In this document: in pieces, positions 1 to 64,000 of the stretch
Numbering within the stretch: position 1 is the first letter of the stretch
Layout of the letters: every line of letters starts with the position of its first letter
IMG/VR virus record: IMGVR_UViG_3300032242_002232
Span: 35,214-99,213 of that record
Length of the DNA stretch: 64,000 nucleotides
Strand: one strand, 5' to 3'
From: a virus
The notes under the pieces: generated by a model
What the model was told of the DNA's origin: nothing
Database searches by the model: none
The model's input: the letters and a program-made list of their open reading frames with translations, nothing else
Program-made: the position numbers and the translations under genes

Positions 1-23
1 TTCTCATCTACTTGATAAGCCAT
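1..23 (-). CDS. 5' end of a gene running off the window (MAYQVDE...), possibly the VWA partner of the AAA ATPase
   Basis: ATG at 23 preceded by AGAAAAGGA RBS directly after the ATPase stop; VWA identity is inferred only from typical MoxR/VWA pairing. Confidence 0.5.
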
Positions 24-37
24 AATCTATTCCTTTT

Positions 38-1432
38 CTACTTACTTGTCTTTAGCCAAGCATCGACTTCTTCACCGATGTTTGATGCTTCAGGTTTCTG
101 TTCTTCTGTCTCAACGAGACCGAAGTCCTCCTTGATGTTGAACTCATGGGTCATCATGACAAGAGCAACTTTTTCTTGCTCTTCTTTATCAAAGTGTGCT
201 ACGAAATTAGCAATTGCAAACTCATAGTTGAACTTGATAAACTTTTCCAACTCCATGAACATGTTGGTTGATACTGGAGTCTCAAGGTCACCCTTGGAAG
301 CCTCAGCACGAAGCTGCTTCGCAATAACGAGAAGCGACTTGTGTGTGATGAGCTTAGACTCTACGTCATCATCGTAATCCCACGGGACCTGCAACTCAAA
401 GCGATTACGCATCGCAAAGTTGAGTGGCGTTGTACCGGTGTAATCAGGATTCATAGTTGCAAAGATTGCAAGGTCTGGGTGTGCCTGAATGGTCTCACCA
501 TGATGATCGAGCAGGATCAAGCAGCGTCGTCCATCAAGAAGTGAATACAGAATTGTGTAGATTTTTGGCGAGATAAAGTTGAGCTCGTCAAGAATAAGAG
601 TACCGCCGTTACGTACAACGTCAGTTACTGGACCGTCAATCCACTCGAACCCACCGCTTCCATCTGGTACATATTTACCGATGAGTTGGCTAGGTTCTAG
701 AGCAGCATTGCCAGATACAGCAGCTAGACGACGTTTACGTGAGGCAGACCATGCAACAATAGACGTAGTCTTACCAGGGCCGGTAGGGCCGTAGATAAGC
801 GTGGTCAATCCATTATCTAACGCGTAATCAAATAGGTCAAAGTCAAGAATGTCACCCGTAAGTTTACGGTTGACGTACTTGTTGGCTTGTTCGATTGGGG
901 GAATCGTAGCTAATGCAATCCGAAGTTTTGAGGTTGAGACAAGCTCTGTCTCTTCGACCTCAGGGGCTGCGGATGTTTGTGTTGGCATGAATTGCGCTTC
1001 TTCTTGTGAGTCTCGTTCACGACGTAGGTCGTTAACATACTCAGTCAATGAAGGATCCACTACATTCACTCTGTTGTATAGCGCAGTGATGCGGCTTGGT
1101 ACTGAACCAAACTCTTCATCTTTATCTGCTTTAGCATACGCTGCCATTGCTTTAGTAGACAACACAGGAGACCAACCGGTCTGTGATATTGCCTGCTCAT
1201 CAGCAAGAGTAACTGTTATGCCAACAGGTGTAGTAGTGATGTATTCATTGCTTGAGATACTCGCAAGCAACTCAGGTAATGATGTGATGTCCCAACGATT
1301 TGATTTGCCAGGACCACCATCAGTGAGTCTTGAATAGACCTTTGTCTCATCGTTATGAGGTACGAAAAGTATTTGACGCTTCTCGTCTCCCATCGATGGT
1401 TCATAAGTCTCTACGAACATCGCTATATTCAT
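38..1432 (-). CDS. MoxR/CbbQ/CobS-type AAA+ ATPase
   Basis: Walker A GPTGPGKT, Walker B LILDELN, 'WIDGPVTDVVRNG', 'FATMNPDY.GT..LN.A..NRF'. Confidence 0.9.
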   Translation of the reverse strand: MNIAMFVETYEPSMGDEKRQILFVPHNDETKVYSRLTDGGPGKSNRWDITSLPELLASISSNEYITTTPVGITVTLADEQAISQTGWSPVLSTKAMAAYAKADKDEEFGSVPSRITALYNRVNVVDPSLTEYVNDLRRERDSQEEAQFMPTQTSAAPEVEETELVSTSKLRIALATIPPIEQANKYVNRKLTGDILDFDLFDYALDNGLTTLIYGPTGPGKTTSIVAWSASRKRRLAAVSGNAALEPSQLIGKYVPDGSGGFEWIDGPVTDVVRNGGTLILDELNFISPKIYTILYSLLDGRRCLILLDHHGETIQAHPDLAIFATMNPDYTGTTPLNFAMRNRFELQVPWDYDDDVESKLITHKSLLVIAKQLRAEASKGDLETPVSTNMFMELEKFIKFNYEFAIANFVAHFDKEEQEKVALVMMTHEFNIKEDFGLVETEEQKPEASNIGEEVDAWLKTSK

Positions 1433-1452
1433 ATTGCCTTTCCCTTCTCACT

Positions 1453-1710
1453 GGAGAACCCCGATGGTTCTCTCAGCTAGTGTGCTATCAGGATTCGAAC
1501 CTGATTACTGCACCACGCTAGCACTGAGAAAAGAGTAAGGACCGGCGCCGATATCAGACACGCCGGTCCTTACACCTATTTACTGCTTACTCAATGAAGA
1601 GGATACTTAGTTGGCATAGAAGACCCGATACTCCACGCTATAGACTAAACCGCGATGACCGATATACAGACGTCAATCGTTGAATAGCTGCTATGACTGA
1701 TACTCTCTTC
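1453..1710 (-). ncRNA. Structured leader/ncRNA region including a T-loop-capped long hairpin
   Basis: Hairpins at 1453-1473, 1471-1529 (TCAGG-TTCGAAT-CCTGA apex on minus), a perfect 13-bp IR at 1535-1573, and an imperfect stem at 1596-1710. Confidence 0.55.
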
Positions 1711-1734
1711 CGACCCTGTTTTCCAATAAAGAGC

Positions 1735-2397
1735 CTAGCCCTCAATAGGTTCTTCCTGTGACATCTCACCAGTTACGATATTGAGCCGTAATGGTTTGGT
1801 GATGTCCCACTCCGATAGGATGAACTTACCACCCCATGGAACTTTACCTTTCCCACCACATCTATGACAGTCTGCCTGTTCACGATGCGGGACATTTCTT
1901 GTTTCTCCTTGTTTAGTACAGTTAAGATTGATATGGAATGTTTTATTACGACTGTCAGTGACTGGTCGCCACCCATCTTGTCCTGTACACAAGAACGTGT
2001 GTCTCTTTTGTCCACTGCAATTGCCACAGCGTCTCTCTTTCAAAGGAGTTTTAGCTGAAGCAGCGGTAGATATCAACAGCTTTTGTTTACGATAGATTAG
2101 ATCATTTAAGTTAGCGTAGTTAGCAACTGCCCTACGCCACGATGCTCTCATGAACATAGTTACCGGAGGAATGACAACCATTCCATTTGGTTCGTAGATA
2201 ACAAGCGGGTTATCTTTTGACCAATAAGGTGCAATAGATACCTGATCATTCTCTAGTCTAAATGCGTAAAGGCTACGCTCATACAATGGGCGCTTGCCTT
2301 CTGGATCTTTACCTTCTTCGATATGTTTAATGGCTGAGTCATAGTCATACACTCTCAGCCATTGATTATGGGGAAGAAGTTGAGCTTTGTCTACCAC
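1735..2397 (-). CDS. Hypothetical protein with DnaJ-like CxxCxG zinc-finger motifs
   Basis: CGNCSG and CHRCGGKG; GTG start with AGAAGGGA RBS. Confidence 0.65.
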   Translation of the reverse strand: MVDKAQLLPHNQWLRVYDYDSAIKHIEEGKDPEGKRPLYERSLYAFRLENDQVSIAPYWSKDNPLVIYEPNGMVVIPPVTMFMRASWRRAVANYANLNDLIYRKQKLLISTAASAKTPLKERRCGNCSGQKRHTFLCTGQDGWRPVTDSRNKTFHINLNCTKQGETRNVPHREQADCHRCGGKGKVPWGGKFILSEWDITKPLRLNIVTGEMSQEEPIEG

Positions 2398-2686
2398 GTA
2401 TATATTCCCTTCTCTCGTCTTCTGTTAAACCACCCCACATGCCGTGGGATTGGTTGGTTCTTATTGAGAAGTCAAAGCATTCCTTTGTTACAGAGCAGGC
2501 ATTGCAGATAGCTCTAGCTTTTGCTATTCTATCGGCTTTATCCCCACCCCTTTCTTGGTCTTCATAGAAGAACACGTCCGAATCAACTTCCCTACACAAC
2601 CCGCGTTGTTGCCAATCCCATTGGTTCGGTCTTGGGTCTAACGGCATTGTGTTAGAAGGATATGACTCATACTTTTTCCTAGACAT
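2366..2686 (-). CDS. whiB: WhiB-family Fe-S transcription factor
   Basis: WQQRGLC...FF...AICNACSVTKEC...HGMWGGLTEDER: four conserved Cys plus G(V/M)WGG motif. Confidence 0.95.
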   Translation of the reverse strand: MSRKKYESYPSNTMPLDPRPNQWDWQQRGLCREVDSDVFFYEDQERGGDKADRIAKARAICNACSVTKECFDFSIRTNQSHGMWGGLTEDERREYIRGRQSSTSSP

Positions 2687-2688
2687 AA

Positions 2689-3090
2689 TTACATCATGTC
2701 TAAGATTTGTTTAGTGATACTGATCTCTTCCTCAGTAGATAGACGAAGAGTAGTCAATAGCTTTTCTCTATGTCCATTGATATGTCCATAACCATATCCA
2801 TTTGTATATAGGTTATTAGACCAATCAGCGGAACGGCTTAGTTGTGGCATTGAAGGTAGGCTTACAGTCTTATCAAAAGTAATGCTTATTCCTTTACCAT
2901 AATTAAGTGTATCAATCTCACACTTGCCTTCTTTTAAAAGCTCAGCAATAGCATTAACATACTTTGTCTTTTCAGCTTCGTATGTATCTCTTGCTGTTTT
3001 AGCTTTTGCTTTAGCTTCAGCTATGCGTACAGCCTCTGCTTCTTGTTTAGTTTCAAGTTCTTTAATGAACTCTAGTCTATTCAGCTTCAT
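2689..3090 (-). CDS. Hypothetical protein with N-terminal coiled coil
   Basis: 133 aa ORF with AGAAGGGA RBS, abutting whiB. Confidence 0.75.
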   Translation of the reverse strand: MKLNRLEFIKELETKQEAEAVRIAEAKAKAKTARDTYEAEKTKYVNAIAELLKEGKCEIDTLNYGKGISITFDKTVSLPSMPQLSRSADWSNNLYTNGYGYGHINGHREKLLTTLRLSTEEEISITKQILDMM

Positions 3091-3114
3091 GCTTTTCCCT
3101 TCTGATATGAGTAA

Positions 3115-3180
3115 TGAGCCTTTTTACCTTAGGTCATGCTCAGGACCAAGTAGCAGTTTTAGTTATCATGCTCAGGATAA
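3115..3180 (-). ncRNA. Tandem small H-type pseudoknot motif (stem-CTGAGCAT-stem...A-rich linker...GCT)
   Basis: TTATC-CTGAGCAT-GATAA-CTAAAAC-TGCT and GGTC-CTGAGCAT-GACC-TAAGGTAAAAAG-GCTCA: identical loop, different but paired stems. Confidence 0.65.
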
Positions 3181-3243
3181 TTGGTGTAGCGGAAGCGGAG
3201 ATTTCGACACGCAGTGTCTCCCAATCCAAGTCGCGTACCAATA

Positions 3244-3411
3244 CTATGAAAGAGAGATAGGTTCGCTATCCTCTTTACGGTTAGCTCGAAGAGTATCGAG
3301 CTTTGCATTAAGTGCTTCAAGATCTTTTGTCATTGCATCAAGCTCACGCTCAATAGACTCAAGATATTTGTTGATGTTCTTCATGAACTCATTCAGTTCT
3401 TCAGGGGACAT
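3244..3411 (-). CDS. Small coiled-coil protein (55 aa, MSPEELNEF...)
   Basis: GAGGT RBS; heptad pattern. Confidence 0.7.
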   Translation of the reverse strand: MSPEELNEFMKNINKYLESIERELDAMTKDLEALNAKLDTLRANRKEDSEPISLS

Positions 3412-3413
3412 AA

Positions 3414-3518
3414 CTACCTCTTTCTCCTGTTGATGATTGATGTGAGCACGATAGTAATGCTTAGCATTACCATAATGCAAACGATTGAGTTCTCAGATAT
3501 ATCAAACGATACTGACAT
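3414..3518 (-). CDS. Small membrane protein (34 aa)
   Basis: MSVSFDISENSIVCIMVMLSITIVLTSIINRRKR; AGAAGGGA RBS; hydrophobic helix followed by basic tail. Confidence 0.55.
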   Translation of the reverse strand: MSVSFDISENSIVCIMVMLSITIVLTSIINRRKR

Positions 3519-3541
3519 ATTGATCCCTTCTATCTACCACG

Positions 3542-3953
3542 ATGGCAGATAAGTACACCAACCTGATATCCCGAATCTATTGTCCAGACACGAGTTTTTT
3601 ACGGACTCATTGTTTTGACTTCTACTTCGTTAGTAGAGACGCGTTTCGGCTACGCCTAACGCCTTCAATGCGTGTCCTCAAGCTGATCAATGCTAGATTA
3701 CAAGGTCTTTTTCCAACATAGAGTTATAGTCAGTTGTGCGCCTATGCCGGGGAAAACGGCGATGTTCAACCAGGTTGATGTACTTACCTGCCATAATAAT
3801 GAGGAGCAAGGCTATGGAAAAGGGAGGAACGTCACCAGCAGCTCCTCTAGCTTTTATTGCACATTCCTTCGAGTTCCGCTGGTCTACCAATATGTGGCTG
3901 GATATATCGGGGAATATAGAACCACCTAGCATCCTAGTCATAGCCTTGCTCCT
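3542..3953 (-). ncRNA. Large two-domain structured ncRNA of unknown family
   Basis: 24-bp closing stem 3542-3565/3771-3794 (both mismatches are G-U on minus), perfect 15-bp stem 3802-3816/3939-3953, many nested helices. Confidence 0.75.
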
Positions 3954-4081
3954 GCCCTACATTCTGTCTGACGGGACAGAACCCTATTTGTGCTCTCTCA
4001 TATGATTCATGAGAGTCATGTATGCAAATGAAGATCTAACCTCAATTTGTTTTTTACATACTTCACATATAACTATTTTGC

Positions 4082-4345
4082 TCAAGACAAGAGCCGTTTC
4101 TTGAAGTCTAATGACGCCTCTTCGATTGTCTCAAAATAGTGACCCCAATAACAGCGACCACTTTCATGATGATAAATCCATGTAACAAATGGGTGATAGG
4201 TGCTGGCAGGAGCATGACATAGGATTACATCACACTCGATATCAGCACTAACCTTGTTTGCAAGAATAGTGGCGCCTGTAGAGACACCACCATCTCCCTG
4301 TAATACTGTGCCTACCTGAATGGTAGATACTATAGGCCGGCTCAT
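4082..4345 (-). CDS. Hypothetical phage protein
   Basis: 'PFVTW...YWGHYF...A..DF..R' pattern; ATGA-coupled to the upstream gene. Confidence 0.75.
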   Translation of the reverse strand: MSRPIVSTIQVGTVLQGDGGVSTGATILANKVSADIECDVILCHAPASTYHPFVTWIYHHESGRCYWGHYFETIEEASLDFKKRLLS

Positions 4346-4971
4346 ATTGCCTCAATCTCTGCTTTAGCAGCATCAAGTGCTTCTTGCTGTAATGCTAGTT
4401 CAGCAAGCTTGGCTTCTTTGAGCTTTACCTTAGCTGTGCTTAGATAAGACACCAACTCTTCAGCCTCTTGTAGACTGATAGTAATTGTCTTACCTTTCGT
4501 AACTTCAATCTTGTTAGAGTGTGGGTTGATCTCATAACTGAGAGCACTGTCACAATAACAATATGATGAACGACATTTGCACATAGGTTTATCCTCCTCT
4601 TCCTTTTCTTGATTATAGAATTGGGGCTTCTTATCACCCTCTTCTATTAGCCTGATATTACTAAGCCACATAGTTCTACGAACTACGTTGGCACCTTCTT
4701 CATTAGAGCCATAAGACCAGTAGCGGTCGTACATACCAGATTTGTTTGTATATCGGCTGGGCATTTCCATCAGCACAGCGACATCACGATTTCTAGCACC
4801 TACGGCTACTACCTTCCATTTATGTGTTGCGTACCTATCACGATTAGAGGTGACAGTATCGCCGGGGAATATTTTTGATATACCCCAGTAGTAATACCGA
4901 TTCTCTTCTAACTCAGGATAGTCTTTACGAAACCGCTCTAATGTCATAGCATTTGGTAATACTCGACCCAT
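4342..4971 (-). CDS. Hypothetical protein
   Basis: 209 aa ORF, AAGGAG RBS, Cys cluster CKCRSSYCYC, C-terminal coiled coil. Confidence 0.75.
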   Translation of the reverse strand: MGRVLPNAMTLERFRKDYPELEENRYYYWGISKIFPGDTVTSNRDRYATHKWKVVAVGARNRDVAVLMEMPSRYTNKSGMYDRYWSYGSNEEGANVVRRTMWLSNIRLIEEGDKKPQFYNQEKEEEDKPMCKCRSSYCYCDSALSYEINPHSNKIEVTKGKTITISLQEAEELVSYLSTAKVKLKEAKLAELALQQEALDAAKAEIEAI

Positions 4972-4985
4972 TAGAGTCTCCTTTA

Positions 4986-5102
4986 CTAGTCGTTACACGT
5001 CTTATTGTGTAACCTATAAAACAGCGAGTCAACTACTGGAATTTTCCACCAAATTGACCACCATTTATTGTGGTTGTACATACTGCAGATGAGACTGCTC
5101 AT
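4986..5102 (-). CDS. Small Trp-rich hypothetical protein (38 aa)
   Basis: AAGGAGG RBS; MSSLICSMYNHNKWWSIWWKIPVVDSLFYRLHNKTCND. Confidence 0.55.
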   Translation of the reverse strand: MSSLICSMYNHNKWWSIWWKIPVVDSLFYRLHNKTCND

Positions 5103-5112
5103 GCACCCTCCT

Positions 5113-5256
5113 TTACTTGCAATTAGAGCAATAGTTCATAACTCTTACTTCAGACGGGGCAACAGAATAGACGCGGGAACAATGAGAGCAGGTAACCTGT
5201 GTCATTGGAGTCTTAGTCTTAGGTGTAAACCCCACCTTGATAGATATATGGAACAT
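5113..5256 (-). CDS. Small zinc-ribbon protein
   Basis: GGAGG RBS; CSHC...CSNC. Confidence 0.6.
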   Translation of the reverse strand: MFHISIKVGFTPKTKTPMTQVTCSHCSRVYSVAPSEVRVMNYCSNCK

Positions 5257-5432
5257 AATGCCTCCTTCCACTCCCATAAGGAGTGGGGGATACACAAGGA
5301 AGAATACCTACACACTCATCAAAGAGTCTCAGTAGTAAGTCTTATGTATCCTCCACCTCATACGGAACAGCAGCGCAGCCTTTCGCGGGGAAAATAGGGG
5401 CGAGAGGGCGAACTCATAGTTAAAATGGCAAT

Positions 5433-5479
5433 AAAAAAAGCCCCAGTCATATAGCAATTACACTATACAACTGGGGCTT
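5433..5479 (-). terminator. Rho-independent terminator
   Basis: AAGCCCCAGT...ACTGGGGCTT hairpin running into a T-tract on minus. Confidence 0.75.
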
Positions 5480-5503
5480 ACGTAAAAAAAGGGCGGGGGG
5501 AAA

Positions 5504-5659
5504 CTAATCTATGGGACTATCATCTATAGAGAGAGCATAAGACTCATCTGCTACACCAGCCTCATAGCCATCCCACCATGCTGTCCTGTATGTAAAGAAC
5601 CATACAAGGAAGCCTATAACTAGATCAATCAAGAGATTGAATCCATTGTAGAACATCAT
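5504..5659 (-). CDS. Small membrane protein
   Basis: GGAGG RBS; TM helix then 'WWDGYEAG'. Confidence 0.6.
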   Translation of the reverse strand: MMFYNGFNLLIDLVIGFLVWFFTYRTAWWDGYEAGVADESYALSIDDSPID

Positions 5660-5786
5660 ACCTAACCTCCTAACTAAGAGAAGGAGGCAAGGCATAGAGG
5701 CAGAGCACACTTAGTGATTTAAGCTAATAGCACCTCTACACCTGCCAACCATCTTTTCACCCTCTGAGATAGAGAGTCATAAGCCA

Positions 5787-5802
5787 TGTTTCACGTGGAA
5801 CA
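5787..5802. promoter_or_regulatory. parS-like ParB-binding palindrome
   Basis: TGTTTCACGTGGAACA, the reverse complement of canonical chromosomal parS TGTTCCACGTGAAACA; intergenic. Confidence 0.75.
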
Positions 5803-5829
5803 TAGCCTATGGCAAACTACCTGATAAGA

Positions 5830-5883
5830 GCAGTCCGCCCCCTCTCCAGAGCTGGTTATATAGATGGAGAGAGGGCAGACCGC
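5830..5883 (-). terminator. 19-bp RNA hairpin downstream of the 5912-6466 gene
   Basis: All three non-Watson-Crick positions are G-U on minus; no long U tract. Confidence 0.55.
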
Positions 5884-5911
5884 TTGAGCAGTGGCTTTTA
5901 TTTCCTGCCGA

Positions 5912-6466
5912 TTAGATAATGGCGCTAATCAACGCTTGGACTGCACGGAGTTGAGCCTTCTCAACATCCGAGATGTCCTGACCTAGAATTGCCTCAAGTG
6001 ATGACTTGAAAGCGGGTGTTGTCTCTCCAAGAGAAGCCTTAGAAGCCTTGAGAGCCTCTGACTGAGCCTTCTTAGCAAGAGCAACCTCAGCAGCGCGTGA
6101 GGCTAGAACCTCTGCTGCATCAGCCTTACCGAGTTGAGCCTTGATTTCCTCCCAATGAATTGAGGTGAAAGCGGCAACAACATCAGCGTCAATGCCCTGA
6201 GCAATAAGAGCACCGAGATAGACAGGTCGTTGGAAGCCATTGGTGAGGAACTTCTTATCAACAGACTCAGCGTCTGTCTTGTCCCCACGATTAGTCATGG
6301 CTTCAACTACCTGAACACGGACATCGCTCAGGATAGAGTCGGGTGTATCCCCACCCATAATGGCGTCCGCAACTGCACGGCGAACCTCAGGGGCAGAGAG
6401 ATTAGCATTACCAGCGTCAAAGACGCGGGTTGCTACTGATACACGGGTATCTGTCATTGTAGACAT
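5912..6466 (-). CDS. Hypothetical protein (first gene of the leftward arm)
   Basis: Start MSTMTDTRV after GAAGG RBS; Ala-rich helical C-terminus. Confidence 0.75.
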   Translation of the reverse strand: MSTMTDTRVSVATRVFDAGNANLSAPEVRRAVADAIMGGDTPDSILSDVRVQVVEAMTNRGDKTDAESVDKKFLTNGFQRPVYLGALIAQGIDADVVAAFTSIHWEEIKAQLGKADAAEVLASRAAEVALAKKAQSEALKASKASLGETTPAFKSSLEAILGQDISDVEKAQLRAVQALISAII

Positions 6467-6974
6467 AGTATTACCTTCTAGGAGTAGGGGTATCCATACA
6501 CGGTGTATGCGATAGAGCCTACGCCCGTGTGCTGTGTGGAATCGAACAGGTAAAGGGAATACCCCCCATAAGGGCACATGGCTAGTCACCAGACCAGCAC
6601 GAAGGCAGGATAGAACGCGAGCACACTTGGTAATTTATGGAATAAAAAAACCACAGCGATAACGATTGCCAGAAAATAGGCATAGTTATCCTGTGGAGTG
6701 TGCGGGCTACATCATCAACCGCGTTCACATATATTCTATTCTTGTTACCATCTTGTCTTTTATGCCCCCTATGGGTTAAATGTGACTTATGTAACTTATC
6801 GCCAGGTGAGACAGGCAACCATGACTATGATTTGTGGGGCAGTGGCCTAAAAATTTTCAAGGTCGGGGGAATTTCAGGCAGTGGCTAGGAATAAATTCGC
6901 TGGGGAAGGTGTTATTGTTAGCTGTCCTGCCCGATCGGGGGGATAAAACAACTTCTCGTCTAAGGAGAGAAAGA

Positions 6975-7406
6975 ATGCATACTCATGTCTACACACCAAC
7001 ACCTAATCTCAACTCTATTTATCCTGGGATCAATCGCTGGGCTATTGGATTTGATCCTCTATTTCAAACGCTGGGGCAAATTTCTCAAGCTAAAGATACG
7101 TATCCGCCATATAACGTCCGTAAAGACGGGGAAAACTACATCCTAGAGATGGCTGTGGCCGGTTTTGCCAAGGATGAGCTATCAGTTACAGTCAAGGAGC
7201 AGACTCTTACTGTCAAAGGCTCTAAGGAGGACTCAGAGGCTGAATACCTACATCAGGGAATCAGTGCTCGTGACTTCTATCGTGACTTTGCTTTGGCTGA
7301 ATACGTCTCTGTCAAGTCAGCAAAGATAGTTGACGGGCTGCTGACAATCGTTCTTCTTCAAGAGTTGCCAGAGGAGAAGAAGGAAAAGATCATCACTATC
7401 AAGTGA
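6975..7406 (+). CDS. hsp20: Small heat-shock protein (Hsp20/IbpA family)
   Basis: AAGGAG RBS; 'IGFD.LF', 'YPPYNV', 'LEMAVAGF', 'YLHQGISARDF', 'DGLL'. Confidence 0.95.
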   Translation: MHTHVYTPTPNLNSIYPGINRWAIGFDPLFQTLGQISQAKDTYPPYNVRKDGENYILEMAVAGFAKDELSVTVKEQTLTVKGSKEDSEAEYLHQGISARDFYRDFALAEYVSVKSAKIVDGLLTIVLLQELPEEKKEKIITIK

Positions 7407-7418
7407 TATGCTTCGGTA

Positions 7419-7544
7419 ATGACTGAACTTACTAATGTAGAGGGCACTATCAAGGTTTGCAGGGTCTGTAGCCCAACAGCTAAGACGCCTTGTCAGCTAG
7501 CGGCCACAATTTGTCCGTATAGAGACATTAATACTCTAGCTTAA
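7419..7544 (+). CDS. Small Cys-containing protein (41 aa)
   Basis: MTELTNVEGTIKVCRVCSPTAKTPCQLAATICPYRDINTLA; weak RBS. Confidence 0.4.
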   Translation: MTELTNVEGTIKVCRVCSPTAKTPCQLAATICPYRDINTLA

Positions 7545-7554
7545 GTCATTACCT

Positions 7555-7625
7555 TCCCAGATCGTCTAATGGCAGGACGGGTGCCTCTGGAGCATCTAAT
7601 CGTGGTTCGAGTCCATGTCTGGGAG
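7555..7625 (+). tRNA. tRNA-Gln (anticodon CTG)
   Basis: Acceptor TCCCAGA/TCTGGGA, D arm GTCT/GGAC, anticodon arm GGTGC-CTCTGGA-GCATC, T arm CGTGG-TTCGAGT-CCATG; CCA not encoded. Confidence 0.92.
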
Positions 7626-7664
7626 CAAGTTGCGATACAAAATAGTTAATGTTAGGATTTCTTC

Positions 7665-8114
7665 ATGGCTAAACTTAATTACAACGTACTTACAGAATCT
7701 AACCTTACTGAGGCCTTTTGGTCTAAAATTGAGAAGACAGACAGCTGCTGGTTTTGGAGAGGTCGTCTTGATGATGGATATGGAAGAGCTCCCCTAGTAA
7801 AAGGAAGCCCCTCTCTCTATGGCGTCCATAGAGCTATGTTTGCTATCTTCAACGAACCCACTAAACCTGGTCTGGTAGTAGATCACATCTGTAGACAACG
7901 CGCCTGTTGCAACCCCGCCCATCTACGCCAAGTCACCATCTCAGAAAATACCAAAGGCCATATACCCAACTCATTCAAAGATATCTGCCCCAATGGCCAT
8001 TTCCTCTCTGGAGATGATGCTGAGGTCTATTACAGCATGCGTAAGCCCCGCCATGGAGATGCTGAGGTCTTGCACCTTGTCTGCTCCATATGTAACTATC
8101 CTCAAGTAGCATAG
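7665..8114 (+). CDS. HNH endonuclease
   Basis: 'FWSKI...CWFWRG...GYG...HR...VVDHICRQRACCNPAHL..VT..EN' and C-terminal CPNGH...CSIC. Confidence 0.9.
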   Translation: MAKLNYNVLTESNLTEAFWSKIEKTDSCWFWRGRLDDGYGRAPLVKGSPSLYGVHRAMFAIFNEPTKPGLVVDHICRQRACCNPAHLRQVTISENTKGHIPNSFKDICPNGHFLSGDDAEVYYSMRKPRHGDAEVLHLVCSICNYPQVA

Positions 8115-8149
8115 ATGTAAGTACCAAAATCCCCGCGAAAGGTGGCTCC

Positions 8150-8311
8150 ATGCCAAATTATGATTACAAGTGCAGCAGCTGTGGGATGACAAGAGAGATC
8201 TACCGAGAATTTGGTGAGGACTCTGTACCGACATGTTGTCAGAGCTCTATGGACCGAGTGTGGTCTGCGACACCTACGATCTTCCGTGGCGGTGGGTGGG
8301 GAGGACAATAA
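8150..8311 (+). CDS. FmdB-family zinc-ribbon protein
   Basis: MPNYDYKCSSCG...TCC...MDRV.....IFRGGGW; GAAAGG RBS; absent from the ORF track (53 aa). Confidence 0.8.
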   Translation: MPNYDYKCSSCGMTREIYREFGEDSVPTCCQSSMDRVWSATPTIFRGGGWGGQ

Positions 8312-8358
8312 AGTCCCCAACGTGCTAGGATACTCTCAACAATAACGAGAGGGTATTT

Positions 8359-8925
8359 GTGACTACACTTGCCGCCATTCAAGGCGATGGCTGGGCTGTA
8401 ATTGGTTGCGATTCCCGCGCATCTGATGAGGATGGTCGTTATATGAATCTTGCAACATCAAAGATCATTGATAACTCCGGAGTATTGATTGCTGTCTCTG
8501 GCGCATCCCGTGGTGGAAACATTGCACAGTTTGGTTGGAAACCACCAAAACCTCGTGTCACTGAAGATTTAGATCTTTTCATGACAAAAAAGTTTATTCC
8601 CTCCCTTCGTGAAGCTTTTATTAAATCTGGCTTTGAAGGTAAGGAAGATGGAGATGCCGCCTGGCACGACTCCAATCTTCTAGTATGTGTGCGCGGCGTC
8701 ATCTACCCAATCTTTAATGATTATTCTTGGGACCGTGAAGCCCGCAATGTATACTATGCCGGATCTGGTGGAGACATCGCTCTCGGCGCTTTAGAAGTTC
8801 TTGACTACCAAAAGATTAAATCACCTGCGGCCGCCGAAAAAGCTTTGCGACGTTCCATTGAAGCAGCCATCAAACACGACATCTACTCTGGTGGAGAGAT
8901 TCACACTTACGTCCAAGAGGCGTAA
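8359..8925 (+). CDS. Proteasome beta-subunit/HslV-like Ntn hydrolase
   Basis: N-terminal (M)TTLAA...GCDSR, conserved Lys (SKI), AGSGG.IALGAL, A..HD.YSGG. Confidence 0.85.
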   Translation: MTTLAAIQGDGWAVIGCDSRASDEDGRYMNLATSKIIDNSGVLIAVSGASRGGNIAQFGWKPPKPRVTEDLDLFMTKKFIPSLREAFIKSGFEGKEDGDAAWHDSNLLVCVRGVIYPIFNDYSWDREARNVYYAGSGGDIALGALEVLDYQKIKSPAAAEKALRRSIEAAIKHDIYSGGEIHTYVQEA

Positions 8926-8983
8926 TCACAAAAGTCCCCGCGTTTCGACTAATATATTAAAGATAAACCTGAGACTATTAGCC

Positions 8984-9253
8984 ATGGCATTAGAAAAAGA
9001 TCAACTCAAACACGACAAAAAAAGAAAACATCTTATAGTCGGAGGGGTTGTTGTTCCCACATTTAGTTTTTGGGGTGGTGGCTACTACAATCAAAATGGG
9101 CTGACTATGGCTACACAGGGCGAAGAAGCCCACGAATCCGCTCAAACAGAAGCTTCAGAAAACGAGTCAGGAGAGACCAGTGCTACAACATCAGGATCAG
9201 CCGCTGCTGGAGGAGACGCCTCAGCCGGTGGAGGAGCTGGGAGCGCGATGTGA
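8984..9253 (+). CDS. Hypothetical protein with low-complexity acidic/Gly tail
   Basis: ORF from MALEKDQ; start uncertain. Confidence 0.55.
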   Translation: MALEKDQLKHDKKRKHLIVGGVVVPTFSFWGGGYYNQNGLTMATQGEEAHESAQTEASENESGETSATTSGSAAAGGDASAGGGAGSAM

Positions 9254-9395
9254 CCGGTGCTCTGCTAGAGCGCTAGTCCTATGCACCCTTCCTGCGGGAA
9301 ATCTATACTTCTGCATGCATCATTACAATGATTTCTCCCTTGTCCTTACAAAACAGGGCGCGGTTGCTAAACTTCTTACTTCTGATAACAGTTAG
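9180..9395 (+). CDS. Small actinobacterial-type Zn-binding protein
   Basis: RCDRCSARA...G.L.FC.HH motif; GGAG RBS before GTG. Confidence 0.65.
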   Translation: MLQHQDQPLLEETPQPVEELGARCDRCSARALVLCTLPAGNLYFCMHHYNDFSLVLTKQGAVAKLLTSDNS

Positions 9396-9404
9396 GACGT
9401 AGGG

Positions 9405-10031
9405 ATGCCGAATAACAATCCTGGCAACAACCGTTTAGGTTGGTCAGTAAACGCCGGTAACGGATCCGGTAGAGTAATGGGCGGCATTTTTGGCGCAGCA
9501 CTTGGTGCTCTTGGCGACGCTCGTCGTACACAACAGCGTCTCCATGAGTTTGATTACAAAGAAAATGCAAAGCGCGAAACATATATGCAGCGCAAAGCAG
9601 CTGATGCTGCAACTCACTCTATGCGTGTAAACACAAATGAGCAGAGTGTGCTTAAAATAGCGGACATTCATAAAGATAAACAAAATTTTAATTACAACGC
9701 ATCCAACGGAAGCATTAACTATTCACAACCATCTGACTATGCTGATAAGATGCAAAAGATTGCTGAAACAAACCTTGCAGCACAGAAGCTACGTAATCAA
9801 CCAAGGCCTGACGCTAAAGATGCGGAACCGGCTACTGGAACTAAAAAAGCTCGCTCAACTAAAAAAACAGAAGCAGCAGCTAATGCTGGGGATGCTTGGG
9901 CCGCACAGCCTGTTGCTTCTCGTACTACATCTAACATTACGCCTCCTGCAAGCAATGCAGCACCTAGAGTAAGAAAACCTCGCGCACCTCGTGCACCTAA
10001 GAACCCTGGACAATCCGGAGGAATGCAATAA
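9405..10031 (+). CDS. Hypothetical protein (Gly-zipper-like N-terminus, basic C-terminus)
   Basis: 208 aa; TAATG coupling to the next gene. Confidence 0.7.
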   Translation: MPNNNPGNNRLGWSVNAGNGSGRVMGGIFGAALGALGDARRTQQRLHEFDYKENAKRETYMQRKAADAATHSMRVNTNEQSVLKIADIHKDKQNFNYNASNGSINYSQPSDYADKMQKIAETNLAAQKLRNQPRPDAKDAEPATGTKKARSTKKTEAAANAGDAWAAQPVASRTTSNITPPASNAAPRVRKPRAPRAPKNPGQSGGMQ

Positions 10032-11737
10032 TGGCAAATCGTGTAATGAAGCAAAAGGATGAAAAAGGAAAGAAGCAAGCTCGCGATGCTAGTGAGGCAC
10101 GTAAGTATGGTGTTAAAGATACAGCTTCTTATCGTAAAGAGATGCTTCATACCACTGAGCGTCCTAAGAAAAAAGACCGCGAAGCTCAAGACATTGAAGA
10201 CTCGCAAAGCCGTGCTAAAGCCGTAGACTCTGTTGCCTCAAATAAAGCTAAGCTAAAGCCATTAGAAATTAAAGAAAGTGATCGTGAGCTTTCAAATAGT
10301 GCTGGGCATCAAGATGTAAAACCTGTTGTTAAAAAAACCGCTACTCGTATGCTTTCTGAGCGTGCTCTTGGAATGGGTATGGCACGTGTAGGTAAGAGTG
10401 GCGAAATTCAACCATTAGTTGGTAGAGAAGCACAAGTAGTTAAAAATGATCTTGCTGTAAATGATAAGCAGCTAACAAAAGAAGCTAATAAGCGTGCCGC
10501 AGCTCGTGATGAAAAAGTCTCTAAAGTAGACAGAACCCCAGAGCAAAAACAAGCTCGTTTAAATATGTTAGCGGGATCCGCAGAAAAGAAAAAAGCAGCA
10601 GCAGCAGCTAAACCTGTAGGTAGCCTTCCAGAGGCGCAAACAGATCGCCCATCAACCAGGCCACTTACAGTTAAACAAGTTAACGGCAAAAGAATTGTTA
10701 CCGGTGGAGCGCAAATAATTCCTGGTGAAGGTAATGCGGGTATTCTTAATCCTGGAAATGTGGCCCGTACCGCTGGTACTGTATCCCAGGGTAAACGTCG
10801 ACGCATTGAGCGTAAAGCTGCATATAACGCAAAAAAATCTGGAGCTACTAAGGGTTACACCGAGGCATCTAAGTTTGGTTCTAGAACTTCTGAAGCAATC
10901 AATGCAAAAAATGAAGCAACTAGCATTAAGCTTGATACAAGTGCACGTACTCGTGCCGCAAGAAAAGATGCTAACAAAGAAGCACTTAAAAACAGCATTC
11001 TTAAAAAAGCAGAGAAAATGCCAGAAGGCGCAGCAAAATCTGCAGCAATTCGTTCTGGTGAATCTATTATTCAACCACCAAAGGTTAACGGTAAGCGTGG
11101 GGGCATGACTGAGGTCAGCTCACGTCCTGATGAAAGAGATATTACAAAGGTTAATACTCGTCCTCGTCCAGTAGGTCAGGGCAGATTAACTGATGTAGTT
11201 GATTCAATGGGTGAAAAGCGTGATGCTCACGGTAAGTCTACGGGAGAAAAAGAACGCCTAAAGATGAGCCAACAAGGCGAAGTTAGCGTTCAACCAGCTA
11301 AAGCTAAAGCAACTCCTCTTGGCGTACTTGCAAGCCATGAAGATCGACTACACAGAATTACAAAAGACTTTCAAGTGCCTGCTGGAAATAAAAGCCACGA
11401 TATCGAGCCTGTACATCTTCGCAGCTATTTAAAGTCTAAAGCGGAATCTTCTGGAGTTCGTTATAACGAACAAGATATGGTTGGTGCTGTATTTCACGCT
11501 AAACATAATAGTCCTGAAAAATATGCGTCTATCCATAAAGAAGCTCTTGCTCATAGAACTAAACGTATTGGTCAGATGACAGAGCAGCGCGAAACTGCTG
11601 CTGCAAAGGCTAAGCAGACACGTGCTATGACAGCGGCTGATCGTGGAGGTAAGCGTCAAGCCTCTAAGGCAAAGCGCGTTGTATCTAACGTTCAAAACCG
11701 CTTTACAGAGGTGCCTAATGGCGGCAAGGAAGCGTAA
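10031..11737 (+). CDS. Large Lys/Arg/Ala-rich, probably disordered protein
   Basis: 568 aa, strongly basic, few aromatics. Confidence 0.75.
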   Translation: MANRVMKQKDEKGKKQARDASEARKYGVKDTASYRKEMLHTTERPKKKDREAQDIEDSQSRAKAVDSVASNKAKLKPLEIKESDRELSNSAGHQDVKPVVKKTATRMLSERALGMGMARVGKSGEIQPLVGREAQVVKNDLAVNDKQLTKEANKRAAARDEKVSKVDRTPEQKQARLNMLAGSAEKKKAAAAAKPVGSLPEAQTDRPSTRPLTVKQVNGKRIVTGGAQIIPGEGNAGILNPGNVARTAGTVSQGKRRRIERKAAYNAKKSGATKGYTEASKFGSRTSEAINAKNEATSIKLDTSARTRAARKDANKEALKNSILKKAEKMPEGAAKSAAIRSGESIIQPPKVNGKRGGMTEVSSRPDERDITKVNTRPRPVGQGRLTDVVDSMGEKRDAHGKSTGEKERLKMSQQGEVSVQPAKAKATPLGVLASHEDRLHRITKDFQVPAGNKSHDIEPVHLRSYLKSKAESSGVRYNEQDMVGAVFHAKHNSPEKYASIHKEALAHRTKRIGQMTEQRETAAAKAKQTRAMTAADRGGKRQASKAKRVVSNVQNRFTEVPNGGKEA

Positions 11738-12005
11738 CCAGCGCCCTGCAGCTGGTGAGCTAGCCAAGAAAACAACAAACCTTGGTGATGTTAAATGGCA
11801 TAAGGACGAGCAAAAGCATAGCTGGACCTGCGATAACTGTGGGGAAACCATAAAAGCTGACCCATCTATGCACAATAGCCGCCTTAATCTAAGTCAGTTT
11901 GCAAAAGAAAATCACACAAACGTTATCTGGGGCAAAGCAATGGACCATGTTCGTAGAAACTGTGGGCCAGAGCCACGTCCCGCACCTAGAAAAGATCTTG
12001 ACTAA
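11718..12005 (+). CDS. Hypothetical protein with CxxC...H...C
   Basis: GAGG RBS; WTCDNCGE...HVRRNC. Confidence 0.6.
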   Translation: MAARKRNQRPAAGELAKKTTNLGDVKWHKDEQKHSWTCDNCGETIKADPSMHNSRLNLSQFAKENHTNVIWGKAMDHVRRNCGPEPRPAPRKDLD

Positions 12006-12307
12006 TGGCAACTAAAAAGAAAGCCGTTGCTGGTGGGAAAGTCTACAAAGGGTCTGCTCAAAATGGTGGTCGTGAGATTGTTGTCAAACACTATAAAAAA
12101 GACGGTAAGTGGCATACCACCTCTACCAATGCTGCTCGTGAGCAGTATGAAAAAGAACACGGCAAAATTAAGTCTAAAAATAAGACTGTAGACCATAAGA
12201 ATAACAAGCACAGCGATAATAAGAGTAGTAACCTACAGATATTGGATAAAGGCGCTAATACCGCCAAAGAGAACAAACGACGAGCTGGTAAGAAGGGTAC
12301 GAAGTGA
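12005..12307 (+). CDS. Basic HNH-like protein
   Basis: VDHKNNKHSDN...NLQIL...N. Confidence 0.65.
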   Translation: MATKKKAVAGGKVYKGSAQNGGREIVVKHYKKDGKWHTTSTNAAREQYEKEHGKIKSKNKTVDHKNNKHSDNKSSNLQILDKGANTAKENKRRAGKKGTK

Positions 12308-12456
12308 ATACTAATCCTTCCTCTAATGTGCGTAAGCGCGATGATGATATTCCAGAAAATGGGGATTGGGCAGCTCTAGAAGCTCAGGCTCGTAAAGATA
12401 TGAAGGCAAGTAAAGATTCTATTGAAAGACGTAGAACAACTGATGAGGAATACTAA
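12304..12456 (+). CDS. Small hypothetical protein (50 aa)
   Basis: GTGA and TAATG overlaps with both neighbours. Confidence 0.5.
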   Translation: MNTNPSSNVRKRDDDIPENGDWAALEAQARKDMKASKDSIERRRTTDEEY

Positions 12457-12623
12457 TGGCTAAGAAAAAAGAAGTTTGGGATACTCCGGATCCAAAGAAA
12501 AAAAGCAAACCTTTATCTTCAAAGAAGAAATCTGCAGCTAAAGCACGCGCTAAAGCAGCGGGCCGCCCTTACCCTAATCTTATTGACAACATGGCGGCTG
12601 CTAAAAAGAAGAAGGCCAAGTAA
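12456..12623 (+). CDS. Small basic phage protein
   Basis: MAKKKEVWD...AKARAKAAGRPYPNLIDNM; TAATG coupling on both sides. Confidence 0.7.
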   Translation: MAKKKEVWDTPDPKKKSKPLSSKKKSAAKARAKAAGRPYPNLIDNMAAAKKKKAK

Positions 12624-12886
12624 TGCCTAAAACTGCTGCTTGGACTCGCAAAGAAGGCAAGAACCCTAATGGTGGGTTAAATGCTAAAGGACGCGCATCA
12701 GCTAAAGCTGAAGGCCATAATTTAAAACCCCCTGTAAAAAAAGCTGAGGCTGCTAAGTCAAAGAAGTCTGCTGCTCGTCGTAAGTCTTATTGTGCCAGAT
12801 CTGCCGGCCAAGCTAAGATGTTTCCAAAGGCCGCTAAAGACCCAAATAGCCGCTTAAATAAAGCAAGACGTGCTTGGGATTGCTAG
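12623..12886 (+). CDS. Small basic phage protein (DUF6321-like)
   Basis: AWTRKEGKNP.GGLN.KGRAS...RRKSYCAR...KDPNSRLNKARRAWDC. Confidence 0.75.
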   Translation: MPKTAAWTRKEGKNPNGGLNAKGRASAKAEGHNLKPPVKKAEAAKSKKSAARRKSYCARSAGQAKMFPKAAKDPNSRLNKARRAWDC

Positions 12887-12952
12887 ATAAACTTATCTGG
12901 TCCCTACGCGCATGGGATTGTTAAACCCCCCTCTATATAGAAAAGGTAAATA

Positions 12953-13900
12953 ATGGCCACAAATAACCTAGGTAACTTGCTTGATTCATCAGGCAACGTA
13001 GCCGTAGATTTCGTATGGGGTAACTTTGCCCCTCAGCCTAACGACGAACGCACAGATGGAACTGCTGTTGAGAAGGTTGCAAACAATGCAGCTCAGAACA
13101 AGAGCTGGTCTGGCTACTCTGTAAAGCCAAGTGCACGTCTAGATTTCACGCTCGACAGCCACGCTATTCAAGAAGCGGGTTGGTCAAACTACCCTTCATT
13201 CATTGCTGCTACAGGAAAGTTCAACATTACCCAGGTTTCTGGCGATGGAACAACCGTTCGCTTTGAGTCATACAACACCCTAGCAGATGGGGATGTCGTT
13301 ACTATCACAGGATGCGACACATTCAACCTCTCATCAGCTACAGTTGCTAAGGCTACACGTGATTACTTCACAGTAACCAATTCAACAACAGGTTCCCTTA
13401 TCAACATCAACAACGGTATCGTACAGCTTTCAAATGCTCTTTCAGCAGCTGACGGCGCATTTGTATCCGGAACTGCCTATGTTCGTGTTCCAAATGTTGT
13501 TGGCCTTACAACAACAGCGGCTCAAGATGCCCTTGCTGACGCAGAACTCACAGTTACAACAGCTTCTGGCGTAACTCCAGCTATCTCTAACGTAGTCCTT
13601 ACAAGCAACGTAGCAACAATTACTACAGCAGCCGCACACGGATTTGCAGTAGGCGACCTTGTCACAGTTGCGGCCGTTACAGCTACAACAATTAACGCAA
13701 CACTTGCTCCAATCACAGCGGTTACCTCAACAACCTTCTCATATGCTAAGACAGCAACAAACGTTGTTTCAGCAGCAGATACAGGTACAGCAAAGGTTCC
13801 TGCACGTTTCAGCACAATCAAGACTCAGTCTATTGCTGCAGGCGCTGCCTCAACAGCGATTGGTGCTGCAATTACAATCACACCTTACGCAGCCTCATAA
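12953..13900 (+). CDS. Virion structural/decoration protein with PASTA and FCCH-like beta-barrel modules
   Basis: VPNVVGLT..AAQ.AL; TITTAAAHGFAVGD.VTV; Thr/Ala-rich. Confidence 0.7.
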   Translation: MATNNLGNLLDSSGNVAVDFVWGNFAPQPNDERTDGTAVEKVANNAAQNKSWSGYSVKPSARLDFTLDSHAIQEAGWSNYPSFIAATGKFNITQVSGDGTTVRFESYNTLADGDVVTITGCDTFNLSSATVAKATRDYFTVTNSTTGSLININNGIVQLSNALSAADGAFVSGTAYVRVPNVVGLTTTAAQDALADAELTVTTASGVTPAISNVVLTSNVATITTAAAHGFAVGDLVTVAAVTATTINATLAPITAVTSTTFSYAKTATNVVSAADTGTAKVPARFSTIKTQSIAAGAASTAIGAAITITPYAAS

Positions 13901-13913
13901 TCTCAACACAAAC

Positions 13914-13946
13914 AAAAAGCCCCCAGCTAATAACTGGGGGCTTTTT
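13914..13946. terminator. Bidirectional rho-independent terminator
   Basis: AAAAAGCCCCCAG-loop-CTGGGGGCTTTTT between convergent genes. Confidence 0.9.
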
Positions 13947-13956
13947 ACTTTGTTTA

Positions 13957-14496
13957 TTATCCGGGAAATTTAGATAACCAGATTGTCACAGCTGGTTCTG
14001 AAGAAGACCCGTCGTATGCGTTAGGGCCTACGCCCCAAGATCCGAAGTCATCCCCATGGGAGCTCATATAGTATGCGGCTTGAGCATTTGTAACTGGGTC
14101 GAACAGTTCGGCATCTTTAGTGATACCAAACTTTGCTCTTCGTTCTGATCCTAGGCTTCCTCGCATGTTAATTTGAAAAAGCCCATAAGAATCGTCGCCA
14201 GTTGATGCGTTTCCATTATGGGATAGGGGGTGGCCGTGTGATTCTTTCATAACCACAGCCCAGGCCGTTCTTAGAGACTTTCCTGAAAAACCTACTAACT
14301 TAAGTAGATCTATCAGTTGGGTATCTGAGAGGCTTGTTGCTCCCCGATATTGGTCTAAGCCTGTCTTTACTTGTGTAGTTGCGGTTGATCCGTCATTAAC
14401 GGGACCTGCCGGTTCTGCCGCTAAAGCCGATTGACTTAGGGGAAGTAAAACCGTTAAAGCTAATATGCTTACTTTACGTTTTCCATTAAAATTCAC
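13957..14496 (-). CDS. Secreted lysozyme-like lytic transglycosylase
   Basis: Signal peptide ending ALA; AVVMKES (catalytic Glu), DSYGLFQIN, LFDP..NA..A; AGGAG RBS. Confidence 0.85.
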   Translation of the reverse strand: MNFNGKRKVSILALTVLLPLSQSALAAEPAGPVNDGSTATTQVKTGLDQYRGATSLSDTQLIDLLKLVGFSGKSLRTAWAVVMKESHGHPLSHNGNASTGDDSYGLFQINMRGSLGSERRAKFGITKDAELFDPVTNAQAAYYMSSHGDDFGSWGVGPNAYDGSSSEPAVTIWLSKFPG

Positions 14497-14501
14497 ACTA
14501 T

Positions 14502-14636
14502 CTCCTAGGCTAGAGGACCAATCCTGACCATTCTATAACTGTCACTTATAGACTAGCAATTCGGCCTATTTCTACCGAATTCGGTTGCAATCCTTTTCGT
14601 TACATAGATGCGTGATGGCCCAGTTGCCTGGGCCAT
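14502..14636 (-). promoter_or_regulatory. Structured 5' leader of the transglycosylase gene (riboswitch-like)
   Basis: 9-bp stem with GCAA tetraloop, AATTCGG/CCGAATT stem, TCTATAA/TTATAGA stem, GCTAG/CTAGC closing next to the RBS. Confidence 0.55.
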
Positions 14637-14717
14637 GGATAAACCCTAGCAGTAGTTACAGGGGGTCTGCAACCGTTATTAGGGTGTAAACTTATATTTC
14701 TTTGAAAGGATTAATAC

Positions 14718-15080
14718 ATGGCAAACCCTGCTAAGAAACCAGAACCAACGGTTGATCCAGTGATTAGTGTAACAAAATGTGATATGTGCGACAAAGCCGC
14801 GGACTTTAAGGTCAGCAACCCTAGCGCAAGAGATCAAAACGTATGTAAGGCCCATTTGCCTTGGATCTACAATATTAACTTTTTACCTGAAAACGTATCA
14901 GCACTTAACTCAGCTAACCAAATCTATGCATCCGCACTTAAAGAAAAAGCATCACGATCTGAAGGAGGTTATAGAGTAGATGAGAGTGGAGAGAATTCAG
15001 ACCAAGCAAGCACATCCGGTACCGAGCAAGGTGACAGCCCCAAGGGGACCTTTCCCGCCGGAGATACTGGCGGAAACTAG
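14718..15080 (+). CDS. Hypothetical protein with CxxC...CxxH
   Basis: GAAAGGA RBS; KCDMCD...VCKAHLP. Confidence 0.7.
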   Translation: MANPAKKPEPTVDPVISVTKCDMCDKAADFKVSNPSARDQNVCKAHLPWIYNINFLPENVSALNSANQIYASALKEKASRSEGGYRVDESGENSDQASTSGTEQGDSPKGTFPAGDTGGN

Positions 15081-15243
15081 AATAACCCACGACTACGCTC
15101 GTCAAGATGACAGCGGTGGTCAAGACCTTCCTTTAGGAAGCACTGCCCAAAACGATTTTAAACCTACAAGATGGTTTAGCTGCAATGATTGTAAAGTTAT
15201 CGTATCAGAGGCACAACTAGAGACACATACCTGCGGAGACTAA
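14980..15243 (+). CDS. Hypothetical protein with C-terminal Zn finger
   Basis: GGAGG upstream; FSCNDC...HTC. Confidence 0.65.
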   Translation: MRVERIQTKQAHPVPSKVTAPRGPFPPEILAETRITHDYARQDDSGGQDLPLGSTAQNDFKPTRWFSCNDCKVIVSEAQLETHTCGD

Positions 15244-15246
15244 TAA

Positions 15247-15855
15247 ATGGCGGATTCAAGAGCAGATAGGGCGGGAAGATTAGCTCGTCACGCCTTAAAT
15301 CGTTTCTCTGCAAATGATTCTCAACAAGTAGATGCAATACTTAGTCAAGAAGTTCAAAATCAAGTTAGAAAACAAAGGGCCTCATACAATGAAGCCGCTA
15401 CTTTATTTGGAACAACTGAACCCGGGTACACAACAAATGTGATTGATTCTAGGTATGACACCCGACAATACTATGGTGATGGGGCGGATATCATTGAGCC
15501 CGACCTCAATGATTTACATGCACCGGTAGATTTTTCAGGCAAAGATGTGCAGGCACCTACCACTACGGGAAAAATTGATCGTCCAAGAACATTTGCAGCA
15601 GCTTTTGATGAAAATAGGTCTATTTTAACTATCGTATTTAGTACCGGAGTTATATACAACTACTATGATGTTGATAGAGACGAATGGGAAGGGTTTAAGG
15701 GGACAATATCAAAGTGGGAATACATCCGCGATGTTCTTGACCCAAAACCTAGAGGATACGCAAGTACCTCAGATGTGCCACCATTGTTGCAAGCTTATGC
15801 GGCTAGGGCTTACAGAACAAGTCAAATTGCTAAATATCTAAATAAAGGGAAGTAA
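15247..15855 (+). CDS. KTSC-domain protein
   Basis: A.FDE....L.IVF..G..YNYYDV....W..F....SKW.YI. Confidence 0.75.
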   Translation: MADSRADRAGRLARHALNRFSANDSQQVDAILSQEVQNQVRKQRASYNEAATLFGTTEPGYTTNVIDSRYDTRQYYGDGADIIEPDLNDLHAPVDFSGKDVQAPTTTGKIDRPRTFAAAFDENRSILTIVFSTGVIYNYYDVDRDEWEGFKGTISKWEYIRDVLDPKPRGYASTSDVPPLLQAYAARAYRTSQIAKYLNKGK

Positions 15856-16163
15856 TGGCACGGACACACGACATTGGGTATACATATTGGCATACAATAG
15901 TTTACGGATTAAGGCCAAAAGAATTGTTTGAAAGGGCTGAAAGTCAAGAGATTGAGCGACCTTTTCGTAAAGGACGTGGAATAGCTATTAGACTTCCGTT
16001 TACAAGACTAGGTTTAGTAATTGGTAGATGGAAAGATACTCATTTTGATGAAGGTCAAGCCTTAACTTACGCGGTCAATGGTCGCGGGTTAACTACAAAC
16101 GAGGTAGACTGGGACTACATAAGATATGGGGCAAAGAATGAATCTACGGTTCAAGAAGCGTAA
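15855..16163 (+). CDS. Hypothetical protein
   Basis: TAATG coupling; 102 aa. Confidence 0.7.
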   Translation: MARTHDIGYTYWHTIVYGLRPKELFERAESQEIERPFRKGRGIAIRLPFTRLGLVIGRWKDTHFDEGQALTYAVNGRGLTTNEVDWDYIRYGAKNESTVQEA

Positions 16164-16380
16164 ATCAATAAAACGTGAGGTATCTCGTGTCCAAAAACGT
16201 ATTCAACTACTTCCGGACCGAGACATAGTAGCTTGGGCTGAAAGCTCTATTTATGACATTGCCAGAAATTTATCTGCTTGGCAAAAGAAACAAGATCAGT
16301 TTTACTTGAATGAAGCCACCTTGGCTGCCGAGGTCTTATATGAGGCACTTGAGACCGTAAAGAGGAGAACTGATGCGTGA
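16138..16380 (+). CDS. Hypothetical helical protein upstream of terminase
   Basis: Overlaps the terL start; no clear TerS motif. Confidence 0.6.
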   Translation: MNLRFKKRKSIKREVSRVQKRIQLLPDRDIVAWAESSIYDIARNLSAWQKKQDQFYLNEATLAAEVLYEALETVKRRTDA

Positions 16381-18058
16381 TGACTTTGAATTTAATGACG
16401 TTGAGCAAGAAGACGATGAAGAATTTGATATTGAATCAATTCTAGAATATGGGGAGGACGATGATGAAGAAGAAGACGAAAATCTTGCTATTGATGATGG
16501 TGATGATGATCCTGACGGTTTTACTCCCCTACACGAAGAAGATCTTGAGAACCAAGATGATGAAATGGATGAGCTTTCTAGAGAATTCGTTGCATCACTT
16601 GTAGAAAAAATTATGTCTTTCATGAAGCTCCTTGTGGGCCATGATCTACACCCATATCAAAAACCTTTAGCCCGTAGAATTATAGAATCCGTTATTATTA
16701 ACGATGGTGAAGAGATAACCGCTCTTGCATCCCGTCAGTCAGGTAAATCAGAGACTGTCGCAGATACTGTGGCAACTTTAATGGTAATTCTCCCAAGACT
16801 AGCAAAAATGTATCCAGACCTACTGGGTAAGTTTCAAGACGGTATCTGGGTTGGTATGTTTGCTCCAGTTCAAGCACAGGCAGAAACTCTTTACTCTAGA
16901 ACTGTATCTCGCTTAACTAGCGAGCACGCACTGGAGATTTTGGGTGACCCTGAAATTGACGATGTTACTGCTAAGTCCCCGGGAGTAACAAGAAACATTA
17001 AACTAAAGCATTCTGGTTCTAGTTTAATGATGATGACAGCTAACCCTAGAGCTAAAATTGAATCTAAGTCATTTCACTTAATGATTATTGATGAGTGTCA
17101 AGAAGCCGATGACTTTATTGTTTCTAAGTCTATTGCCCCTATGGGTGCGTACTACAACGCAACCATGGTAAAGACGGGAACACCTACAACGCATAAAAAC
17201 AACTTCTATAGAGCAATCTCCCTTAACAAAAGAAGACAGGTGGGTAGAAATGGAAAACAAAATCATTTTCAATGGGACTGGAAAGACGTTGCAAAATTTA
17301 ACCCAAACTACGAAAAGTTCATTCGTAAAGAGATGTTACGAGTTGGTGAAGAATCGGATGAGTTTCAACTTTCATACAACTGTAAATGGTTGTTGGAGAG
17401 AGGGATGTTCGTCACATCCTCGATTATGGACGACCTCGGAGATACAAGCCAGGAGATTCAGAAAAGCTACCACGTCTCGCCAGTCGTGGTCGGCATTGAC
17501 CCGGCACGAAAGATGGACTCAACAGTAGTAACTGTTGTTTGGGTTGACTGGGATAGGCCAGATGAGTTTGGTTACTACGACCACAGAATTTTAAACTGGC
17601 TTGAAATCCAAGGCGATGACTGGGAAGAACAGTATTTTCAGATTGTAAACTTTTTAGGTAACTATGACGTCTATGCCGTAGCTATTGACGCCAATGGTGT
17701 TGGTGACGCTGTAGCGCAGCGACTTAAGATGCTTCTACCTAGAGCTGAGGTAATCTCAATTACATCTAGCCCCACTGAGCAATCAAAGCGGTGGAAGCAC
17801 CTTCAGGCTCTTATTCAACGTCAATTGATCTCTTGGCCAGCTCACGCCAAAACACGGCGCCTGCGTACTTGGAAGCGGTTCTATCAACAGATGACTGATG
17901 CCGAAGTTCAATACAAAGGACCTAACTTTTTAGTTGCTGCCCCTGAAGAAGCCCATGCGCACGATGACTTTGTGGACTCATTGTCACTAGCTTGCGCTTT
18001 AACCCAAGAACTAGTAATGCCTACTGTAGAGGTTAGCTCCTCTCCGTTCTTTAAATAA
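16373..18058 (+). CDS. terL: Terminase large subunit
   Basis: LHPYQ, Walker A SRQSGKS, Walker B MIIDE, coupling motif TGT, RNase H-type VGIDPA, DANGVGD, HDDFVDS. Confidence 0.95.
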   Translation: MRDDFEFNDVEQEDDEEFDIESILEYGEDDDEEEDENLAIDDGDDDPDGFTPLHEEDLENQDDEMDELSREFVASLVEKIMSFMKLLVGHDLHPYQKPLARRIIESVIINDGEEITALASRQSGKSETVADTVATLMVILPRLAKMYPDLLGKFQDGIWVGMFAPVQAQAETLYSRTVSRLTSEHALEILGDPEIDDVTAKSPGVTRNIKLKHSGSSLMMMTANPRAKIESKSFHLMIIDECQEADDFIVSKSIAPMGAYYNATMVKTGTPTTHKNNFYRAISLNKRRQVGRNGKQNHFQWDWKDVAKFNPNYEKFIRKEMLRVGEESDEFQLSYNCKWLLERGMFVTSSIMDDLGDTSQEIQKSYHVSPVVVGIDPARKMDSTVVTVVWVDWDRPDEFGYYDHRILNWLEIQGDDWEEQYFQIVNFLGNYDVYAVAIDANGVGDAVAQRLKMLLPRAEVISITSSPTEQSKRWKHLQALIQRQLISWPAHAKTRRLRTWKRFYQQMTDAEVQYKGPNFLVAAPEEAHAHDDFVDSLSLACALTQELVMPTVEVSSSPFFK

Positions 18059-18141
18059 GCTGCGTTTAGCACAAAAAATACACCGAATGGCATCAGAATT
18101 ACACCTGAGGCCCTCAATCTCAACCCTATAGGAGAAAACAA

Positions 18142-18540
18142 ATGGCAATTGCACCAATCCCAGGATCACCTGAGCGAGTAGGCGCTACCTACGAACGCAA
18201 GATGTCCCCTGCAACACCAGGTCTTCGCGGACCACTTCGCTTTGAAGAAGGCGTAGCAACAGACACAGACGTTCCAAATGAATTCCAAACAGGAATCAAC
18301 CAAGGCTACGATGTAGCGCCAAGTCGTCCTAACCATAACTTGGCAGTACATACAAAGTCAGCAGAAGAAACAATGGGCGAGCGTGCTCACGTTGGTTCAG
18401 CTGCATGGGTAGAAGCACCTACTTATATTTCTGAATATGAGTCAGGTAACTTTTCAGATTACGCGGAAGCGTCATTTGAGGAAGTTAACCGCAGTGGATC
18501 ACGTTACCAGCGCCCTAACCCAGCACGAGTTAACGACTAA
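18142..18540 (+). CDS. Hypothetical (probably head-associated) protein
   Basis: AGGAG RBS; lies between terL and portal. Confidence 0.7.
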   Translation: MAIAPIPGSPERVGATYERKMSPATPGLRGPLRFEEGVATDTDVPNEFQTGINQGYDVAPSRPNHNLAVHTKSAEETMGERAHVGSAAWVEAPTYISEYESGNFSDYAEASFEEVNRSGSRYQRPNPARVND

Positions 18541-18557
18541 ATAAGATACACTAAGGC

Positions 18558-18604
18558 GGTACCCGGTCTTGTACCCCTTCTCCGAGACCGGGCACCCCTT
18601 TCTT
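18558..18604 (+). terminator. Hairpin/terminator
   Basis: CCCGGTCTT...GAGACCGGG followed by a T-rich tract. Confidence 0.5.
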
Positions 18605-18617
18605 ATTAGGAGATTAA

Positions 18618-18890
18618 ATGGCTGATAAAGTTCCAATGAACGAACAGCTTTGGAATAGCCTTATGCGTCAAGCTAAGGCTAAATATCCAATTAAAAATCC
18701 TAATGCAAAAACAAGTTTTCCAATTAATGAGTGGGTGTCAAAAGAATACGCAAGACAAGGTGGGCAGTACGTTGAGTCTAAATCTCAAGTGCCACTTAAA
18801 ATGAGAGATCAAAAAGCTCGTGAAGAGACGAAGAAAAAAGCAAAAATTTCAAAAGCAAAACGAGACAAGAAAAGGGCGGGGTTAATCTAA
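18618..18890 (+). CDS. Small basic protein
   Basis: AGGAG RBS; N..LW.....AK.KY......WV.KEY...GG.Y. Confidence 0.7.
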   Translation: MADKVPMNEQLWNSLMRQAKAKYPIKNPNAKTSFPINEWVSKEYARQGGQYVESKSQVPLKMRDQKAREETKKKAKISKAKRDKKRAGLI

Positions 18891-18891
18891 T

Positions 18892-20604
18892 ATGAGTGTT
18901 GATTTTAGCCCACCGTCGTATAGAGCGGCATCCTCTGATTTAACTATTTCTATTTCCCCACTTGGTCTTGTAGAGCTTGCAGATGAAGAGTTTGAAGTAC
19001 ACGGCCCTAGACTAAATAGATACTCTCTTAACTGGGCAATGTACCTTGGTCACCACTGGCCATATCGTCGTGAAGTTGGCGAAGCACAGATGGTGTACAA
19101 CTATTACCGAGCTTTTTCAGATTACTTAATTAACTTCACTTTTGGTCGCGGAGCATCATTCCGTAGTCCACATGCAACAGAGGCAATTGTTCCGGATATC
19201 CTAAAACGTGTTTGGGAAATTGACAACGACAAAGGCGGAGTTCTTTGGGAGATGGGTCAACAGGGCGGAGTCTCTGGGGACTGTTTTGTTAAGGTAGCTT
19301 ATGAAGAACCTTTTGTAGATCCTGTTGGCCGTAAACATCCCGGTAAGGTTAGAATCCTCCCACTAAACGCATCTTTTTGTTTTCCAGAGTTTCACCCCCA
19401 CGATCGCTCACGCCTTATCCGGTTTAAGCTAAAGTATCGTTTCTGGGGAACTTCCCTAGAGGGCACTCGTCAGGTATATACATATACCGAAATCCTCACA
19501 GATGAACGAATTGAAGAATATATTAACGATGAGCTAATTGACTCTAGACCAAACCCAATTGGGTTAGTACCTATTATTCATATACCAAATGTAAGAATCT
19601 CAGGCTCCCCATGGGGTCTTTCTGATTGTCACGACGTAATTGTGCTTAACCGTCAATATAACGAAGTAGCTACCGACATAGCAGACATCATTAACTACCA
19701 TGCGGCGCCCGTTACAGTAATTACCGGCGCTAAGGCCTCGTCCCTAGAAAAGGGACCTAAAAAGGTCTGGGGCGGTCTTCCTAAAGACGCCCAAGTCTTT
19801 AATCTAGAGGGCGGCGGTGCCGGGCTTACTGGCGCCATGCAATATCTAGAAACAGTAAAACGTTCTATGCATGAGATGATCGGTATTCCTGAATCGGCTT
19901 TGGGCCAAATTCAACCTATCTCAAATACTTCTGGAACAGCGCTTGCTATTCAATTCCAACCATTGATGAATCGTTATCAGCAAAAGTTGGTTCAATATTC
20001 AGAGGGTCTTCGTAGAATTAATGAGCTAGTTCTTATGACCATCGGCTTAAAAGAGCCGGAGATGTTCGTATACAACCCCATGTTTAACGGGCCGATAGCC
20101 AAGGATCAGCTTACACAACTAGACCCTAATGACCCACAAACATATCAGTCTGTGGTTCATTTTCCACAACCACTTCCCCTTGACAAGCTTATTGTTCTTA
20201 ATGAAATTCAGAGTAAGATGCAGCTTAACCTTGAAAGCCGTAAGGGTGCTCTACGTACCCTTGGCGAGGAATTCCCAGCTGAGAAGCTTGAAGAAATTCG
20301 TATAGAGCTTATAGAGGATGCTAAATCAGATGGCGCCCTTAACTTACTTCGATCACAGATTAATGCAGCAATTGCATCATTAACCGGAATCCTTCCAAAG
20401 GATGGCGGAGAGATGCCTCCAGGCGCAGAGCCTGGTGATGGTACCGGCCCAGGACCTTCTGGTCAGCCAGGAGTTATGACTCCTTTTGAGGCCGCAACTA
20501 TCGACGAGATGACTTCCGAACTAGTAACCAAGGCATATGGAACAACGATTCCAAAAAACCGTGGGGTAGATACGGAAGAGAACAAATACCCAGGTAATGG
20601 CTAA
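18892..20604 (+). CDS. Portal protein (SPP1 gp6-like)
   Basis: Position after terL; N.IG.VPIIHIPN....WG.SD; SG.AL; 570 aa. Confidence 0.9.
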   Translation: MSVDFSPPSYRAASSDLTISISPLGLVELADEEFEVHGPRLNRYSLNWAMYLGHHWPYRREVGEAQMVYNYYRAFSDYLINFTFGRGASFRSPHATEAIVPDILKRVWEIDNDKGGVLWEMGQQGGVSGDCFVKVAYEEPFVDPVGRKHPGKVRILPLNASFCFPEFHPHDRSRLIRFKLKYRFWGTSLEGTRQVYTYTEILTDERIEEYINDELIDSRPNPIGLVPIIHIPNVRISGSPWGLSDCHDVIVLNRQYNEVATDIADIINYHAAPVTVITGAKASSLEKGPKKVWGGLPKDAQVFNLEGGGAGLTGAMQYLETVKRSMHEMIGIPESALGQIQPISNTSGTALAIQFQPLMNRYQQKLVQYSEGLRRINELVLMTIGLKEPEMFVYNPMFNGPIAKDQLTQLDPNDPQTYQSVVHFPQPLPLDKLIVLNEIQSKMQLNLESRKGALRTLGEEFPAEKLEEIRIELIEDAKSDGALNLLRSQINAAIASLTGILPKDGGEMPPGAEPGDGTGPGPSGQPGVMTPFEAATIDEMTSELVTKAYGTTIPKNRGVDTEENKYPGNG

Positions 20605-20722
20605 TAAGTAGTTTAGCCTGACAAAAACCCTTGTATTTGCGACGCTATACACCACCTAAATCAATCCGCAGGTCATCGTGGCACTAATTCGGACAACGAC
20701 CTCTTACACCTAAGGAACAATT

Positions 20723-21490
20723 ATGTCAGAAGAAACATCTGTTGTTGATTCTCCTGTAGCTATGGAAGCTTTTCAAGCTGAAGTTAATGCAGCAGTTGAA
20801 AACACACAAAACGTTACACCCATTCAACCACAGTCTAATAAATCTTATACTGAGATGGATATACAGCGGGCGCGTGAGCAAGAGAAATCTAAGCTCTACC
20901 CTACTATCGATTCACTCAAAGAAGAGGTAAATCTTCTTAAGAAAGACCGTGAAGAACGACTCGCTTTAGCGGAGTTATCTAAAGCCGAGCAAGAAGCTGA
21001 AAACCGTAAAAAGGCCGAAGCTGAGATGGATGTCCGCCAACTCCTTGAAAATAAGGAAAAAGAATGGGCGGAAAAATTAGAAGCCGAACGCTCAGAGCGC
21101 GAAAAGGCATTCCTACTTTTAGATCGTGAGCGTCAGTATTCAGAACTTACTGAGTACCGTAATGCACGACTTCAACAAGAGCAAGACAATATTCTTCCTG
21201 AATTGCTTGATCTTATTACTGGTAACAACCAAGATGAGATTGAAGCCAGCATTTCAGGGCTCAAGGAGCGATCATCTCGTATCCTTGATTCAGCGCAAGC
21301 TGCTACCCAGAGCTTGCGTCGAGAGATGACAGGGACAAGAACTACTTTGCCCCCAACCCTGGAAAATAACTCGGATCAACAACAGTTTACAGCGGACCAA
21401 ATTGCCGCTATGTCGGTTGCTGACTATGCAAAATACCGTTCAAAGCTACTTCCAAATGTAGGTGCGAATGGCAAGGGAATCTTCGGGTAA
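20723..21490 (+). CDS. Capsid scaffolding protein
   Basis: Charged coiled coil directly before MCP; C-terminal 'I.AMS..DY.KYR'. Confidence 0.8.
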   Translation: MSEETSVVDSPVAMEAFQAEVNAAVENTQNVTPIQPQSNKSYTEMDIQRAREQEKSKLYPTIDSLKEEVNLLKKDREERLALAELSKAEQEAENRKKAEAEMDVRQLLENKEKEWAEKLEAERSEREKAFLLLDRERQYSELTEYRNARLQQEQDNILPELLDLITGNNQDEIEASISGLKERSSRILDSAQAATQSLRREMTGTRTTLPPTLENNSDQQQFTADQIAAMSVADYAKYRSKLLPNVGANGKGIFG

Positions 21491-21541
21491 GAAAAAGCAA
21501 TTCAACTTCAATTAATTAATTAACTAAGGAGTAAAACCGAC

Positions 21542-22618
21542 ATGGCATCAGCCGTAACAGGTACCGGCAATCTAGCCGCTGCCCCAACAGCGTATTCTGG
21601 CGCTAACAGCCAGCTTACACAAGCAATTCAGACCATCTGGTCTAAGGAAATTCTATTCCAGTCAATGCCAATTCTACGCTTCGAGCAGTTCGCTGTTAAG
21701 AAGACAGAACTTGGAGTTGCACCTGGTCTCCAGATCAACTTCATGCGTTATAACAACCTCGGATTTGCATCTTCACTCGTTGAAGGTGTCCGTATGTCAA
21801 CAAACGCATTGACAGCACAGCAGTTCTCAATCACTGTTGCTGAGCACGGATACGCAATCGCAGTATCAGAGCTCCTACTTAACGCATCATTTGATGACGT
21901 TATGGCATCAGCTTCACGTCTTCTTGGACGTAACATGGCTCTCTACCTTGATGGCCAGGCTCGTGACACACTTATGGCAGCATCTTCTGTCATCTACGGC
22001 TATGACCGTACAGGTGTTTCAGGAACTAACTCATGGTACGACGCAGGAACAGCAGCAACATCACGTGCAGAGCTCACAGGTACTTCATACCTAACAACAG
22101 CAACCGTTAAGGACGCAGTTGAGACTCTAGCAACCAAGAACATCCCTCGCCTAGGTGAGACATATGTTGCTTTCGTTCACCCTCACCAATCTCGTCGTCT
22201 TCGTGACAACGCAGAATTCATCGAAGTTACAAAGTACGCAGCTCCAGGTAACTTCATGCTCGGTGAAATCGGTCGTCTATACGACACAGTATTCATTGAA
22301 ACAACACAGGTACAGAAGGTAACTAACGGAGCTGGCTCAGGCTACTCTGCAGATACTAACGTAGCTGCATCATCAATCGTTTACCCAACTGGTGGAGGAT
22401 ACACAACACCAGTAACAAAGACAGGTAATGGTAACAAGGATCGTTACTCAGCTATCTTTATTGGTGACAACGCATTTGGTCACGCTATCTCTCTTCCAGT
22501 CGAACTCCGCGATGGCGGTATTCTTGACTTCGGTCGTGAGCATGCGCTTGCTTGGTACGCTATCTACGGTCTCGGTCTTATTACTGACCAGTCTGTATTG
22601 ATCGCAGAAACCAACTAA
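21542..22618 (+). CDS. Major capsid protein (N4-gp56-like, HK97 fold)
   Basis: IWSKEIL...LRFEQFA, YVAFVHP.Q...LR, GEIGRL...FIET, DFGR..LAWY. Confidence 0.93.
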   Translation: MASAVTGTGNLAAAPTAYSGANSQLTQAIQTIWSKEILFQSMPILRFEQFAVKKTELGVAPGLQINFMRYNNLGFASSLVEGVRMSTNALTAQQFSITVAEHGYAIAVSELLLNASFDDVMASASRLLGRNMALYLDGQARDTLMAASSVIYGYDRTGVSGTNSWYDAGTAATSRAELTGTSYLTTATVKDAVETLATKNIPRLGETYVAFVHPHQSRRLRDNAEFIEVTKYAAPGNFMLGEIGRLYDTVFIETTQVQKVTNGAGSGYSADTNVAASSIVYPTGGGYTTPVTKTGNGNKDRYSAIFIGDNAFGHAISLPVELRDGGILDFGREHALAWYAIYGLGLITDQSVLIAETN

Positions 22619-22628
22619 TTTAAGTAAG

Positions 22629-22658
22629 GGGAGGCTGGGCTTTAAAATCCAGCCTCCC
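22629..22658 (+). terminator. Hairpin after the capsid gene
   Basis: GGGAGGCTGG/CCAGCCTCCC 10-bp stem, no U tract. Confidence 0.5.
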
Positions 22659-22688
22659 AACACAAACAATCCAAGGAGAATAATAATC

Positions 22689-23054
22689 GTGGCAAAAGCA
22701 AAAGTAACAGACGTAACAGGCCGTCAGCGTGAAGAACAGATCAAGGCTAACGCCGAAGAGATCCAAAAACGCGCTTCAGAAATGTCAATGGCTTCTATGG
22801 AAGCCCAGGCAAAACTAGACACAGAAGTCGTCGACTTAACAGTTGAGGGCAAAGCAACAGTAATTGATGAAGTAGAAGATCTGGGAGTAGACCTCGCAGA
22901 TGACACAGCCGTCATTCGTGTTGCAGAAGACCTAGATTTCGTAACAATCGGCGTAGGAAATCATTTTTCTTTTAAAGCCGGACAGAAGTACAAAGTTGCA
23001 AAGCACGTAGCAGTACATTTGCAGGAAAAGGGTTACTTGTACGACCGTCTATAA
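22689..23054 (+). CDS. Hypothetical head-associated protein
   Basis: AAGGAG RBS; F..G.KYKV...VA.HL..KGY. Confidence 0.7.
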   Translation: MAKAKVTDVTGRQREEQIKANAEEIQKRASEMSMASMEAQAKLDTEVVDLTVEGKATVIDEVEDLGVDLADDTAVIRVAEDLDFVTIGVGNHFSFKAGQKYKVAKHVAVHLQEKGYLYDRL

Positions 23055-23073
23055 CCTGCTACACATCTAGATC

Positions 23074-23121
23074 GCCCAACTCCGACGACTGCCCTCTTGT
23101 CGGGGTTGGGCCCTTTATTTT
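23074..23121 (+). terminator. Rho-independent terminator
   Basis: GCCCAACTCCGAC...GTCGGGGTTGGGC plus T-rich tail. Confidence 0.65.
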
Positions 23122-23179
23122 AGGCAGACTATCTTCTTGTATTGCAGGATGATAAGCCCATAGCTATCTGGAGGATTAA

Positions 23180-24268
23180 GTGGCAACGATTCAAGTTCTT
23201 TCTAATCGGCTTAGAGCTGAGATCGGCGACTTAGGAAGATCGTTTACTGAAACATTTACCGGTGATGGGGTTACTAAAAGATTTCAACTCCCTTACGCTC
23301 CAGTAAATGGAAGAAGTCTAAGAGTTACAGTAAATGGTTCTGACCAATCCCCAACAACTTCAGTAGAAGAAGTTAACGGTCTATTTGAGTTAAGCATTAT
23401 CCCATCTAACAATGCCGTCATCAGTGTTTCCGGCGTTGCTTATAAGTATTTTACCGACACTGAAATTCAATACTACATTAGCCAAGCTTTCTATGAGCAT
23501 GCCCATACAGCCACAGATAGCAATGGAAGCCTAAATACCCTAGCTAGCATGCCCTTTGTAGAAGAATATCCGCTAGTAACTCTTGCCACCTCTATGGCAC
23601 TTTATACGCTGGCTACCGACGCCTCTTTTGATATTGACATTGCCTCGCCTGATGGGGTCACTATCCCCCGTTCACAGCGATATCGCCAACTAATGGAGAT
23701 GGTACAAAGCAGAAAAGAACAATATAAAGAACTTTGTTCAATGCTGGGTGTCGGTATGTTTAGGATCGAAGTGCAGACTCTTCGCAGAATTAGCCGACGC
23801 ACAAACCGTTATGTACCTGTTTATCGTCCTCAAGAACTTGATGACGGATCCCTCCCAATTAGAGTTTCATTACCTATGCCTACTTATGGGGACATGACTC
23901 CTCCGGGACCCGCGGAACCTAAAGATCTATTTGTTGTTGCCGGAGATAGTTTTTCTAAATCATTTGTTTTTGATCATGATCTTACTACCTACACACCAGC
24001 GGCCCAATTACGTTTATTTCCCGAAATTCCGGCGGATCAAGTTGGCCCACTGCTTCTTGCAAACTTTACCATTACAAAGTCAGCTTCAGTTGTGGGGGGC
24101 ACCTTAAACACCCTAACGCTATACTTAAGCGGTACAGCTACAACAGACTTGCCACGCACATGCTACTGGGATCTTCAGATGACTAATAACTCGGACGGAA
24201 CTGTTAAGACATACGTGTCTGGCAAGTTCTTTACTAAACCTCAAGTTACTACCACCCAAGGAAATTAA
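23180..24268 (+). CDS. Head-tail adaptor/neck protein with C-terminal Ig-like domain
   Basis: LR.EIGD...FTD.EI.Y; C-terminal 'GD.F...F..D...Y...AQ.R...YWDLQ....G'. Confidence 0.65.
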
Positions 24269-26436
24269 TGGCTAACACACCTAATTTAATCGGAATGCCG
24301 GATGATGCAAGTAATGATCCTTCGGTCTATCTCCTTGGAATAAATAACTCTAACGGAGCTACTGGCCCAACAGGAACACAAGGTCCACAAGGACCAACAG
24401 GACCTACAGGTTCTAAAGGCGCAACCGGTGCTACCGGTGTAGGCGCAACCGGTGCAACTGGTCCATCTGGACCATCAGGTCCAACAGGTTCTACAGGTCC
24501 GCAAGGAAATGTAGGTCCAACAGGTAATACTGGTCCTACCGGTATTCAAGGAAATATTGGAGCAACAGGCCCTACAGGTGCCGCGTCAACAGTTCCAGGT
24601 CCTACAGGTTCACAAGGCTCTACTGGCCCAACAGGTCAACAAGGGCCGACAGGGCCGACAGGATCTAAGGGTGATACTGGTTCAATCGGTGCTACCGGTT
24701 CTACTGGCGCAACTGGTCCTATTGGGCCACTCGGAGCAACAGGTACTCAAGGTCCCACAGGACCAACTGGCTCTACAGGTGCAACAGGTTTGCAGGGTGT
24801 TACTGGACCCTCTGGCCCAACAGGCGGACAAGGAATTCAAGGATCAACTGGTCCTTCAGGAGCTACAGGTGTAGCTGGTCCACAAGGAAATACAGGACCT
24901 ACAGGTTCTAAAGGCGACACAGGTCCACAAGGCGTAACAGGTCCACAAGGTCCTTGGGGCGTAACTGGACCTACAGGTTCACAAGGTACCCAAGGTTTAC
25001 AGGGTAATACTGGTCCTACTGGTGCCACTGGTGGTCAAGGTCAAATTGGACCAACAGGTGTAACGGGACCAACAGGCGCTACTGGTGCTGCATCAACAGT
25101 GCCTGGCCCAACTGGTGCACAGGGACCAACAGGTCCACAAGGTATTTCAATCAAATACCAAGGAACACTTGGTAGCGTTGGAGCACTTCAATCTATTACA
25201 GGCCAAACTATAAATGATGCATACATCATTGGTAAAGATCTTTGGGTTTGGGAAGGCAACACTTGGGATAACGTAGGTGCAATTGTTGGTCCAACTGGTC
25301 CTATTGGTTTAACTGGTCCTACTGGAGCTACGGGCTCCACTGGTGCCGCATCTACCGTTGCTGGGCCAACAGGATCAACAGGACCTACTGGTTCTGTGGG
25401 ACCAACAGGTTCTACTGGTCCGCAAGGTACCCAAGGTATTCAAGGTGCAACCGGATCTACTGGCGCAACAGGATCTACTGGTCCTACTGGCGCCGCTAGC
25501 ACAATCCCAGGACCAACGGGATCAACTGGCGCTACCGGTGCCGGACTTAACGTACTCGGCACATACTCAACTCTTTCAGCGCTTCAAGCTGCGCGCCCAA
25601 CAGGCACTGCTGGTGATGCATATATTGTTGCAGGCAGTTTATATGTTTGGAATGGTTCTGCATGGACACTTGGTGGAAACATTCAAGGACCAACAGGCGG
25701 TACCGGTGCAACGGGAGCAACAGGATCAACAGGTGCAACAGGTTCTACTGGATCAACTGGCTCTAAAGGTGATACTGGTCCAGGTAAATTTACATTTGCA
25801 ACAACCCCACCATCTAACCCTGTACTCGGAGATCATTGGATTGAAGATGCAACGGGAATTGAATATACATGGAGCACAGATGGCGTAAGTACTTTTTGGG
25901 TAGAGCTTGTTCCTACAGGTTATTTAGGACCTACTGGCCCACAAGGTCCTACCGGAGCAGCCTCTACAATACCTGGCCCTACAGGTCCGACAGGTAATAC
26001 CGGTGCTACAGGAGCAACAGGCGCCAGCGTTACTGGCCCACAAGGACCTACAGGTTCTACTGGCGCAACAGGGGCAACCGGCTCAACGGGGTCTATCGGC
26101 GCTACAGGTCCAGGATCTACATACACAATTTCTTATCCTTCCGGGTCTTATATTGTTACAACTGACGACACAGCCACCTCGTTCTATATGGCCTCAAATA
26201 CTTCGGTAAACTTTCAGTTGCCGGCTAATATATCTTCACCTATACCTATTGGGTCAACAGTAACAGTTACTCAGTATGGTCTAGGTCAGGTGACTATCTC
26301 CGCCTATTTAGGTACAGCATCTATTGTCTCTAATGCATCTACAGCAAATTCTCCTAAGCTTAGGGCGCAATTTTCTTCAGCAACATGCGTAAAAATTGGA
26401 TTAGATTCGTGGCATGTAATTGGAGACATAATTTAA
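24268..26436 (+). CDS. Collagen triple-helix fibre protein
   Basis: Long (G-X-Y)n tracts, mainly GPT/GAT/GST, interrupted by short globular knots. Confidence 0.9.
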
Positions 26437-27320
26437 TGAGGAGCGCGCTGTACATAGCTTCTCAATCCTCACGCCACACAGGGGTTGTCTATAGACCAGT
26501 TAATATGATCCCTACTCCCGTGAGTAACTTTCAAGTTAGGGTTGTATTAACACCTTCCAACTTTAACTACTCCAAAGCAAGGAGTGATGGAAGAGACATT
26601 AGGTTTTACGAAAATACCAACTTCTCATCACCATTACCTATGTGGTTAGAGTCTTGGAACTATAATGGAAATTCTGCAATATGGGTAAAGGTCGCGTCAC
26701 AAAGTAAATCCCTTATGTACATGACCTATGGCAGCTCTTCTTTAACCTCCATATCTAATATTGATACCGTTATGGAAAATGGTATGCAGTTTGGTTACTT
26801 TGCAAGTACCGTACAGGGAGCCGGAGTTGGGGCTTTTAATAGCCTTCAATTTTCTGGTATAGACCCTGTTATGAGCACTGATTGGGGTTCCGGCACAGTA
26901 TCTATTAACGGGTTGGGAAGCCTAGCTGACTATGTCTCAATAAGATGGCGTGGATGGGTGAAGCCTTATGAGTCCGGAAACCATACATTTTATTTCACAA
27001 CAGATGATGGAAGCCGAATGTACATAGGCCCAGATTCCTCATATAATTCAAACCCAGCTTGGACAATAAATAGCTGGATTGATCAAGGTCCAACAGAATA
27101 TTCAGGAACCGTGTCTATAACCGACGGTGTTCCGAGGTATATGCAAAAAGAGTGGTTTGAAACTGGTGGTGGTGCAACGGCCTTGACTGGATGGGCAACC
27201 CCTAGCGTACTTAAAGTATACCCAATTACATCTGGTTACTTAAAGGCACCAAAATATGACTCTTCTTATTCAGATTCTTTTGGTTATTCCGCAACCGTTG
27301 GTTCAGAAATTACTATCTAA
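26436..27320 (+). CDS. DUF2341 + PA14 carbohydrate-binding virion protein
   Basis: F.YSKA..DGRDIRF...L..W.E.W......IWVK; SIRWRG.....G.HTF..TTDDG.R. Confidence 0.8.
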   Translation: MRSALYIASQSSRHTGVVYRPVNMIPTPVSNFQVRVVLTPSNFNYSKARSDGRDIRFYENTNFSSPLPMWLESWNYNGNSAIWVKVASQSKSLMYMTYGSSSLTSISNIDTVMENGMQFGYFASTVQGAGVGAFNSLQFSGIDPVMSTDWGSGTVSINGLGSLADYVSIRWRGWVKPYESGNHTFYFTTDDGSRMYIGPDSSYNSNPAWTINSWIDQGPTEYSGTVSITDGVPRYMQKEWFETGGGATALTGWATPSVLKVYPITSGYLKAPKYDSSYSDSFGYSATVGSEITI

Positions 27321-27342
27321 GAGAGCGTAAGGTAAAAAATAA

Positions 27343-27705
27343 ATGGCAATTAGTTTCCCAGCGTCCCCAACGCTTAATCAAGTCTATACATACGGTAATC
27401 GTAGTTGGAAGTGGACAGGTACAGCTTGGGTTTCACAAAGCGTATCTACAGCCCCAACAGGTCCAACAGGCCCAACTGGAGCAACTGGATCTGCATCTAC
27501 AGTTCCTGGACCACAGGGACCAACTGGTGCGACAGGATCTACCGGAGCAACAGGCGCCACGGGAGCTGCATCTACAGTTGCGGGACCGACAGGTTCAACG
27601 GGACCAACGGGTGCTCAAGGGTATAGTATTGTCAACTTAGACGGTGGATTTCCAGATAGTACGTATGGTGGAATCACAGCAGTAGATCTTGGAGGAGTTA
27701 GCTGA
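27343..27705 (+). CDS. Short collagen-repeat fibre protein
   Basis: MAISFP.SP....W.W.G..W head; GXY tract; LDGG..DLGG tail. Confidence 0.8.
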
Positions 27706-28109
27706 TGGCAGTTCAATTTCAGTTTAGACGCGGTACAGCCTCTCAGTGGACCGCAGCTAACACAATTCTTGCATCTGGTGAGCTTGGACTAGAATCCGAC
27801 ACAAACAAATTTAAGATTGGTAACGGCACTTCCGGCTGGAATGCGCTATCATATGCCTCAGGTACTGCAGGTGCAAATGGAGCTACAGGAGCTACCGGAG
27901 CAACTGGAGCATCAGTAACTGGAGCTACAGGAGCTACAGGGGCCACCGGTTCAGTTGGAGCCACAGGTCCTGCGGGAACTCCCGGTGATTCAAATCTAAA
28001 CAAAAAAGTAATTGATGATGCATTTCTTGGAACTAACTTTTACTTCAACAAGCAGTTTTTAACATCAACTGTTGCTCAAACTACTATTTCACCGATTACG
28101 TTAATCTAG
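27705..28109 (+). CDS. Fibre protein with Mtd-N/hyaluronidase-N-like head and short collagen tract
   Basis: QFRRGTA.QWTAAN.IL..GE.G.E.DT.KFKIG.G...W..L.Y. Confidence 0.8.
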   Translation: MAVQFQFRRGTASQWTAANTILASGELGLESDTNKFKIGNGTSGWNALSYASGTAGANGATGATGATGASVTGATGATGATGSVGATGPAGTPGDSNLNKKVIDDAFLGTNFYFNKQFLTSTVAQTTISPITLI

Positions 28110-28121
28110 GAAGGACGTTAA

Positions 28122-31100
28122 GTGTCAAGAAACGTATTATTGGAGTTGGATTATACATTCAACCCAAACACCTATACCCTGGTAGTTCGCAGATGGATTC
28201 CTCAGGAACGCATCATGCTTATTACAAACGTAACTCGAAACGTAGTTTATTATAATTTTTCTGACCCTACAAAATCATTAACATCTGTAACTAAACTTGA
28301 TGTTGGTGATGGGCTTCTACATACTCAAATCGTATTAAATCCAGCTTCATTTGCCGGAACAACCAATCTTTCTACAGATAAAATCCAAGTTTATATTGAT
28401 GAACCTGCTCAAGTATTTGTTCCAGAAGAAACATTTACAGATGCCGCTCAAAAGCAGCGAGTAACAACCCCACAATCTTTAATTGATACTGACTTTGAGT
28501 ACTCAATTCAACCTTCTAAATGGGAAACAATCTTTCTTGTAAATAACTACCCATCATACTTCCCTAAGCCTAACGGCGGTAACGCTATTACAGCAACCTC
28601 TATTTTAGGCGACGGAGATTCACCACGTTCTCTAATTACAGTAACTTCATCTCTTCCGCATGGTTTTGTTGCAGGTAATATCGTAAACGTTCAAGAAACT
28701 CTAAATTATCGTGTAGAAGGAACTTTCCTTATCACTTCCGCACCTACAGTGTATTCTTTTACATACCGCGCACGCGGCGTTGTATCTGGTGAGCAGATTT
28801 ATCAAGGACTTACTACAGTTTATGGTGGAGACGTTTATGACGGTTCCCATATTCCTGGAGGTAACTATGCCGGTCTTGGATCAATCCCAGGAGTACCAAA
28901 CACTTTAGATACAACTTGGACGGTTTCTACAGACGCGGCTTCTCCATCAAACATTACTCTTACATTTAAATACCCACACGGTATGCTTCCAGGACAGTCC
29001 TTAACAATTGCTGGTACAAACAGCTTTGATGGTGACTTTATTATTCACACAGTCCCTAACATGAACCAGCTTATATTCCAAGCAACCAGATATCTACCTT
29101 CTGTTTCTAATGCTGGTGGTACGGGTCGTATTATTGCTAAATCAGATGGATACGTAATTCACCGACCATACGATGCCGGTGTTGCTATTACCACTTACAA
29201 CAACGTTCCAGGACTTCAGACTATTCGTCAAACTCGACGTTATTTTCGCTACCAAGCCGGTAAGGGTATGCAGTTCTCTACGGGAGCTAAGTTAACCCCT
29301 ACATTTAACCTTGATAGCATTTCTGCTAGCACTGGTGTTTCCGGACAAACCGCAGTAGTGACTGTAACCACTATGGAAGACCATGGAATGCAGCCTGGCG
29401 CTACAATATTTATGGAAAACATCCAGGTAAATAATACCGCTCAATACAATCCTTATAATGGTACTTTTGTAGTCGCTTCTGTTTTAAACTCAAATATTTT
29501 TACATACAACGTAACTCTTACACAAAACCTTCCTACAGTTGACCTTACCCCAAATGGACAGAGTTCTTATGCTCACTGCTCCGCTTGGGTTGGCGCAGAA
29601 ACTCGTGCGGGAATGTTTGATGAGCAAAACGGTTTTTACTTCTCATACAACGGCGCAGTACTTGCAGTTAACCGTCGTCACTCAGAAAAAGTTTTATCTG
29701 GTCGTATTAACTTAGTACAAAACTCGCCGCTAGTAACAGGTACAGGAACTCAGTTCCGTAAGCAACTTACTGTCGGTAACAAGATTGTTATTAAGGGGTC
29801 TTCTTACCTTATTACAGCTATTTCTTCAGATACTCAACTCTATATTGCTCCTGCTTTTAAGGGACTTTCTTCTACAGGTCAACGTGCAACAGTAACTCAA
29901 AACATTCAGTACGCACAGTCTGCTTGGAATATTGATAAGTGTGACGGTACCGGCCCTTCTGGCTATGTACTTGATGTTAAAAAAATGCAGATGATCTACA
30001 TTGACTACTCATGGTACGGTGCTGGAACAATTCGTTTTGGTGTTCGTGGACCACGAGGTACAATCATTTATGTACACCGCATTGTTAACTCTAACGTTAA
30101 CCAGTTGGCTTACCAAAAGTCTGGTAACTTACCTGCTCGTTATGAAGTAGATAACGCCCCTATTACATTCTCTCGCATGACTGCGGGACCGGCAGGTACT
30201 AGCGGATCTCAGCTAGCCCCAAATGATTTATTAATATATGCGGACAACGTAACTAACTGGCCGTCTTCAGGTTACCTATCAGTTAAAGATGATACTAATA
30301 TTGAGCTTGTTCAGTACAGCAGTATTGGTTCGTATAACTCAGCGGCGCTTGGTTATCCAATTACCCTTACAGGTCGTCGACAGTCAATCAGCTTGATCTA
30401 CCCAGATCAACCATTCTCGTTTAAAGCTGGAACAAGTACTTCAGTAATCTTTACCCCTGATTCATCCCTTACAGGTGTCGGTGGTTCTGCTCAAGTAGCT
30501 CTTCAACCTATGACTCAAACTTGTGCTCCTATCATCCAACACTGGGGATCCTCAGTGGTTATGGATGGAGGTTTTCAAACAGACTTACTTCCAATCTTTA
30601 CAGGCGGTATGACAAAGTACCAAACAATTGCGGCAGGTATTACTCGTCCGCTTCTAGCTATTCGCCCAGCACCTTCTGTAGACAACGCAATCGCTAGAAA
30701 CTTTGGTATTCGTGAACTTATTAACCGCATGGCTTTGAACCTTCAGTCTATTGGAGTTCAGACAAACGGCTCATACCGTATTGACGTTATCCTAAACCCT
30801 TCATACCTTTCCTATAGCAACTACTCAGCAGCAACGCTTGCTGTAAGCCGTACATCAGTATCAGGAACCTCGGGTAACCCATTCTTTACTGTTAACGACA
30901 CAGGTACTATCAACATCGCTGGTGTAACTGGTCTTGGTATTGGTATGTTTGTTACTGGTACGGGTATTCAAACCGGTACATATATCACCAACATCCAAGG
31001 TAACCTGGTAACTATCAGCACTAACCTAACCGCTAACTGCACCGGTAGCTACAGCTTTACCCCTACCTCAGGATTTACAGGCCTTCCAAACGACTGGACC

Positions 31101-31442
31101 CGAGATCCTGTAGGACAGTCTTCTTTGGCTCAGGTTCTTTACTTTGATAATTCAGGTTCTGGACAAGGAAACATCCAGTCTGCTACAGGCATTATTACCG
31201 GTGGTGATTCGATCTTCTCATTCTTCACTGAAAATGGTGGTGGTGCGTCAAACTTTAACTCCTCAATTTACTCACTTGTAGGCGCTAAAGATATCGGAAA
31301 CTCCTATATGTCTGGAAATGGTAACCAATCTACCCCTGGTTTCCCTAATGGCCCGGATGTTATCGTTATTCAGGCTACCAACATTGGTTCCGCTTCCTCA
31401 CAGGTGTCTGCTCGTATCTCTTGGACAGAGGCACAGGCTTAA
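28122..31442 (+). CDS. Large virion structural protein (FCCH-like repeats, concanavalin-like core)
   Basis: PQSLIDTDFEY..Q..KWE; RQTRRYFRYQ.GKG; IDYSWYGAG.IRFG; repeated HG...G modules. Confidence 0.7.
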   Translation: MSRNVLLELDYTFNPNTYTLVVRRWIPQERIMLITNVTRNVVYYNFSDPTKSLTSVTKLDVGDGLLHTQIVLNPASFAGTTNLSTDKIQVYIDEPAQVFVPEETFTDAAQKQRVTTPQSLIDTDFEYSIQPSKWETIFLVNNYPSYFPKPNGGNAITATSILGDGDSPRSLITVTSSLPHGFVAGNIVNVQETLNYRVEGTFLITSAPTVYSFTYRARGVVSGEQIYQGLTTVYGGDVYDGSHIPGGNYAGLGSIPGVPNTLDTTWTVSTDAASPSNITLTFKYPHGMLPGQSLTIAGTNSFDGDFIIHTVPNMNQLIFQATRYLPSVSNAGGTGRIIAKSDGYVIHRPYDAGVAITTYNNVPGLQTIRQTRRYFRYQAGKGMQFSTGAKLTPTFNLDSISASTGVSGQTAVVTVTTMEDHGMQPGATIFMENIQVNNTAQYNPYNGTFVVASVLNSNIFTYNVTLTQNLPTVDLTPNGQSSYAHCSAWVGAETRAGMFDEQNGFYFSYNGAVLAVNRRHSEKVLSGRINLVQNSPLVTGTGTQFRKQLTVGNKIVIKGSSYLITAISSDTQLYIAPAFKGLSSTGQRATVTQNIQYAQSAWNIDKCDGTGPSGYVLDVKKMQMIYIDYSWYGAGTIRFGVRGPRGTIIYVHRIVNSNVNQLAYQKSGNLPARYEVDNAPITFSRMTAGPAGTSGSQLAPNDLLIYADNVTNWPSSGYLSVKDDTNIELVQYSSIGSYNSAALGYPITLTGRRQSISLIYPDQPFSFKAGTSTSVIFTPDSSLTGVGGSAQVALQPMTQTCAPIIQHWGSSVVMDGGFQTDLLPIFTGGMTKYQTIAAGITRPLLAIRPAPSVDNAIARNFGIRELINRMALNLQSIGVQTNGSYRIDVILNPSYLSYSNYSAATLAVSRTSVSGTSGNPFFTVNDTGTINIAGVTGLGIGMFVTGTGIQTGTYITNIQGNLVTISTNLTANCTGSYSFTPTSGFTGLPNDWTRDPVGQSSLAQVLYFDNSGSGQGNIQSATGIITGGDSIFSFFTENGGGASNFNSSIYSLVGAKDIGNSYMSGNGNQSTPGFPNGPDVIVIQATNIGSASSQVSARISWTEAQA

Positions 31443-31513
31443 TGTTAGTTAGAGAATCCAACAACCCTAAATCTGCTATACTTCGAAAAACCTTGGAAAG
31501 TAGGTAATCCACA

Positions 31514-31852
31514 ATGGCAAACTACGCCTCACTGAGTACCCAGATCACTCAGCTGACATCAGATATGACCACCAGTCTTACAGGTGGAACATACACATCT
31601 CAAGACTACGCGTACTACGCTAATGCGTTGTCAACCTTGGGAACAATGCTTGGGGTCAATGACATTGTGGCCGCTACATCTAACCAGGTCACTTTAGTAA
31701 CAACGGCAGGAACCACTCAAACTGGTCTTGTCAATACTGCTGGTACCACTCAGGTATCTGCGGTTAACTCCGCTGGAAGCACACAGCTTACAGCGATTAA
31801 TACAGCTGCAAACAACCTAACCATTCTAGCATACATGGGAGTACTAGCCTAA
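31514..31852 (+). CDS. Fibre-anchoring structural protein
   Basis: Thr-rich 11-residue pseudo-repeats (V.TAGTTQ); hydrophobic C-terminus LAYMGVLA. Confidence 0.6.
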   Translation: MANYASLSTQITQLTSDMTTSLTGGTYTSQDYAYYANALSTLGTMLGVNDIVAATSNQVTLVTTAGTTQTGLVNTAGTTQVSAVNSAGSTQLTAINTAANNLTILAYMGVLA

Positions 31853-32154
31853 TGGCAACAACAGTAACGCTTATTCGCCGTGGTACCGCTGGTACTACTG
31901 ACGCAGGTTATACCATCACTGGTGTAACTAACGCAATTATCACAAACGTAATCTTGTCTAACAAGACATCTAATACACGCTACGCAACAGTAACTGTTGG
32001 TGGCTACTCATTCTGTACCGCACTGCAGATCCCTGCAAACGGTACCGTAAATTTTGACGCACGCCTTGTTGCAAACAACAACGACGTAGTCGTTGTTACA
32101 GCAGATCAAGCAGCTGCAGTAGACTTTTTCATCTCTGGCGTTTATAACTCCTAA
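31852..32154 (+). CDS. Small beta-sandwich fibre adaptor
   Basis: I.NVILSN.T.....TV.....IPAN....ISG; paralogous to 39027-39371. Confidence 0.6.
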   Translation: MATTVTLIRRGTAGTTDAGYTITGVTNAIITNVILSNKTSNTRYATVTVGGYSFCTALQIPANGTVNFDARLVANNNDVVVVTADQAAAVDFFISGVYNS

Positions 32155-32178
32155 TAACTAAGGAACAGGTAACTACAT

Positions 32179-35100
32179 ATGGCAATCTCCGCATATAAAG
32201 ACGTAATTGTCTTCCCGAATGATAACTCGGGTCGTGTCAACATCAAAGAGCAGGCATTTACTGCCAGTGGTACCTGGACCGCACCATCCGGCGTTACAGC
32301 TGCACAGATTATTCTAGTAGGTGCCGGTGGAGGCGGCGGCGGTGGGTCAACCAACGTTGCTGGCGGCGGCGGTGGAGGTGGACAGGTAACTGTCATCAAC
32401 TACCCTGTTACTCCCGGTACTGCATATCAGGTTAACATCGGTGCGGGTGGACTTGGTGGACAGAGCTCTATCACCTCTGCTACTGACGTTCTTTCTACTC
32501 TTCCTGGCGCAAATGGTGGTACAACATCATTTGGTTCAACAACCGTTTGGAACTACCTAACTAACCCAGACTTCGATTACAACACTCTTGGTTGGGATCC
32601 TGAAGTTACATTCCGCTTTGTTACTGGTGTATCTGGTGCTTCAACAGTCCAGGTATTTCCTAACGCCGCTGGTCTTATCAACGGTATGTATGTTCTTGGT
32701 ACAAACCTTGGATCAAACACACAGATTACGGCTATCTCAGGTAACATTCTTACTCTTTCAGTAATTAACGCTGGTGCAGTAAACACTGTTGTTCGTTTTG
32801 ATGGTGGTAACTCACAGCTAGCTCCAGCTAACACAACCGTTAACGCTATCAGCGCTCCTGGTGTAGATGCTATTACGGGTGTTAACACATTTGCTGTTAA
32901 CTCTGCAGGATCTCCTTATACCAACACAATGACTGGTACAACACAGCCACAGATTCTTTCAAACAACTTGATGCCTGCGCGTCTAGCTCAGCTTGAAGAT
33001 CCTCAGTTGGTATCTGGTACATACATTAGCTCCCAGGGTACAAACGCTGCAACAATCTCTATTACAGCAGCTGGTTTGCCTGCAAAGATCAACAACGAAA
33101 TGATTGGTGCGGTAACAACTACAGCATCAGCAACTAACGGTGCAACAACAATTACTGTAACTAACGCGTTTGGTATCTATGCAAACATGTTTATTACAGC
33201 ACCATCAGGTATTGCTACAGGTACTTATGTACTTGCAGTTAATGGTACTTCTATCACACTAAGCACAGGTACAACAGGTGTTCTTTCAGGATCAACTGTT
33301 TACTTCTCATACAACCCATCTTTGGGACTTAACGCACTCCTTGCAACAACAGGTGCTGCCGTATCTACAGCTAACCCATCATGGTTGCTATTCTCAACAT
33401 TAACCAATACCAGCACAACAGGTTCTTCATCTTATGTTGGTGGTTACCAGGGTATTCCTTGGATTCCAGGTCAGACATACACAGTTTCTGCGTACGTCTC
33501 CTCTAACCTTAATATCTCAACTTCTACGCCAATCCTCTTCCAGCTTCGTTCTGCTGGTTGGTCTTACATGGCTGCGGTTAACGTCAACTACCTCGGTGGT
33601 ACAGGTACATACACACCTAATACCAACACAATTGATGCCGGTACAACTAACGGATTCTTCGTTCGCCAGTCTACAGCAGCAGCAATGACAGGCTACGGCG
33701 CATCAATTACCTCAACTGCTACAGGTTCAAGTGGATCTACGCAGTTTGTAGTTACTAACGCAGCGGGTGTTTATGTTGGTATGCAGATCACAGCAGTTGG
33801 TGTGACTGTAGGTACAACTGTAACCTCTATCACAGGCTCAACAGGTTCACAGACAGTAACAATGTCTGCGGTATCTACAGCGGCCCTAACTAACACCTCA
33901 GTAACATTCTCAATGCCTTCAGGTGTTCAGGTACTTGGTTCTACAGTAACTACTGGTCAAACAGGATGGCGCCGTATCTACGCCACCATCACCACACCAT
34001 CTATCTCAGCAACAAGTGCTACCGCAACAAACAATATCTATGGTTTAGGTTCTACACCACAGTTCATTTACCCAGCTATCGTTCTACAACAGGCTAACAC
34101 CTCGTTCTGGTTCGATAACCTACAGGTTGAGCTTGGATCAGTACCTACAACATGGCAGCCACCTGTTTACCAGCAGATTCCATCACTTTCTGTTCAGTCT
34201 AACGCAAACAACTCTACAGATCTTGAATCAGCTCACCGACCAGTTCGTATCACAGCTAACTCAACATACTCAGGCTCAATGTACGTAACTGCACTCGGTA
34301 CGACTCCTTACTACCAGCCAGTAACAGCATTCATCGAATGGATGGATGTGGATTACAACGTACTTTCACGTTCAACTGGTTCTAACAACTTCTTGCCACT
34401 ACTTCCTCAGCAGACAGCGACAGTACAGGCACCAAATACAACTTACCCAGTTCGTATCGGTGTTTCTGCTACAGCCCCTGCAACTGCAGTCTTTGCTCGC
34501 CTAGGGTTCTCTGTATATCAGGGTACAAAGGGTGCAACAACAGCTATTCAGTACAACATGTTCTATCCGGTTCTTGAACTTGGATCAAACGTCTTTACAC
34601 AGCCAAAGCGTCCAGACGGTATTAACTACTTCTGGGCAGGTCAGCCAGGTGCATCAGCACTTATCAGCTCATGGGCTCTTGCTGCAGAAGGTGGTGGAGG
34701 TGGAGGTACTTACAACTCTGCTAACACACACTGGCAGTACGGCCTTGAAGGCGGTAACAACGGCGGACACGCAGCTAACAACTCTTATTCTACCCTCACC
34801 CTTGCAGGTGGCGGTGGAGGCTCATTCTCAGTGGGTATGCCAGGACAGGCTTGGGGTCAGACAACCAACGCGTCTACATCCTCACAGGTTGGTACCAACA
34901 CAGGATCAACTGCAGGTATCTATAGCCACACATTCCCAGTTCGTGGAAACCTTGGCGGATTCTCGCATATAGATAACGGCGGTAACGCATCATACCTTTC
35001 AGCTCAAGGTGGAGACGGTGGCCTTGGCCAGCTTATCTCTGGTTTGACTTCTGGTTCACCTCTTGGCCTCACCCTTGGTGGTGGCGGTGGTGGAGCTGGT

Positions 35101-35925
35101 TGGGGATCATCTTCAGCATCACTTACATACCCAGGCCGTGGAAACGGTGGCGGTGGTAAGGGCGGCGGAACATATATCGCTGACGAATACAACAACCAGT
35201 ACTACTTTGCTCGTGGCCTTGATGCTACACCTAACACCGGTGGTGGCGGAGGTGGTGGCGGTTCTCTACAGAACAACTCACCATTTGCACTTATCACACA
35301 TACAGCCGCAGCAAATACTATTAACTTCGAAAACTGGAATCAGGATAACTACAAGATGGTGGGATTGTATAACGCAACCCCTATCCAGTCTTCTGGTGCA
35401 GCCATTGCTGCTGGTACCTATGGTATGCAGGTAACGATTGGTGACAATGGTTCAGCTAAGGTTGTAACTGCTTGGCAGGAATTCCCAATCCTTCCTCGTA
35501 CAGTTCTCTACTTCCCAGTTGTAGCGTTCCAACTAGCAACAGCACCTCAGGGTGTTACAAACGCTACTCTCTTCCCAGGATTGTCAAAGCGTGTTCGCCC
35601 AACAGTTCGTTGGAAGGATGCAACTAACACAATCATCCGTGAAGATCGCCCAGCATATGATGCAATCTTTACAGCACTATCAACAACTACCTACCTTGGA
35701 CCTACAGCAGGTTACGCACAGTCTGGTGGTTGGGCAACATTAGCGGCTCCTGCAAACGCTTACTTCTTCGACCTAACATATGAATTCGATTACTTTGATG
35801 GTGGTGACGTTGTTTACGTAGACAACGCGGCAGCTGCTGTCCAGTACCTTGGATACATTGGTCAAGGCGGTAACGGTGCTGACGGTTATGCTATCGTTCG
35901 TTACTTCGACAAGACTTCACTCTAA
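32179..35925 (+). CDS. Glycine-rich tail fibre/receptor-binding protein
   Basis: FTASGTWTAPSGVT....LVGAGGGGG; GGGGG blocks; ends GGNGADGYAIVRY; CBM-like inserts. Confidence 0.8.
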   Translation: MAISAYKDVIVFPNDNSGRVNIKEQAFTASGTWTAPSGVTAAQIILVGAGGGGGGGSTNVAGGGGGGGQVTVINYPVTPGTAYQVNIGAGGLGGQSSITSATDVLSTLPGANGGTTSFGSTTVWNYLTNPDFDYNTLGWDPEVTFRFVTGVSGASTVQVFPNAAGLINGMYVLGTNLGSNTQITAISGNILTLSVINAGAVNTVVRFDGGNSQLAPANTTVNAISAPGVDAITGVNTFAVNSAGSPYTNTMTGTTQPQILSNNLMPARLAQLEDPQLVSGTYISSQGTNAATISITAAGLPAKINNEMIGAVTTTASATNGATTITVTNAFGIYANMFITAPSGIATGTYVLAVNGTSITLSTGTTGVLSGSTVYFSYNPSLGLNALLATTGAAVSTANPSWLLFSTLTNTSTTGSSSYVGGYQGIPWIPGQTYTVSAYVSSNLNISTSTPILFQLRSAGWSYMAAVNVNYLGGTGTYTPNTNTIDAGTTNGFFVRQSTAAAMTGYGASITSTATGSSGSTQFVVTNAAGVYVGMQITAVGVTVGTTVTSITGSTGSQTVTMSAVSTAALTNTSVTFSMPSGVQVLGSTVTTGQTGWRRIYATITTPSISATSATATNNIYGLGSTPQFIYPAIVLQQANTSFWFDNLQVELGSVPTTWQPPVYQQIPSLSVQSNANNSTDLESAHRPVRITANSTYSGSMYVTALGTTPYYQPVTAFIEWMDVDYNVLSRSTGSNNFLPLLPQQTATVQAPNTTYPVRIGVSATAPATAVFARLGFSVYQGTKGATTAIQYNMFYPVLELGSNVFTQPKRPDGINYFWAGQPGASALISSWALAAEGGGGGGTYNSANTHWQYGLEGGNNGGHAANNSYSTLTLAGGGGGSFSVGMPGQAWGQTTNASTSSQVGTNTGSTAGIYSHTFPVRGNLGGFSHIDNGGNASYLSAQGGDGGLGQLISGLTSGSPLGLTLGGGGGGAGWGSSSASLTYPGRGNGGGGKGGGTYIADEYNNQYYFARGLDATPNTGGGGGGGGSLQNNSPFALITHTAAANTINFENWNQDNYKMVGLYNATPIQSSGAAIAAGTYGMQVTIGDNGSAKVVTAWQEFPILPRTVLYFPVVAFQLATAPQGVTNATLFPGLSKRVRPTVRWKDATNTIIREDRPAYDAIFTALSTTTYLGPTAGYAQSGGWATLAAPANAYFFDLTYEFDYFDGGDVVYVDNAAAAVQYLGYIGQGGNGADGYAIVRYFDKTSL

Positions 35926-35938
35926 GGAGAGCATATAA

Positions 35939-36244
35939 ATGGCTAATTACGCATTACTATCAAACGGTAAGGTTATCAATCACCTTATCGCGGCATCAGT
36001 GGCCGACCTAGGTGAGCAGGCGTCTATCTACGACGTTGTCGATATCACTAACGTCTACCCACAGCCTTCTACAAATTGGACACTTGAAGGTGGTGTATGG
36101 TTCCCACCGCGCACTATTGACAAAACTAAATCTGACTGGAATGGTGTTGGATTTAACGATCCAGCCATTACAGTAGAACTTATCCAGGCTGCTCTCGAAG
36201 CACCTAAGGATGACTCTAAGAAATCATCTAAGAAGGAAGACTAA
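35939..36244 (+). CDS. Tail-fibre-associated small protein
   Basis: MANYAL..NG.V.N...A; W...G..W..P motif typical after Gly-rich fibres. Confidence 0.65.
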   Translation: MANYALLSNGKVINHLIAASVADLGEQASIYDVVDITNVYPQPSTNWTLEGGVWFPPRTIDKTKSDWNGVGFNDPAITVELIQAALEAPKDDSKKSSKKED

Positions 36245-36248
36245 CTAA

Positions 36249-36626
36249 ATGTCAGTTACATCTGTACCCGGGGTACTTGTTCAAGGACAAGATGCCGCTA
36301 TTAGTAGTGCCCAGTTATCTCGGGTACAGGTGTTTCCAAACTGCTCAGGAACTTTTAACGTAAACCCAACCGATGGTGGGTTTGTTCAGCTAAACTCTAT
36401 AGCAGCGGATTCAACAATTAACTTTATTGGTATCCCAAACCAACCAACTGTATGGTACGTAGAGGTTTCAAATAGAGGAACTAAAAACGTAACATTTAAC
36501 GGAGTAACTTGGGATGGAGGATCTGCCCCATCTATTGTTAGCTCCGGACGTACTACTCTTATCTTTACTTCGTTTTTTGGTAACTCAATTAACGGAGCTT
36601 TGTTTCACGCTAATCTAGCTTCCTAA
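36249..36626 (+). CDS. Fibre-tip/structural protein
   Basis: VTWDGGSAPS C-terminal module. Confidence 0.65.
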   Translation: MSVTSVPGVLVQGQDAAISSAQLSRVQVFPNCSGTFNVNPTDGGFVQLNSIAADSTINFIGIPNQPTVWYVEVSNRGTKNVTFNGVTWDGGSAPSIVSSGRTTLIFTSFFGNSINGALFHANLAS

Positions 36627-36634
36627 GGAGTATC

Positions 36635-37090
36635 GTGCCTTTTTCATCTTACCCTGATATTTATCGTGCGGGTACTTCTGCGTACAATACTGCCGTTGCT
36701 TTGTCTACAAAAAGCATTTTTGCAACACCTAGCTCAAATCAGACGGTTAATCCGTTGGCAACACCATACGTAAAGGTGAATAGACCCTCTACTGTTATTA
36801 CACTTAATTTTGATATTGCTTCAAGTTTTGTTGGCCCTCAGGCGTATATTCCACTAAGAAACGTCACATACACAACATCTTCTCAAGTTATTGGGGCTAT
36901 TTGGACTGTAGAGTACGTGCCTAATACTTCAGGACAAATCCTTAACTTTGCAATCACATCCCCAGCTTCCGGAACCTCTATTGTATGGGATGGCGGATCA
37001 GCTCCGTCTGGACCAACAACATATGCGGTTTACCAGTTCTACACTCTTGATGGACTTAACGTTAAAGCAAAGGTATTGGTGAACTACTAA
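36635..37090 (+). CDS. Fibre-tip/structural protein (paralog)
   Basis: IVWDGGSAPS...F.T.DG; AAGGAG RBS with GTG start. Confidence 0.65.
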   Translation: MPFSSYPDIYRAGTSAYNTAVALSTKSIFATPSSNQTVNPLATPYVKVNRPSTVITLNFDIASSFVGPQAYIPLRNVTYTTSSQVIGAIWTVEYVPNTSGQILNFAITSPASGTSIVWDGGSAPSGPTTYAVYQFYTLDGLNVKAKVLVNY

Positions 37091-37947
37091 TGGGTCTTAC
37101 AACATATCCTCAGCCATTTCAAAAAAGTGCACAGGCATATATTAATGCGGGAATCACCTATAACGGAGCTAGCGGCCAGCTTCTTGCAACAGGCTTTATA
37201 GGCTCTACTCAGTCCCTTGGCTCATATCAAGCAGGCGGTTATGTATATGCTTCAATTCCAACAGGACAGACAACAACCCTTTCTTGGTCAGCGCCTTCCA
37301 GTACAGCTTATGGCTCTACCTGGTACGCTGAGATTTACGTCCCCACACTTGCCGTAAGCACTACGGTAGCTGCAGCTATCTCAGCTTTAACTACTGATAC
37401 GCTTGCAGCATCTGGAAGCACAGTCATTAATATTTCAAGCGCTGTCGGAATTACAACCGGTTTGATTGTAACTGGCCCGGGAATTGCAGCAGCCACTACA
37501 GTTTCTGCTGTTGGTGTTAACCAGGTAACGTTATCAAACGCCATTACCCGTGACGTATTTAAGGGAACAGCATTTACATTTACACCAACTAATGCTACTT
37601 GGCCGAGCGGAGCCACGGCTTTGCCTTTAACAAACGCCGCTAATATTGTTACTGTAGCTGGTAGTGGAACAAACGCTACTTGCACAGGTCTTGCGGCAAG
37701 CACATATGTAACTTCTGTATCAAACAGCGTAGTTACTCTATCTGCAGCCACAACTGGCTCTATTGCCGCTGGAACAGCTTTTACATCTACACCTGCTATT
37801 ACTTGGTCAGGTATCTCATGGCACAACAACGTAACTCCTACACAAGCTATTGGTGGTCGCAGTATCTATCTATTCACTGCTCCCGGAGATGGGTCGCTTA
37901 TTTACGGACGCCAAATCATGGCTAACTTAGCTGGAGCTGGGCTCTAA
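37090..37947 (+). CDS. Fibre/structural protein
   Basis: Thr/Ala/Ser-rich beta modules; related C-terminal module. Confidence 0.65.
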   Translation: MGLTTYPQPFQKSAQAYINAGITYNGASGQLLATGFIGSTQSLGSYQAGGYVYASIPTGQTTTLSWSAPSSTAYGSTWYAEIYVPTLAVSTTVAAAISALTTDTLAASGSTVINISSAVGITTGLIVTGPGIAAATTVSAVGVNQVTLSNAITRDVFKGTAFTFTPTNATWPSGATALPLTNAANIVTVAGSGTNATCTGLAASTYVTSVSNSVVTLSAATTGSIAAGTAFTSTPAITWSGISWHNNVTPTQAIGGRSIYLFTAPGDGSLIYGRQIMANLAGAGL

Positions 37948-37965
37948 TAAACTAAGCGGGGGCGC

Positions 37966-39018
37966 ATGAAAGTAGCAGTATACGCAATTGCTCTTAACGA
38001 AGAGCAGTTTGTTAAACGTTGGTATGAATCAGCTATAGAAGCTGACTATCTCCTTATAGCTGACACCGGATCTACAGATAATACGGTAGAGTTAGCTAAG
38101 TCACTAGGAATTGTGTGCCACACAATTAGTGTAAAGCCTTGGAGGTTTGATGATGCTCGCAATGCTAGCCTGTCTCTTATACCCAGTGATATTGATTATT
38201 GCATTGCTCTTGATCTAGATGAAACTCTAGTTCCTGGTTGGCGCCAACATTTAGAGGTTGCCAACACAAACAAATGGACTCGTCCACGATACCTATTTAC
38301 TACAAGCTGGAATCCTGACGGATCACCAGGCATGCAGTTCAGCGGTTTTAGAATCCACGCTCGCAACGGTTACCGTTGGGTATATCCAATACATGAAATG
38401 CCGGAACCCTACAGAATCGAAGAGACTACCGGATGGGTAGATCTACAGATCGAACACCATCCCGATGATTATAAATCTCGTGGGCAGTACTTGCCCCTAC
38501 TACAAGAGGCCGCTAAAGAAAACCCAGATGATGATAGGTGCGCTTTTTACTACGCACGTGAACTTTACTTTTACCAGCTCTATGAAGATGCTGCGGAAGA
38601 ATTTAAACGCCACCTATCATTACCTAAAGCTTGGTGGGTAGCTCAGCGCGCAGCTTCCTACAGATACCTTGGAGAATGCGATCCAGACAACGCAGTTACC
38701 TGGTGGACAAAAGGATACCAAGAAGACCCCGTTCGTAGAGAGTGTGCGGTAAAGCTTACCGAGTATTACTACAAAAAAGAAGACTGGGTTATGTGTAGAG
38801 AGTGGGCTAAGAAAGCTCTAGACATAGAAACTAAAAGCTTAGACTATTTCTGTGAGCCTTGGGCCTGGGGATCTTTACCAAACGATTACCTAGCTATAGC
38901 CTCCTACAACCTGGGGGAGTACGAAACTGCCCTAGAACAGGGTAGAATTGCCTATAGTTTAGACCCGACTAATGAGCGCTTAGCCGTTAATATTAGTCAT
39001 TACACCGAAAAACTATAG
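37966..39018 (+). CDS. GT2 glycosyltransferase with TPR repeats
   Basis: VYAIALNEE, DTGSTD.T, FDDARN.SL, LDLDE, IHE, C-terminal TPR helices. Confidence 0.9.
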   Translation: MKVAVYAIALNEEQFVKRWYESAIEADYLLIADTGSTDNTVELAKSLGIVCHTISVKPWRFDDARNASLSLIPSDIDYCIALDLDETLVPGWRQHLEVANTNKWTRPRYLFTTSWNPDGSPGMQFSGFRIHARNGYRWVYPIHEMPEPYRIEETTGWVDLQIEHHPDDYKSRGQYLPLLQEAAKENPDDDRCAFYYARELYFYQLYEDAAEEFKRHLSLPKAWWVAQRAASYRYLGECDPDNAVTWWTKGYQEDPVRRECAVKLTEYYYKKEDWVMCREWAKKALDIETKSLDYFCEPWAWGSLPNDYLAIASYNLGEYETALEQGRIAYSLDPTNERLAVNISHYTEKL

Positions 39019-39026
39019 GAGTATAA

Positions 39027-39371
39027 ATGGCTACAGCCAACTATTCGATTCTAGGTCAGGCGCAACCAGTAGGGTCAAATATTGATCTATTTGCTTGTCC
39101 CGCTGCTACTCAGGCGGTCCTATCAACAATCGTAGTAAGTAACACTACCGCTACCTCAGCTACAGCTACAGTATATGTACGCAAGGCTACCGGTACCTCT
39201 CCGGCGGCGGCTGGAACAAATAACGCTATTATGTACGCAGCGCCAATCTCAGCAAACAGTCTTCAAACCCTAACGATTGGCATCACATTGGGTGCCTATG
39301 ATACTATTACTGTATCTTCCGGAACGTCCGGAGCTATTACATTTCACGCATTCGGAACAACGGTGGCATAA
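39027..39371 (+). CDS. Small beta-sandwich fibre adaptor
   Basis: MAT..Y.ILGQ..P; V.STIVV.N; I.AN...TLTIGITL...D.I.V; F.AFG. Confidence 0.65.
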   Translation: MATANYSILGQAQPVGSNIDLFACPAATQAVLSTIVVSNTTATSATATVYVRKATGTSPAAAGTNNAIMYAAPISANSLQTLTIGITLGAYDTITVSSGTSGAITFHAFGTTVA

Positions 39372-39574
39372 TGTCAAAACGACAATTTCCAGAACCTTCT
39401 GCAACTGACTACGTATTAGAGTCAACATCTAACATCAAGGAAGACCGCACTGCTACAAAAGTGGTTTCTCCTACAACTGTTACTACCGGCGCTCTTCGTA
39501 ACATCTATGCTTCCACTAATGCGCCCGTTGCTAGCGATGGCGCTGATGGAGACATCTGGCTTAAGTACGTGTAA
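39371..39574 (+). CDS. Small fibre linker protein
   Basis: RNIY.ST.AP...G.DGDIW.KY. Confidence 0.65.
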   Translation: MSKRQFPEPSATDYVLESTSNIKEDRTATKVVSPTTVTTGALRNIYASTNAPVASDGADGDIWLKYV

Positions 39575-39577
39575 GCA

Positions 39578-40960
39578 ATGGCTGAGTACATCAAGCAGGG
39601 CGGTACTTGGAAGCAAGTATCCGATGATACTACATCTAGCACAGTAGCTTACATTAAGGTAGGTGGTGTTTGGCGCGGAGTAAACGCGCAGTACATTAAA
39701 GTAGCGGGAACTTGGCGAGCAGTTTCTGCGTTTGCGGCAACATATACAGTCCCTAACGTTGTAGGTTTAGATCTAGCCTCAGCACAGGCCATTATCACCA
39801 GTTCAGGAAACGCGGTAGGTTCTACATCAACTACTGCTTCTGGAGCGACTTCTGGAAACAACGGACAAGTTCAATCACAGTCCGTAGCTGCAGGCACGTA
39901 TAGCTCTGCTCAAACCATTAACCTAGTAACATATGCGTACTCTGCACCGATTATTAATCAGATTATTTCTGTAGGTGTTATTGCTACCCCTGCACAGCAA
40001 GACTCTATATCTAGCTATGATACCGCTGGCTACATCGGAGATACGTTACATATTTATGGTAATTTTACTAAGAGCATTACTAACATTACTGTTGGCGGTA
40101 CGTATGTAAGCTACAGTCAAACCTCGTCGAGTATATCTTGGACTATGCCAAGTATTTCTGCTGGTTCTTACAGCGTCCAGGTCTTCGATGGTCAAGTACC
40201 TCTTTTATCTGCTTTTACGGTAACTAACTACGGTACACGCCCATCAATTCAGATTGCTTTTAATCCTATTCAGATCCAGGTACCTCAGATTCAGATTGCG
40301 TTTAATCCTATTCAGATTAACTTTAATCCCATCCAGATCCAGGTACCTAATGTTAACTTTGTTACTGTTTTAGTTGGTGCAACAACAATTATTCAAATTA
40401 GATCTTCACAAGTTCAAAATATCTTCTACCACTCCTACTATATTAGCCCTTACTACGGTGTACGAGTAAGCTGTATTCACGGAGATACCTTTATGAAAGT
40501 ATATGAGGGAGACACGATTACAACTAAAAAGGCTAGAGATATTGAGCCTGGCGATGAGTTAGTTGGTGTGGTGTTTAAGGAACTTGACCCTAGTGTTAAG
40601 GTAAATACCTATGACTGGCAGGCCACAAGCCTTACCTACGATACTCTTGAAAAGACTACTGTTGTTAAAGTTGAGCCGTCAGTCCATGAACGCTTCATGT
40701 ACTTTAACGATGACGAGACTTCAGTATTTTCTATGTCAGAGCCTATGCTTGTAGGGCGAAACGGTCAATACGAGTTCTTTGCTTCTGGTATGATTCTGGA
40801 AGGCGATACTCTTTACAAGCTTAAATCAGACCACTCTGGTTATGAAGAGGTACTCGTAGAAAAGATTACATTTACTAGAGGAGAGGATGACGGGTTTAAT
40901 TTCCACTGCGAACCTGATCACGTTATCGTAGCTGGGGATTACATCGTTCACAATAAGTAA
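39578..40960 (+). CDS. Fibre protein: PASTA + IPT/Ig + IQ-repeat + C-terminal Hint (intein-like) domain
   Basis: YIK.GG.W repeats, VPNVVGL (PASTA), GD.L.I.G.F (IPT), S/CIHGDT at Cys299, GD.L, terminal IVHN-K-stop. Confidence 0.85.
   Translation: MAEYIKQGGTWKQVSDDTTSSTVAYIKVGGVWRGVNAQYIKVAGTWRAVSAFAATYTVPNVVGLDLASAQAIITSSGNAVGSTSTTASGATSGNNGQVQSQSVAAGTYSSAQTINLVTYAYSAPIINQIISVGVIATPAQQDSISSYDTAGYIGDTLHIYGNFTKSITNITVGGTYVSYSQTSSSISWTMPSISAGSYSVQVFDGQVPLLSAFTVTNYGTRPSIQIAFNPIQIQVPQIQIAFNPIQINFNPIQIQVPNVNFVTVLVGATTIIQIRSSQVQNIFYHSYYISPYYGVRVSCIHGDTFMKVYEGDTITTKKARDIEPGDELVGVVFKELDPSVKVNTYDWQATSLTYDTLEKTTVVKVEPSVHERFMYFNDDETSVFSMSEPMLVGRNGQYEFFASGMILEGDTLYKLKSDHSGYEEVLVEKITFTRGEDDGFNFHCEPDHVIVAGDYIVHNK
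40247..40360 (+). repeat. Coding tandem repeat IQIAFNP/IQIQVP
   Basis: IQIAFNPIQIQVPQIQIAFNPIQINFNPIQIQVPNVNF; recurring attcagat and tttaatcc units. Confidence 0.8.
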
Positions 40961-41562
40961 TGACATACTCAAGGGCAGAAGAGTTACTACCGGGTGTTAA
41001 AGCCTATTACGATGTTTGGCCAGAGTCCCAGGACTTCATAAAAAAACTAGAGCTTGACTCTGAAAAAGGTCTTGCTTGGGTTCCTGCAGCTATAAATAAA
41101 GAGGGCAAAGGCCCAGTAGTAGACACCCAAATTAGGGTTTTAGATGTCCTTAGCATAACTAGGTTTGAATCTGGGTTGAATACTGATAGGCCTTTAGTTG
41201 AGGCGGCTTACGACGCTTACACAAAACTGTCTTCAAACTTAGACCCAATTGTTGATGAGTATGTTAAAGAGTTCAGCGTAGCGGTGACCTCCAAAGAGCC
41301 TTACCAAATACTTAGGTATAAGGAGAGTAACTTCTTTAGATATCACGTAGATGACTCCCCAAATAGGCCTAGACGATTGTCCTATTGCTATTATGTAAAT
41401 GACGATTACGAGGGCGGTGAGCTTCACTTTGGAAAATTTGATAAGACCATTAAACCCGAAGCCGGGCAGCTAGTCGTATTTCCATCCAACTATCTGTATG
41501 CTCATGCCGCTAGACCAATACTAAACGGAACAAAATATGTGGTGTCATCATGGTGGAATTAA
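40960..41562 (+). CDS. 2OG-Fe(II) oxygenase, prolyl-4-hydroxylase-like
   Basis: ILRY...F..HVD, Y.NDDYEGGEL.F, FPSN..Y.H...P...G.KY. Confidence 0.9.
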   Translation: MTYSRAEELLPGVKAYYDVWPESQDFIKKLELDSEKGLAWVPAAINKEGKGPVVDTQIRVLDVLSITRFESGLNTDRPLVEAAYDAYTKLSSNLDPIVDEYVKEFSVAVTSKEPYQILRYKESNFFRYHVDDSPNRPRRLSYCYYVNDDYEGGELHFGKFDKTIKPEAGQLVVFPSNYLYAHAARPILNGTKYVVSSWWN

Positions 41563-42236
41563 CTTTTGTGTCTATAGACGGGGTGCCCAGCCCCGAACCT
41601 GATAGAACGAGCACTACCCTTCCTAAATGGTACAGGGAGGCTTCACGGTATTTTGAGGGCACTAAGAACTCTACTTTTAAGAACTGCATGGCTTTTTTTG
41701 ATGCCATGAGTGCGGGGTACGTACTTATTACTCCTTGCGATATTACTGTTATACAGAAAGAGGGCAAGCCTATAATTGAGCTTGATTCCCGGTTTCAAAC
41801 CTTCATATCTTCTCGTGCCCCTATGGACCAATTTCATGCACCAGAGGGCTACCATAAAGAGCATTATGCGTTCTTAATGCAGTGGGGGATATCAACCCCG
41901 CCAGGTTATAGCAGCCTATGCATTTCGCCCTTAAACCGTTTTGATCTCCCATTTATAGTCACTAACGGGATTATAGACAGCGACAACTTATCTACCCCCG
42001 GGAACGTACCCTTCTTCATCAGAGAGGGTTACGAGGGTGTGATTCCTGCGGGAACCCCCTACCTCCAAGTAATCCCTTTTAAGAGGGAGGAGTGGAACGC
42101 TAAGTCAGTAAGGGAAGTTGATTTACTAAACTTAAGGAAGTACAATAAGATCGGATTTAAACTTCGAGGCGTGGTTAGCAACTACTACCGAGAAAACTAC
42201 TGGGTTAAAAAAATCTACAGGAAGAGGGCTCAATGA
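41550..42236 (+). CDS. Conserved phage protein commonly found beside 2OG oxygenases (function unknown)
   Basis: P.WY..., TFK.C..F.DAM..GY, TPPGYS, GIIDSD, GTP..Q.IPFKRE.W. Confidence 0.6.
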   Translation: MVELTFVSIDGVPSPEPDRTSTTLPKWYREASRYFEGTKNSTFKNCMAFFDAMSAGYVLITPCDITVIQKEGKPIIELDSRFQTFISSRAPMDQFHAPEGYHKEHYAFLMQWGISTPPGYSSLCISPLNRFDLPFIVTNGIIDSDNLSTPGNVPFFIREGYEGVIPAGTPYLQVIPFKREEWNAKSVREVDLLNLRKYNKIGFKLRGVVSNYYRENYWVKKIYRKRAQ

Positions 42237-42985
42237 TTATCCAGATTATCGGTCTGCCAGGATCTGGTAAGACTACTTTAGCTACCGCACTTAAAGAGCG
42301 CATCAACGCAGTTCATTTAAACGCGGATTACGTACGCTCCACCATTAACTCTGATTTGGGTTTTGCCCCAGAGGATCGTGTAGAACATGCACGCCGTATG
42401 GGGGAAATGGCACGTATGCTGTCCGGCCAGGACCTAGATGTAGTCGTAGACTTTATATGCCCAACACAAACAACACGAGAAGCTTTTGGTAAGGCTGACA
42501 TAGTTGTATGGATGGATACCCTTAAGGAAGGGCGCTTTGAAGATACAAACAAACTATGGGAAACCCCTACATCCTTTGACTATAAGTTTGAGACATTTGA
42601 TGCAGATGCTAATGTCAACAATATTATCTTTACATCCAACCTTCATGACTGGAAGGCGCCAACAACCCTAATGCTTGGTCGCTATCAACCATGGCATGAA
42701 GGGCACCACGCCCTATACCATGAGGCTAAGAACCGTACACAACAGGTAATGCTTGGGGTACGCAACACTCAAGGTACCAGCCCTAAAGACCCATTAAGCT
42801 TTGATGAAGTAAAGGGCTATATATCAGCTGATCCTGCTATGAATGGGGCCATGGTTATCAAGATGCCTAATATTACAAACATCGTATACGGCAGAGATGT
42901 TGGGTATAAGATCGAACAAGTTAAGTTAGGAGATGAAATTGAAGCCATTAGTGCTACTCAAAAACGTAAAGAAATGGGTATCTAG
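42233..42985 (+). CDS. Adenylylsulfate-kinase-like domain fused to a HIGH-family nucleotidyltransferase
   Basis: GLPGSGKTT, NAD.VR...DLGF..EDR.E..RR; GRYQPWHEGH. Confidence 0.8.
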   Translation: MIIQIIGLPGSGKTTLATALKERINAVHLNADYVRSTINSDLGFAPEDRVEHARRMGEMARMLSGQDLDVVVDFICPTQTTREAFGKADIVVWMDTLKEGRFEDTNKLWETPTSFDYKFETFDADANVNNIIFTSNLHDWKAPTTLMLGRYQPWHEGHHALYHEAKNRTQQVMLGVRNTQGTSPKDPLSFDEVKGYISADPAMNGAMVIKMPNITNIVYGRDVGYKIEQVKLGDEIEAISATQKRKEMGI

Positions 42986-43018
42986 CCTGCTTGACCTTAT
43001 GTCGTTAGGGGCGGGACA

Positions 43019-43228
43019 ATGAACGTAACCCATTCAAGATCTTTTACTAAAGCCGTTACTTGGCGACTTACTGGAACTTTTGACACCTTTATTCTTTCAT
43101 ATGTAATTACTGGAAAAGCTAAGCTCGCTTTAGCAATTTCAGGGATGGAGATATTTACCAAAATATTTCTTTATTACGTACATGAACGCGTTTGGAACAA
43201 AGTTCAGTGGGGAAGAGATGAAGTTTAA
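43019..43228 (+). CDS. DUF2061-family small membrane protein
   Basis: RS..KA.TWR..GT.DT....Y.ITG...K..LYY.HERVW. Confidence 0.85.
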   Translation: MNVTHSRSFTKAVTWRLTGTFDTFILSYVITGKAKLALAISGMEIFTKIFLYYVHERVWNKVQWGRDEV

Positions 43229-43985
43229 GTCTTTTTATCATTTGCATGCCCCAAAGACTGGGGGTAGGTTTGTACTCAATAATGTCCTGCACCTTCTGTA
43301 TTCGCACATGGAGGCTGCAGGCATTGAGGTTATTAACAATGTTCCTATTGAGCATCCTGGTGCACACAGCGCTTGGCTCCCACAAATTAATGACGATACC
43401 TACGTATTCTCTACATTCAGGGACCCAGTAACACATTCCTGTAGCCTGTTTTTTCATATGGTGGCGATGGAGGATGCACCACAGTTTTTTCCAAACCCCC
43501 CTGTATTTACACCTAAACTTTTAAATTCAAGATACCTTGTAAACTACATGACAGCTGGTGGGTTTAATGGGTATTTGATGAGCAATTTTCAGTCTAAAAA
43601 CTTTTTGTATGATCGCCCCTTTTTTGGTGGGCCCATTGAAAAAGATATAGACCCGGCAATTAAAGACGATGTTTTGATGCAAAGAATTCGCAGAACAAAC
43701 CTCCTTTTACGCATGGAGCAGATACCCCAAAACCCAGAAGTTTTAGCTGCCAAGCTGATAGACGACCTGGAACTACCTATTACTATCGAGCAGTTTAAAC
43801 AAGATTATGCAGCTAAGCTGGATTTTCTTACAGTCCTAAACCCCCTGCTTATAGTAAAAGAAAACGCAGATTTGGCTCGTTCTTTGACCGAAAAGGATCT
43901 GGAAACCATTAAACCTTATATAGCTGTTGATCAGGGTATATACTCTGACGATAGTGTATTTTATACATTTGATCAGGAGAACTAA
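43218..43985 (+). CDS. Sulfotransferase-fold protein
   Basis: 5'-PSB HLHAPKTGG; 3'-PB TFRDP....S. Confidence 0.75.
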   Translation: MKFKSFYHLHAPKTGGRFVLNNVLHLLYSHMEAAGIEVINNVPIEHPGAHSAWLPQINDDTYVFSTFRDPVTHSCSLFFHMVAMEDAPQFFPNPPVFTPKLLNSRYLVNYMTAGGFNGYLMSNFQSKNFLYDRPFFGGPIEKDIDPAIKDDVLMQRIRRTNLLLRMEQIPQNPEVLAAKLIDDLELPITIEQFKQDYAAKLDFLTVLNPLLIVKENADLARSLTEKDLETIKPYIAVDQGIYSDDSVFYTFDQEN

Positions 43986-44792
43986 ATGGAAGTCAGTACG
44001 CATTGTAACGGGAATGTAAAGATCATCCAGGGTTTCTTCACTAAAGAAGAAGCTGCTGAGCTGTCATCTTGGTTTGACACTTTTCCATTCGAAGACTTAG
44101 AGGTAAGCTCTGTTAAGTTTTGGGGTAAGAAGCAGTTCCATCACAGCCTTCAACATGACCCTAAATGGGCTCCGATTTTTGCTCCAGTAAAGCACATCAC
44201 CGACACAATTGATGAGCGTATTAGACAAGCCCTCGACTTAGTGCAGCCCGGCCAAACCTGGCATGCATGGCCTACTGCCTTCATTAAAATGTACCCTGGA
44301 TCTAACCCAAATGATTATGATGCAGATAAAATGGAGATGTTTTATCACATGGATAATCAAGCGCATATGGCTACCTTGATTACCTGGGGTGGGGTTATGT
44401 ATCTCAACGAAGACTACGAGGGTGGCGAAATTAGATACCCAGTTTATGATTTTGAATACAAGCCTGTTGCAGGTAGCATGGTTTTGCACAGCGGTTTTAC
44501 GGTTCACGGAGTAAAGAAAGTTACAAAGGGTAATCGTTACGGATTGACTTCTTTAATTAGCCGAGACGGGCACTGGAATAATGGCTGCTTACCTACACCT
44601 ACAGGTAAACCTGAAGGACCTTCATATATCTACCCTATGGGTTATTGGGGTCGCCGTGTTGGTGACGACCGTGTTGATCCCGGAGCGGATATCAAGATTT
44701 TACGTCCAGATGGAACTACCCGACCATATTGCGATAACCCATCAGTAGGCATCGACCTATGGAATAAAAAGTATATGAGGACGTATAGTTAA
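43986..44792 (+). CDS. 2OG-Fe(II) oxygenase
   Basis: HMD, YLNEDYEGGEI, HGV..V..G.RY. Confidence 0.88.
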   Translation: MEVSTHCNGNVKIIQGFFTKEEAAELSSWFDTFPFEDLEVSSVKFWGKKQFHHSLQHDPKWAPIFAPVKHITDTIDERIRQALDLVQPGQTWHAWPTAFIKMYPGSNPNDYDADKMEMFYHMDNQAHMATLITWGGVMYLNEDYEGGEIRYPVYDFEYKPVAGSMVLHSGFTVHGVKKVTKGNRYGLTSLISRDGHWNNGCLPTPTGKPEGPSYIYPMGYWGRRVGDDRVDPGADIKILRPDGTTRPYCDNPSVGIDLWNKKYMRTYS

Positions 44793-45367
44793 TGCGCGGA
44801 GAACGCAGAATCGGTAGATTTAATATCCCTAATGAAAGGTCCTCTATTATTGCTGGGACTTCTTCTGAGCTTGTTCGTACGGTAGGGAACTCTGTTCAAT
44901 GGTATATCTATAACTCAGTGGCTACTGTTGTAGACCCTATTTACGATGTTGGTAGTTCAGCTGGTGGACGTGTGTGGTACGACCCTTTGACTATCCCAGT
45001 AATTAAAGCGGTTGTTTATCAGGGTGCTTCTATGCAGAATGACCGTGGTTTTTATAATACAGATATCTTGCGAATCACCATGAATATGGACGTTATTGAG
45101 GGGGCTACCAACCTGTACGGTATGGAGGCTGAAACCTCACATCACTTTAAGGACATACTAACTAACCCCGATCATTTTCTTCGGGATAGGGTTGTATTTA
45201 GAAATGAAGTATTTAGTCCGGACCGTATTCAAGGAATGGGCCTTGTAAATAACAGGTACACCGTTTTATCCGTTGACTGTGTTCAGGTCAACTCTGAAGA
45301 AATGGTCAATGACAGCCAGTTCCAGTACTTTGCAAACTGGAATGCCACAGATGAGCCGGTCAATTAA
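44792..45367 (+). CDS. Head-closure/neck protein
   Basis: Position before tail genes; DPIYDVG, D.LRI, DRV.F...VF. Confidence 0.55.
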   Translation: MRGERRIGRFNIPNERSSIIAGTSSELVRTVGNSVQWYIYNSVATVVDPIYDVGSSAGGRVWYDPLTIPVIKAVVYQGASMQNDRGFYNTDILRITMNMDVIEGATNLYGMEAETSHHFKDILTNPDHFLRDRVVFRNEVFSPDRIQGMGLVNNRYTVLSVDCVQVNSEEMVNDSQFQYFANWNATDEPVN

Positions 45368-45577
45368 ATGGCTAAAATCAAGGTTACTGGCAAGGTCCAC
45401 GTCGTAAAGAAGAATAAAAAAGGTGAGGTTATAGTTGACCATGCCGGTAAAAATGACCCTAAATGGGATAAGATTAACCTAACTAAGGTAGCTGGGGCTA
45501 AGACTATTAAGTCTGGGGTGAAGGCAACTAAGGCCTACCACAAGACCCACCCGCATAAAAAGACAGGATCAAAATGA
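45368..45577 (+). CDS. Small basic protein
   Basis: 69 aa, Lys-rich. Confidence 0.65.
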   Translation: MAKIKVTGKVHVVKKNKKGEVIVDHAGKNDPKWDKINLTKVAGAKTIKSGVKATKAYHKTHPHKKTGSK

Positions 45578-45738
45578 CAGAAGAGATTATTTCAACAGAG
45601 GGTGCGACTGTATCTGATGACGCAGTTGTTCACTTTGATATTACCCCGGGTGTAGACTACCCACTAGAAAACCCAAAACTTGAAGATATCGTAGCTTCTG
45701 AAGAATCTGAAGAAGCCCTAGAAAAGGACGAAGAATAA
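45574..45738 (+). CDS. Small acidic protein (54 aa)
   Basis: ATGA and TAATG coupling; MTEEIISTEG...EKDEE. Confidence 0.55.
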   Translation: MTEEIISTEGATVSDDAVVHFDITPGVDYPLENPKLEDIVASEESEEALEKDEE

Positions 45739-45896
45739 TGTGCGCTACATGTGGTTGCGGCAAGAAAACCGCTAAGAAAGCAGCTAAGAAGGCTCCTGCA
45801 AAGAAAATGACAGGTAAGCAAAGCAAGCTTGATATGAACAAAAACGGCAAGTTAGATGGTGCTGACTTTGCAATGCTACGAAAGAAGAAGAAGTAA
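45738..45896 (+). CDS. Small basic protein with CxxCxC and an EF-hand-like loop
   Basis: MCATCGCG...LDMNKNGKLDGADF. Confidence 0.65.
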   Translation: MCATCGCGKKTAKKAAKKAPAKKMTGKQSKLDMNKNGKLDGADFAMLRKKKK

Positions 45897-46150
45897 TGTG
45901 CGCTAAGTGTGGCTGTGGCTGTAAAGCCGGTAAGCCAGTAAAAGGTTGCAAATGTACCTGCCCTACATGCGCAGGGGCTAAAGATAAGAAGCAAGATGCC
46001 AAGGTAATGAAGGGCATGTCTTCTAAAGAAAAGTCTTCTTTTGAAAAAGCTGACAAGAAGATGGACAAAAAGAAGCCATCTGCTAAGGCAGATATGAAGA
46101 TGGACAAGGCTTTAGCTAAAAAGATTAAAAAGAAGGCCAAGAAGAAGTAA
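45896..46150 (+). CDS. Cys-rich (metallothionein-like), Lys-rich small protein
   Basis: MCAKCGCGCK......CKCTCPTC then Lys/Asp-rich tail. Confidence 0.7.
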   Translation: MCAKCGCGCKAGKPVKGCKCTCPTCAGAKDKKQDAKVMKGMSSKEKSSFEKADKKMDKKKPSAKADMKMDKALAKKIKKKAKKK

Positions 46151-46156
46151 CGACTT

Positions 46157-46178
46157 AGCCCCCGAAAGGGGGCTTTTT
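46157..46178 (+). terminator. Rho-independent terminator
   Basis: AGCCCCC-GAAA-GGGGGCT-TTTT. Confidence 0.9.
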
Positions 46179-46253
46179 CGTTTACCCTTATACCTGACGC
46201 CGGAGAAATCCGGAACCCTGCTGTTTTACCTTGCGCCTTCCTATGGAGGAATT

Positions 46254-46415
46254 ATGATCTTTTTAGTCAACCGGTTGAATCGGGCTGAGTCCGAAGCCGA
46301 CCGTGAAGAGTTTGTTCGAGGAATTGCTAATCTAAATAAAGATGGCAATCGTAAAGTCGCAGTGGGATTTGTCGCTGGATATTTACTCTCGAAAGCTCTT
46401 CGCAAAAATGGCTAG
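46254..46415 (+). CDS. Small hypothetical protein (53 aa)
   Basis: GGAGG RBS; MIFLVNRLNRAESEADREEFVRG...GFVAGYLL. Confidence 0.65.
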   Translation: MIFLVNRLNRAESEADREEFVRGIANLNKDGNRKVAVGFVAGYLLSKALRKNG

Positions 46416-46683
46416 AATCCATCGCAAAGCAGCTTCTCGACTTCACTCTGAAATTGTAACCAGAGCTAAACAACACACAACAGACATGCGCTATGAAGCG
46501 CATTCTTCCGGCTGGCCTGCCCACCTAGTTGCCGCCCTAAACGTTAGAGTTACACCTGAGGGTCACTACAAAGTTCAGTACCCTAAAGATTTAGAACATG
46601 AAATCCTTACCTTAGAGTATGGTACTGAAGATGTTCCCCCATCTCCGGTAATGCGAAACTACTTTACTAAAGTAGGTAACTAA
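46408..46683 (+). CDS. Neck/tail-completion protein (HK97 gp10-like)
   Basis: LEYGT...PP.P.MR motif. Confidence 0.6.
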   Translation: MARIHRKAASRLHSEIVTRAKQHTTDMRYEAHSSGWPAHLVAALNVRVTPEGHYKVQYPKDLEHEILTLEYGTEDVPPSPVMRNYFTKVGN

Positions 46684-47327
46684 TGCCATTTATTTTAAAC
46701 GAAGAGGCTGCTCTCAAAGTCCTGCTTTCTGGCATGACTGTTGCTGACGCTGGATCTCAATCCCGACCTGTAGGCGTATTTTATGGGCAACCCGATAAAG
46801 AAATTCGTCAACAAAACTATCCCTATATCACTATCGATTTGATCAATATATCTGAAGCTACAGAACGTGTTCAATCAGGAACAGTGGTAGTTCCTTATGA
46901 GCCAGAAGGTTGGGATGGCGTATCCAGCTTGCGTACCCCTTACCCAATGCCAATAAATTTAGATTATCAAATCACAACTTTTTCTCGTCAACCACGACAT
47001 GATAGACAGATTCTGGCTCAGCTTCTTAGTATAGGAAGACTGCCAGTTAGATTTGGTGCCCTAACAATCCCTCAAGATAACACAAATCGAAGAGTGGAGA
47101 ATCTTGGGTTTTCCAAAAGAGACACAACTGAAGCGGACAAACGTCTTTTCATGAACGTCTTTTCAATAAGAATCGCTTCTGAAATCTTCAGAACCGAATT
47201 CAATACAAAGGACTATATTGTCCAAACAAGAAATATTGGTGTCAAAACCGATACAGGATCTACACCCGTAAATCCAAACACCGACCTATATCATCTGTTA
47301 CAAACGCAACAAGCACAAATCGTATAA
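46683..47327 (+). CDS. Tail terminator/completion protein
   Basis: YP.I.I; P.P..L.YQIT; directly before sheath. Confidence 0.65.
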   Translation: MPFILNEEAALKVLLSGMTVADAGSQSRPVGVFYGQPDKEIRQQNYPYITIDLINISEATERVQSGTVVVPYEPEGWDGVSSLRTPYPMPINLDYQITTFSRQPRHDRQILAQLLSIGRLPVRFGALTIPQDNTNRRVENLGFSKRDTTEADKRLFMNVFSIRIASEIFRTEFNTKDYIVQTRNIGVKTDTGSTPVNPNTDLYHLLQTQQAQIV

Positions 47328-47375
47328 AACTCGGATCCACAAGAAAACAACCTAACTAATTAAGGAGAAAACCTA

Positions 47376-48959
47376 ATGGCTACAACATACAGTAGACCAG
47401 GCGTCTTTATCCAAGAAGTGGAACTTCCACAGACGATTGACCTCTCTGACAATACCAATGCTATTGGTGCGTTTGTCGGTGCTTTGGCTAAAGGTCCTAC
47501 GAACGTTCCAGTTCTTATTTCTTCTTGGCAGCAGTTTGTCAAGATTTTTGGAGGACTCCAAGACGCATACCCAACAACCTGGGCAGCCTATAACTTTTTT
47601 GCTAATGGCGGCCATGACCTCTACATCCAGCGTGTAACAGGTTCAGGATCAGCTGCTGCTTCAGTAATGCTTACTGATTCCTCATCTTCACACATTAACA
47701 CTATTCTTGTACAAGCTGCAAGTAAGGGTTCATGGGGAAATAGCCTTGCTGTTTCAGTAAATGCTGCCGGCTCATCTACTAAGTTTGGTATTTCAGTTTA
47801 TGGTTCACCAACCATTGCTGGTAATGCTACCTCAAACTTGCTAGAAACCTACACAGATTTGAGCATGGATAAGACAGACCCACGATACTTTGTATCTGTC
47901 ATCAATACTCAGTCCTCATTTATTGGTGTATTTGATCAGAACTCAGCATCTGCTGCGCCTACAAATATGCCTACAAGTGGATCTACACTCTACGCGCTAG
48001 GTTCAACAGCTGCGGGTGCGGACGGCTCAACACCAACACGTACTAACTACAACACAGCTTTGTCAAGCTTTGATCCAGTACAGAACCCACTAGTAATGTA
48101 CAACCCAGATGCTCCATACCTTTACAACACATCTACAGGTAGCGGAACAGATCGTACTAATTCCATTGGAATTCTTAGCGACCTTGTTACCTACTGCCAG
48201 GGACGTGGTGATGGATTTGCTGTTCTCGATACCCCTCAGGGACTATCAGCTTCAGAAGCTCAGACATATGCAAATGACGTAGACGCTGCTTTTGCCGCAT
48301 CATCTGATGGTGGCGTTTGTGCAGTTTACTACCCATGGCTTTTAATTCCAGACACCCTAAAAGCTACACCAGGAGTGACACGTCTACAGGCTCCAGGAGC
48401 TTCGGTAGTGGGTCAGTACCTAGCTACAGATGCAGCTCGTGGCGTATTCAAGACACCAGCAGGATTGACAAACCGAGTGAACTTAGCAGTAGCTACAGAC
48501 CACCAGTTTACAAACGCTGAGCTTGATTCTCTCAACACTTCTTCAAACCCAGTTAACGTTATCCGCCAGGTTCCTGGTGCCGGTATCTGTATCATGGGTG
48601 GACGTACACTAAAGGCTACACCTGGCGGACGTTACATCAACGTACGTCGCTCTCTAACATACATTGAAAAAGAAGTTAAAGATCTAACATCTTTTGCTAT
48701 CTTTGAAAACAATGATGCTAATCTATGGAATCGTATTGGCGTTGCCATTGGCACCTTCTTGGGTACCTACTGGCAGCAAGGCGGCTTGCGTGGAAACAAG
48801 CCAACTGATGCTTACTACGTACGATGCGACGCAAGCAATAACTCTATGGCTGACATTATGAGCGGTAAAGTTAATATTGAAATTGGCGTTGCTCTCGAAT
48901 ATCCGGCCGAATTTGTGATCATCAAGATCGGTCAACTTACTGGAAACGCTACGGCATAA
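47376..48959 (+). CDS. Contractile tail sheath protein
   Basis: RPGVFIQE, AFVG...KGP, FF.NGG, AVYYPW, RGVFK.PAG, YINVRR, FE.ND..LW, PAEFVII. Confidence 0.96.
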   Translation: MATTYSRPGVFIQEVELPQTIDLSDNTNAIGAFVGALAKGPTNVPVLISSWQQFVKIFGGLQDAYPTTWAAYNFFANGGHDLYIQRVTGSGSAAASVMLTDSSSSHINTILVQAASKGSWGNSLAVSVNAAGSSTKFGISVYGSPTIAGNATSNLLETYTDLSMDKTDPRYFVSVINTQSSFIGVFDQNSASAAPTNMPTSGSTLYALGSTAAGADGSTPTRTNYNTALSSFDPVQNPLVMYNPDAPYLYNTSTGSGTDRTNSIGILSDLVTYCQGRGDGFAVLDTPQGLSASEAQTYANDVDAAFAASSDGGVCAVYYPWLLIPDTLKATPGVTRLQAPGASVVGQYLATDAARGVFKTPAGLTNRVNLAVATDHQFTNAELDSLNTSSNPVNVIRQVPGAGICIMGGRTLKATPGGRYINVRRSLTYIEKEVKDLTSFAIFENNDANLWNRIGVAIGTFLGTYWQQGGLRGNKPTDAYYVRCDASNNSMADIMSGKVNIEIGVALEYPAEFVIIKIGQLTGNATA

Positions 48960-48972
48960 GGAGATATGAATA

Positions 48973-49590
48973 ATGCCACTATCAATTGATAACATCAAGA
49001 GAGGTTTAACTACGGATCCAATCCGTACGTTTAAATTCTTGGTAACAATCACACCTAATACCGACGACGGTAAGTGGGATGTCGCTAAGTGGAACCAGAT
49101 GGGCTTTGTATCTCTATCGGGACTAAGCGTCTCAACAGAGCCTATTGCGTACCGCGAAGGTGGATATAACACTAACGTGCACCAGATTCCTGGTCAGTCG
49201 TCTTTCACACCTATCACTTTGTCTCATGGACAAATGCTAGGACAGACCCAGAATCAGGCGTGGATGAAGCGCCTATTCTCAATCCTAACTCCGGGTGCTA
49301 CTTCAGGTGTTGGTGCGGACTTCCGTTGCACCGTTGACATTGCTGTACTAAGCCACCCAAACCCAGCTGGAGCTACAGGTGCTGGACAAGCTACCTCAGC
49401 AACAGACCAGGGGCAGCACGTAGCTATGCGCTTCCGAGTGTATAATGCTTGGATTGCTAACCTTGGTTACAGCAACTTAGATGCAGGACAAAGCACACTC
49501 ATGGTTGAAGAAATGACCCTCGTTCACGAAGGTTTTGACGTAATCATGGCTAAGGACTACACAACAAGCGCAGCTAACTTCACAAACTAA
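48973..49590 (+). CDS. Tail tube protein (T4 gp19-like)
   Basis: DPIR.FKF.V, GF..SGL...E...YREGG, PG..F.PITL, AW......LDA, EE.TL.HEG. Confidence 0.93.
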   Translation: MPLSIDNIKRGLTTDPIRTFKFLVTITPNTDDGKWDVAKWNQMGFVSLSGLSVSTEPIAYREGGYNTNVHQIPGQSSFTPITLSHGQMLGQTQNQAWMKRLFSILTPGATSGVGADFRCTVDIAVLSHPNPAGATGAGQATSATDQGQHVAMRFRVYNAWIANLGYSNLDAGQSTLMVEEMTLVHEGFDVIMAKDYTTSAANFTN

Positions 49591-49611
49591 TAATAGAAAT
49601 AGGTATACAAG

Positions 49612-50430
49612 ATGGCAACTGAAACAACGATTAGCGCGGCGGATTCGCCAGCTATGGCTAATAAACTAGTTGAAGATGCTCTTTCCGATCAGACGGTGGA
49701 GTCAACCGAGAAACCCCCGGTTGCCTCTCCCTCTGACGGTGAAGTTACTCTACCTGGTGGTCTTGATGATCCTTTTGAAGGTTTAATCAAGACTGCCAGA
49801 GTACGAGAGCTTACCGGAGCAGATGAAGAAATTATTGCAAGAATTACGGACCCTGGCAAATCTTTGCTCACCATTCTAGAGCGTGGAGTTGAATCTATTG
49901 GTGATAAGTCTATGGATAAAGAAACTCTAGACAGCCTACTAGCTGGTGACAGAGAGATGCTTCTCTTGGCTATTCGCAAGGTAACCTTTGGAGAAGAAAC
50001 CCAGGTTGGGCCTGGGCTATGCCCAAGCTGTTCAGAAGAGCAGACATTTACTATCAATCTAACTGACGATGTTGAGGTTAAGCAGCTCGACGAATCAGAT
50101 CGCCACTTTACTGTAAAGAGTAAAGTAGGGGATATTGAGGTATCTCTGCCAAACGGAAGTGTGCAGAAAGCATTGGTAAATGCTTCAAACAAGAACTCTG
50201 CTGAACTAGATACTATTATTTTAAACGGATGTGTAACATCCATTAATGGCCTTCCGGTCCTAAATACTAAGGTAATTAAAGACCTTGGAATCAAGGATCG
50301 TAGAGCTATACTTAAGGCAATATCAGACCGCAACCCAGGTCCACAACTCGGAGCAATTAAGAAGAACTGCAGTTCCTGCGGGTCGGAGGTCCCGCTTCCG
50401 CTCACCTTGGCGGAACTATTTCAAGAGTGA
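49612..50430 (+). CDS. Tail assembly chaperone (T4 gp26-like)
   Basis: RELTG.DEE, L..GDR..LL..IR..T.G, CPSC, C..CG; lies between tube and tape measure. Confidence 0.75.
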   Translation: MATETTISAADSPAMANKLVEDALSDQTVESTEKPPVASPSDGEVTLPGGLDDPFEGLIKTARVRELTGADEEIIARITDPGKSLLTILERGVESIGDKSMDKETLDSLLAGDREMLLLAIRKVTFGEETQVGPGLCPSCSEEQTFTINLTDDVEVKQLDESDRHFTVKSKVGDIEVSLPNGSVQKALVNASNKNSAELDTIILNGCVTSINGLPVLNTKVIKDLGIKDRRAILKAISDRNPGPQLGAIKKNCSSCGSEVPLPLTLAELFQE

Positions 50431-50557
50431 GTTAAGTTATGAATTCTTAATTGAATCATACGAATTACTCTCGAAGGCCTACCCAGGCTGGACATTGCAG
50501 GACATAAGATCGTTCTCTTTCCGTGAGAGAACAATGTGGATACTACGTATTAGGTAA
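50420..50557 (+). CDS. Frameshift extension of the tail assembly chaperone (+1 frame)
   Basis: Start-less ORF FKSELSYE...YPGWTL.DI......ER..W overlapping CTA TTT CAA. Confidence 0.6.
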   Translation, partial: FKSELSYEFLIESYELLSKAYPGWTLQDIRSFSFRERTMWILRIR

Positions 50558-50572
50558 AGGCGGTGATAACCC

Positions 50573-53485
50573 TTGGCAATTAACAATATGTTTTCTGCGG
50601 CAGATGATGACGTAGAAGGTATCGGAACCACGTTCGATCGTGAGTTCGAAAAAGCTTATAAGATTCTTAAGCAGATGCATGTCGAAACTAAAGGCATGAA
50701 AGAAGATGCTGAGGGTGCCGCTGGAGCCTACGCTGGAAAACAAGTAGGCGGAGGCAAACTTGGCCTAGGTACAATGCCTTTGCGGTCTGCTCTTGGACAA
50801 TTCAGTAGGGGTCAATTAGCTGTAGGCGGAGCTATGGCAGCTGGATCTGTAGCCATGAGCATGGCTCCAAACACCATGTCAGCGGTTGCCCAAAGGATGT
50901 ATGCGGACTCCGTAGCGGGTCTTAGTGGTATGAAGGCAAGCCAGGTAATTAGCCAGTCTAATCGCCTTGTAAACGGCGCTACAAGCGCTGGTGGGCCTAC
51001 TGCAGCAGCTGCTAATCTTTTCTATCAGGGCGGTTACTCTGCAGGCTCTCTCAGCTCAAGGAACATTATGTCAAGCCTTGGTGGTCTTAGCGCCATCACT
51101 GGTGGAACAAATGAGCAGGTAGCTTCAAGCCTTGCAAGCATTAATGGTATGGGATTCCTTCGTGGTGGCGTTCGTATCCGCGACAATAACGGTAACCTAT
51201 TACCAATTAATCAAATTGTCAACTCAGTCTATACCGTGCTTTATGGTGGACGTAAAGTTACCGAACAACAAGCTGCAATGCTTCTTAACCCTAACTCAAA
51301 GGGTTATCAGACACTTATGATGTTAACAGGTGGTGACACTAACCTGATGAACACCATCGCTATGGCTGTAATTACTCGTGCGCGTAAGGGAAGCAACCTT
51401 ACAAAGAAAGACTTGGGAAGCGCTAACCAAGCATTAAATGTTATGGGTGTTGAAGGTAATAGCCCAATTAGATCTAATTTTAAATTTGCCGCTTCAGAAA
51501 ATAATGCCCTAGCTGCTACTCAAGCTGGGTTGGTTAACGGGTATAACGTATCTTTAAATACTGTAGCGGCGCTTAACAATGGGTTTGCTGAACTTGCTAA
51601 AACTCTAAGCCCAGTTACATATGGACTTATGAGTCTTAAAGGCGCTCTTCAAACATTTCCACAAGCTGGAAATATGGGCGGAACTCTTTCTGGCATTGGC
51701 TCAATGATTAGTGGTATGGGTGGCCAAGTTTTACAAACCGCAATGATGGGTAAGGTACTGGGTGTCGGTCGTTTTGCTACCTCAGGCGCAACAGCATTAG
51801 AAGGAGCGGCGGCTACGGGTGTTGCCGCAAACGCAGCTAAAGGTGCCAAAAACTTTAAACTAGGTCGTGCAGGAAAACTTGGTGGTGGAGCATTAGTTGC
51901 AAGCATTGCTCAAGCCCTTATTAACTCTCTACCCGGAGTTAAAAATCATCAAAATAGCGGAATTGTTAAAGCTGGAAACTTTGCGGCAAATGTGGGTAAA
52001 GATGCGTTAACTGGAGCTGCAATTGGAGCATTAATTCCAGTATTGGGTGAAACCGGTATCTCAGAGGCTATTGGAGCTACATTAGGAACCGGCTATGGGA
52101 TTGTTTCGCAATTGTTTGGCGGTAAAGGTGGAGGCTCTGATGGTAGCGGTGGAAACAACAATACCGGTAGCTCATCTGGATCTTCTGGTGGATTAGGTAT
52201 GCCTGTTCCTAGGGGAACACCTATTTCATCACCTTATGGTAATCGTCCTGGAGGACACGGCGTTAAGCCTGGATTCCACCCCGGCATTGATTACGCAACA
52301 CGAGTAGGTACTCCAGTCCAAGCTATGGCTGATGGTGTTGTAACTAAAGTTGGAAATGAAAAAGCTGGTTGGGGTAATTATGTTCTTATTAACCACGGCT
52401 CTGTATCAACCCGTTATGCACACCTTAGCCAAATCTCTGTAAAGCAGGGGCAGACTGTTAAGCGTGGACAAGTAATTGGTAAGTCTGGCGGTCTTAAAGG
52501 TGCAGCTGGTTCGGGTAATTCTACTGGTCCGCATCTTCACGCAGAAGTTTTAAAGGGAAATAAAACCGTAAACCCTCAAGGTTTCTTTGGAAAAGTTGGC
52601 GGATTCTTAGGAAACCTATTTAAAGATGGCATTAATATGGCCAAGAATGTTGCCGGATTCCTTACTGGTGGAAATACGCATAATGAAATAACTAATCCTT
52701 TTCATAATACTCAAAGTATGACTGGAAAAACCATAGGAACGCTTAGTAGCTCCAGCCTTACATCTATCTTAAATGGTGATTTAAATAGGGGTAAGTCTGT
52801 TGGGTATTCTGATATTGAGAATTGGTTTGGATCTAAGAAACGATCTATGTATCTAAACCACAACCAAGATTCTTTAATTAACAACTCTTATAACGCTGGT
52901 AAAGATGAGGTTGCCGGCCGAATGGCTGGCGGAAGCCGTAAGGGAATGATTGAGGTTCTCCGCAGAGCCGGGTTCTCAGGCAAGGCATTAGACACAGCTT
53001 TTGCCGTGGCAATGGCTGAATCTGGTGGTCGTATGGATCGACCAGGTGACGTTGGCATTCAAACCAAAAAATGGGGGCCAAGTTACGGTATGTTTCAAAT
53101 TCGTTCTTTAAAGCATTGGCAAGATTACAACGAGCCTTACCGTGACGGCAAGCGCTTAACTGATGCCGACTTCAATGCTAAATCTGCATTTACTATTTCT
53201 AAGGGGGGGACTAACTGGAAGCCATGGTCTACTTATCAAAACGGATCCTTCTTAAAATACATTGATGATGCTCACCGAGCTGAGGCAGGTCAAGGTGGTG
53301 GCAGTGGAATGCCTATGGACATCAACACAAACAATCCTAACTCTAAGCACCACATAACAAATGTAAAGGTTGAGATGAAAGTGCATATCGAAAGGTCAAG
53401 CATTGCTGAGGCTGAGCAGATGTTCCAGCATTTTGCTAAGCGTCTTGAGCACGGTCTAGCTAAGAATGTGGTGATGACTTACTAA
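50573..53485 (+). CDS. Tape measure protein with M23 peptidase and lytic transglycosylase domains
   Basis: Ala/Gly-rich helical region; HPGID, YAHLS, STGPHLH; AVAMAES, SYGMFQI, W.PW.TY. Confidence 0.9.
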   Translation: MAINNMFSAADDDVEGIGTTFDREFEKAYKILKQMHVETKGMKEDAEGAAGAYAGKQVGGGKLGLGTMPLRSALGQFSRGQLAVGGAMAAGSVAMSMAPNTMSAVAQRMYADSVAGLSGMKASQVISQSNRLVNGATSAGGPTAAAANLFYQGGYSAGSLSSRNIMSSLGGLSAITGGTNEQVASSLASINGMGFLRGGVRIRDNNGNLLPINQIVNSVYTVLYGGRKVTEQQAAMLLNPNSKGYQTLMMLTGGDTNLMNTIAMAVITRARKGSNLTKKDLGSANQALNVMGVEGNSPIRSNFKFAASENNALAATQAGLVNGYNVSLNTVAALNNGFAELAKTLSPVTYGLMSLKGALQTFPQAGNMGGTLSGIGSMISGMGGQVLQTAMMGKVLGVGRFATSGATALEGAAATGVAANAAKGAKNFKLGRAGKLGGGALVASIAQALINSLPGVKNHQNSGIVKAGNFAANVGKDALTGAAIGALIPVLGETGISEAIGATLGTGYGIVSQLFGGKGGGSDGSGGNNNTGSSSGSSGGLGMPVPRGTPISSPYGNRPGGHGVKPGFHPGIDYATRVGTPVQAMADGVVTKVGNEKAGWGNYVLINHGSVSTRYAHLSQISVKQGQTVKRGQVIGKSGGLKGAAGSGNSTGPHLHAEVLKGNKTVNPQGFFGKVGGFLGNLFKDGINMAKNVAGFLTGGNTHNEITNPFHNTQSMTGKTIGTLSSSSLTSILNGDLNRGKSVGYSDIENWFGSKKRSMYLNHNQDSLINNSYNAGKDEVAGRMAGGSRKGMIEVLRRAGFSGKALDTAFAVAMAESGGRMDRPGDVGIQTKKWGPSYGMFQIRSLKHWQDYNEPYRDGKRLTDADFNAKSAFTISKGGTNWKPWSTYQNGSFLKYIDDAHRAEAGQGGGSGMPMDINTNNPNSKHHITNVKVEMKVHIERSSIAEAEQMFQHFAKRLEHGLAKNVVMTY

Positions 53486-55230
53486 TGGCACTTACATACT
53501 ACTATAATGAGTTTCTTCAACAAAAGTTAAATGGATCTTACGTGACCGTAACTTCCGCCAATGTTAATATAAACTTAAATGAAATTGACAACTCAAGCTC
53601 AAACGTATCAAAGACTTCTCTTCTCTATGTAATTAAAGCATATGAACTTGACTCTACAACGGGGCGTAGTCGACAGTTATCTGGAGATGAAGTAAAGGTA
53701 ACTGTTGGAAGTACTTGGGTAGGGTATTTTTCTAAAGTAGGTACTGTAAACAACCAGTACTTTACTGCTGCAACAAATCCTGGAGCGGGTTGGAGCATAC
53801 TTGTAGCAAGCAAGCAAAATGTAGTTAAGCCTAGCTTTGTAGTCAAACTAAAATCTGATGACTCCACAATACCCTATCAGGCCATTACACAGGCTAACTG
53901 GGATGCCTTAGGCGTCGGTATGCAAGCTAACGGCACTATTTTATCTACACCACCAACTTCTCCTCAAACATTTACTGTAACTAAAGCTCAAACAGTTCCA
54001 GCAATTCCTCAGGGATTGATCACCCTTTTAAATCCTACTGGAGGAAGTGACTTATCCTACATTCAGTGGGATCCGGTAAACAAGTATTATGTGGGTATTC
54101 AACAAACCTATGTAGCTAAGACTAAGATTACAACCTATACCGCCACATATTGGAACCCTGGAAGTAGTGGTACACAGCTAAAAAACTTAACTAGAATTGT
54201 TGGTACAAACGCTTCTGGAAAACTTGCTGCTCAAAATATTCTAATTGATGCCCTTAATGGTGCGAAAAATACATCAACAAAAGTTCCTCAATTAGGCGCG
54301 GGAACTGCGCCTAAGGTTCAAAGCGTTGCGGCCCCAACAGAGGATAAAGCTAGGTTTAACCCGGTAAGCCACATAAGTACACGCGGTTATTCAAGAGGTT
54401 TAAAACTTGAAGTTTTACAAAGAACTCAACTACCCTACAGTGCTAATTCTGACCTGCCTGGTTCTATATCTCAACAATTTCAACGAGCAAATGTAGATCC
54501 ATCTGCATACGTGGGTAGGCTTGGAAAGATTATTCAAGATCCAAATACGGCCACTTTAGTTAACACTAAAGATCCAAAGTCTTTATGGGGATTTAGATAT
54601 ACCTATAACCCAACCACAGTCCAATATTCCGTTCAAGGAAATACTTCTGTCGACTGGACACTGGGCAGTAACGATCCTGCCGCATTATTGGCAGGAAATA
54701 TGCAAGTTACTTTTCAACTATACCTAAATCGAATTGCTGACATGACACAGCTTAAAACAAACAAGAGCAAAGGTTATGTGCCCGCCCTATCTGATACCGA
54801 AGTTCAGGGGCTTTTAAATCGAGGAACTGAATACGACTTAGAATTTTTGTATAGAGTGTGTAACGGTGATCCAGACGAAACTTTAGGTAAAAACCCTATG
54901 CTTAGTTATAACGGAAGTAGCGCTGATATTGGTATTTTAAAACAAGTGCCTGTTTGGCTACATATAAATGATAATATGAAATTATTTGGTTCTATAACAA
55001 ATATAAACGTAAATCACGCCATGTTTACTTTGGATATGATTCCTATTTTAACTACAATTGATATTACGTTTACTCGTTACCCAGCTATATTTAATGTAGC
55101 CGATTCAAGCAAGGGTGCTGGAGCGGGCTTTGCCGCAGCATCTGGTGGGTATTTAGTAGCAAACTTTGCTAAATTTGTTGGCGGAACGTCTACAACTGCT
55201 GGTGGGGGAACTACAGGAGGTAATCCCTAA
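53485..55230 (+). CDS. Baseplate/tube-initiator protein
   Basis: F.YNP.T; F.L.L; G.I....V....F...M.P....I.I.F. Confidence 0.65.
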   Translation: MALTYYYNEFLQQKLNGSYVTVTSANVNINLNEIDNSSSNVSKTSLLYVIKAYELDSTTGRSRQLSGDEVKVTVGSTWVGYFSKVGTVNNQYFTAATNPGAGWSILVASKQNVVKPSFVVKLKSDDSTIPYQAITQANWDALGVGMQANGTILSTPPTSPQTFTVTKAQTVPAIPQGLITLLNPTGGSDLSYIQWDPVNKYYVGIQQTYVAKTKITTYTATYWNPGSSGTQLKNLTRIVGTNASGKLAAQNILIDALNGAKNTSTKVPQLGAGTAPKVQSVAAPTEDKARFNPVSHISTRGYSRGLKLEVLQRTQLPYSANSDLPGSISQQFQRANVDPSAYVGRLGKIIQDPNTATLVNTKDPKSLWGFRYTYNPTTVQYSVQGNTSVDWTLGSNDPAALLAGNMQVTFQLYLNRIADMTQLKTNKSKGYVPALSDTEVQGLLNRGTEYDLEFLYRVCNGDPDETLGKNPMLSYNGSSADIGILKQVPVWLHINDNMKLFGSITNINVNHAMFTLDMIPILTTIDITFTRYPAIFNVADSSKGAGAGFAAASGGYLVANFAKFVGGTSTTAGGGTTGGNP

Positions 55231-55514
55231 TGCCTATTGAGAGAGTTTCACGTTATAACGACGGCACCTTAGCTCAGATCGAATACGCCCATACCGGGAC
55301 CTATCAAATCACGGTGTACCGTAAATGGCCTGAGTATTTTGAAAAAACTTTTTTTACCTACACCTGGATATATGGGGACGCCCTACCCCTATTAGCTGAC
55401 CGTTATTGCGGAGGAGCAAAATATTGGTGGGAAATTATGGATATTAACCCCGAAATTACTGACCCATTAAACATTGCTCCTGGAACAGTCATAAGGATTC
55501 CTTATGGCCAATAA
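55230..55514 (+). CDS. LysM/tail-X baseplate protein
   Basis: GD.L..LA.RY.G....WW.I.D.NP.I.DP..I.PG..IRIP. Confidence 0.85.
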   Translation: MPIERVSRYNDGTLAQIEYAHTGTYQITVYRKWPEYFEKTFFTYTWIYGDALPLLADRYCGGAKYWWEIMDINPEITDPLNIAPGTVIRIPYGQ

Positions 55515-56394
55515 TTCAATTCCTACAGTTCCGCGCCCGTTTGTATGGGCTTCCAATGTTATTGGAGCTAATTTTTACGTAACTTTGCCAAAAACACCTA
55601 AGTTAGAGCTACTTGCTTTGGGTATGGAGATATATCAAAAACAAATGGAACATGATTTTGCAATTATTCACCTTAAGGGTAAGCCTTATAAGTTAGAAAC
55701 ACAAATTCACTACAACGACCCTATAGTTATAACCTACCAATCAGGTAAAACTAAGTCTACATTTAATGGTTATGTTAATGCGGTAAGACAAGTTAATACC
55801 GTTAAAGGCACCAGTGAAACCATTATTGAGGTTATTGGGGCGTCCTCTGTTTTAAAAGAAACCGCTCAAAAAGTATACACAAAAGCTACTGCAGACCAGG
55901 TAGTTTCTCAAATTTGTTCAAAGTTTAGCCTATCAGCTGTAGTTCAAAGAGACGCCAGAGTACGAAATGCTATTGTGCACAGTGGGCAAAGCCACTGGCA
56001 ATTGTTACGATCTCTTGCTCTTCAAACCGGCCACGCCCTTCGTTGTGAAAATACTAATTTAACCTTTGTTTCTAAGGACAAAATAACCCTTACTAAAAAA
56101 GCATCTGCCCCGTATTTTGTCTATATCGATAATCCTAATGGCGGTGTTGTTTCCGAAGCATTGAGAAACTTGGGCAGTATACTTAATTTTAGCCCTATTA
56201 TTTCTGATGGTTCTCCAGAAACTCATTCAAATGTTGATAGGGTTATTACCGGAAGAACTACCTCTAATAGCAATGCTAAAGGTAAGGCAATTAAGACAAC
56301 CCACTCAAAAGCTGCTAAAGGCAAAGGTAAATCTTCTCAAAAACCGTCTAAGGGTGCCGTAAAACCTAGTAAGGATTTCTTTAAGAAAAAATGA
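55504..56394 (+). CDS. Baseplate hub protein, N-terminal part (gpD/VgrG gp27-like)
   Basis: F.GYV, A....LK.....Y...TADQVV.QI, QS.WQ.L..LA..G. Confidence 0.7.
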   Translation: MANNSIPTVPRPFVWASNVIGANFYVTLPKTPKLELLALGMEIYQKQMEHDFAIIHLKGKPYKLETQIHYNDPIVITYQSGKTKSTFNGYVNAVRQVNTVKGTSETIIEVIGASSVLKETAQKVYTKATADQVVSQICSKFSLSAVVQRDARVRNAIVHSGQSHWQLLRSLALQTGHALRCENTNLTFVSKDKITLTKKASAPYFVYIDNPNGGVVSEALRNLGSILNFSPIISDGSPETHSNVDRVITGRTTSNSNAKGKAIKTTHSKAAKGKGKSSQKPSKGAVKPSKDFFKKK

Positions 56395-56987
56395 GTTCTT
56401 TTTCTAAACCAAATCCAAAACCAACCTTTAAAAAACACTATCCTTTTGAGGTAGCTTCAAGCACCAATGACGCAAAACTTATTGCCGAAGCTCAGAATAA
56501 AAACCATAAATATCAGTATATGGCTGAAGTTACCGTGGTTGGGGATGCGTCAATTAGGCCTTATGACCCGATATACTTAGATAACTTACCAAATGGTTTG
56601 TCAGGATACTGGACAGTCATATCTGTAGTTCACAGGTTTGGTGGAAAACCTGGATATTACATGTTAGATCTGGTAGTGGGTACAGATAAAGTTGGAGAAA
56701 CCAGCAATAATGCACCTAAAGCCACGCCGTACAGGGATGTAGAGGGTGAGCTTAACGGGCAAAGCCTCAGTGTAGGGGATTCTGTTCTAGAAGAATTTAG
56801 TTTGTCTCCGAACGAGTCAGACCTTCCAGAACCTGTAAGTAACCTTACGGAACCAAAAGTTACTCCTAGAGCAAGCTCTTTTCCAAACCCAACAAAAGAT
56901 CCCTATGGTCTTGGAGCACCTAATTTTTCTCAAGTAAAGCGCACGGTAACCTGGAAAGCAAAGAAAGGAACTAAGGTAATTCAATGA
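56391..56987 (+). CDS. Baseplate hub protein, C-terminal part
   Basis: V.GD..IRP...I.L......SG.W.V.SV.H.F. Confidence 0.65.
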   Translation: MSSFSKPNPKPTFKKHYPFEVASSTNDAKLIAEAQNKNHKYQYMAEVTVVGDASIRPYDPIYLDNLPNGLSGYWTVISVVHRFGGKPGYYMLDLVVGTDKVGETSNNAPKATPYRDVEGELNGQSLSVGDSVLEEFSLSPNESDLPEPVSNLTEPKVTPRASSFPNPTKDPYGLGAPNFSQVKRTVTWKAKKGTKVIQ

Positions 56988-57493
56988 CCAACAATGAAAT
57001 TGATTACGGTATAGATCCTCTTGGTCGTCACCGGTTTTGGGGCATTTACTCCGGAAAAGTTGTAGATATTAAAGATCCTCTTAAAAAAAGTAGGATTAAA
57101 GTGACGGTAGACCAACCTTTTGGTACTTCTAAAACTAATTGGGCTGAAGCTTGCCTTCCTATTACGTCCAACTCAAATCATCCTGATCATGAGGAGCACA
57201 CTGCTGCGGATATAGCTGCTCTACTAACTACCTCTTCTAAACAGATTACAGATTCCCGAGGGGACACGGCAACAGTCCCAGCCTTGACTATCGTAGCTAA
57301 AAACTCCAATACGCTAGACCATGCCCACAAAACAACTTACAGTTCTTCCGAGAAATGGAACGATTCTCAAGAGACTAACACGACAGATGAGCATACACCC
57401 CATAGAATTATCCCTAGAGTTGGTCAAGAAGTTTGGATTATGTTTATATCTGGAGACCCTGAATACCCTGTCTGGATTGGAGTAAGGCCTTGA
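56984..57493 (+). CDS. Baseplate spike protein (gp5/gpV OB-fold)
   Basis: GIY.GKVV...DP....RIKV.V; WA; P.VG.EVW.MF..GDP.YPVW.G. Confidence 0.8.
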   Translation: MTNNEIDYGIDPLGRHRFWGIYSGKVVDIKDPLKKSRIKVTVDQPFGTSKTNWAEACLPITSNSNHPDHEEHTAADIAALLTTSSKQITDSRGDTATVPALTIVAKNSNTLDHAHKTTYSSSEKWNDSQETNTTDEHTPHRIIPRVGQEVWIMFISGDPEYPVWIGVRP

Positions 57494-57903
57494 GTTACAT
57501 CTCTTACCCATTTACCCTAGACGCTATTGGAGTTTTAGGCACTACAGATCTAGTGTCTAAAATCTATGAAGACAGACTACTTACACTACTTTCTACCCAA
57601 GTTGGTCAAAGACCTATGCGACCAACCTACGGGATAGATCTATCTCGGGCATTCTTTGAAAACGAGTATATTGTTGATGGCGGAAACGTAACAACATTTA
57701 AAAAAGCCGTAACTGAAGCCATTAGAAACGCGGCTCAAACTTGGCTCCCAGACATAACAATTGATGATGTAATTGTAGGTAACCCTAGTATTGACGGTAT
57801 AGCTTCTCTTGAGATTCTTATTACTGTGCCTGGAAGCATATCTACAAGCTTAAATACAACCACAGCCATATTTGGCAATGACGGAACTATAACGAGGCAA
57901 TAA
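57490..57903 (+). CDS. Baseplate wedge gp25/GPW protein
   Basis: LL.T..G.R.MRP.YG.DL...F; AI...W.P. Confidence 0.85.
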   Translation: MSYISYPFTLDAIGVLGTTDLVSKIYEDRLLTLLSTQVGQRPMRPTYGIDLSRAFFENEYIVDGGNVTTFKKAVTEAIRNAAQTWLPDITIDDVIVGNPSIDGIASLEILITVPGSISTSLNTTTAIFGNDGTITRQ

Positions 57904-59450
57904 TGAGCGAAATTCAAATCGATTACACTTCAAGAGACTACGAGTCGCTTAAAGCTGACATGATTTCTTTGGTCAGCTATACAACAGGTAAGAACTGGGT
58001 ACCTAACGATGCTTCTGACCTAGGTAACGTTCTTCTTGAGGCATTTGCCATGATGGGCGACATCATGTCTTATTACACAGACCGTGTAGCTAATGAGACG
58101 ACAGTCACAACCGCTGTGCAGACAGATACGTTGCTTGGTTTTGCGTCCCTGTACGGATTTAAAGCATCAGGACCTATGCCAGCATCTGTAGACGTTCAGT
58201 TTACAAATATTAGTAATCAAACTATCGATTTGCCTTCAGGAACTCAAGTTATGGCCCCGTTAACTTACGGGCCTTACTCTCAAGCTTACTTTGAAACAAA
58301 TACCGGATATACCGCTATTCAGCCAAATCAAACAATCACAATTACATGTACTGAAGGTAAAACAGTAAATACTGACCGAGAAGACTACATTGATGCCGTT
58401 TACCATCAAGCTCTTCCTTCAAATATTGGTACTTCTGACGGCTCGGCTTCTCAACAGATTAAGATCATTGATACAGATATTATCGATGACTCATTAACCG
58501 TGTATGTGGGTCAAGGAATTGCCTTTGCTCCATGGAAATATGTGGATACTTTGTTAGAATACGGCCCAACAGACCTAGTATTTACCACACAGCAAAACTC
58601 TGACGCAACCCTGACAGTTATATTTGGTGATGGCGTAAACGGATCTATTCCACCAAGCGGTCAGCTCATCAGTGCGTTGTACAAAAACAGCGTTGGAACT
58701 TATGGAAATATTATTTCAGGAGCTATTTCTGAAGTATCTTTTATTCCAGGAAACATTGATCCAGAAGCAGTTACCTGGTTTACCGTAACAAACCCATCTG
58801 CTGCAATCGGCGGTGCGGATGCAGATAATGTCTCTCAACTTAGAAAAAAGATTAAGTCTGCAATTATTTCTCGTCGTAGAGCAGTAACCTTAGCGGATTA
58901 CCAATACCTATCTGAGCAGGTTACTGGGGTTGGTCGTGCTAATGCTGCCGCGGGTGTCTATAGCCTTGTAAACGTATATATGCAGCCTCAAGATGATGGA
59001 ACTACTACCCCAGGGTTGGTGTCTGGAATTGCTACAAATTCATGGAACAACCTAGCTGCTAAAGTTAATACTTACCTTGCAGATAAAGTGCAGGTAGGTG
59101 TAACAGTAAACGTTCTTCCACCGGCTTATGTTCCTATTTACTTAACCGTAAATGTAACAATCAACAACACATATAGACAAAATGTAGTTAAGCTATCTGT
59201 CTTTAAATCTATGCTTGATTCTGCTACCGGATTGTTTTCCTACACAAACAATAAATTTGGAAGATCAATTCCTTTATCGTCTGTAATTGCAGCGTTATCA
59301 AACATTGACGGTGTAGCCTCAGTAGATGTAACCCAGTTTAATACTGATGCAACTGCTACAGCTGTTTCAGTTAACTTGAGCCCAAATCAAATTCCATACC
59401 TACTAGCAGCTAATTTAAATATAAATATTAGCGGCGGAATTAACCTATAG
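57903..59450 (+). CDS. Baseplate J/gp6-like wedge protein
   Basis: IDYTSRDYES, D.G..LLE.FA, Y.DR.ANE, FGDG..G.IP, GGAD, RAVT..DY. Confidence 0.92.
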   Translation: MSEIQIDYTSRDYESLKADMISLVSYTTGKNWVPNDASDLGNVLLEAFAMMGDIMSYYTDRVANETTVTTAVQTDTLLGFASLYGFKASGPMPASVDVQFTNISNQTIDLPSGTQVMAPLTYGPYSQAYFETNTGYTAIQPNQTITITCTEGKTVNTDREDYIDAVYHQALPSNIGTSDGSASQQIKIIDTDIIDDSLTVYVGQGIAFAPWKYVDTLLEYGPTDLVFTTQQNSDATLTVIFGDGVNGSIPPSGQLISALYKNSVGTYGNIISGAISEVSFIPGNIDPEAVTWFTVTNPSAAIGGADADNVSQLRKKIKSAIISRRRAVTLADYQYLSEQVTGVGRANAAAGVYSLVNVYMQPQDDGTTTPGLVSGIATNSWNNLAAKVNTYLADKVQVGVTVNVLPPAYVPIYLTVNVTINNTYRQNVVKLSVFKSMLDSATGLFSYTNNKFGRSIPLSSVIAALSNIDGVASVDVTQFNTDATATAVSVNLSPNQIPYLLAANLNINISGGINL

Positions 59451-59458
59451 GAGAAAAA

Positions 59459-60028
59459 ATGACAGCTACGTTCCCCTCATCCGTCCGTAATTTTACCGCA
59501 AAGGTAGATATTCAAGACACAATCCTTGCGGATCACGTAAACTCACTACAAGACGAAGTTCGTGCTGTAGAAACAACCATTGGCACTTCGCCCTTAACTT
59601 CTGTATATACAGGTACTTTTTCTCAAACAGCTACTTGGCCGACTCTTAGTGCAAGACTTGCAAATATTGAATATGGGCTTGTAAATGGAACAGGATCTGG
59701 AACGGCTTATGTAGGCATTAGTGGGGGGTCTACAGTTACGGCTAGTGCCGGATTAGTTGGCTTAACCCTTCAAAATGTTTCTGGTAACTTGAGCAACATT
59801 ATAAGTACAAAGACCAGCGCGGGCGCTATTGGCTTTAACGTAGACTATAATGGTATTCCTAAAGTAGGAACATACAACGTTCTTTATGTAAACAGCTCAG
59901 ACTACACAACTCTTGCAGCAACAACAGCTACAGCTTTAAGTACTGCTAACGCAGCTTCTGCTGCAGCAACGGCTGCTGCGGCACAAGTTTCAGCTTCTAT
60001 TCATCCTTTCTTATTGTCAGGAATGTAG
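59459..60028 (+). CDS. Baseplate-associated fibre anchor protein
   Basis: FP.S...F..K.D......A.H.N.LQDE..A.E; C-terminal HPFLLSGM. Confidence 0.6.
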   Translation: MTATFPSSVRNFTAKVDIQDTILADHVNSLQDEVRAVETTIGTSPLTSVYTGTFSQTATWPTLSARLANIEYGLVNGTGSGTAYVGISGGSTVTASAGLVGLTLQNVSGNLSNIISTKTSAGAIGFNVDYNGIPKVGTYNVLYVNSSDYTTLAATTATALSTANAASAAATAAAAQVSASIHPFLLSGM

Positions 60029-60038
60029 GATTTAAAAA

Positions 60039-63000
60039 ATGGCAAAGTATGGTGCCGGAGTATATGGAGTATCCATATATGGCGAAAGACAGGTTAGCTA
60101 CACCTATTACTCATCGGGTATTAGGTCGCTTTCCTATACCTTTGGAACGGTATCTCTTTATTGGAACTCTATTACAGCTGATCCTGTAGACCCAACCCCT
60201 ACTCACTGGCGTTTAATTAAAAGCTACAGCGGAACCCCAGATAATCCTCTTGACGGTGAGCTTTTAGATGGCGATACGTACGCCAGATTTAGAAACACCT
60301 ACATTGATTTTGCGGCAGGCACGGAAAATAAGCAAGTCAACTACTCTATTTGGCTTTTTAATGGGGTTAAGTGGGCTTATTGCGGAGACACCAGTGCGAT
60401 TGTTGTTAAGCAGACTAATACGTTTGAGCTTGTAGCAAAATGGTTGCCAAAAGCTTGGTTAAACTCAGCTAACGGCATTGGTGAGGCTTTGGGTGAATAT
60501 GACGCCTCAGACCTAACTAAAACCCTCTCTGCTTATACTTTTGAGTATGATAAATTTAAAGCTGAGCTAGATATTCTTCAAAAGAGCTCGTCTCTTTATA
60601 CTGTTCATAATAGCCTTCTTCCAGCTCAAATGGATCAACTTGGTTTTAACTATGAACCTGCTTTGGGTGACACCTACCACAGAGCTTTATATAAAGCTGG
60701 AAATGTTATTAATAACATTAAGGGAACAGCAAAGTCAGTAAATGCTTATGTAACGGGCTTAACACACTTAGGAACACAGGTAACTACTGGTCATAACCTA
60801 ATGCTTGACTATAACGACTCTTCGTTTGAAGAATCCGTAGGTCGTTGGGTTGTTAGCGCAGGAACGCTTACGGCTAGAAAATACCAAACATCAGCTGCTG
60901 ATATTGGGGTTGCTGTATCTGCTCCCGTACCTTACGTATATGACACACTCTATCCTTACAGAGCTCTTGGCTATGCTACCTGGGTAATACCTTCCGCAAC
61001 CCTTACTGCAACAACTTCTCTTCCTGACAGTACATTTGCTGCAAACCTATATGGGATACCTGTAACAGAAAAAACAAGATATCTATTTACTGGTTGGGTA
61101 AAAGCTTTAGGAACAGGCGCATCTATAAGCGTTCAGCTTAAATGGTATGACAGTAATGGAATATACCTAAGCTCTAATACGGTTTCTGCATCACAACCTA
61201 TCACCACTACTTGGGCAGAGTTTACCTCTAAGTCTGATTCTGGTCGAAACGGCCAACTAGCACCAGCTAATGCGGTATTTGCCACAGTTACTGCCACAGT
61301 AACTAAAACTTCTCCCGCTGTAACTATTCTTTTTGACCTATTTCAGCTTGCTGAAGCATCCTTAAGCCTTGAGTATGAAGATGCACGCCGTGTTCGTGTA
61401 TACCTTCAGGGAGAACGTGAAAACTTACTTTCTAACCCATCATTTGAGCAGGGTATTACCGGATGGACAGCTTCAAACAACGGATCTTTTGCTCAAGATC
61501 CTACGGTTTATAGTACGGCTATTTTTAACGGAGCTTGTTTGGGAGAACTTACAGTTCTTGGATCCGGAACAGCGTATGTTACTTCAGACTGGTTCCCAGT
61601 AACGCCGGGGCAAAACTATACATTCAGTGCATATGTGTCCAGTGAATACCAAAACTTTGGTCGTGCAATCCCTAGAATGGAATTCTCAAATAGAGAGTCT
61701 GTAGACCTTCAAACACGTATTTTAACTGATGCCGATGGACAATATTACGATAATACTGCGTATTACGTAGATGGTAATAGCACTTTCTTAAACCCGCCAG
61801 CTACAACCTACCCAATTACATCTGCGTCTAAAAACTCTGCAGGAACAACTATTACATATACATCTGTAGGCCATAACCTATCTGTGGGAGAAGCTGTAAC
61901 TATTACCGGTCTAACACCCGCTGCTTACAATATTGTCGGTGCTTTTGTTGCAAGTATTCCTACCGCGGACACCTTTACGGTACAGAGACAAGCTGCTCCA
62001 ACAGACTTTACAAACCTTTATTTTGGTAAGACTATAACCCCAATTACTGTTGCTTTTACGTCTGCTACAAACGGCCTTGCAACTGTAGTAGATCAGTATT
62101 TAGTTGGAACTCCCCCTCAATATGTGGCTCAATTACGTCGAATAAGCGTTACAGGTATTGCACCTCAATATACTCGTGACTCTGGAACACCTATGGCTAA
62201 GGTTTCTTTGTATTTTCCTGATGCTTGGGCTGGTGCTGGGGTTAATGCGGCAAACTTCCCACCAACTGTTTGGATTGATGGTCTTCAATTCTTACCTAGT
62301 ACAACTGTTCAACCATTTTTTGATGGTGATGGTGCCCCTGCCCCAACAAATCCTGTAGTAGATTATTTTTATAGTTCTGACGATACCTTTTGGGAAACCA
62401 AAAACGTATATAACCTGGTACAAAACCCAAGCTTTGAAACAGCTTCTAACTGGAATATTACTGGCGGTACTTTTGTAATCAACTCTGCAACAGATAACGC
62501 TAGCGGTGGCAGAGTTGTAGTAAAAGACGGTAACTATGGTTTAGTAACGTTTAATGAAACTTTTGGTCCTAGATACGGTTCTGGAATGGGTCAAATAAAC
62601 TACAACCCATTTGGTCCATCAGGATTTACATTAACTACAACTATCTACCTTCCTTCACCAGCTATTGGTGGTGAAGATATGGTTGTATCTGCCTATATTC
62701 GTGGAGCAGAGGGTATTTATACAATTGGTACTAGTGGTTCCGGCAAGACAACATCAACAAGAACTGAAGTAGTTCAACACGACCAGTATCAGTGGATGAG
62801 AATTCACGACGTTCGTCAGCTTCTCCAAGGTGAGACGTCCTTTACTATGTCAATTGCTTTTGTACCCCCTACTGGGTTTAACTACACACTAGCCCCTACA
62901 AGCGCTGTTTATATCGATGGTGCTCAAGCCGAATACGGACGTATTGCTGGTAAATTTGTTAATCCCTCAGATCCTGGGGTAGGAACACTTCCAAACCCAT

Positions 63001-63761
63001 CAAATCCTTCCACCAACATTTATGTAGCTCAGATTGAGAGTGCCCACGGAGGCAAGAGTTCTTATATCTTTAATTATGGCGTTAAGATGTCTAGACTTAA
63101 AAACTCTTTGTCTTTAGTTATGCCTCATGAGGCTACATGGTGTGTAAAGCCGGGAACACCTACATTAGACTACCCTGATCTAGATAAGTCTTTGATTCCA
63201 TCAGCTTCTTTTGAAAAGAATTTGGGAACTTGGACAGGAGTGTATTCTACTCTAAACAGGGTTATTTCTAAGGGAACTCTTGCGGGAGATTTTGCAACCC
63301 ATGGCGCTGCTTATTGCCTAGTTACAACAGCTGGAAGTTCTCAAAATAAAACATTCGGAATTACTACCGCACAAATACCTGTGTTTGGTGGAAATGGCTA
63401 TTACAGCTCTATTGCTTTGCGCCCTGCTAACTCAAGCTCATACGGAACGTACAAGCTTCGTGTTGACTACTACAGCGCGGGCGGTGCTGTAATTCCAGTT
63501 TATTATGGGCTTGTAGGCACTAACTATGTTTATAGCAACATCACTACTGTATTTACTGGGACTTACTCAGATGTTACAGATACATACCGACAAAAGGTAG
63601 TAACAATTTCCCACTTAGATAGGTGGGCATTTATGAACCTGGTTATGCCTGCGTACTCTACCCAGGGCGCTTCTTACGCGATTTTGACAGTAACCTTTAC
63701 ACCTGCTACATTTAATTCTTCACAAGCCTTCCATCTGGATAGGGTTGTATTTAGACAATAG
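60039..63761 (+). CDS. Baseplate wedge (gpI-like) protein with multiple CBM-like domains
   Basis: KGT..S...Y..G.T; repeated NL..NPSFE....W modules. Confidence 0.7.
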   Translation: MAKYGAGVYGVSIYGERQVSYTYYSSGIRSLSYTFGTVSLYWNSITADPVDPTPTHWRLIKSYSGTPDNPLDGELLDGDTYARFRNTYIDFAAGTENKQVNYSIWLFNGVKWAYCGDTSAIVVKQTNTFELVAKWLPKAWLNSANGIGEALGEYDASDLTKTLSAYTFEYDKFKAELDILQKSSSLYTVHNSLLPAQMDQLGFNYEPALGDTYHRALYKAGNVINNIKGTAKSVNAYVTGLTHLGTQVTTGHNLMLDYNDSSFEESVGRWVVSAGTLTARKYQTSAADIGVAVSAPVPYVYDTLYPYRALGYATWVIPSATLTATTSLPDSTFAANLYGIPVTEKTRYLFTGWVKALGTGASISVQLKWYDSNGIYLSSNTVSASQPITTTWAEFTSKSDSGRNGQLAPANAVFATVTATVTKTSPAVTILFDLFQLAEASLSLEYEDARRVRVYLQGERENLLSNPSFEQGITGWTASNNGSFAQDPTVYSTAIFNGACLGELTVLGSGTAYVTSDWFPVTPGQNYTFSAYVSSEYQNFGRAIPRMEFSNRESVDLQTRILTDADGQYYDNTAYYVDGNSTFLNPPATTYPITSASKNSAGTTITYTSVGHNLSVGEAVTITGLTPAAYNIVGAFVASIPTADTFTVQRQAAPTDFTNLYFGKTITPITVAFTSATNGLATVVDQYLVGTPPQYVAQLRRISVTGIAPQYTRDSGTPMAKVSLYFPDAWAGAGVNAANFPPTVWIDGLQFLPSTTVQPFFDGDGAPAPTNPVVDYFYSSDDTFWETKNVYNLVQNPSFETASNWNITGGTFVINSATDNASGGRVVVKDGNYGLVTFNETFGPRYGSGMGQINYNPFGPSGFTLTTTIYLPSPAIGGEDMVVSAYIRGAEGIYTIGTSGSGKTTSTRTEVVQHDQYQWMRIHDVRQLLQGETSFTMSIAFVPPTGFNYTLAPTSAVYIDGAQAEYGRIAGKFVNPSDPGVGTLPNPSNPSTNIYVAQIESAHGGKSSYIFNYGVKMSRLKNSLSLVMPHEATWCVKPGTPTLDYPDLDKSLIPSASFEKNLGTWTGVYSTLNRVISKGTLAGDFATHGAAYCLVTTAGSSQNKTFGITTAQIPVFGGNGYYSSIALRPANSSSYGTYKLRVDYYSAGGAVIPVYYGLVGTNYVYSNITTVFTGTYSDVTDTYRQKVVTISHLDRWAFMNLVMPAYSTQGASYAILTVTFTPATFNSSQAFHLDRVVFRQ

Positions 63762-63769
63762 AGGTTTCT

Positions 63770-64000
63770 ATGACCATTCTTATAGTTTCTGCTTTTGCGG
63801 TTGCGGCCTTGCTTACAGCTGTAGAGAGTTTGGTAATATCTCTTAATAAGTGGCGGGGTCTTGTAGCCCTAGCTTTAGGAATCCCTAGTTGCATTCTTAT
63901 GGGATGTGGTTTACGCTTCCTACCAGTTTATTCCCTAGCAGTGACATTCCTCAGTTTGACAATGTCCCTATTAGTAGAGCAGACTTTCACCGGAATCTCA
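63770..64000 (+). CDS. Membrane protein, partial (holin-like?)
   Basis: GAGG RBS; several hydrophobic segments; runs off the window end. Confidence 0.5.
   Translation, partial: MTILIVSAFAVAALLTAVESLVISLNKWRGLVALALGIPSCILMGCGLRFLPVYSLAVTFLSLTMSLLVEQTFTGIS

Follow-up and report, generated by a model that had tools for sequence, protein, structure and literature searches.

Predicted tandem RNA pseudoknots in an intergenic spacer of an actinophage, with related copies in phages of many host phyla

Two adjoining repeats are located on the minus strand of a virus genome, between the stop codon of one small ORF and the start codon of the next, and raise the question of whether they represent a structured RNA and, if so, what its function might be. 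The window (the whole stretch of DNA analysed, 64,000 nt in length) is part of a virus record carrying three WhiB genes, by which the genome was assigned to an actinophage. The sequence-only reading had pointed out two minus-strand copies with a common loop and differing but still paired stems (UUAUC/GAUAA versus GGUC/GACC), 24 nt upstream of a start codon, and all of these features were confirmed. Along positions 3180-3115, each unit has a short stem (S1) with C-UGAGCA-U as its loop, followed by an A-rich linker and a stretch complementary to this loop (Table 1). The 12-mer TCCTGAGCATGA is exact in both units, the two copies being 32 nt apart, and no further copy was found in the 99,213-bp genome, indicating that it is not a genome-wide repeat.

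Table 1. Positions of the two pseudoknot units and of the neighbouring features in the window
Feature	Position	Strand	Remarks
78-aa coiled-coil ORF, upstream	3244..3480	-	stop TAG 3246-3244
Irregular hairpin domain, stop codon of 78-aa ORF to unit 1	3181..3242	-	MFE and centroid fold
Pseudoknot unit 1	3150..3180	-	UUAUC / C-UGAGCA-U / GAUAA / CUAAAAC / UGCUAC
Unit 1 S1	UUAUC 3180-3176 paired with GAUAA 3167-3163	-	
Unit 1 loop	L1 = C 3175; S2a = UGAGCA 3174-3169; L2 = U 3168	-	
Unit 1 linker L3	CUAAAAC 3162-3156	-	
Unit 1 S2b	UGCUAC 3155-3150	-	only 4 bp possible (AGCA/UGCU)
Pseudoknot unit 2	3115..3147	-	GGUC / C-UGAGCA-U / GACC / 12-nt A-rich linker / GCUCA
Unit 2 S1	GGUC 3147-3144 paired with GACC 3135-3132	-	
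Unit 2 loop	L1 = C 3143; S2a = UGAGCA 3142-3137; L2 = U 3136	-	
Unit 2 linker L3 (long)	3131-3120	-	
Unit 2 S2b	GCUCA 3119-3115	-	5 bp with UGAGC
24-nt spacer, S2b to ATG	3091..3114	-	purine-rich ribosome-binding stretch GAAGGGA
133-aa ORF, function unassigned, downstream	2689..3090	-	ATG 3090-3088
WhiB	2366-2686	-	after 133-aa ORF
MoxR-type AAA ATPase	38-1432	-	after WhiB and 220-aa ORF (minus)

The two units are placed within the 153-nt spacer that separates the 78-aa ORF from the block of the 133-aa ORF, WhiB, a 220-aa ORF and the MoxR ATPase, that is, in the 3' untranslated spacer of the 78-aa ORF. The hairpin domain preceding unit 1 is closed by AUUGGU/ACCAAU and carries the apical hairpin GACAC-UGC-GUGUC at 3218-3206; its last paired base, 3180, is shared with S1 of unit 1. 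On the other side, the 24-nt spacer is conserved with the loci L096 and L097, where it is located ahead of a WhiB gene. Scanning of the window spacer identified neither promoter nor terminator. No match to the 1-kb region of the window, the 133-aa protein or a 568-aa ORF was present in the cultured-phage collection, and a search for related loci with the 133-aa protein found none.

By covariance model search, unit 1 was matched by model R2 (32.4 bits, E 1.2e-6) and unit 2 by model R1 (34.9 bits, E 8.6e-8). Each helix of the window units is worth only -1 to -4.4 kcal/mol, and the units are partly degenerate, with S2 of 4 and 5 bp and without a clear U-tract. Nested MFE folding favoured neither the spacer nor the single hairpins over shuffles (z = +0.3 to +1.07), but such scores are not informative for a pseudoknot whose helices are marginal when taken singly. 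The window pair, taken alone, is not statistically compelling, and the case beyond chance comes from the homologues. Orthologues of the two units already include compensated changes: the orthologue of unit 1 in L097 keeps a 5-bp S2 as AAGCA/UGCUU, and the orthologue of unit 2 in L096/L097 has the S1 UGUC/GACA in place of GGUC/GACC.

An exact-pattern scan for two loop cores identified L003 and L011 with tandem units, among unrelated coding repeats; candidates L001, L002, L005-L010 and most of L013-L050 from this first tandem scan were coding repeats or chance matches and were removed after visual inspection and the S1 test. L012, L018, L023, L034, L038, L041, L042 and L051 came from a second pattern scan. 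When a set of 59 loci was fetched with the MoxR ATPase as an anchor, model R1 matched 24 places, most of them 1.4-1.8 kb upstream of MoxR. The strict single-unit pattern was found on at least 120 IMG/VR viral contigs. Among cultured phages, BLAST with the single unit detected Acutalibacteraceae phage NatCom_11578, 27 Vibrio phages (the D456 group), mycobacteriophage Labelle, Paracoccus phages ParMal1 and ParKuw1, Synechococcus phage S-EIVl, cyanophage S-RIM4, Lentibacter phages ICBM1-3, Nostoc phage NMeng1 and a Microviridae, and the copies in NatCom_11578, D456, Labelle, ParMal1, S-EIVl, S-RIM4, ICBM1, NMeng1 and the Microviridae were confirmed by model R2 (27-44 bits). The element is also present in Roseobacter phage SIO1 and Celeribacter phage P12053L. 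The hosts of the carrier phages thus include Actinobacteria, Cyanobacteria, Proteobacteria and Clostridia (gut Clostridia among them), each phage genome having one or two loci with 1-5 units. The actinophage genomes, to which the search proposed from the window sequence was directed, proved too narrow a scope, since phages of Synechococcus, Nostoc, the Roseobacter group, Paracoccus, Vibrio and Clostridia as well as Microviridae carry the element too.

The tandem-pattern scan of 185,579 prokaryote genomes gave 17 matches, of which only one was a true locus; it is located on a 19-kb MAG contig that is identical in the motif region to the IMG/VR viral contig L041. The other 16 were chance matches, four of them with an accidental S1. 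In an earlier set, S1 was present in 18 of 20 viral matches versus 4 of 16 chance bacterial matches. The expectation that no named Rfam family would apply was borne out by cmscan: no family of Rfam 15 matched any copy searched, neither in the window region 3050-3260 (gathering thresholds, and cmscan at E up to 10) nor at the element in the consensus-type copies L011, L153-L156, L159 and L165. Literature searches by motif and by topic found no paper mentioning the element, and a paper on S1-protein pseudoknots gave no consensus usable for comparison.

The consensus of the aligned units is S1 (3-9 bp, free sequence) - C - UGAGCA - N - S1' - (N2-8)AAAC - UGCUCA, usually followed by a pyrimidine, with about 18 of its 34 positions hardly varying between phages of many phyla. 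For a set of 38 diverse units, 94.5% of cells pair, as against 79.9% in shuffles (0/500) and 22-37% with a slid partner. The three inner S1 pairs are paired in 100% of these units; the closing C-G is invariant and the inner pairs covary (CG18/GC14/AU5/UA1 and UA21/AU17). More than 25 different S1 sequences were seen. Among 72 units found by sequence alone, S1 of at least 3 bp is formed in the standard register in 56, with 21 distinct S1 arm pairs, and in the remaining 16 (one doubtful) if a longer L2 is allowed, this longer-L2 class adding several more arm pairs; one sub-class has a 6-bp S1, a 3-nt L2 and a 4-nt L3.

The second helix, S2, looked invariant in the first 18 copies, and its covariation emerged in the larger set. 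Within the 38 units, S2 pair 12-35 is AU32/GC6 with zero mispairs, pair 11-36 is GC33/GU3/AU1 and pair 14-33 is CG30/UG7; G.U wobbles occur at three positions. Compensated variants such as UGAGCCA/UGGCUCA, UAGGCA/UGCCU and AAGCA/UGCUU were identified, a G-C pair of S2 is changed to A-U in the L092/L094 unit and in unit B of L097, and a paired C/G insertion gives a 7-bp S2 in L136 and L128. The distal U-A 'pair' of S2 never covaries. The 6-bp S2 alone is worth -5.4 kcal/mol. L1 is C in all aligned units except for U in two divergent units of L097, and L2 is a single variable base (U33/A17/G12/C10 in the 72 units). Among the first 45 units, about 70% have C as the base after S2b, and hardly any have G.

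These observations altogether indicate that the pair of repeats is a tandem of compact H-type RNA pseudoknots, each of about 34 nt, as predicted by comparison of sequences. The H-type topology suggested from the window is borne out by covariation of both helices in the homologues, and the postulated selection of an RNA structure gains the covariation between loop and 3' segment that had been looked for there. The predicted geometry matches the classical compact H-type knot: L1, of 1 nt, spans the 6-bp S2, a single base forms the junction, and the short S1 is covered by an A-rich L3; the L1 C would cross the deep groove and the AAAC-ending L3 would lie in the S1 minor groove. The invariant positions (L1 C, the central S2 G-C pairs, the S1 closing C-G and AAAC) cluster at the helical junction. 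The structural claim is as secure as comparative analysis allows.

Two exact 12-bp repeats at a distance of 32 bp, about three helical turns, could also be taken for protein-binding sites on duplex DNA, as in an operator, an iteron or a centromere-like repeat; the one or two loci per genome and the inverted repeat formed by TGAGCA and TGCTCA would suit this reading. The flanking ORFs are, however, co-oriented with the motif at 66 of the 72 strict-consensus units, the matches of model R1 near MoxR genes are on the gene strand in 24 of 24 cases, and the copies checked in cultured phages are co-oriented with genes as well. The G.U wobbles are found on the sense strand only. S1 covaries over more than 25 sequences, which is required by no DNA-binding model, the spacing of units varies (29, 32, 37, 48 and 66 nt), and single units are common. 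A duplex-DNA site is thus ruled out by the strand-locked orientation together with the sense-strand-only wobbles, and on the sequence evidence this explanation is regarded as essentially excluded; the same counts answer the earlier concern about a DNA operator working independently of orientation.

With respect to position on the transcript, the initial assignment to a 5' leader holds in the window's phage family of about 99 kb, but elsewhere the element is usually placed directly behind a stop codon or where a unit ends. In that family the order is tRNA-Met (L096, L097, L092 and L094) or the 78-aa ORF (window), 2-3 units, 20-24 nt with a ribosome-binding site, and a start codon; the gene after the units varies by lineage (the 133-aa ORF, WhiB or another ORF). 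The element starts 1-21 nt past a stop codon in L012, L018, L034, L038, L041, L042, Labelle, S-RIM4, ICBM1, ParMal1, S-EIVl, a Microviridae and SIO1, and the preceding stop codons are of all three kinds. In the Roseobacter-group phages SIO1 and ICBM1 the locus is the RNR-glutaredoxin junction. Examination of the flanking genes by PHROGs, Pfam and all-against-all BLAST indicated no common protein family. S2b is followed by a U-rich, G-free tract far more often than control positions are: at least 5 U within the 8 nt directly after S2b were counted in 41.7% of the 72 units as compared with 8.2% of control positions, a statistic that overstates independence because many of the 72 units come from few sub-families.

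The slot behind a gene can be compared between related phages. Behind a gene that is conserved in about 190 cyanomyoviruses, it is filled by the pseudoknot in S-RIM4, by hairpin-plus-U-tract terminators in S-CAM3 and Syn19, and by a hairpin in Syn9; likewise, the pseudoknot of Labelle occupies the place of a 14-bp hairpin in Patience. In L042, NMeng1, L191 and L208 the pseudoknot ends 4-5 nt before the 5' end of a tRNA or tRNA-like gene, and cleavage by RNase P there would leave the knot at the extreme 3' end of the upstream RNA.

From this genomic context, the element is tentatively proposed to be a terminator-like, exonuclease-resistant 3'-end or processing-boundary module that acts in cis on the phage transcript, a reading held to be reasonable but somewhat short of probable. 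The module would be placed just behind a coding region; S2 would form with a U-rich tract, or a processing site (for example the 5' end of a tRNA), immediately on its downstream side, and the upstream message would end in, or be trimmed back to, a small triplex-braced knot. This knot could help to release or attenuate transcription and could resist 3'-exonucleases, and tandem copies would provide redundancy. In the leftward early operon of the window, the two units would not be a full terminator but would stabilise or attenuate between cistrons, with the 78-aa ORF on one side and the 133-aa ORF/WhiB/MoxR block on the other. Also in favour of an end module are the one or two loci per genome and, in L018, L104 and L145, promoters with 11 of 12 consensus positions behind the element. 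Evidence against such an end module is that the window units have no U-tract, that the start codon follows 24 nt on with no promoter found in between, and that promoter-like sites (at least 10 of 12 positions) are not generally enriched downstream of the element (9.9% downstream, 9.9% upstream, 6.5% in controls); furthermore, a pure roadblock would not obviously need a near-invariant L1 C, AAAC and S2 across host phyla.

The comparison with intrinsic terminators and 3' stabiliser hairpins, as in T4-like cyanophages and the J-F region of phiX174, is in line with the proposed end module in that the element is placed right after a gene, its 3' helix strand abuts a U-tract in about 40% of units, and it fills the slot of the S-CAM3 and Syn19 terminator hairpins and of the long hairpin of Patience. 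Unlike these terminators, the helix on the U-tract side is only 6 bp and is closed by a pseudoknot, many units have no U-tract, and the sequence is conserved across unrelated phages.

The juxtaposition with tRNA genes raises another explanation, namely that the coaxial S1 and S2 (10-11 bp), followed by A-C(-C), mimic a tRNA acceptor helix and form a processing site, read by RNase P or other tRNA-end enzymes, at which a polycistronic message is cut. S2 can be read as U(-1), G1-C72, A2-U71, G3-C70, C4-G69 and A5-U68 with the discriminator A and C, to which the frequent C after S2b and the never-covarying distal U-A would correspond; a tRNA or tRNA-like gene is beside the element at several loci, and RNase P is universal, fitting the spread over host phyla. 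Proximity to tRNA genes in general is, however, not enriched (4 of 72 units within 300 nt versus about 7% expected). The 'leader' in such a mimic would consist of the paired S1 strand plus a single base, a poor substrate for RNase P, a CCA after S2b is not conserved, and the conserved AAAC of L3 and C of L1 are given no role; this explanation is judged quite unlikely. Among the tRNA placements, only the immediate juxtaposition at 4-5 nt stands out.

In about ten lineages the next start codon is found within a narrow range of distances from the element, 20-27 nt, and this spacing could alternatively point to a role in downstream translation; the end-module model explains it only indirectly, possibly as the minimum distance that keeps the ribosome-binding site free in compact genomes. 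A role in translation could be that of a sequence-specific binding site or aptamer: a conserved protein or a small ligand would be bound, and translation of the gene 20-27 nt downstream would be adjusted. Besides the spacing, the near-invariance of about half of the positions across phages of many phyla and the tandem arrangement, which suits cooperative binding, are consistent with this idea, as are the size and topology of the preQ1-I aptamer (RF00522), likewise a 34-nt H-type knot with a 4-5-bp P1, an A-rich L3 ending in ...AAAC(U) and pairing of a 3' segment with the loop. The loop sequence differs from that of preQ1-I, and the L2 that forms the ligand pocket there, carrying the ligand-pairing C, is here a single variable base. 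RF00522 was matched neither by positions 3050-3260 of the window (cmscan at E up to 10) nor by consensus-type copies, and no location in leaders of queuosine or preQ1 genes was found, the flanking genes being diverse and unrelated. In addition, the S2 bases change freely provided that pairing is kept, the neighbouring genes belong to no common family, the tandem form among the prokaryote genomes is confined to the contig matching L041, the ribosome-binding site is not sequestered, and many copies have no gene at the required distance of 20-27 nt. A binding site or aptamer is held to be very unlikely, and the riboswitch-like aptamer offered at the outset is unlikely in view of the variable L2, the lack of a common family among flanking genes and the fact that bacterial genomes did not yield the tandem form. 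Of the three functions offered there (aptamer, nuclease-blocking element, protein-binding RNA), the nuclease-blocking element is the most compatible with the results.

Blocking of a nuclease could also take place from the 5' side. The element would then correspond, in phages, to the exoribonuclease-resistant RNAs (xrRNAs) of eukaryotic viruses: a 5'-to-3' roadblock that stops RNase J or a post-stop ribosome and protects or insulates the downstream cistron. The coremin (xrRNA-C) and Watson-Crick coremin (xrRNA-WCC) RNAs of plant and other RNA viruses are known to stall Xrn1 and ribosomes (PMC10321173, PMC10520033). The likeness includes a 3-5-bp hairpin, a single bridging pyrimidine, an A-rich spacer containing UAAAC, loop-to-spacer pairing into a small H-type knot, location in 3' UTRs or intergenic regions and occasional tandem use (PMC10321173, PMC10520033), and the phage element indeed has the short hairpin (S1 of 3-9 bp) and the single bridging pyrimidine (L1 C) leading into a covarying S2. 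Also in favour are the tandem copies, as known for flaviviral xrRNAs, and the arrangement in the family of about 99 kb, where a tRNA-Met (or an ORF) precedes the units and the start codon follows 20-24 nt downstream.

The details, however, differ from coremin. Neither the loop YGAD/YGNNAD nor the spacer ending in CUAC (or a 3-bp Watson-Crick S2) was found; the phage element has an 8-nt loop, C-UGAGCA-N, and a spacer ending in AAAC followed by the 6-nt S2b (coremin consensus: PMC10321173, PMC10520033), and its S2 has 6 Watson-Crick bp whereas that of coremin is 3 bp or non-canonical. The second hairpin (hp2), obligatory in coremin, is not consistently present: in phage arrays the next unit could serve, but single units are often followed by a U-tract or ribosome-binding site without a hairpin. 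We know of no Xrn1 in the bacteria that are hosts of the phage element, and the 27 Vibrio phages carry it although their hosts, to our knowledge, are without RNase J. At L018, L104 and L145, promoters with 11 of 12 consensus positions lie 14-53 nt downstream of the element, between the knot and the next gene, so that the knot is absent from the transcript of that gene. The enrichment of U-tracts and the equivalence with terminator slots are left unexplained by a 5'-to-3' roadblock, which is considered unlikely.

The -1 frameshift pseudoknots of luteovirids (BWYV and PLRV type) are also compact H-type knots: a conserved C of the 1-2-nt L1 lies in the deep groove of S2, a single junction base is extruded, and the minor groove of S1 is covered by an A-rich loop. 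Frameshifter knots owe their resistance to 5'-to-3' unwinding to the A-rich L3 lying over S1, and the presence of such an L3 in the phage element is in favour of the roadblock. The luteovirid knots are associated with a slippery heptamer and a gene overlap and have a 3-bp S2, whereas the element of these DNA phages is placed after the stop codon, has no heptamer and has a 6-bp S2; no in-frame slippery heptamer (X XXY YYZ) was found upstream in L018, L034, L038 or the window. Clustering of conservation at the junction is common to the phage element, the luteovirid frameshifter knots and the coremin-type xrRNAs (PMC10321173).

Three other systems were compared with the element. The upstream pseudoknot domain (UPD) in the 3' UTR of TMV and other tobamoviruses likewise has tandem small pseudoknots just past the stop codon, and at some phage loci a tRNA or tRNA-like gene follows; the sequences are unrelated, UPD uses eukaryotic factors, and most phage copies have no nearby tRNA. 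The type III antitoxin RNAs (ToxI, CptI, TenpI) and the pseudo-ToxI of phages are tandem pseudoknot units of about 30-45 nt with phage-borne copies known, but their repeats are near-identical whereas the units described here differ in S1 and spacing within an array. No gene for a ToxN/AbiQ/CptN/TenpN-type toxin was detected next to the element by Pfam or PHROG, and neither matching tandem arrays in bacterial genomes nor an Rfam match were found for a ToxI-type RNA. The autoregulatory pseudoknot of gene 32 in T-even phages is an H-type knot on a phage mRNA with a 1-nt L1 crossing a 6-7-bp S2, but it is located at the leader's 5' end and nucleates gp32 binding, whereas the phage element has unrelated neighbours and no SSB gene after it. 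A frameshift or readthrough signal, a ToxI-like antitoxin and a gene 32-type operator were dropped since their defining features are absent, and so were a hammerhead or pistol-like ribozyme, a mimic of the anticodon arm or D-stem, and complementarity to the 5' end of 16S RNA.

Small structured RNAs of phages are poorly catalogued, and the present one adds a 34-nt RNA with two covarying helices, carried by at least 120 viral contigs and belonging to no Rfam family. Its spread from Actinobacteria to Clostridia implies either the use of universal machinery (RNA polymerase, 3'-exonucleases, RNase P or the ribosome) or a self-sufficient mechanical fold. It is conceivable, but in our estimate rather doubtful, that the exoribonuclease-resistant or 'mechanical roadblock' RNAs of eukaryotic viruses have in this element their first counterpart from a bacterial virus: a 34-nt triplex-braced knot exchanged among phages of at least five phyla and ssDNA microviruses, which would define message ends and shield them, or would serve as a terminator of pseudoknot type, whatever the host lineage. 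The function is directly testable because culturable phage-host pairs carry the element, and should it turn out to be a portable terminator or stabiliser, message ends could be controlled in many bacteria with a very small part.

A GC-rich hairpin is often located 2-6 nt upstream of the element, including that in the window, and such upstream hairpins were also identified in L104, L136, L128, L120, L130, L098, L135 and P12053L.

In each of three related ~99-kb phages, one and the same leader composed of the pseudoknot and the RBS is located 5' of a different gene: the 133-aa ORF in the window, a WhiB gene in L097 and another ORF in L092. The comparison suggests that genes have been swapped precisely at the start codon behind it. 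In the phage of the window, three WhiB-family paralogues were identified. In L097, two additional divergent pseudoknot units are located 5' of the unit found by the covariance model; unit A carries S2 of GACG/CGUC, unit B carries S1 of CCCG/CGGG and S2 of AAGCA/UGCUU, and one base is common to S2b of unit A and S1 of unit B.

Mycobacteriophage Labelle diverges from Patience and Madruga starting at the stop codon of a common gene. Past this stop codon, Labelle carries the pseudoknot, ~180 nt and a tRNA-Gln similar to that of Gordonia phage GMA2, while Patience carries a long hairpin and a tRNA-Gln unlike that of Labelle. In the 50.8-kb contig IMGVR_UViG_3300026097_000031, a 109-nt flank is identical at both ends and is followed by differing sets of pseudoknot units; the pattern resembles a circular assembly in which variation of the pseudoknot array within the population caused the break.

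A sub-class of the motif, in which S1 has 6 bp (AUAGAC/GUCUAU), L2 has 3 nt and L3 is minimal at 4 nt, was found in ~14 low-GC IMG/VR contigs, always ~100 nt 3' of the upstream ORF. In one phage group (L104, L136, L128 and L120), the stop codon is followed in order by GUAAAAA, a GC-rich hairpin of 9-10 bp with the conserved loop UUCGUCGUU or UGUCGUU, and, 2-6 nt further, the pseudoknot; the motif in this group may extend beyond the pseudoknot. In L120, and likewise in L125 and L127, S2b (GCUCA) has a potential alternative partner, UGAGC, 7 nt 3' across a U-run; their pairing would form a small hairpin that competes with the pseudoknot, and the other strand here carries a site resembling a terminator.

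Among the bacterial matches regarded as chance, that in L052, a Porifericola MAG, has well-formed S1 (GGUA/UACC) and S2, and could be either a genuine prophage copy or a coincidence.

A tRNA-like element with a 7-bp acceptor stem, a T-arm and encoded ACCA, for which ARAGORN made no tRNA call, begins 5 nt 3' of the pseudoknot array in L042. In the window, a tRNA gene on the plus strand lies close to the divergence point of the two gene arms.

Positions of the features described, in the window, in the same phage (G000) and in homologue-search loci (L-numbers)
Feature	Position	Strand	Remark
Leader segment	window 3091-3114	-	
Leader segment	L097:4657-4679		
Leader segment	L092:4202-4221		
WhiB paralogue	G000 958-1269	+	WhiB family
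WhiB paralogue	G000 11155-11472	+	WhiB family
WhiB paralogue	window 2366-2686	-	WhiB family
Divergent units A and B	L097:4560-4625	+	
Labelle divergent region	L153:1493-1790		
Patience divergent region	L167:1094-1224		
Contig ends	L023:1-300 and L003:14300-14595		IMGVR_UViG_3300026097_000031
6-bp-S1 sub-class	L169, L175, L179, L207, L219, L223, L224, L235, L245		and others
GC-rich hairpin	L104:4475-4515		
GC-rich hairpin	L136 and L128, around 4330-4370		
GC-rich hairpin	L120, around 4165-4200		
S2b/UGAGC hairpin	L120:4225-4250		
Porifericola match	L052:4216-4272	-	
tRNA-like element	L042:6926-6998	+	
tRNA gene	window 7555-7625	+	Rfam tRNA, 52.4 bits

Follow-up and report, generated by a model that had tools for sequence, protein, structure and literature searches.

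RNase III requires approximately two helical turns of double-stranded RNA, and its helices are known from the 16S and 23S rRNA stalks, the excised 23S intervening sequences, and the intergenic signals of phage T7 early mRNA. They are duplexes of two or more helical turns whose arms flank a segment of a polycistronic transcript; compensatory change maintains the pairing as the sequence drifts, and cleavage leaves hairpins at the ends. The T7 sites are local hairpins of ~50–60 nt that occur at many junctions, and the rRNA stalks enclose functional RNA. The phi29 pRNA, 6S/Ms1 RNA, and adenovirus VA RNA are viral or bacterial RNAs with paired ends, in which a long helix joins the termini and the structure is maintained with little sequence conservation. 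RNase III sites have been surveyed in E. coli (PMC5371410). Correia elements of Neisseria are short, non-coding elements with ~26-bp terminal inverted repeats that are co-transcribed with their neighbours; the RNA hairpin of a Correia element is bound or cut by RNase III, the expression of adjacent genes is altered, and the presence of the elements varies between relatives (PMC2649163).

We analysed a stem-closed element at positions 3542–3794 of a 64,000-nt stretch of viral DNA (the window), which corresponds to positions 35214–99213 of a 99,213-bp IMG/VR virus record rated 100% complete. The element resembles the RNase III helices in its duplex of more than two helical turns, in the placement of its arms around a segment of a putative polycistronic transcript, and in the retention of pairing during sequence drift, and it is a candidate for such a helix, cleavage being proposed. 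Unlike the T7 sites, elements of this kind number one or two per genome and enclose ~200 nt of non-coding sequence, and they differ in this content from the rRNA stalks. The element shares with Correia elements its short non-coding form, its long terminal inverted repeats, and, in one family of its relatives (family A, described below), presence or absence among related genomes. However, a Correia element is present in hundreds of nearly identical copies, which have TA target duplications and IHF/promoter motifs, whereas the window element is found once, no duplication is visible at its edges, and its relatives are alike in structure and not in sequence. The paired ends and the conservation of structure over sequence are also features of phi29 pRNA, 6S/Ms1, and VA RNA, but the element has no Rfam match and no supported rod-with-bubble or loop-loop features, and the interior of the window copy folds at chance level. 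The element probably serves in RNA processing or regulation; devices of this general kind are known, and its form is new.

The ORF map places the element in a ~500-nt non-coding gap within a leftward (minus-strand) block of small genes. The order of transcription in this block is the 209-aa gene, the 87-aa gene (4082–4345), a 33-aa mini-gene (3984–4085), the gap, a 34-aa mini-gene (3414–3518), the 78-aa gene, the 133-aa gene, and the gene of a WhiB-family regulator (2366–2686; Pfam, 77.6 bits), so that all genes flanking the element are on the minus strand and co-oriented on both sides of the gap. The 33-aa mini-gene, of the Cys2-His2 type, forms the upstream boundary of the gap and shows 72–75% identity in the related loci L002, L005, L007, and L020; its peptide has the pattern Cys-x2-Cys…His-x3-His. 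The 34-aa mini-ORF downstream of the element encodes a hydrophobic, single-pass peptide, and a look-alike mini-ORF is present at 3892–3996 of L002. The small-gene block is a ~10-kb segment oriented opposite to the rest of the genome, and the element is located ~2 kb inside it. A WhiB gene points to an actinobacterial host, and the phage is actinophage-like and WhiB-encoding. The DNA runs that carry the stretch are from freshwater or lake metagenomes only. The 87-aa protein belongs to no Pfam family, matched only viral hypothetical proteins in the Atlas, and had no counterpart in cultured phages by tblastn; its structure model is confident (pLDDT 84), and no fold match was obtained at E ≤0.001. 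A scan for promoters and terminators around the element gave signals at the level of shuffled sequence. The sole strong terminator-like site in the small-gene block is a 19-bp G+C-rich hairpin followed by a T run at 5438–5479 (minus strand).

The closing stem claimed in the original prediction was found, beyond the level of shuffled sequence, as an inverted repeat of 24-nt arms (3542–3565 and 3771–3794) with 2 mismatches (92% complementary) and 205 nt between the arms. The imperfections read A-C and C-A on the plus strand and therefore are both G-U on the minus (gene) strand, as had been predicted. In RNAfold, the helix grew to 26 bp on the minus strand, where its 5′ arm (3769–3794; 24-nt core, 3771–3794) starts with the purine-rich AUGGCAGGUAAG and its 3′ arm (3542–3567; 24-nt core, 3542–3565) ends with the pyrimidine-rich CUUAUCUGCCAU. 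The arm occurred in two copies in 0 shuffles of the window. In a repeat scan of the whole genome, the element scored 17 and the neighbouring structure at 3802–3953 scored 15, while shuffled genomes gave at most 12.5, and no other short-range inverted repeat in the 99-kb genome was as strong. The closing helix is real and far beyond chance. With 24–26 bp and only G-U imperfections on the minus strand, it reaches the double-stranded length of an RNase III helix (~20–22 bp or more). Gene-enclosing long-range stems were also sought in this genome, and none exceeded the shuffle level. A perfect 17-bp inverted repeat with arms 636 nt apart is present ~9 kb to the left of the window (genome positions 25827–25843 and 26480–26496), and its counterpart in the relative G001 (74331–75006) has arms 642 nt apart.

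The interior enclosed by the helix (3568–3768, minus strand; 201 nt) is non-coding. Folded alone, it had a minimum free energy of −47.1 kcal/mol, while shuffles averaged −46.1 (z = −0.22), and 77 of the 200 shuffled sequences folded as well. The z value of the whole element was −6.35 on the minus strand and −5.46 on the plus strand; since the interior folds at the shuffle level, the former value is due to the closing stem. A highly nested multibranch fold, as had been proposed for the interior, is not supported: the small inner helices of 3–6 bp are present in the sequence, but their folding stability is at the chance level. The interiors of the related elements L002a and L002b likewise fold at chance level.

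We compared near relatives of the locus in contigs from four freshwater DNA runs. The flanking DNA in the closest run was 95–99% alike, and, among the differences listed, none affected the left arm or the 9 outermost nt of the right arm. In near relatives, unalignable sequence of near-equal length took the place of the middle of the element (~3660–3755; 93 nt for 94 nt, and 87 nt for 89 nt). On these alignments the interior is fast-evolving, with its length roughly kept.

No described RNA family accounts for the element, as the original prediction had supposed. A search of the element region against Rfam 15 at a permissive E-value gave no family at the gathering threshold; the best match, DABA-DC-AT, scored 21.3 bits against a threshold of 56.1 and spanned only the 3′ arm and the local hairpin described below. 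The same search on nine related loci returned tRNA only, and 6S, Y RNA, and pRNA had no match in the element or in the related loci. By blastn, no similar DNA was present in a phage collection of 50,697 records, and the exact arm pattern was not found in IMG/VR. The handle pattern GGCAGGTARG…CYTATCTGYC identified 14 new stretches in IMG/VR, which are regarded as chance matches because all of them lack further complementarity.

A second stem-closed domain (3802–3953, minus strand) is adjacent to the element and consists of a perfect 15-bp closing helix around a 39-nt block (3839–3877). The block, which is therefore outside the 24-bp-closed element, is 95–100% identical in the window, L002, L005, and L007, phages whose proteins are 55–75% identical. 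The DNA around the block is non-coding and unalignable among those four phages. The block is absent from G002 and G003, it is covered by no ORF in L002, and the L002 contig was its sole match in IMG/VR. The block is a strongly constrained RNA or DNA signal. In L002, the domain of the 39-nt block appears by eye to be closed by a ~13-bp helix (3594–3607 with ~3741–3753) that is unlike the 15-bp helix of the window in sequence, which would be a compensatory replacement of a whole stem.

The 87-aa protein was used as a query, and 40 loci were collected. In blastn comparisons of the window with related loci, similarity in the gap was limited to one block of 38–39 nt, with none within the element. 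Three families of large stem-closed elements were nevertheless present in the related loci. Family A (L002, L005, L007, and L020) directly follows the 33-aa finger gene and has a 34-bp stem and an interior of ~180 nt; its 5′ arm begins at the stop codon of the upstream gene. Family B (L002, L005, L020, and L022) is upstream of the 87-aa gene, with a stem of 25–29 bp and an interior of ~235 nt. Family C (L003, L008, L025, and L026) follows another small gene and has a stem of 25–28 bp and an interior of 180–227 nt. The large closing stems in the relatives are all at least 24 bp (24–34 bp) and their interiors of ~180–240 nt are ORF-free; shorter stem-closed elements are also present in the related loci. 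In four ~100-kb genomes scanned whole, strong short-range repeats (arms of 24–29 bp) occurred only within ~1 kb of the 87-aa gene, at one or two per genome. The ~100-kb relatives searched whole, three besides the phage of the window, each had one or two comparable elements at this place. The elements of the four scanned genomes are in an oppositely oriented block of ~10–15 kb, in the part nearest the turn of gene direction.

The element sequences are unrelated between families, and no convincing interior or loop motif is common to them; families A and C show a similar order of helices despite their unlikeness in sequence. A covariance model of family A matched L002, L005, L007, and L020 only and found nothing in the window (E up to 10) or in families B and C. 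The window resembles family A in the base of the stem (CAGGUA/UAUCUG, including the G-U) and in the 3′ flank, and it shares with the relatives a long closing stem, a non-coding interior of 180–240 nt, an alternative 3′ hairpin, and a nearby 87-aa gene. The resemblance is one of kind, and homology of the window element to the elements of the relatives, judged from sequence, is unproven. By its architecture, the window element is one of an uncatalogued group of stem-closed elements that are carried by a clade of freshwater phages with genomes of ~100 kb. In L008 (3464–3710) and L003 (2064–2300), the family-C element is followed by a further ORF-free stretch of ~230 nt with conserved patches, and the G/C-rich hairpin at its end overlaps the point where the next ORF is predicted to start. 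Of the minus-strand copies of the hexamer UUCCCC, 10 are in the first 7.1 kb of the window (898–7128) and 8 in the remaining 57 kb; the sites include predicted loops of both stem-closed domains of the window (3749 and 3909), and in families B and C the hexamer follows the upstream stop codon and precedes the 5′ arm.

In all three families, pairing is preserved by double changes. Family A had 16 such pairs versus 6.1±1.9 in column-shuffled alignments and at most 3 with slid partners, and family B had 23 pairs versus 7.9±2.1 and at most 5, respectively. The compensatory changes were in the closing stems and in interior helices. These counts are supportive and not conclusive, because the structures were derived from the same 3–4 sequences. 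In a cleaner test, which compared the strands, the consensus folds of the three families were much more stable on the gene strand than on the complement (−76.8 vs −54.3, −82.7 vs −60.6, and −67.6 vs −51.6 kcal/mol), and on the opposite strand 27–54 G-U cells of the same pairs become mismatches. This comparison of strands favours a folded transcript in the orientation of the genes or, less plausibly, single-stranded DNA of that strand. The raw tally of wobbles in the closing stems alone was only ~22 G-U vs 13 A-C. The wobbles of the window element had originally been read as a sign of RNA and of its orientation. That argument is weak alone, because a transition in either arm of a DNA repeat always produces G-U on one of the strands, and the chance that two wobbles share a strand is 1 in 2; it is the compensatory changes and the folding of the relatives that favour the gene-strand orientation.

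In an alternative local hairpin (3530–3552, minus strand; −11.0 kcal/mol), the final 10 nt of the 3′ arm can pair with the 10 nt after the element around the loop UCG, in competition with the base of the long stem. The Shine-Dalgarno-like AGAAGGGA (3524–3531, minus strand) is 5 nt upstream of the AUG of the 34-aa gene and overlaps the 3′ end of this hairpin by 2 nt. The hairpin had p = 0.048 against shuffled downstream sequence. In the window and the relatives, the 3′ arms have a pyrimidine-rich end and the 5′ arms a purine-rich start, and most elements allow local pairing of the 3′-arm end with the sequence just downstream, at a place that adjoins or covers a purine-rich ribosome-binding site. 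Local pairing of the 3′-arm end in the relatives gave p values of 0.01 (L002a), 0.05 (L002b), 0.066 (L003c), and 0.002 (L020s); in L002b the 3′-arm end pairs with the Shine-Dalgarno sequence of the next ORF, and in L020s with a Shine-Dalgarno-like sequence. Over ten elements, the shuffle p ranged from 0.002 to 0.6, and a hand Fisher combination gave ~4e-5, in which the members of a family are not fully independent.

Taken from sequence and predicted structure, the element is probably an RNA processing or regulatory element. The reading that we prefer, at a probability of approximately 0.4, is that of an RNA domain on the sense strand, the long duplex of which would be cut by host RNase III. 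The element would be one non-coding domain in the polycistronic RNA transcribed leftward (minus strand) from the small-gene block, and its duplex, once transcribed, would have the substrate length for the host enzyme. The cut would separate the upstream message of the finger gene from the downstream message of the 34-aa gene and would release the ~200-nt interior. The 3′-arm stub on the downstream RNA would then refold with the next 10 nt into a 5′-terminal hairpin against the ribosome-binding site, and this hairpin may make the downstream message more stable or adjust its translation. For the most part, the interior would be a length-constrained spacer or a disposable by-product. As part of this reading, we propose that the feature under selection is the 24–26-bp end-to-end duplex rather than the interior.

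Actinobacteria possess RNase III. RNase III and dsRBD genes are absent from the phage genome, in a search that detected the Corynebacterium positive control, and the genome also has no TROVE (Ro60) or RtcB, no RVT_1 match, and no serine or tyrosine recombinase. The readings as a retron, a DGR, a Y RNA, or a segment inverted by the phage itself are removed by these absences, and host RNase III is left as the obvious reader of a 24–34-bp duplex. The ribozyme, RNAP decoy, and RNP scaffold roles suggested in the original prediction find no pointer in the element, nor in a phage without Ro60, RtcB, reverse transcriptase, RNase III, or dsRBD genes. Several observations argue against the RNase III reading. 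Punctuation by RNase III would be expected at many gene junctions, but only one or two stems are present per genome. Furthermore, the length of the interior is roughly kept (~180, 205, or 235 nt) and the interiors of the relatives covary, which is a hint that the interior matters more than a spacer would. The unproven homology of the window copy to the elements of the relatives and the modest excess of G-U in the raw wobble tally of the closing stems also count against this reading.

The small number of stems per genome, the kept interior length, and the covarying interiors keep alive a reading as a stand-alone, stable non-coding RNA, to which we assign an outside chance. The terminal duplex would be a protective or recognition handle and the interior would be functional, as a long-duplex decoy, a partner of the 87-aa protein, or an RNAP-binding RNA. 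The syntenic place of the one or two copies near the 87-aa gene, the covariation within the interiors of families A and B, and the likeness of families A and C in helix order and not in sequence are in line with such an RNA, as is the maintenance of interior length where the sequence has been replaced. Against this, the interiors of the window copy, L002a, and L002b are at chance-level folding, no loop motif crosses the families, and Rfam, including 6S, Y RNA, and pRNA, gave no match. A protein partner is also not apparent, as there is no Ro60, RtcB, or dsRBD gene and the 87-aa protein is without an informative fold match. It is conceivable, though doubtful, that the elements form an uncatalogued class of single-copy, fast-evolving phage non-coding RNAs. 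Such RNAs would be excised from an early transcript by means of their own long closing duplex and would function in trans, for instance by using this duplex to decoy a dsRNA-binding enzyme or a defence of the host, or by serving as RNA partner to the 87-aa protein, which is always adjacent.

An element that acts as DNA, either a MITE-like palindromic insertion, a single-stranded hairpin signal (origin or priming), or an invertible segment, is improbable. Its 24-bp terminal inverted repeats around ~200 bp have the form of such an insertion, and G-T pairs are tolerated in folded single-stranded DNA too. There is also one site per genome near the turn of gene direction. GC skew gave no origin signal at the element. 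The modules differ in order, with the domain of the 39-nt block first and the large element second in the window and the reverse in L002. In alignment, the small hairpin directly after the stop codon of the 33-aa finger gene (3962–3981, minus strand) is an empty site where L002, L005, and L007 carry a ~225-nt family-A element with sharp edges; such elements therefore come and go at hairpins. The window's own element was present in all 4 near relatives compared. However, no copies of the MITE or Correia type beyond the one were found across the genome (where the arm occurs nowhere else), the phage collection, and IMG/VR. No target-site duplication is present at the edges, since the plus-strand flanks, ccacg before ATGGCAG and aataat after CTGCCAT, contain no direct repeat. 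The complete genome lacks a transposase-type recombinase, as it lacks the recombinases and the reverse transcriptase noted above, and no strand-changing joints were seen in the four metagenome runs, which were covered as contigs that would drop rare forms. Moreover, the arms differ between families and their pairing is kept, unlike the arms of a recombinase site.

An uncleaved RNA switch or insulator appears at least as improbable. The 3′ arm would be held either by the 5′ arm or by the sequence adjacent to the ribosome-binding site, and upstream ribosomes or folding kinetics would set the translation of the 34-aa gene. The alternative hairpin in the window and the relatives is in line with such a switch, as are its partner in L002b and L020s, which is the Shine-Dalgarno itself, and the start of the family-A 5′ arm at the upstream stop codon. 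However, the 26-bp helix (~−40 kcal/mol of the total) would outcompete the 10-bp hairpin unless it is actively opened, the window hairpin abuts the Shine-Dalgarno and covers only its first 2 nt, and a switch does not need a 200-nt loop.

Protein coding by the overlapping 59-aa ORF (plus strand) or the tail of the 82-aa ORF (minus strand), both of which start with the arm ATGGCAG, is very improbable even though both arms read inward M-A-(D/G)-K-Y-(T/I)-N-L, since neither ORF has a Pfam match, the 82-aa ORF is not kept in L002 (where the equivalent region has no ORF at all), near relatives have net indels at 3589–3625 that are not multiples of three as well as the unalignable middle, and the plus-strand ATG has no ribosome-binding site; the non-coding status in the original prediction therefore stands.

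In regards to its present value, the element is a well-delimited candidate with related elements that show covariation. A functional excised piece would make it the first of a new class of phage RNA. If, instead, the duplex is processed, the element would be a clean and testable case of the use of host RNase III by phages of freshwater actinobacteria, which are almost unstudied at the RNA level, and would provide a search rule that is free of sequence: a stem of at least 24 bp, a loop of ~200 nt, and a back-up hairpin at the next ribosome-binding site.

Follow-up and report, generated by a model that had tools for sequence, protein, structure and literature searches.

The last 162 residues of P0001, a tail-fibre-like protein of 460 residues encoded in the window (the whole stretch of 64,000 nucleotides of viral DNA that was analysed), contain a genuine Hint fold, which is confirmed far beyond chance. 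We propose, with a probability of about 0.6, that this domain is a single-turnover module like the type A bacterial intein-like (BIL) domains, which would build a thioester at Ser298|Cys299 and then detach from the fibre. The features on which this proposal builds are the following:

39578..40960, + strand: whole gene of the tail-fibre-like precursor P0001 (460 aa, stop included in the coordinates; ORF list and translation).
39578..39742, + strand: residues 1-55, three YIKxGGxWRxV repeats, visible in the translation.
39743..39943, + strand: residues 56-122, PASTA domain (Pfam PF03793, E 8.7e-7, above cut-off).
39998..40237, + strand: residues 141-220, all-beta, Ig-like domain (beta strands with pLDDT 72-83 in the full-length AF2 model).
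40238..40471, + strand: residues 221-298, hypervariable IQIAFNP repeat segment and aromatic linker YHSYYISPYYGVRVS.
40472..40954, + strand: Hint (intein/BIL-like) domain, Cys299 to Asn459, 161 residues (AF2, Foldseek, VIA-align and profile matches).
40472..40474, + strand: Cys299 (TGT), position-1 nucleophile, aligned with intein residue 1.
40730..40741, + strand: block B, Ser385-Met-Ser-Glu388, with Glu instead of the canonical His (alignments to 2LWY and the PolII intein).
40949..40960, + strand: His458-Asn459 (block G), Lys460 and TAA (sequence reading; the protein ends I-V-H458-N459-K460).

The AF2 model of the Hint domain reached a pLDDT of 96.2 and a pTM of 0.90, and Foldseek matched it with a probability of 1.00 to more than 50 inteins, BILs (including BIL2) and Hedgehog HhC domains. 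Alignment of the model by VIA-align, spanning model residues 1-166, gave Z scores of 14-17.7 at an rmsd of about 2 Å over 130-144 residues; the best superpositions (Z 17-17.7, about 135 residues) were with inteins, BIL domains and HhC. Model residue 5 (Cys299) falls on intein residue 1, model residue 165 (Asn459) on the terminal Asn, and Lys460 on the +1 residue where an intein structure includes exteins; the boundaries are thereby shown to be of the intein type. Searched against the PDB, the family profile matched 2LWY at E 1.6e-8, KlbA at 4.8e-8 and the RadA and PolII inteins at 2e-7 to 7e-7, the values for several inteins ranging from 5e-8 to 1e-6. PF14890 (Intein_splicing) was matched by 34 of the 55 aligned relatives, and a Pfam search with the C-terminal part of P0001 itself gave no match. 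Fold and profile homology to known Hint domains thus both place the domain in the Hint superfamily. The initial annotation had suspected this fold, with a resemblance to BIL and Hedgehog domains, from the Cys299-IHGDT start, the GD.L motifs and an IVHN end followed by a lone Lys; all of these motifs can be read directly in the sequence, the fold stands (Z about 17), and BIL domains do give the best matches in both fold and profile.

The predicted scissile bond lies between Ser298 (AGC at 40469-71) and Cys299, which is directly followed by IHGDT. Turns of the GD.L/V type occur at residues 325-331 (GDELVGV) and 409-415 (GDTLYKL). In block B, Glu388 is followed by Pro, and S385-M-S-E388-P (40730-40744) aligns with the T..H-P of the Clostridium thermocellum BIL 2LWY in the profile and of the PolII mini-intein with phmmer, which bears out the earlier suspicion that the TxxH of this block had been replaced. 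The Asp position of block F is Asn441 in P0001 and is variable across the family. Set against a canonical class 1 intein, P0001 therefore has the position-1 Cys and the terminal His-Asn, but Thr-x-x-His is replaced by Ser385-x-x-Glu388, and the +1 residue is Lys460, the sole C-extein residue, followed by a stop, with no second extein to join. Canonical four-step splicing is excluded because there is no +1 Cys, Ser or Thr, as had already been concluded before this analysis. A class 3 intein, which lacks a position-1 nucleophile and has a Trp-Cys(F:4)-Thr set, was also rejected: Cys1 is present, and Cys444, close to block F, is shared by only 32% of the family, with Ala or Val elsewhere.

A hidden C-extein was considered as well. 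The TAA of the ORF overlaps the ATG of the downstream gene (TAATG), which is in a different frame, and in that frame a TAA stands just upstream of the ATG, so that there is no hidden C-extein. Frameshift or readthrough into this downstream gene, which encodes a 2OG oxygenase, is ruled out by the same TAA, and relatives with other downstream genes share the identical type of end. The P0001 gene occurs once in the phage genome (99,213 bp). It is part of a structural operon, with genes for virion structural and Gly-rich fibre proteins on one side and a block of modifying-enzyme genes on the other.

Clustering at 50% identity gives about 100 groups of phage proteins with this design. All are tail-fibre-type proteins with the domain at their very C-terminal end, 0-19 residues from the last residue in every member. 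The N-exteins carry collagen, fn3, PASTA, Gly-rich, central fibre J or minor tail modules, and the Hint-bearing gene adjoins tail-fibre genes in other phages. The family is widespread in uncultured freshwater-type phages and also occurs in cultured jumbo phages of Erwinia, Dickeya and Yersinia. With the window gene as query, blastn and tblastn gave no match in the phage collection, and relatives in the collection were found only by querying with other family members; the diverse family alignment (A2) contains no conserved stretch of 7-10 columns. P0008, P0089 and P0103 were left out, since their summed weak matches to unrelated repeat proteins are artefacts. Relatives are already publicly annotated as "intein domain" tail proteins, and no study of the family was found: a literature search for Hint or intein domains at phage fibre ends returned only terminase, RNR and polymerase inteins and the S74 chaperone.

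This distribution bears on the reading that the domain is a decayed mobile intein with a truncated C-extein. The intein-like blocks A, B, F and G and the cultured jumbo-phage relatives with a +1 Thr and a 10-residue C-extein would fit such a remnant. However, the 161-residue domain holds no homing endonuclease, invariably ends tail proteins that are variable and unrelated to one another (about 100 clusters), and is under strong purifying selection with a conserved Lys end. A canonical class 1 intein, by contrast, is inserted at a conserved site of a conserved host protein, has intein-free alleles and often carries a homing endonuclease. We regard a decayed intein as extremely unlikely.

Across the family, the catalytic residues are under selection. 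Cys is found at position 1 in 60 of the 65 members covering that site; in the other five, position 1 or 2 is Ser or Thr, and the block-B His is kept throughout. The first residue of block B is Ser or Thr in 99 of 101 members, and the fourth is Gln (52), His (36) or Glu (13) and nothing else, with at least 15 changes on the family tree. The His-Asn end is present in 89 of 101 members and a tail of a single Lys in 42, and the full-length members without His or Asn all retain Cys1 (5/5). Lys or Arg stands at +1 or +2 in 88 of 89 members, and Cys, Ser or Thr at +1 in two of 89. The terminal Lys, which had been taken for a mere leftover, is thus among the best-conserved features of the family; its codons in relatives are both AAG and AAA, and the stops both TAA and TAG. 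A further, family-specific motif, YFN, has its Asn (Asn377 in P0001) in 98 of 101 members.

An inactive Hint fold, no longer capable of autoprocessing and retained as a permanent knob at the distal end (a binding or folding module, for example), could explain why 65% of the family have another residue in place of the block-B His, why the block-F Asp is not conserved, why Cys1 is missing in 5/65 and His-Asn in 12/101, and why Pfam does not recognise the domain in P0001. A purely structural domain, though, would not be expected to keep Cys1, His-Asn and a block-B position restricted to His, Gln or Glu in sequences that are mutually only 25-40% identical. Moreover, receptor-binding tips are usually variable, and Hint is here the most conserved region. 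That Cys1 and His-Asn are conserved throughout the family speaks for chemistry that has been kept, and we consider an inactive fold quite unlikely.

The remainder of the protein gives the Hint domain its setting. The repeats of residues 1-55 match phrog_25859 (E 7e-6) and recur at 55% identity in other phages in a protein with an unrelated distal part (L003-L006); they are probably the anchor module for virion attachment. A search for related loci with alignment A1 returned only proteins having the N-terminal 49 residues in common. PASTA is a muropeptide-binding module. The full-length AF2 model, built on a 7-sequence alignment, was poor (pLDDT 49); only the PASTA (pLDDT 81-91) and Ig-like parts are usable, and the model is uninformative on the packing of Hint against the fibre. 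Residues 221-298 include a 21-nt tandem repeat (40247-40338, inside the IQIAFNP segment), and a Pro/Phe/Tyr-rich linker precedes Cys1 in other family members too. Among close homologues this segment has the lowest conservation (56-68%) and the Hint part the highest (90-92%), a pattern in keeping with a constant processing module placed after a functional tip that varies.

Cleavage by the Hint domain, and any ligation, are inferred, and the proposed course is as follows. After folding or assembly, Cys299 would attack the carbonyl of Ser298 in an N-S acyl shift, with Glu388 (Gln or His in relatives) polarising the scissile bond by hydrogen bonding and not acting as a base. Resolution of the thioester would release the Hint module of 18 kDa and leave a mature fibre of residues 1-298 (about 31.6 kDa), in which residues 221-298, with the hypervariable repeat and the aromatic tip, would form the new C-terminus. 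Once shed in this way, Hint would therefore be a single-use, removable C-terminal module that may solubilise or cap the tip, a job done by the S74 domain in other fibres. Against such a role, Hint domains are normally monomeric and are not known to act as chaperones of fibre trimerisation. The conserved His-Asn-Lys end would participate as well: the Lys may assist the N-terminal reaction, or its amine may be the acceptor of the acyl group in the style of type A BILs or BUBL, which would leave one Lys on the fibre. Self-shedding has other points against it. Glu stands in place of the block-B His, which PMC4031507 describes as the intein residue with the highest conservation. The block-F Asp is replaced by Asn441 and varies in the family. 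In addition, simple shedding leaves the pattern of conservation partly unexplained, because N-terminal cleavage alone, as in HhC and type B BILs, needs neither His-Asn nor Lys.

This last point leads to a splice in which the Lys of the C-extein resolves the Cys299 thioester and Hint leaves, so that the fibre would end in ...VRVS-Lys (+128 Da). The Lys could attack directly with its epsilon-amine, or with its alpha-amine after cyclisation of Asn459, a route that has been proposed for type A BILs; the fibres of relatives would gain short xK(aromatic) or KGxFQGPT peptides. Such a role would account for the near-invariant Lys/Arg, for the retention of His-Asn that N-cleavage can dispense with, and for the persistence of Lys where Asn has been lost (HDK, HTK, ASK) and in YNK ends. 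The position of Lys460 on the +1 residue of extein-bearing intein structures and the precedents for aminolysis in BILs and BUBL point the same way, and one subclade has a conserved C-extein of 13-19 residues (KGxFQGPTxxD), which suggests that the C-extein matters. However, a free Lys arising from Asn cyclisation would diffuse off, the epsilon-amine is protonated at neutral pH, and there is no clear gain from one added residue. Furthermore, one clade has the Lys at +1 and the other at +2, as would suit an electrostatic role more than that of an exactly positioned nucleophile. Capture of the Lys seems unlikely to us, though not far-fetched.

The thioester could also be resolved from outside. In this case the intact precursor would be carried on the virion as a spring-loaded covalent adhesin or cross-linker, whose latent thioester reacts with an external amine or hydroxyl, for example of a peptidoglycan stem peptide near the PASTA-bound site or of a Lys of another virion protein, and the C-terminus of the fibre would be ligated as by sortase or Hedgehog. 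PASTA occurs in the same protein and in 9 of 55 relatives, and known acceptors of Hint thioesters are cholesterol (in Hedgehog) and a protein Lys (in BIL2). On the other hand, Hint is the most conserved region and not the host-facing variable one, the N-exteins are highly diverse and mostly without PASTA, a latent thioester must last long on free virions, and no specific acceptor is indicated. An adduct-recognition domain is absent because the protein stops one residue after Hint; with no domain of the sterol-recognition type, the proposal of the initial annotation that the fibre is ligated to a lipid, a small molecule or the host surface finds no support. The adhesin is in our view very unlikely. 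The broader idea of a natural lysine-resolving Hint system, in which either the conserved Lys or an outside amine (such as that stem peptide) attacks the Cys299 thioester, is unlikely too. If true, the C-terminus of the fibre would be amide- or isopeptide-linked and not simply hydrolysed, and the virion protein would contain a one-shot, ATP-free ligase, a viral counterpart of sortase or BUBL chemistry.

If the self-shedding module is active, phage tail fibres would possess a second, chemically different self-removing C-terminal module beside the S74 chaperone. Mature fibres would be about 18 kDa below their annotated size, which is relevant to the prediction and engineering of receptor-binding proteins. 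For intein biochemistry, the family would, if functional, supply about 100 natural Hint domains with Gln or Glu for the block-B His and a near-invariant Lys as a one-residue C-extein, and could serve as a natural test bed for activation of the N-S acyl shift and for resolution of a thioester by an amine. A practical use could be as natural C-terminal tags of 161 residues that cleave themselves and generate a thioester.

Among known systems, the type A BIL of C. thermocellum (2LWY) has the same Hint fold (Z 17.2, rmsd 1.9 Å) and is the best profile match, only marginally ahead of the inteins, and the structural Z values lie within 1 unit of each other. In type A BILs, where the +1 nucleophile is missing, the products come mainly from cleavage, with some ligation by a free amine (PMC4031507). 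P0001 has the residues that define the type there, namely Cys299, His458-Asn459 and the non-nucleophile Lys460, and shares with it the absence of an endonuclease, variable host proteins of extracellular type and an Asn at the block-F Asp position. Type A BILs are internal in secreted bacterial proteins, whereas the P0001 domain is terminal in a phage tail protein with a one-residue C-extein, and its family differs from them in the block-B Gln/His/Glu, the near-invariant Lys after His-Asn and the YFN motif. The top structural match is BIL2 of Tetrahymena thermophila BUBL1 (6Y75/6TMM; Foldseek E 3e-7, Z 17.7, rmsd 2.0 Å), in which a Lys epsilon-amine resolves the thioester and an isopeptide results (PMC8616854); this sets a precedent for Lys as the acceptor. 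BIL2 is, however, eukaryotic, lies internally between ubiquitin-like domains and has about 12% sequence identity to the P0001 Hint; its acceptor Lys is located in a folded C-extein or target protein, and its block-B His (H69) is switched by zinc.

Hedgehog HhC (1AT0) resembles P0001 in fold (Z 17.1) and in its place C-terminal to the functional part. Its N-terminal Cys thioester frees the N-terminal fragment, and the same is proposed for P0001; HhC has no terminal His-Asn and a sterol-recognition region that brings in cholesterol, whereas P0001 ends one residue past Asn459. The pretoxin HINT domain (PT-HINT, PF07591), matched by a few P0001 relatives, is a Hint domain that serves as a releasing peptidase in secreted filamentous proteins (PMC3482391). 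It precedes and frees a C-terminal toxin, whereas the P0001 Hint precedes only Lys, and release of a toxin was rejected because no domain or cargo follows. A parallel in logic is peptidase S74, the intramolecular chaperone auto-cleavage domain of phage tailspikes and fibres such as endosialidase K1F and T5 pb1, which PMC3742443 and PMC8326128 discuss: it too is a C-terminal fibre module, required for maturation alone, that removes itself by autoproteolysis. This analogy would be one of function only, as S74 is a trimeric helical domain with a Ser-Lys dyad and the P0001 module a monomeric beta Hint with a Cys thioester. Within the family, Phage NCTB BN7874_136/135/132, Dickeya phage AD1 gp108 and Erwinia phage pEa_SNUABM_5 gp108 have the domain at the ends of tail or collagen-like fibre proteins, one of them annotated as 'putative phage tail protein, contains intein domain'. 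Unlike P0001, these relatives retain His in block B (TEQH, THEH), and their C-exteins are 3-10 residues long; in the jumbo-phage members the C-extein starts with Thr, so that canonical splicing is possible there.

The precursor encoded by the Hint-ended gene is a tail-fibre-like protein whose last 162 residues, from Cys299 to the protein end, form a domain that belongs to the Hint superfamily. The initial annotation had listed a Cys299-IHGDT start, GD.L motifs and an IVHN-Lys end, and all of these were found where it had placed them. Its claim that a Cys, Ser or Thr is missing at +1 (the first residue after the terminal Asn) also holds, since Lys460 is followed directly by TAA.

Features of the Hint-ended gene (window coordinates)
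39578-40960, plus strand: Hint-ended ORF, 460 codons
39578-39742: three YIKxGGxWRxV repeats at the N-terminus
40247-40338: 21-nt tandem repeat, 4.4 copies, IQIAFNP-type units
40472-40474, plus strand: Cys299 (TGT), domain start, reading CIHGDT, with Ser298 directly before
Residues 325-331 and 409-415 of the translation: GD.L/V turns of the Hint part
40949-40960, plus strand: protein end, I-V-His458-Asn459-Lys460-TAA

The stop codon overlaps the ATG of the downstream gene (TAATG). Because that gene lies in a different frame, with TAA just upstream, there is no hidden C-extein. The window's own genome, a complete phage record of 99,213 bp, contains only one copy of the gene.

Pfam and PHROGs gave no match for the Hint part and detected only a PASTA domain (residues 56-122). 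Used as a single query against PDB sequences, the protein matched the Pyrococcus PolII mini-intein weakly, though from end to end (E 0.02), and the intein HPVLV falls on Glu388-PMLV. Exhaustive searching of 1.84 billion cluster representatives with HMMER (E <= 1e-3) yielded 103 proteins, three of which were discarded as artefacts of repeat proteins. A family alignment of 55 sequences was the basis for the profile search, the AlphaFold2 model and the structure comparisons. Its profile matched the Clostridium thermocellum bacterial intein-like domain (BIL) 2LWY with E 1.6e-8 and several inteins with E 5e-8 to 1e-6, and 34 of the 55 relatives match PF14890 (Intein_splicing). For the model (mean pLDDT 96.2, pTM 0.90) Foldseek matches with probability 1.00 include the C. 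thermocellum BIL, BIL2 of the Tetrahymena BUBL1 locus, many inteins and the Hedgehog autoprocessing domain HhC; with VIA-align 2, about 135 residues superpose with an rmsd of about 2 A and Z 17-17.7. In these alignments Cys299 (model residue 5) corresponds to intein residue 1, Asn459 (165) to the terminal Asn, and Lys460 to position +1 in those structures that include exteins. As the domain thus ends on the intein boundaries, its modelled fold and limits can be regarded as settled, and profile and model agree with the Hint fold proposed initially. The supposed replacement of block-B TxxH was likewise borne out, as the 2LWY profile alignment sets T..H-P on S385..E388-P389. Close structural twins occur in uncultured Caudovirales in BFVD, and in the ESM Atlas every one of the nearest clusters is viral.

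Conservation was counted in a domain alignment of 101 non-redundant representatives. Of the 65 sequences that cover position 1, 60 have Cys there; the remaining five make up a single clade, in which Ser or Thr at position 1 or 2 goes together with a canonical T-x-x-H. Block B opens with Ser or Thr in 99/101 and its fourth residue is always Gln (52), His (36) or Glu (13), with at least 15 changes on the family tree, so that among the aligned sequences this position is restricted to hydrogen-bonding side chains and the imidazole is dispensable. His-Asn ends the domain in 89/101; behind it, 42 members have one Lys and then the stop, 40 have a tail of 2-6 residues and seven have one of 13-19. The HNK-stop and HNxK... 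forms fall largely into two separate clades. Position +1 or +2 is occupied by Lys or Arg in 88/89, and Cys, Ser or Thr is found at +1 in only 2/89. Members lacking Asn retain the Lys (HDK, HTK, ASK, YNK), and Cys1 is kept in all five full-length members without His or Asn. In relatives the Lys is encoded by either of its codons and the stop may be TAA or TAG, so the constraint works at the protein level. Asn377 (40706-40708) of a YFN motif 11 residues before block B, which is specific to this Hint family and absent from inteins, is kept in 98/101. At the level of sequence, the alignment demonstrates purifying selection on Cys1, block B and the terminal His-Asn. An inactive structural fold, to which the Glu at block B might point, is improbable beside this selection.

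The domain always ends 0-19 residues before the protein end and mostly stands behind a Pro/Phe/Tyr-rich linker. In longer relatives the N-terminal portion is of tail-protein type (collagen-like fibres, central fibre J, minor tail protein, fn3, PASTA and Gly-rich domains). A decayed mobile intein is barely credible for a domain so consistently terminal. Identity among close homologues differs by region.

Identity among six close homologues
Hint part: 90-92%
Putative anchor: 73-82%
PASTA: 78-81%
Ig-like part: 48-88%
Repeat/linker: 56-68%

The tandem array varies among these homologues in copy number and sequence. Because the best-conserved module stands behind the most variable segment, the Hint part would fit better as a removable processing or capping device than as a receptor-binding knob, and the IQIAFNP repeats would be the mature C-terminal tip if it is shed. 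The first 49 residues share 55% identity with a 341-aa, TPVAP-repeat, Cys-rich protein of other phages (loci L003 693-1718, L005 6001-7026), which has no Hint domain and a wholly different distal part; by its sequence, this N-terminal region looks like a conserved, exchangeable virion-anchor module of a swappable fibre. Just upstream, a 67-aa ORF (39371-39574) ends in GDIWLKYV, resembling the YIKxGGxW repeat, and has homologues directly upstream of related genes in phage loci L021 and L003-L006; its product may be a partner or adaptor.

The gene lies in a structural operon, after genes for a virion structural protein and a Gly-rich fibre-like protein, and is directly followed by a 2OG-Fe(II) oxygenase gene (40960-41562), as are Hint-ended genes in three other phage loci.

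Genes following the Hint-ended gene in other phage loci
L021, 6006-6605: oxygenase 49% identical to that of the window
L020, 925-1497: oxygenase
L017, 8266-8874: oxygenase
L019, 2426-3704: next genes a sulfotransferase and an Asp/Asn beta-hydroxylase

These enzymes might act on the linker in front of Cys1, a tentative link because 2OG oxygenases have a high base rate in the phages concerned. In an 81-kb contig of an unrelated phage, tail-fibre and minor-tail genes stand directly before the Hint-ended gene, a 102,686-bp IMG/VR contig has two different Hint-ended genes about 10 kb apart (L012 7001-8233, L017 6737-7624), and Phage NCTB (L001) has three amid its genes for tail fibres, one of which bears the annotation 'putative phage tail protein, contains intein domain'. 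Database annotations already mark such tail proteins; a literature search on Hint/intein domains of phage tail proteins found no paper describing or testing them. In cultured jumbo phages of Erwinia, Dickeya and Yersinia the domain ends a collagen-like 'virion structural / tail fiber' protein (Dickeya phage vB_DsoM_AD1 gp108, L022 4017-5456; Erwinia phage pEa_SNUABM_5 gp108, L023 3020-4453). Here block B is canonical (THEH) and His-Asn precedes a C-extein of 10 residues, the first of them Thr, so that true splicing is possible; these phages are ready experimental systems.

Hint domains of this kind perform an N-S acyl shift at residue 1. The window domain has the position-1 Cys and terminal His-Asn, Glu for the block-B His and no +1 nucleophile. 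Cys299 would attack the Ser298 carbonyl, the thioester would be resolved and the 18-kDa module would depart, leaving a mature fibre of residues 1-298 that ends in the variable repeat and an aromatic tip. We predict plain N-terminal autocleavage as the main outcome (probability about 0.6). Type A BILs, likewise without +1 nucleophile, yield mainly cleavage products (PMC4031507), and in Tko CDC21-1, an intein without block-B His, a Lys activates instead (PMC4031507). However, simple shedding leaves the retention of His-Asn and, above all, of Lys unaccounted for. The Lys might itself be the acyl acceptor, as Tetrahymena BIL2 hands its thioester to a Lys epsilon-amine (PMC8616854), which we consider possible, if unlikely. 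For ligation, type A BILs can also use the free amine that Asn cyclisation sets free (PMC4031507); ligation of the fibre to an outside nucleophile, e.g. of the cell wall or a virion protein, seems highly unlikely. Interest in the family would be high should the thioester turn out to be resolved by the Lys or by an amine from outside.

Compared with canonical inteins, the window domain departs at block B and the +1 residue, and lacks a joined C-extein and a conserved insertion site. Operationally it can be classed as a type A BIL, although 2LWY scored just marginally better than the inteins in the profile search. A functional parallel, with unrelated fold and chemistry, may be the S74 intramolecular-chaperone domain found in other fibres. 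From described Hint systems the family differs in its terminal place on phage tail proteins, a C-extein of one residue (a few in relatives), a nearly invariant Lys and H/Q/E at block B.
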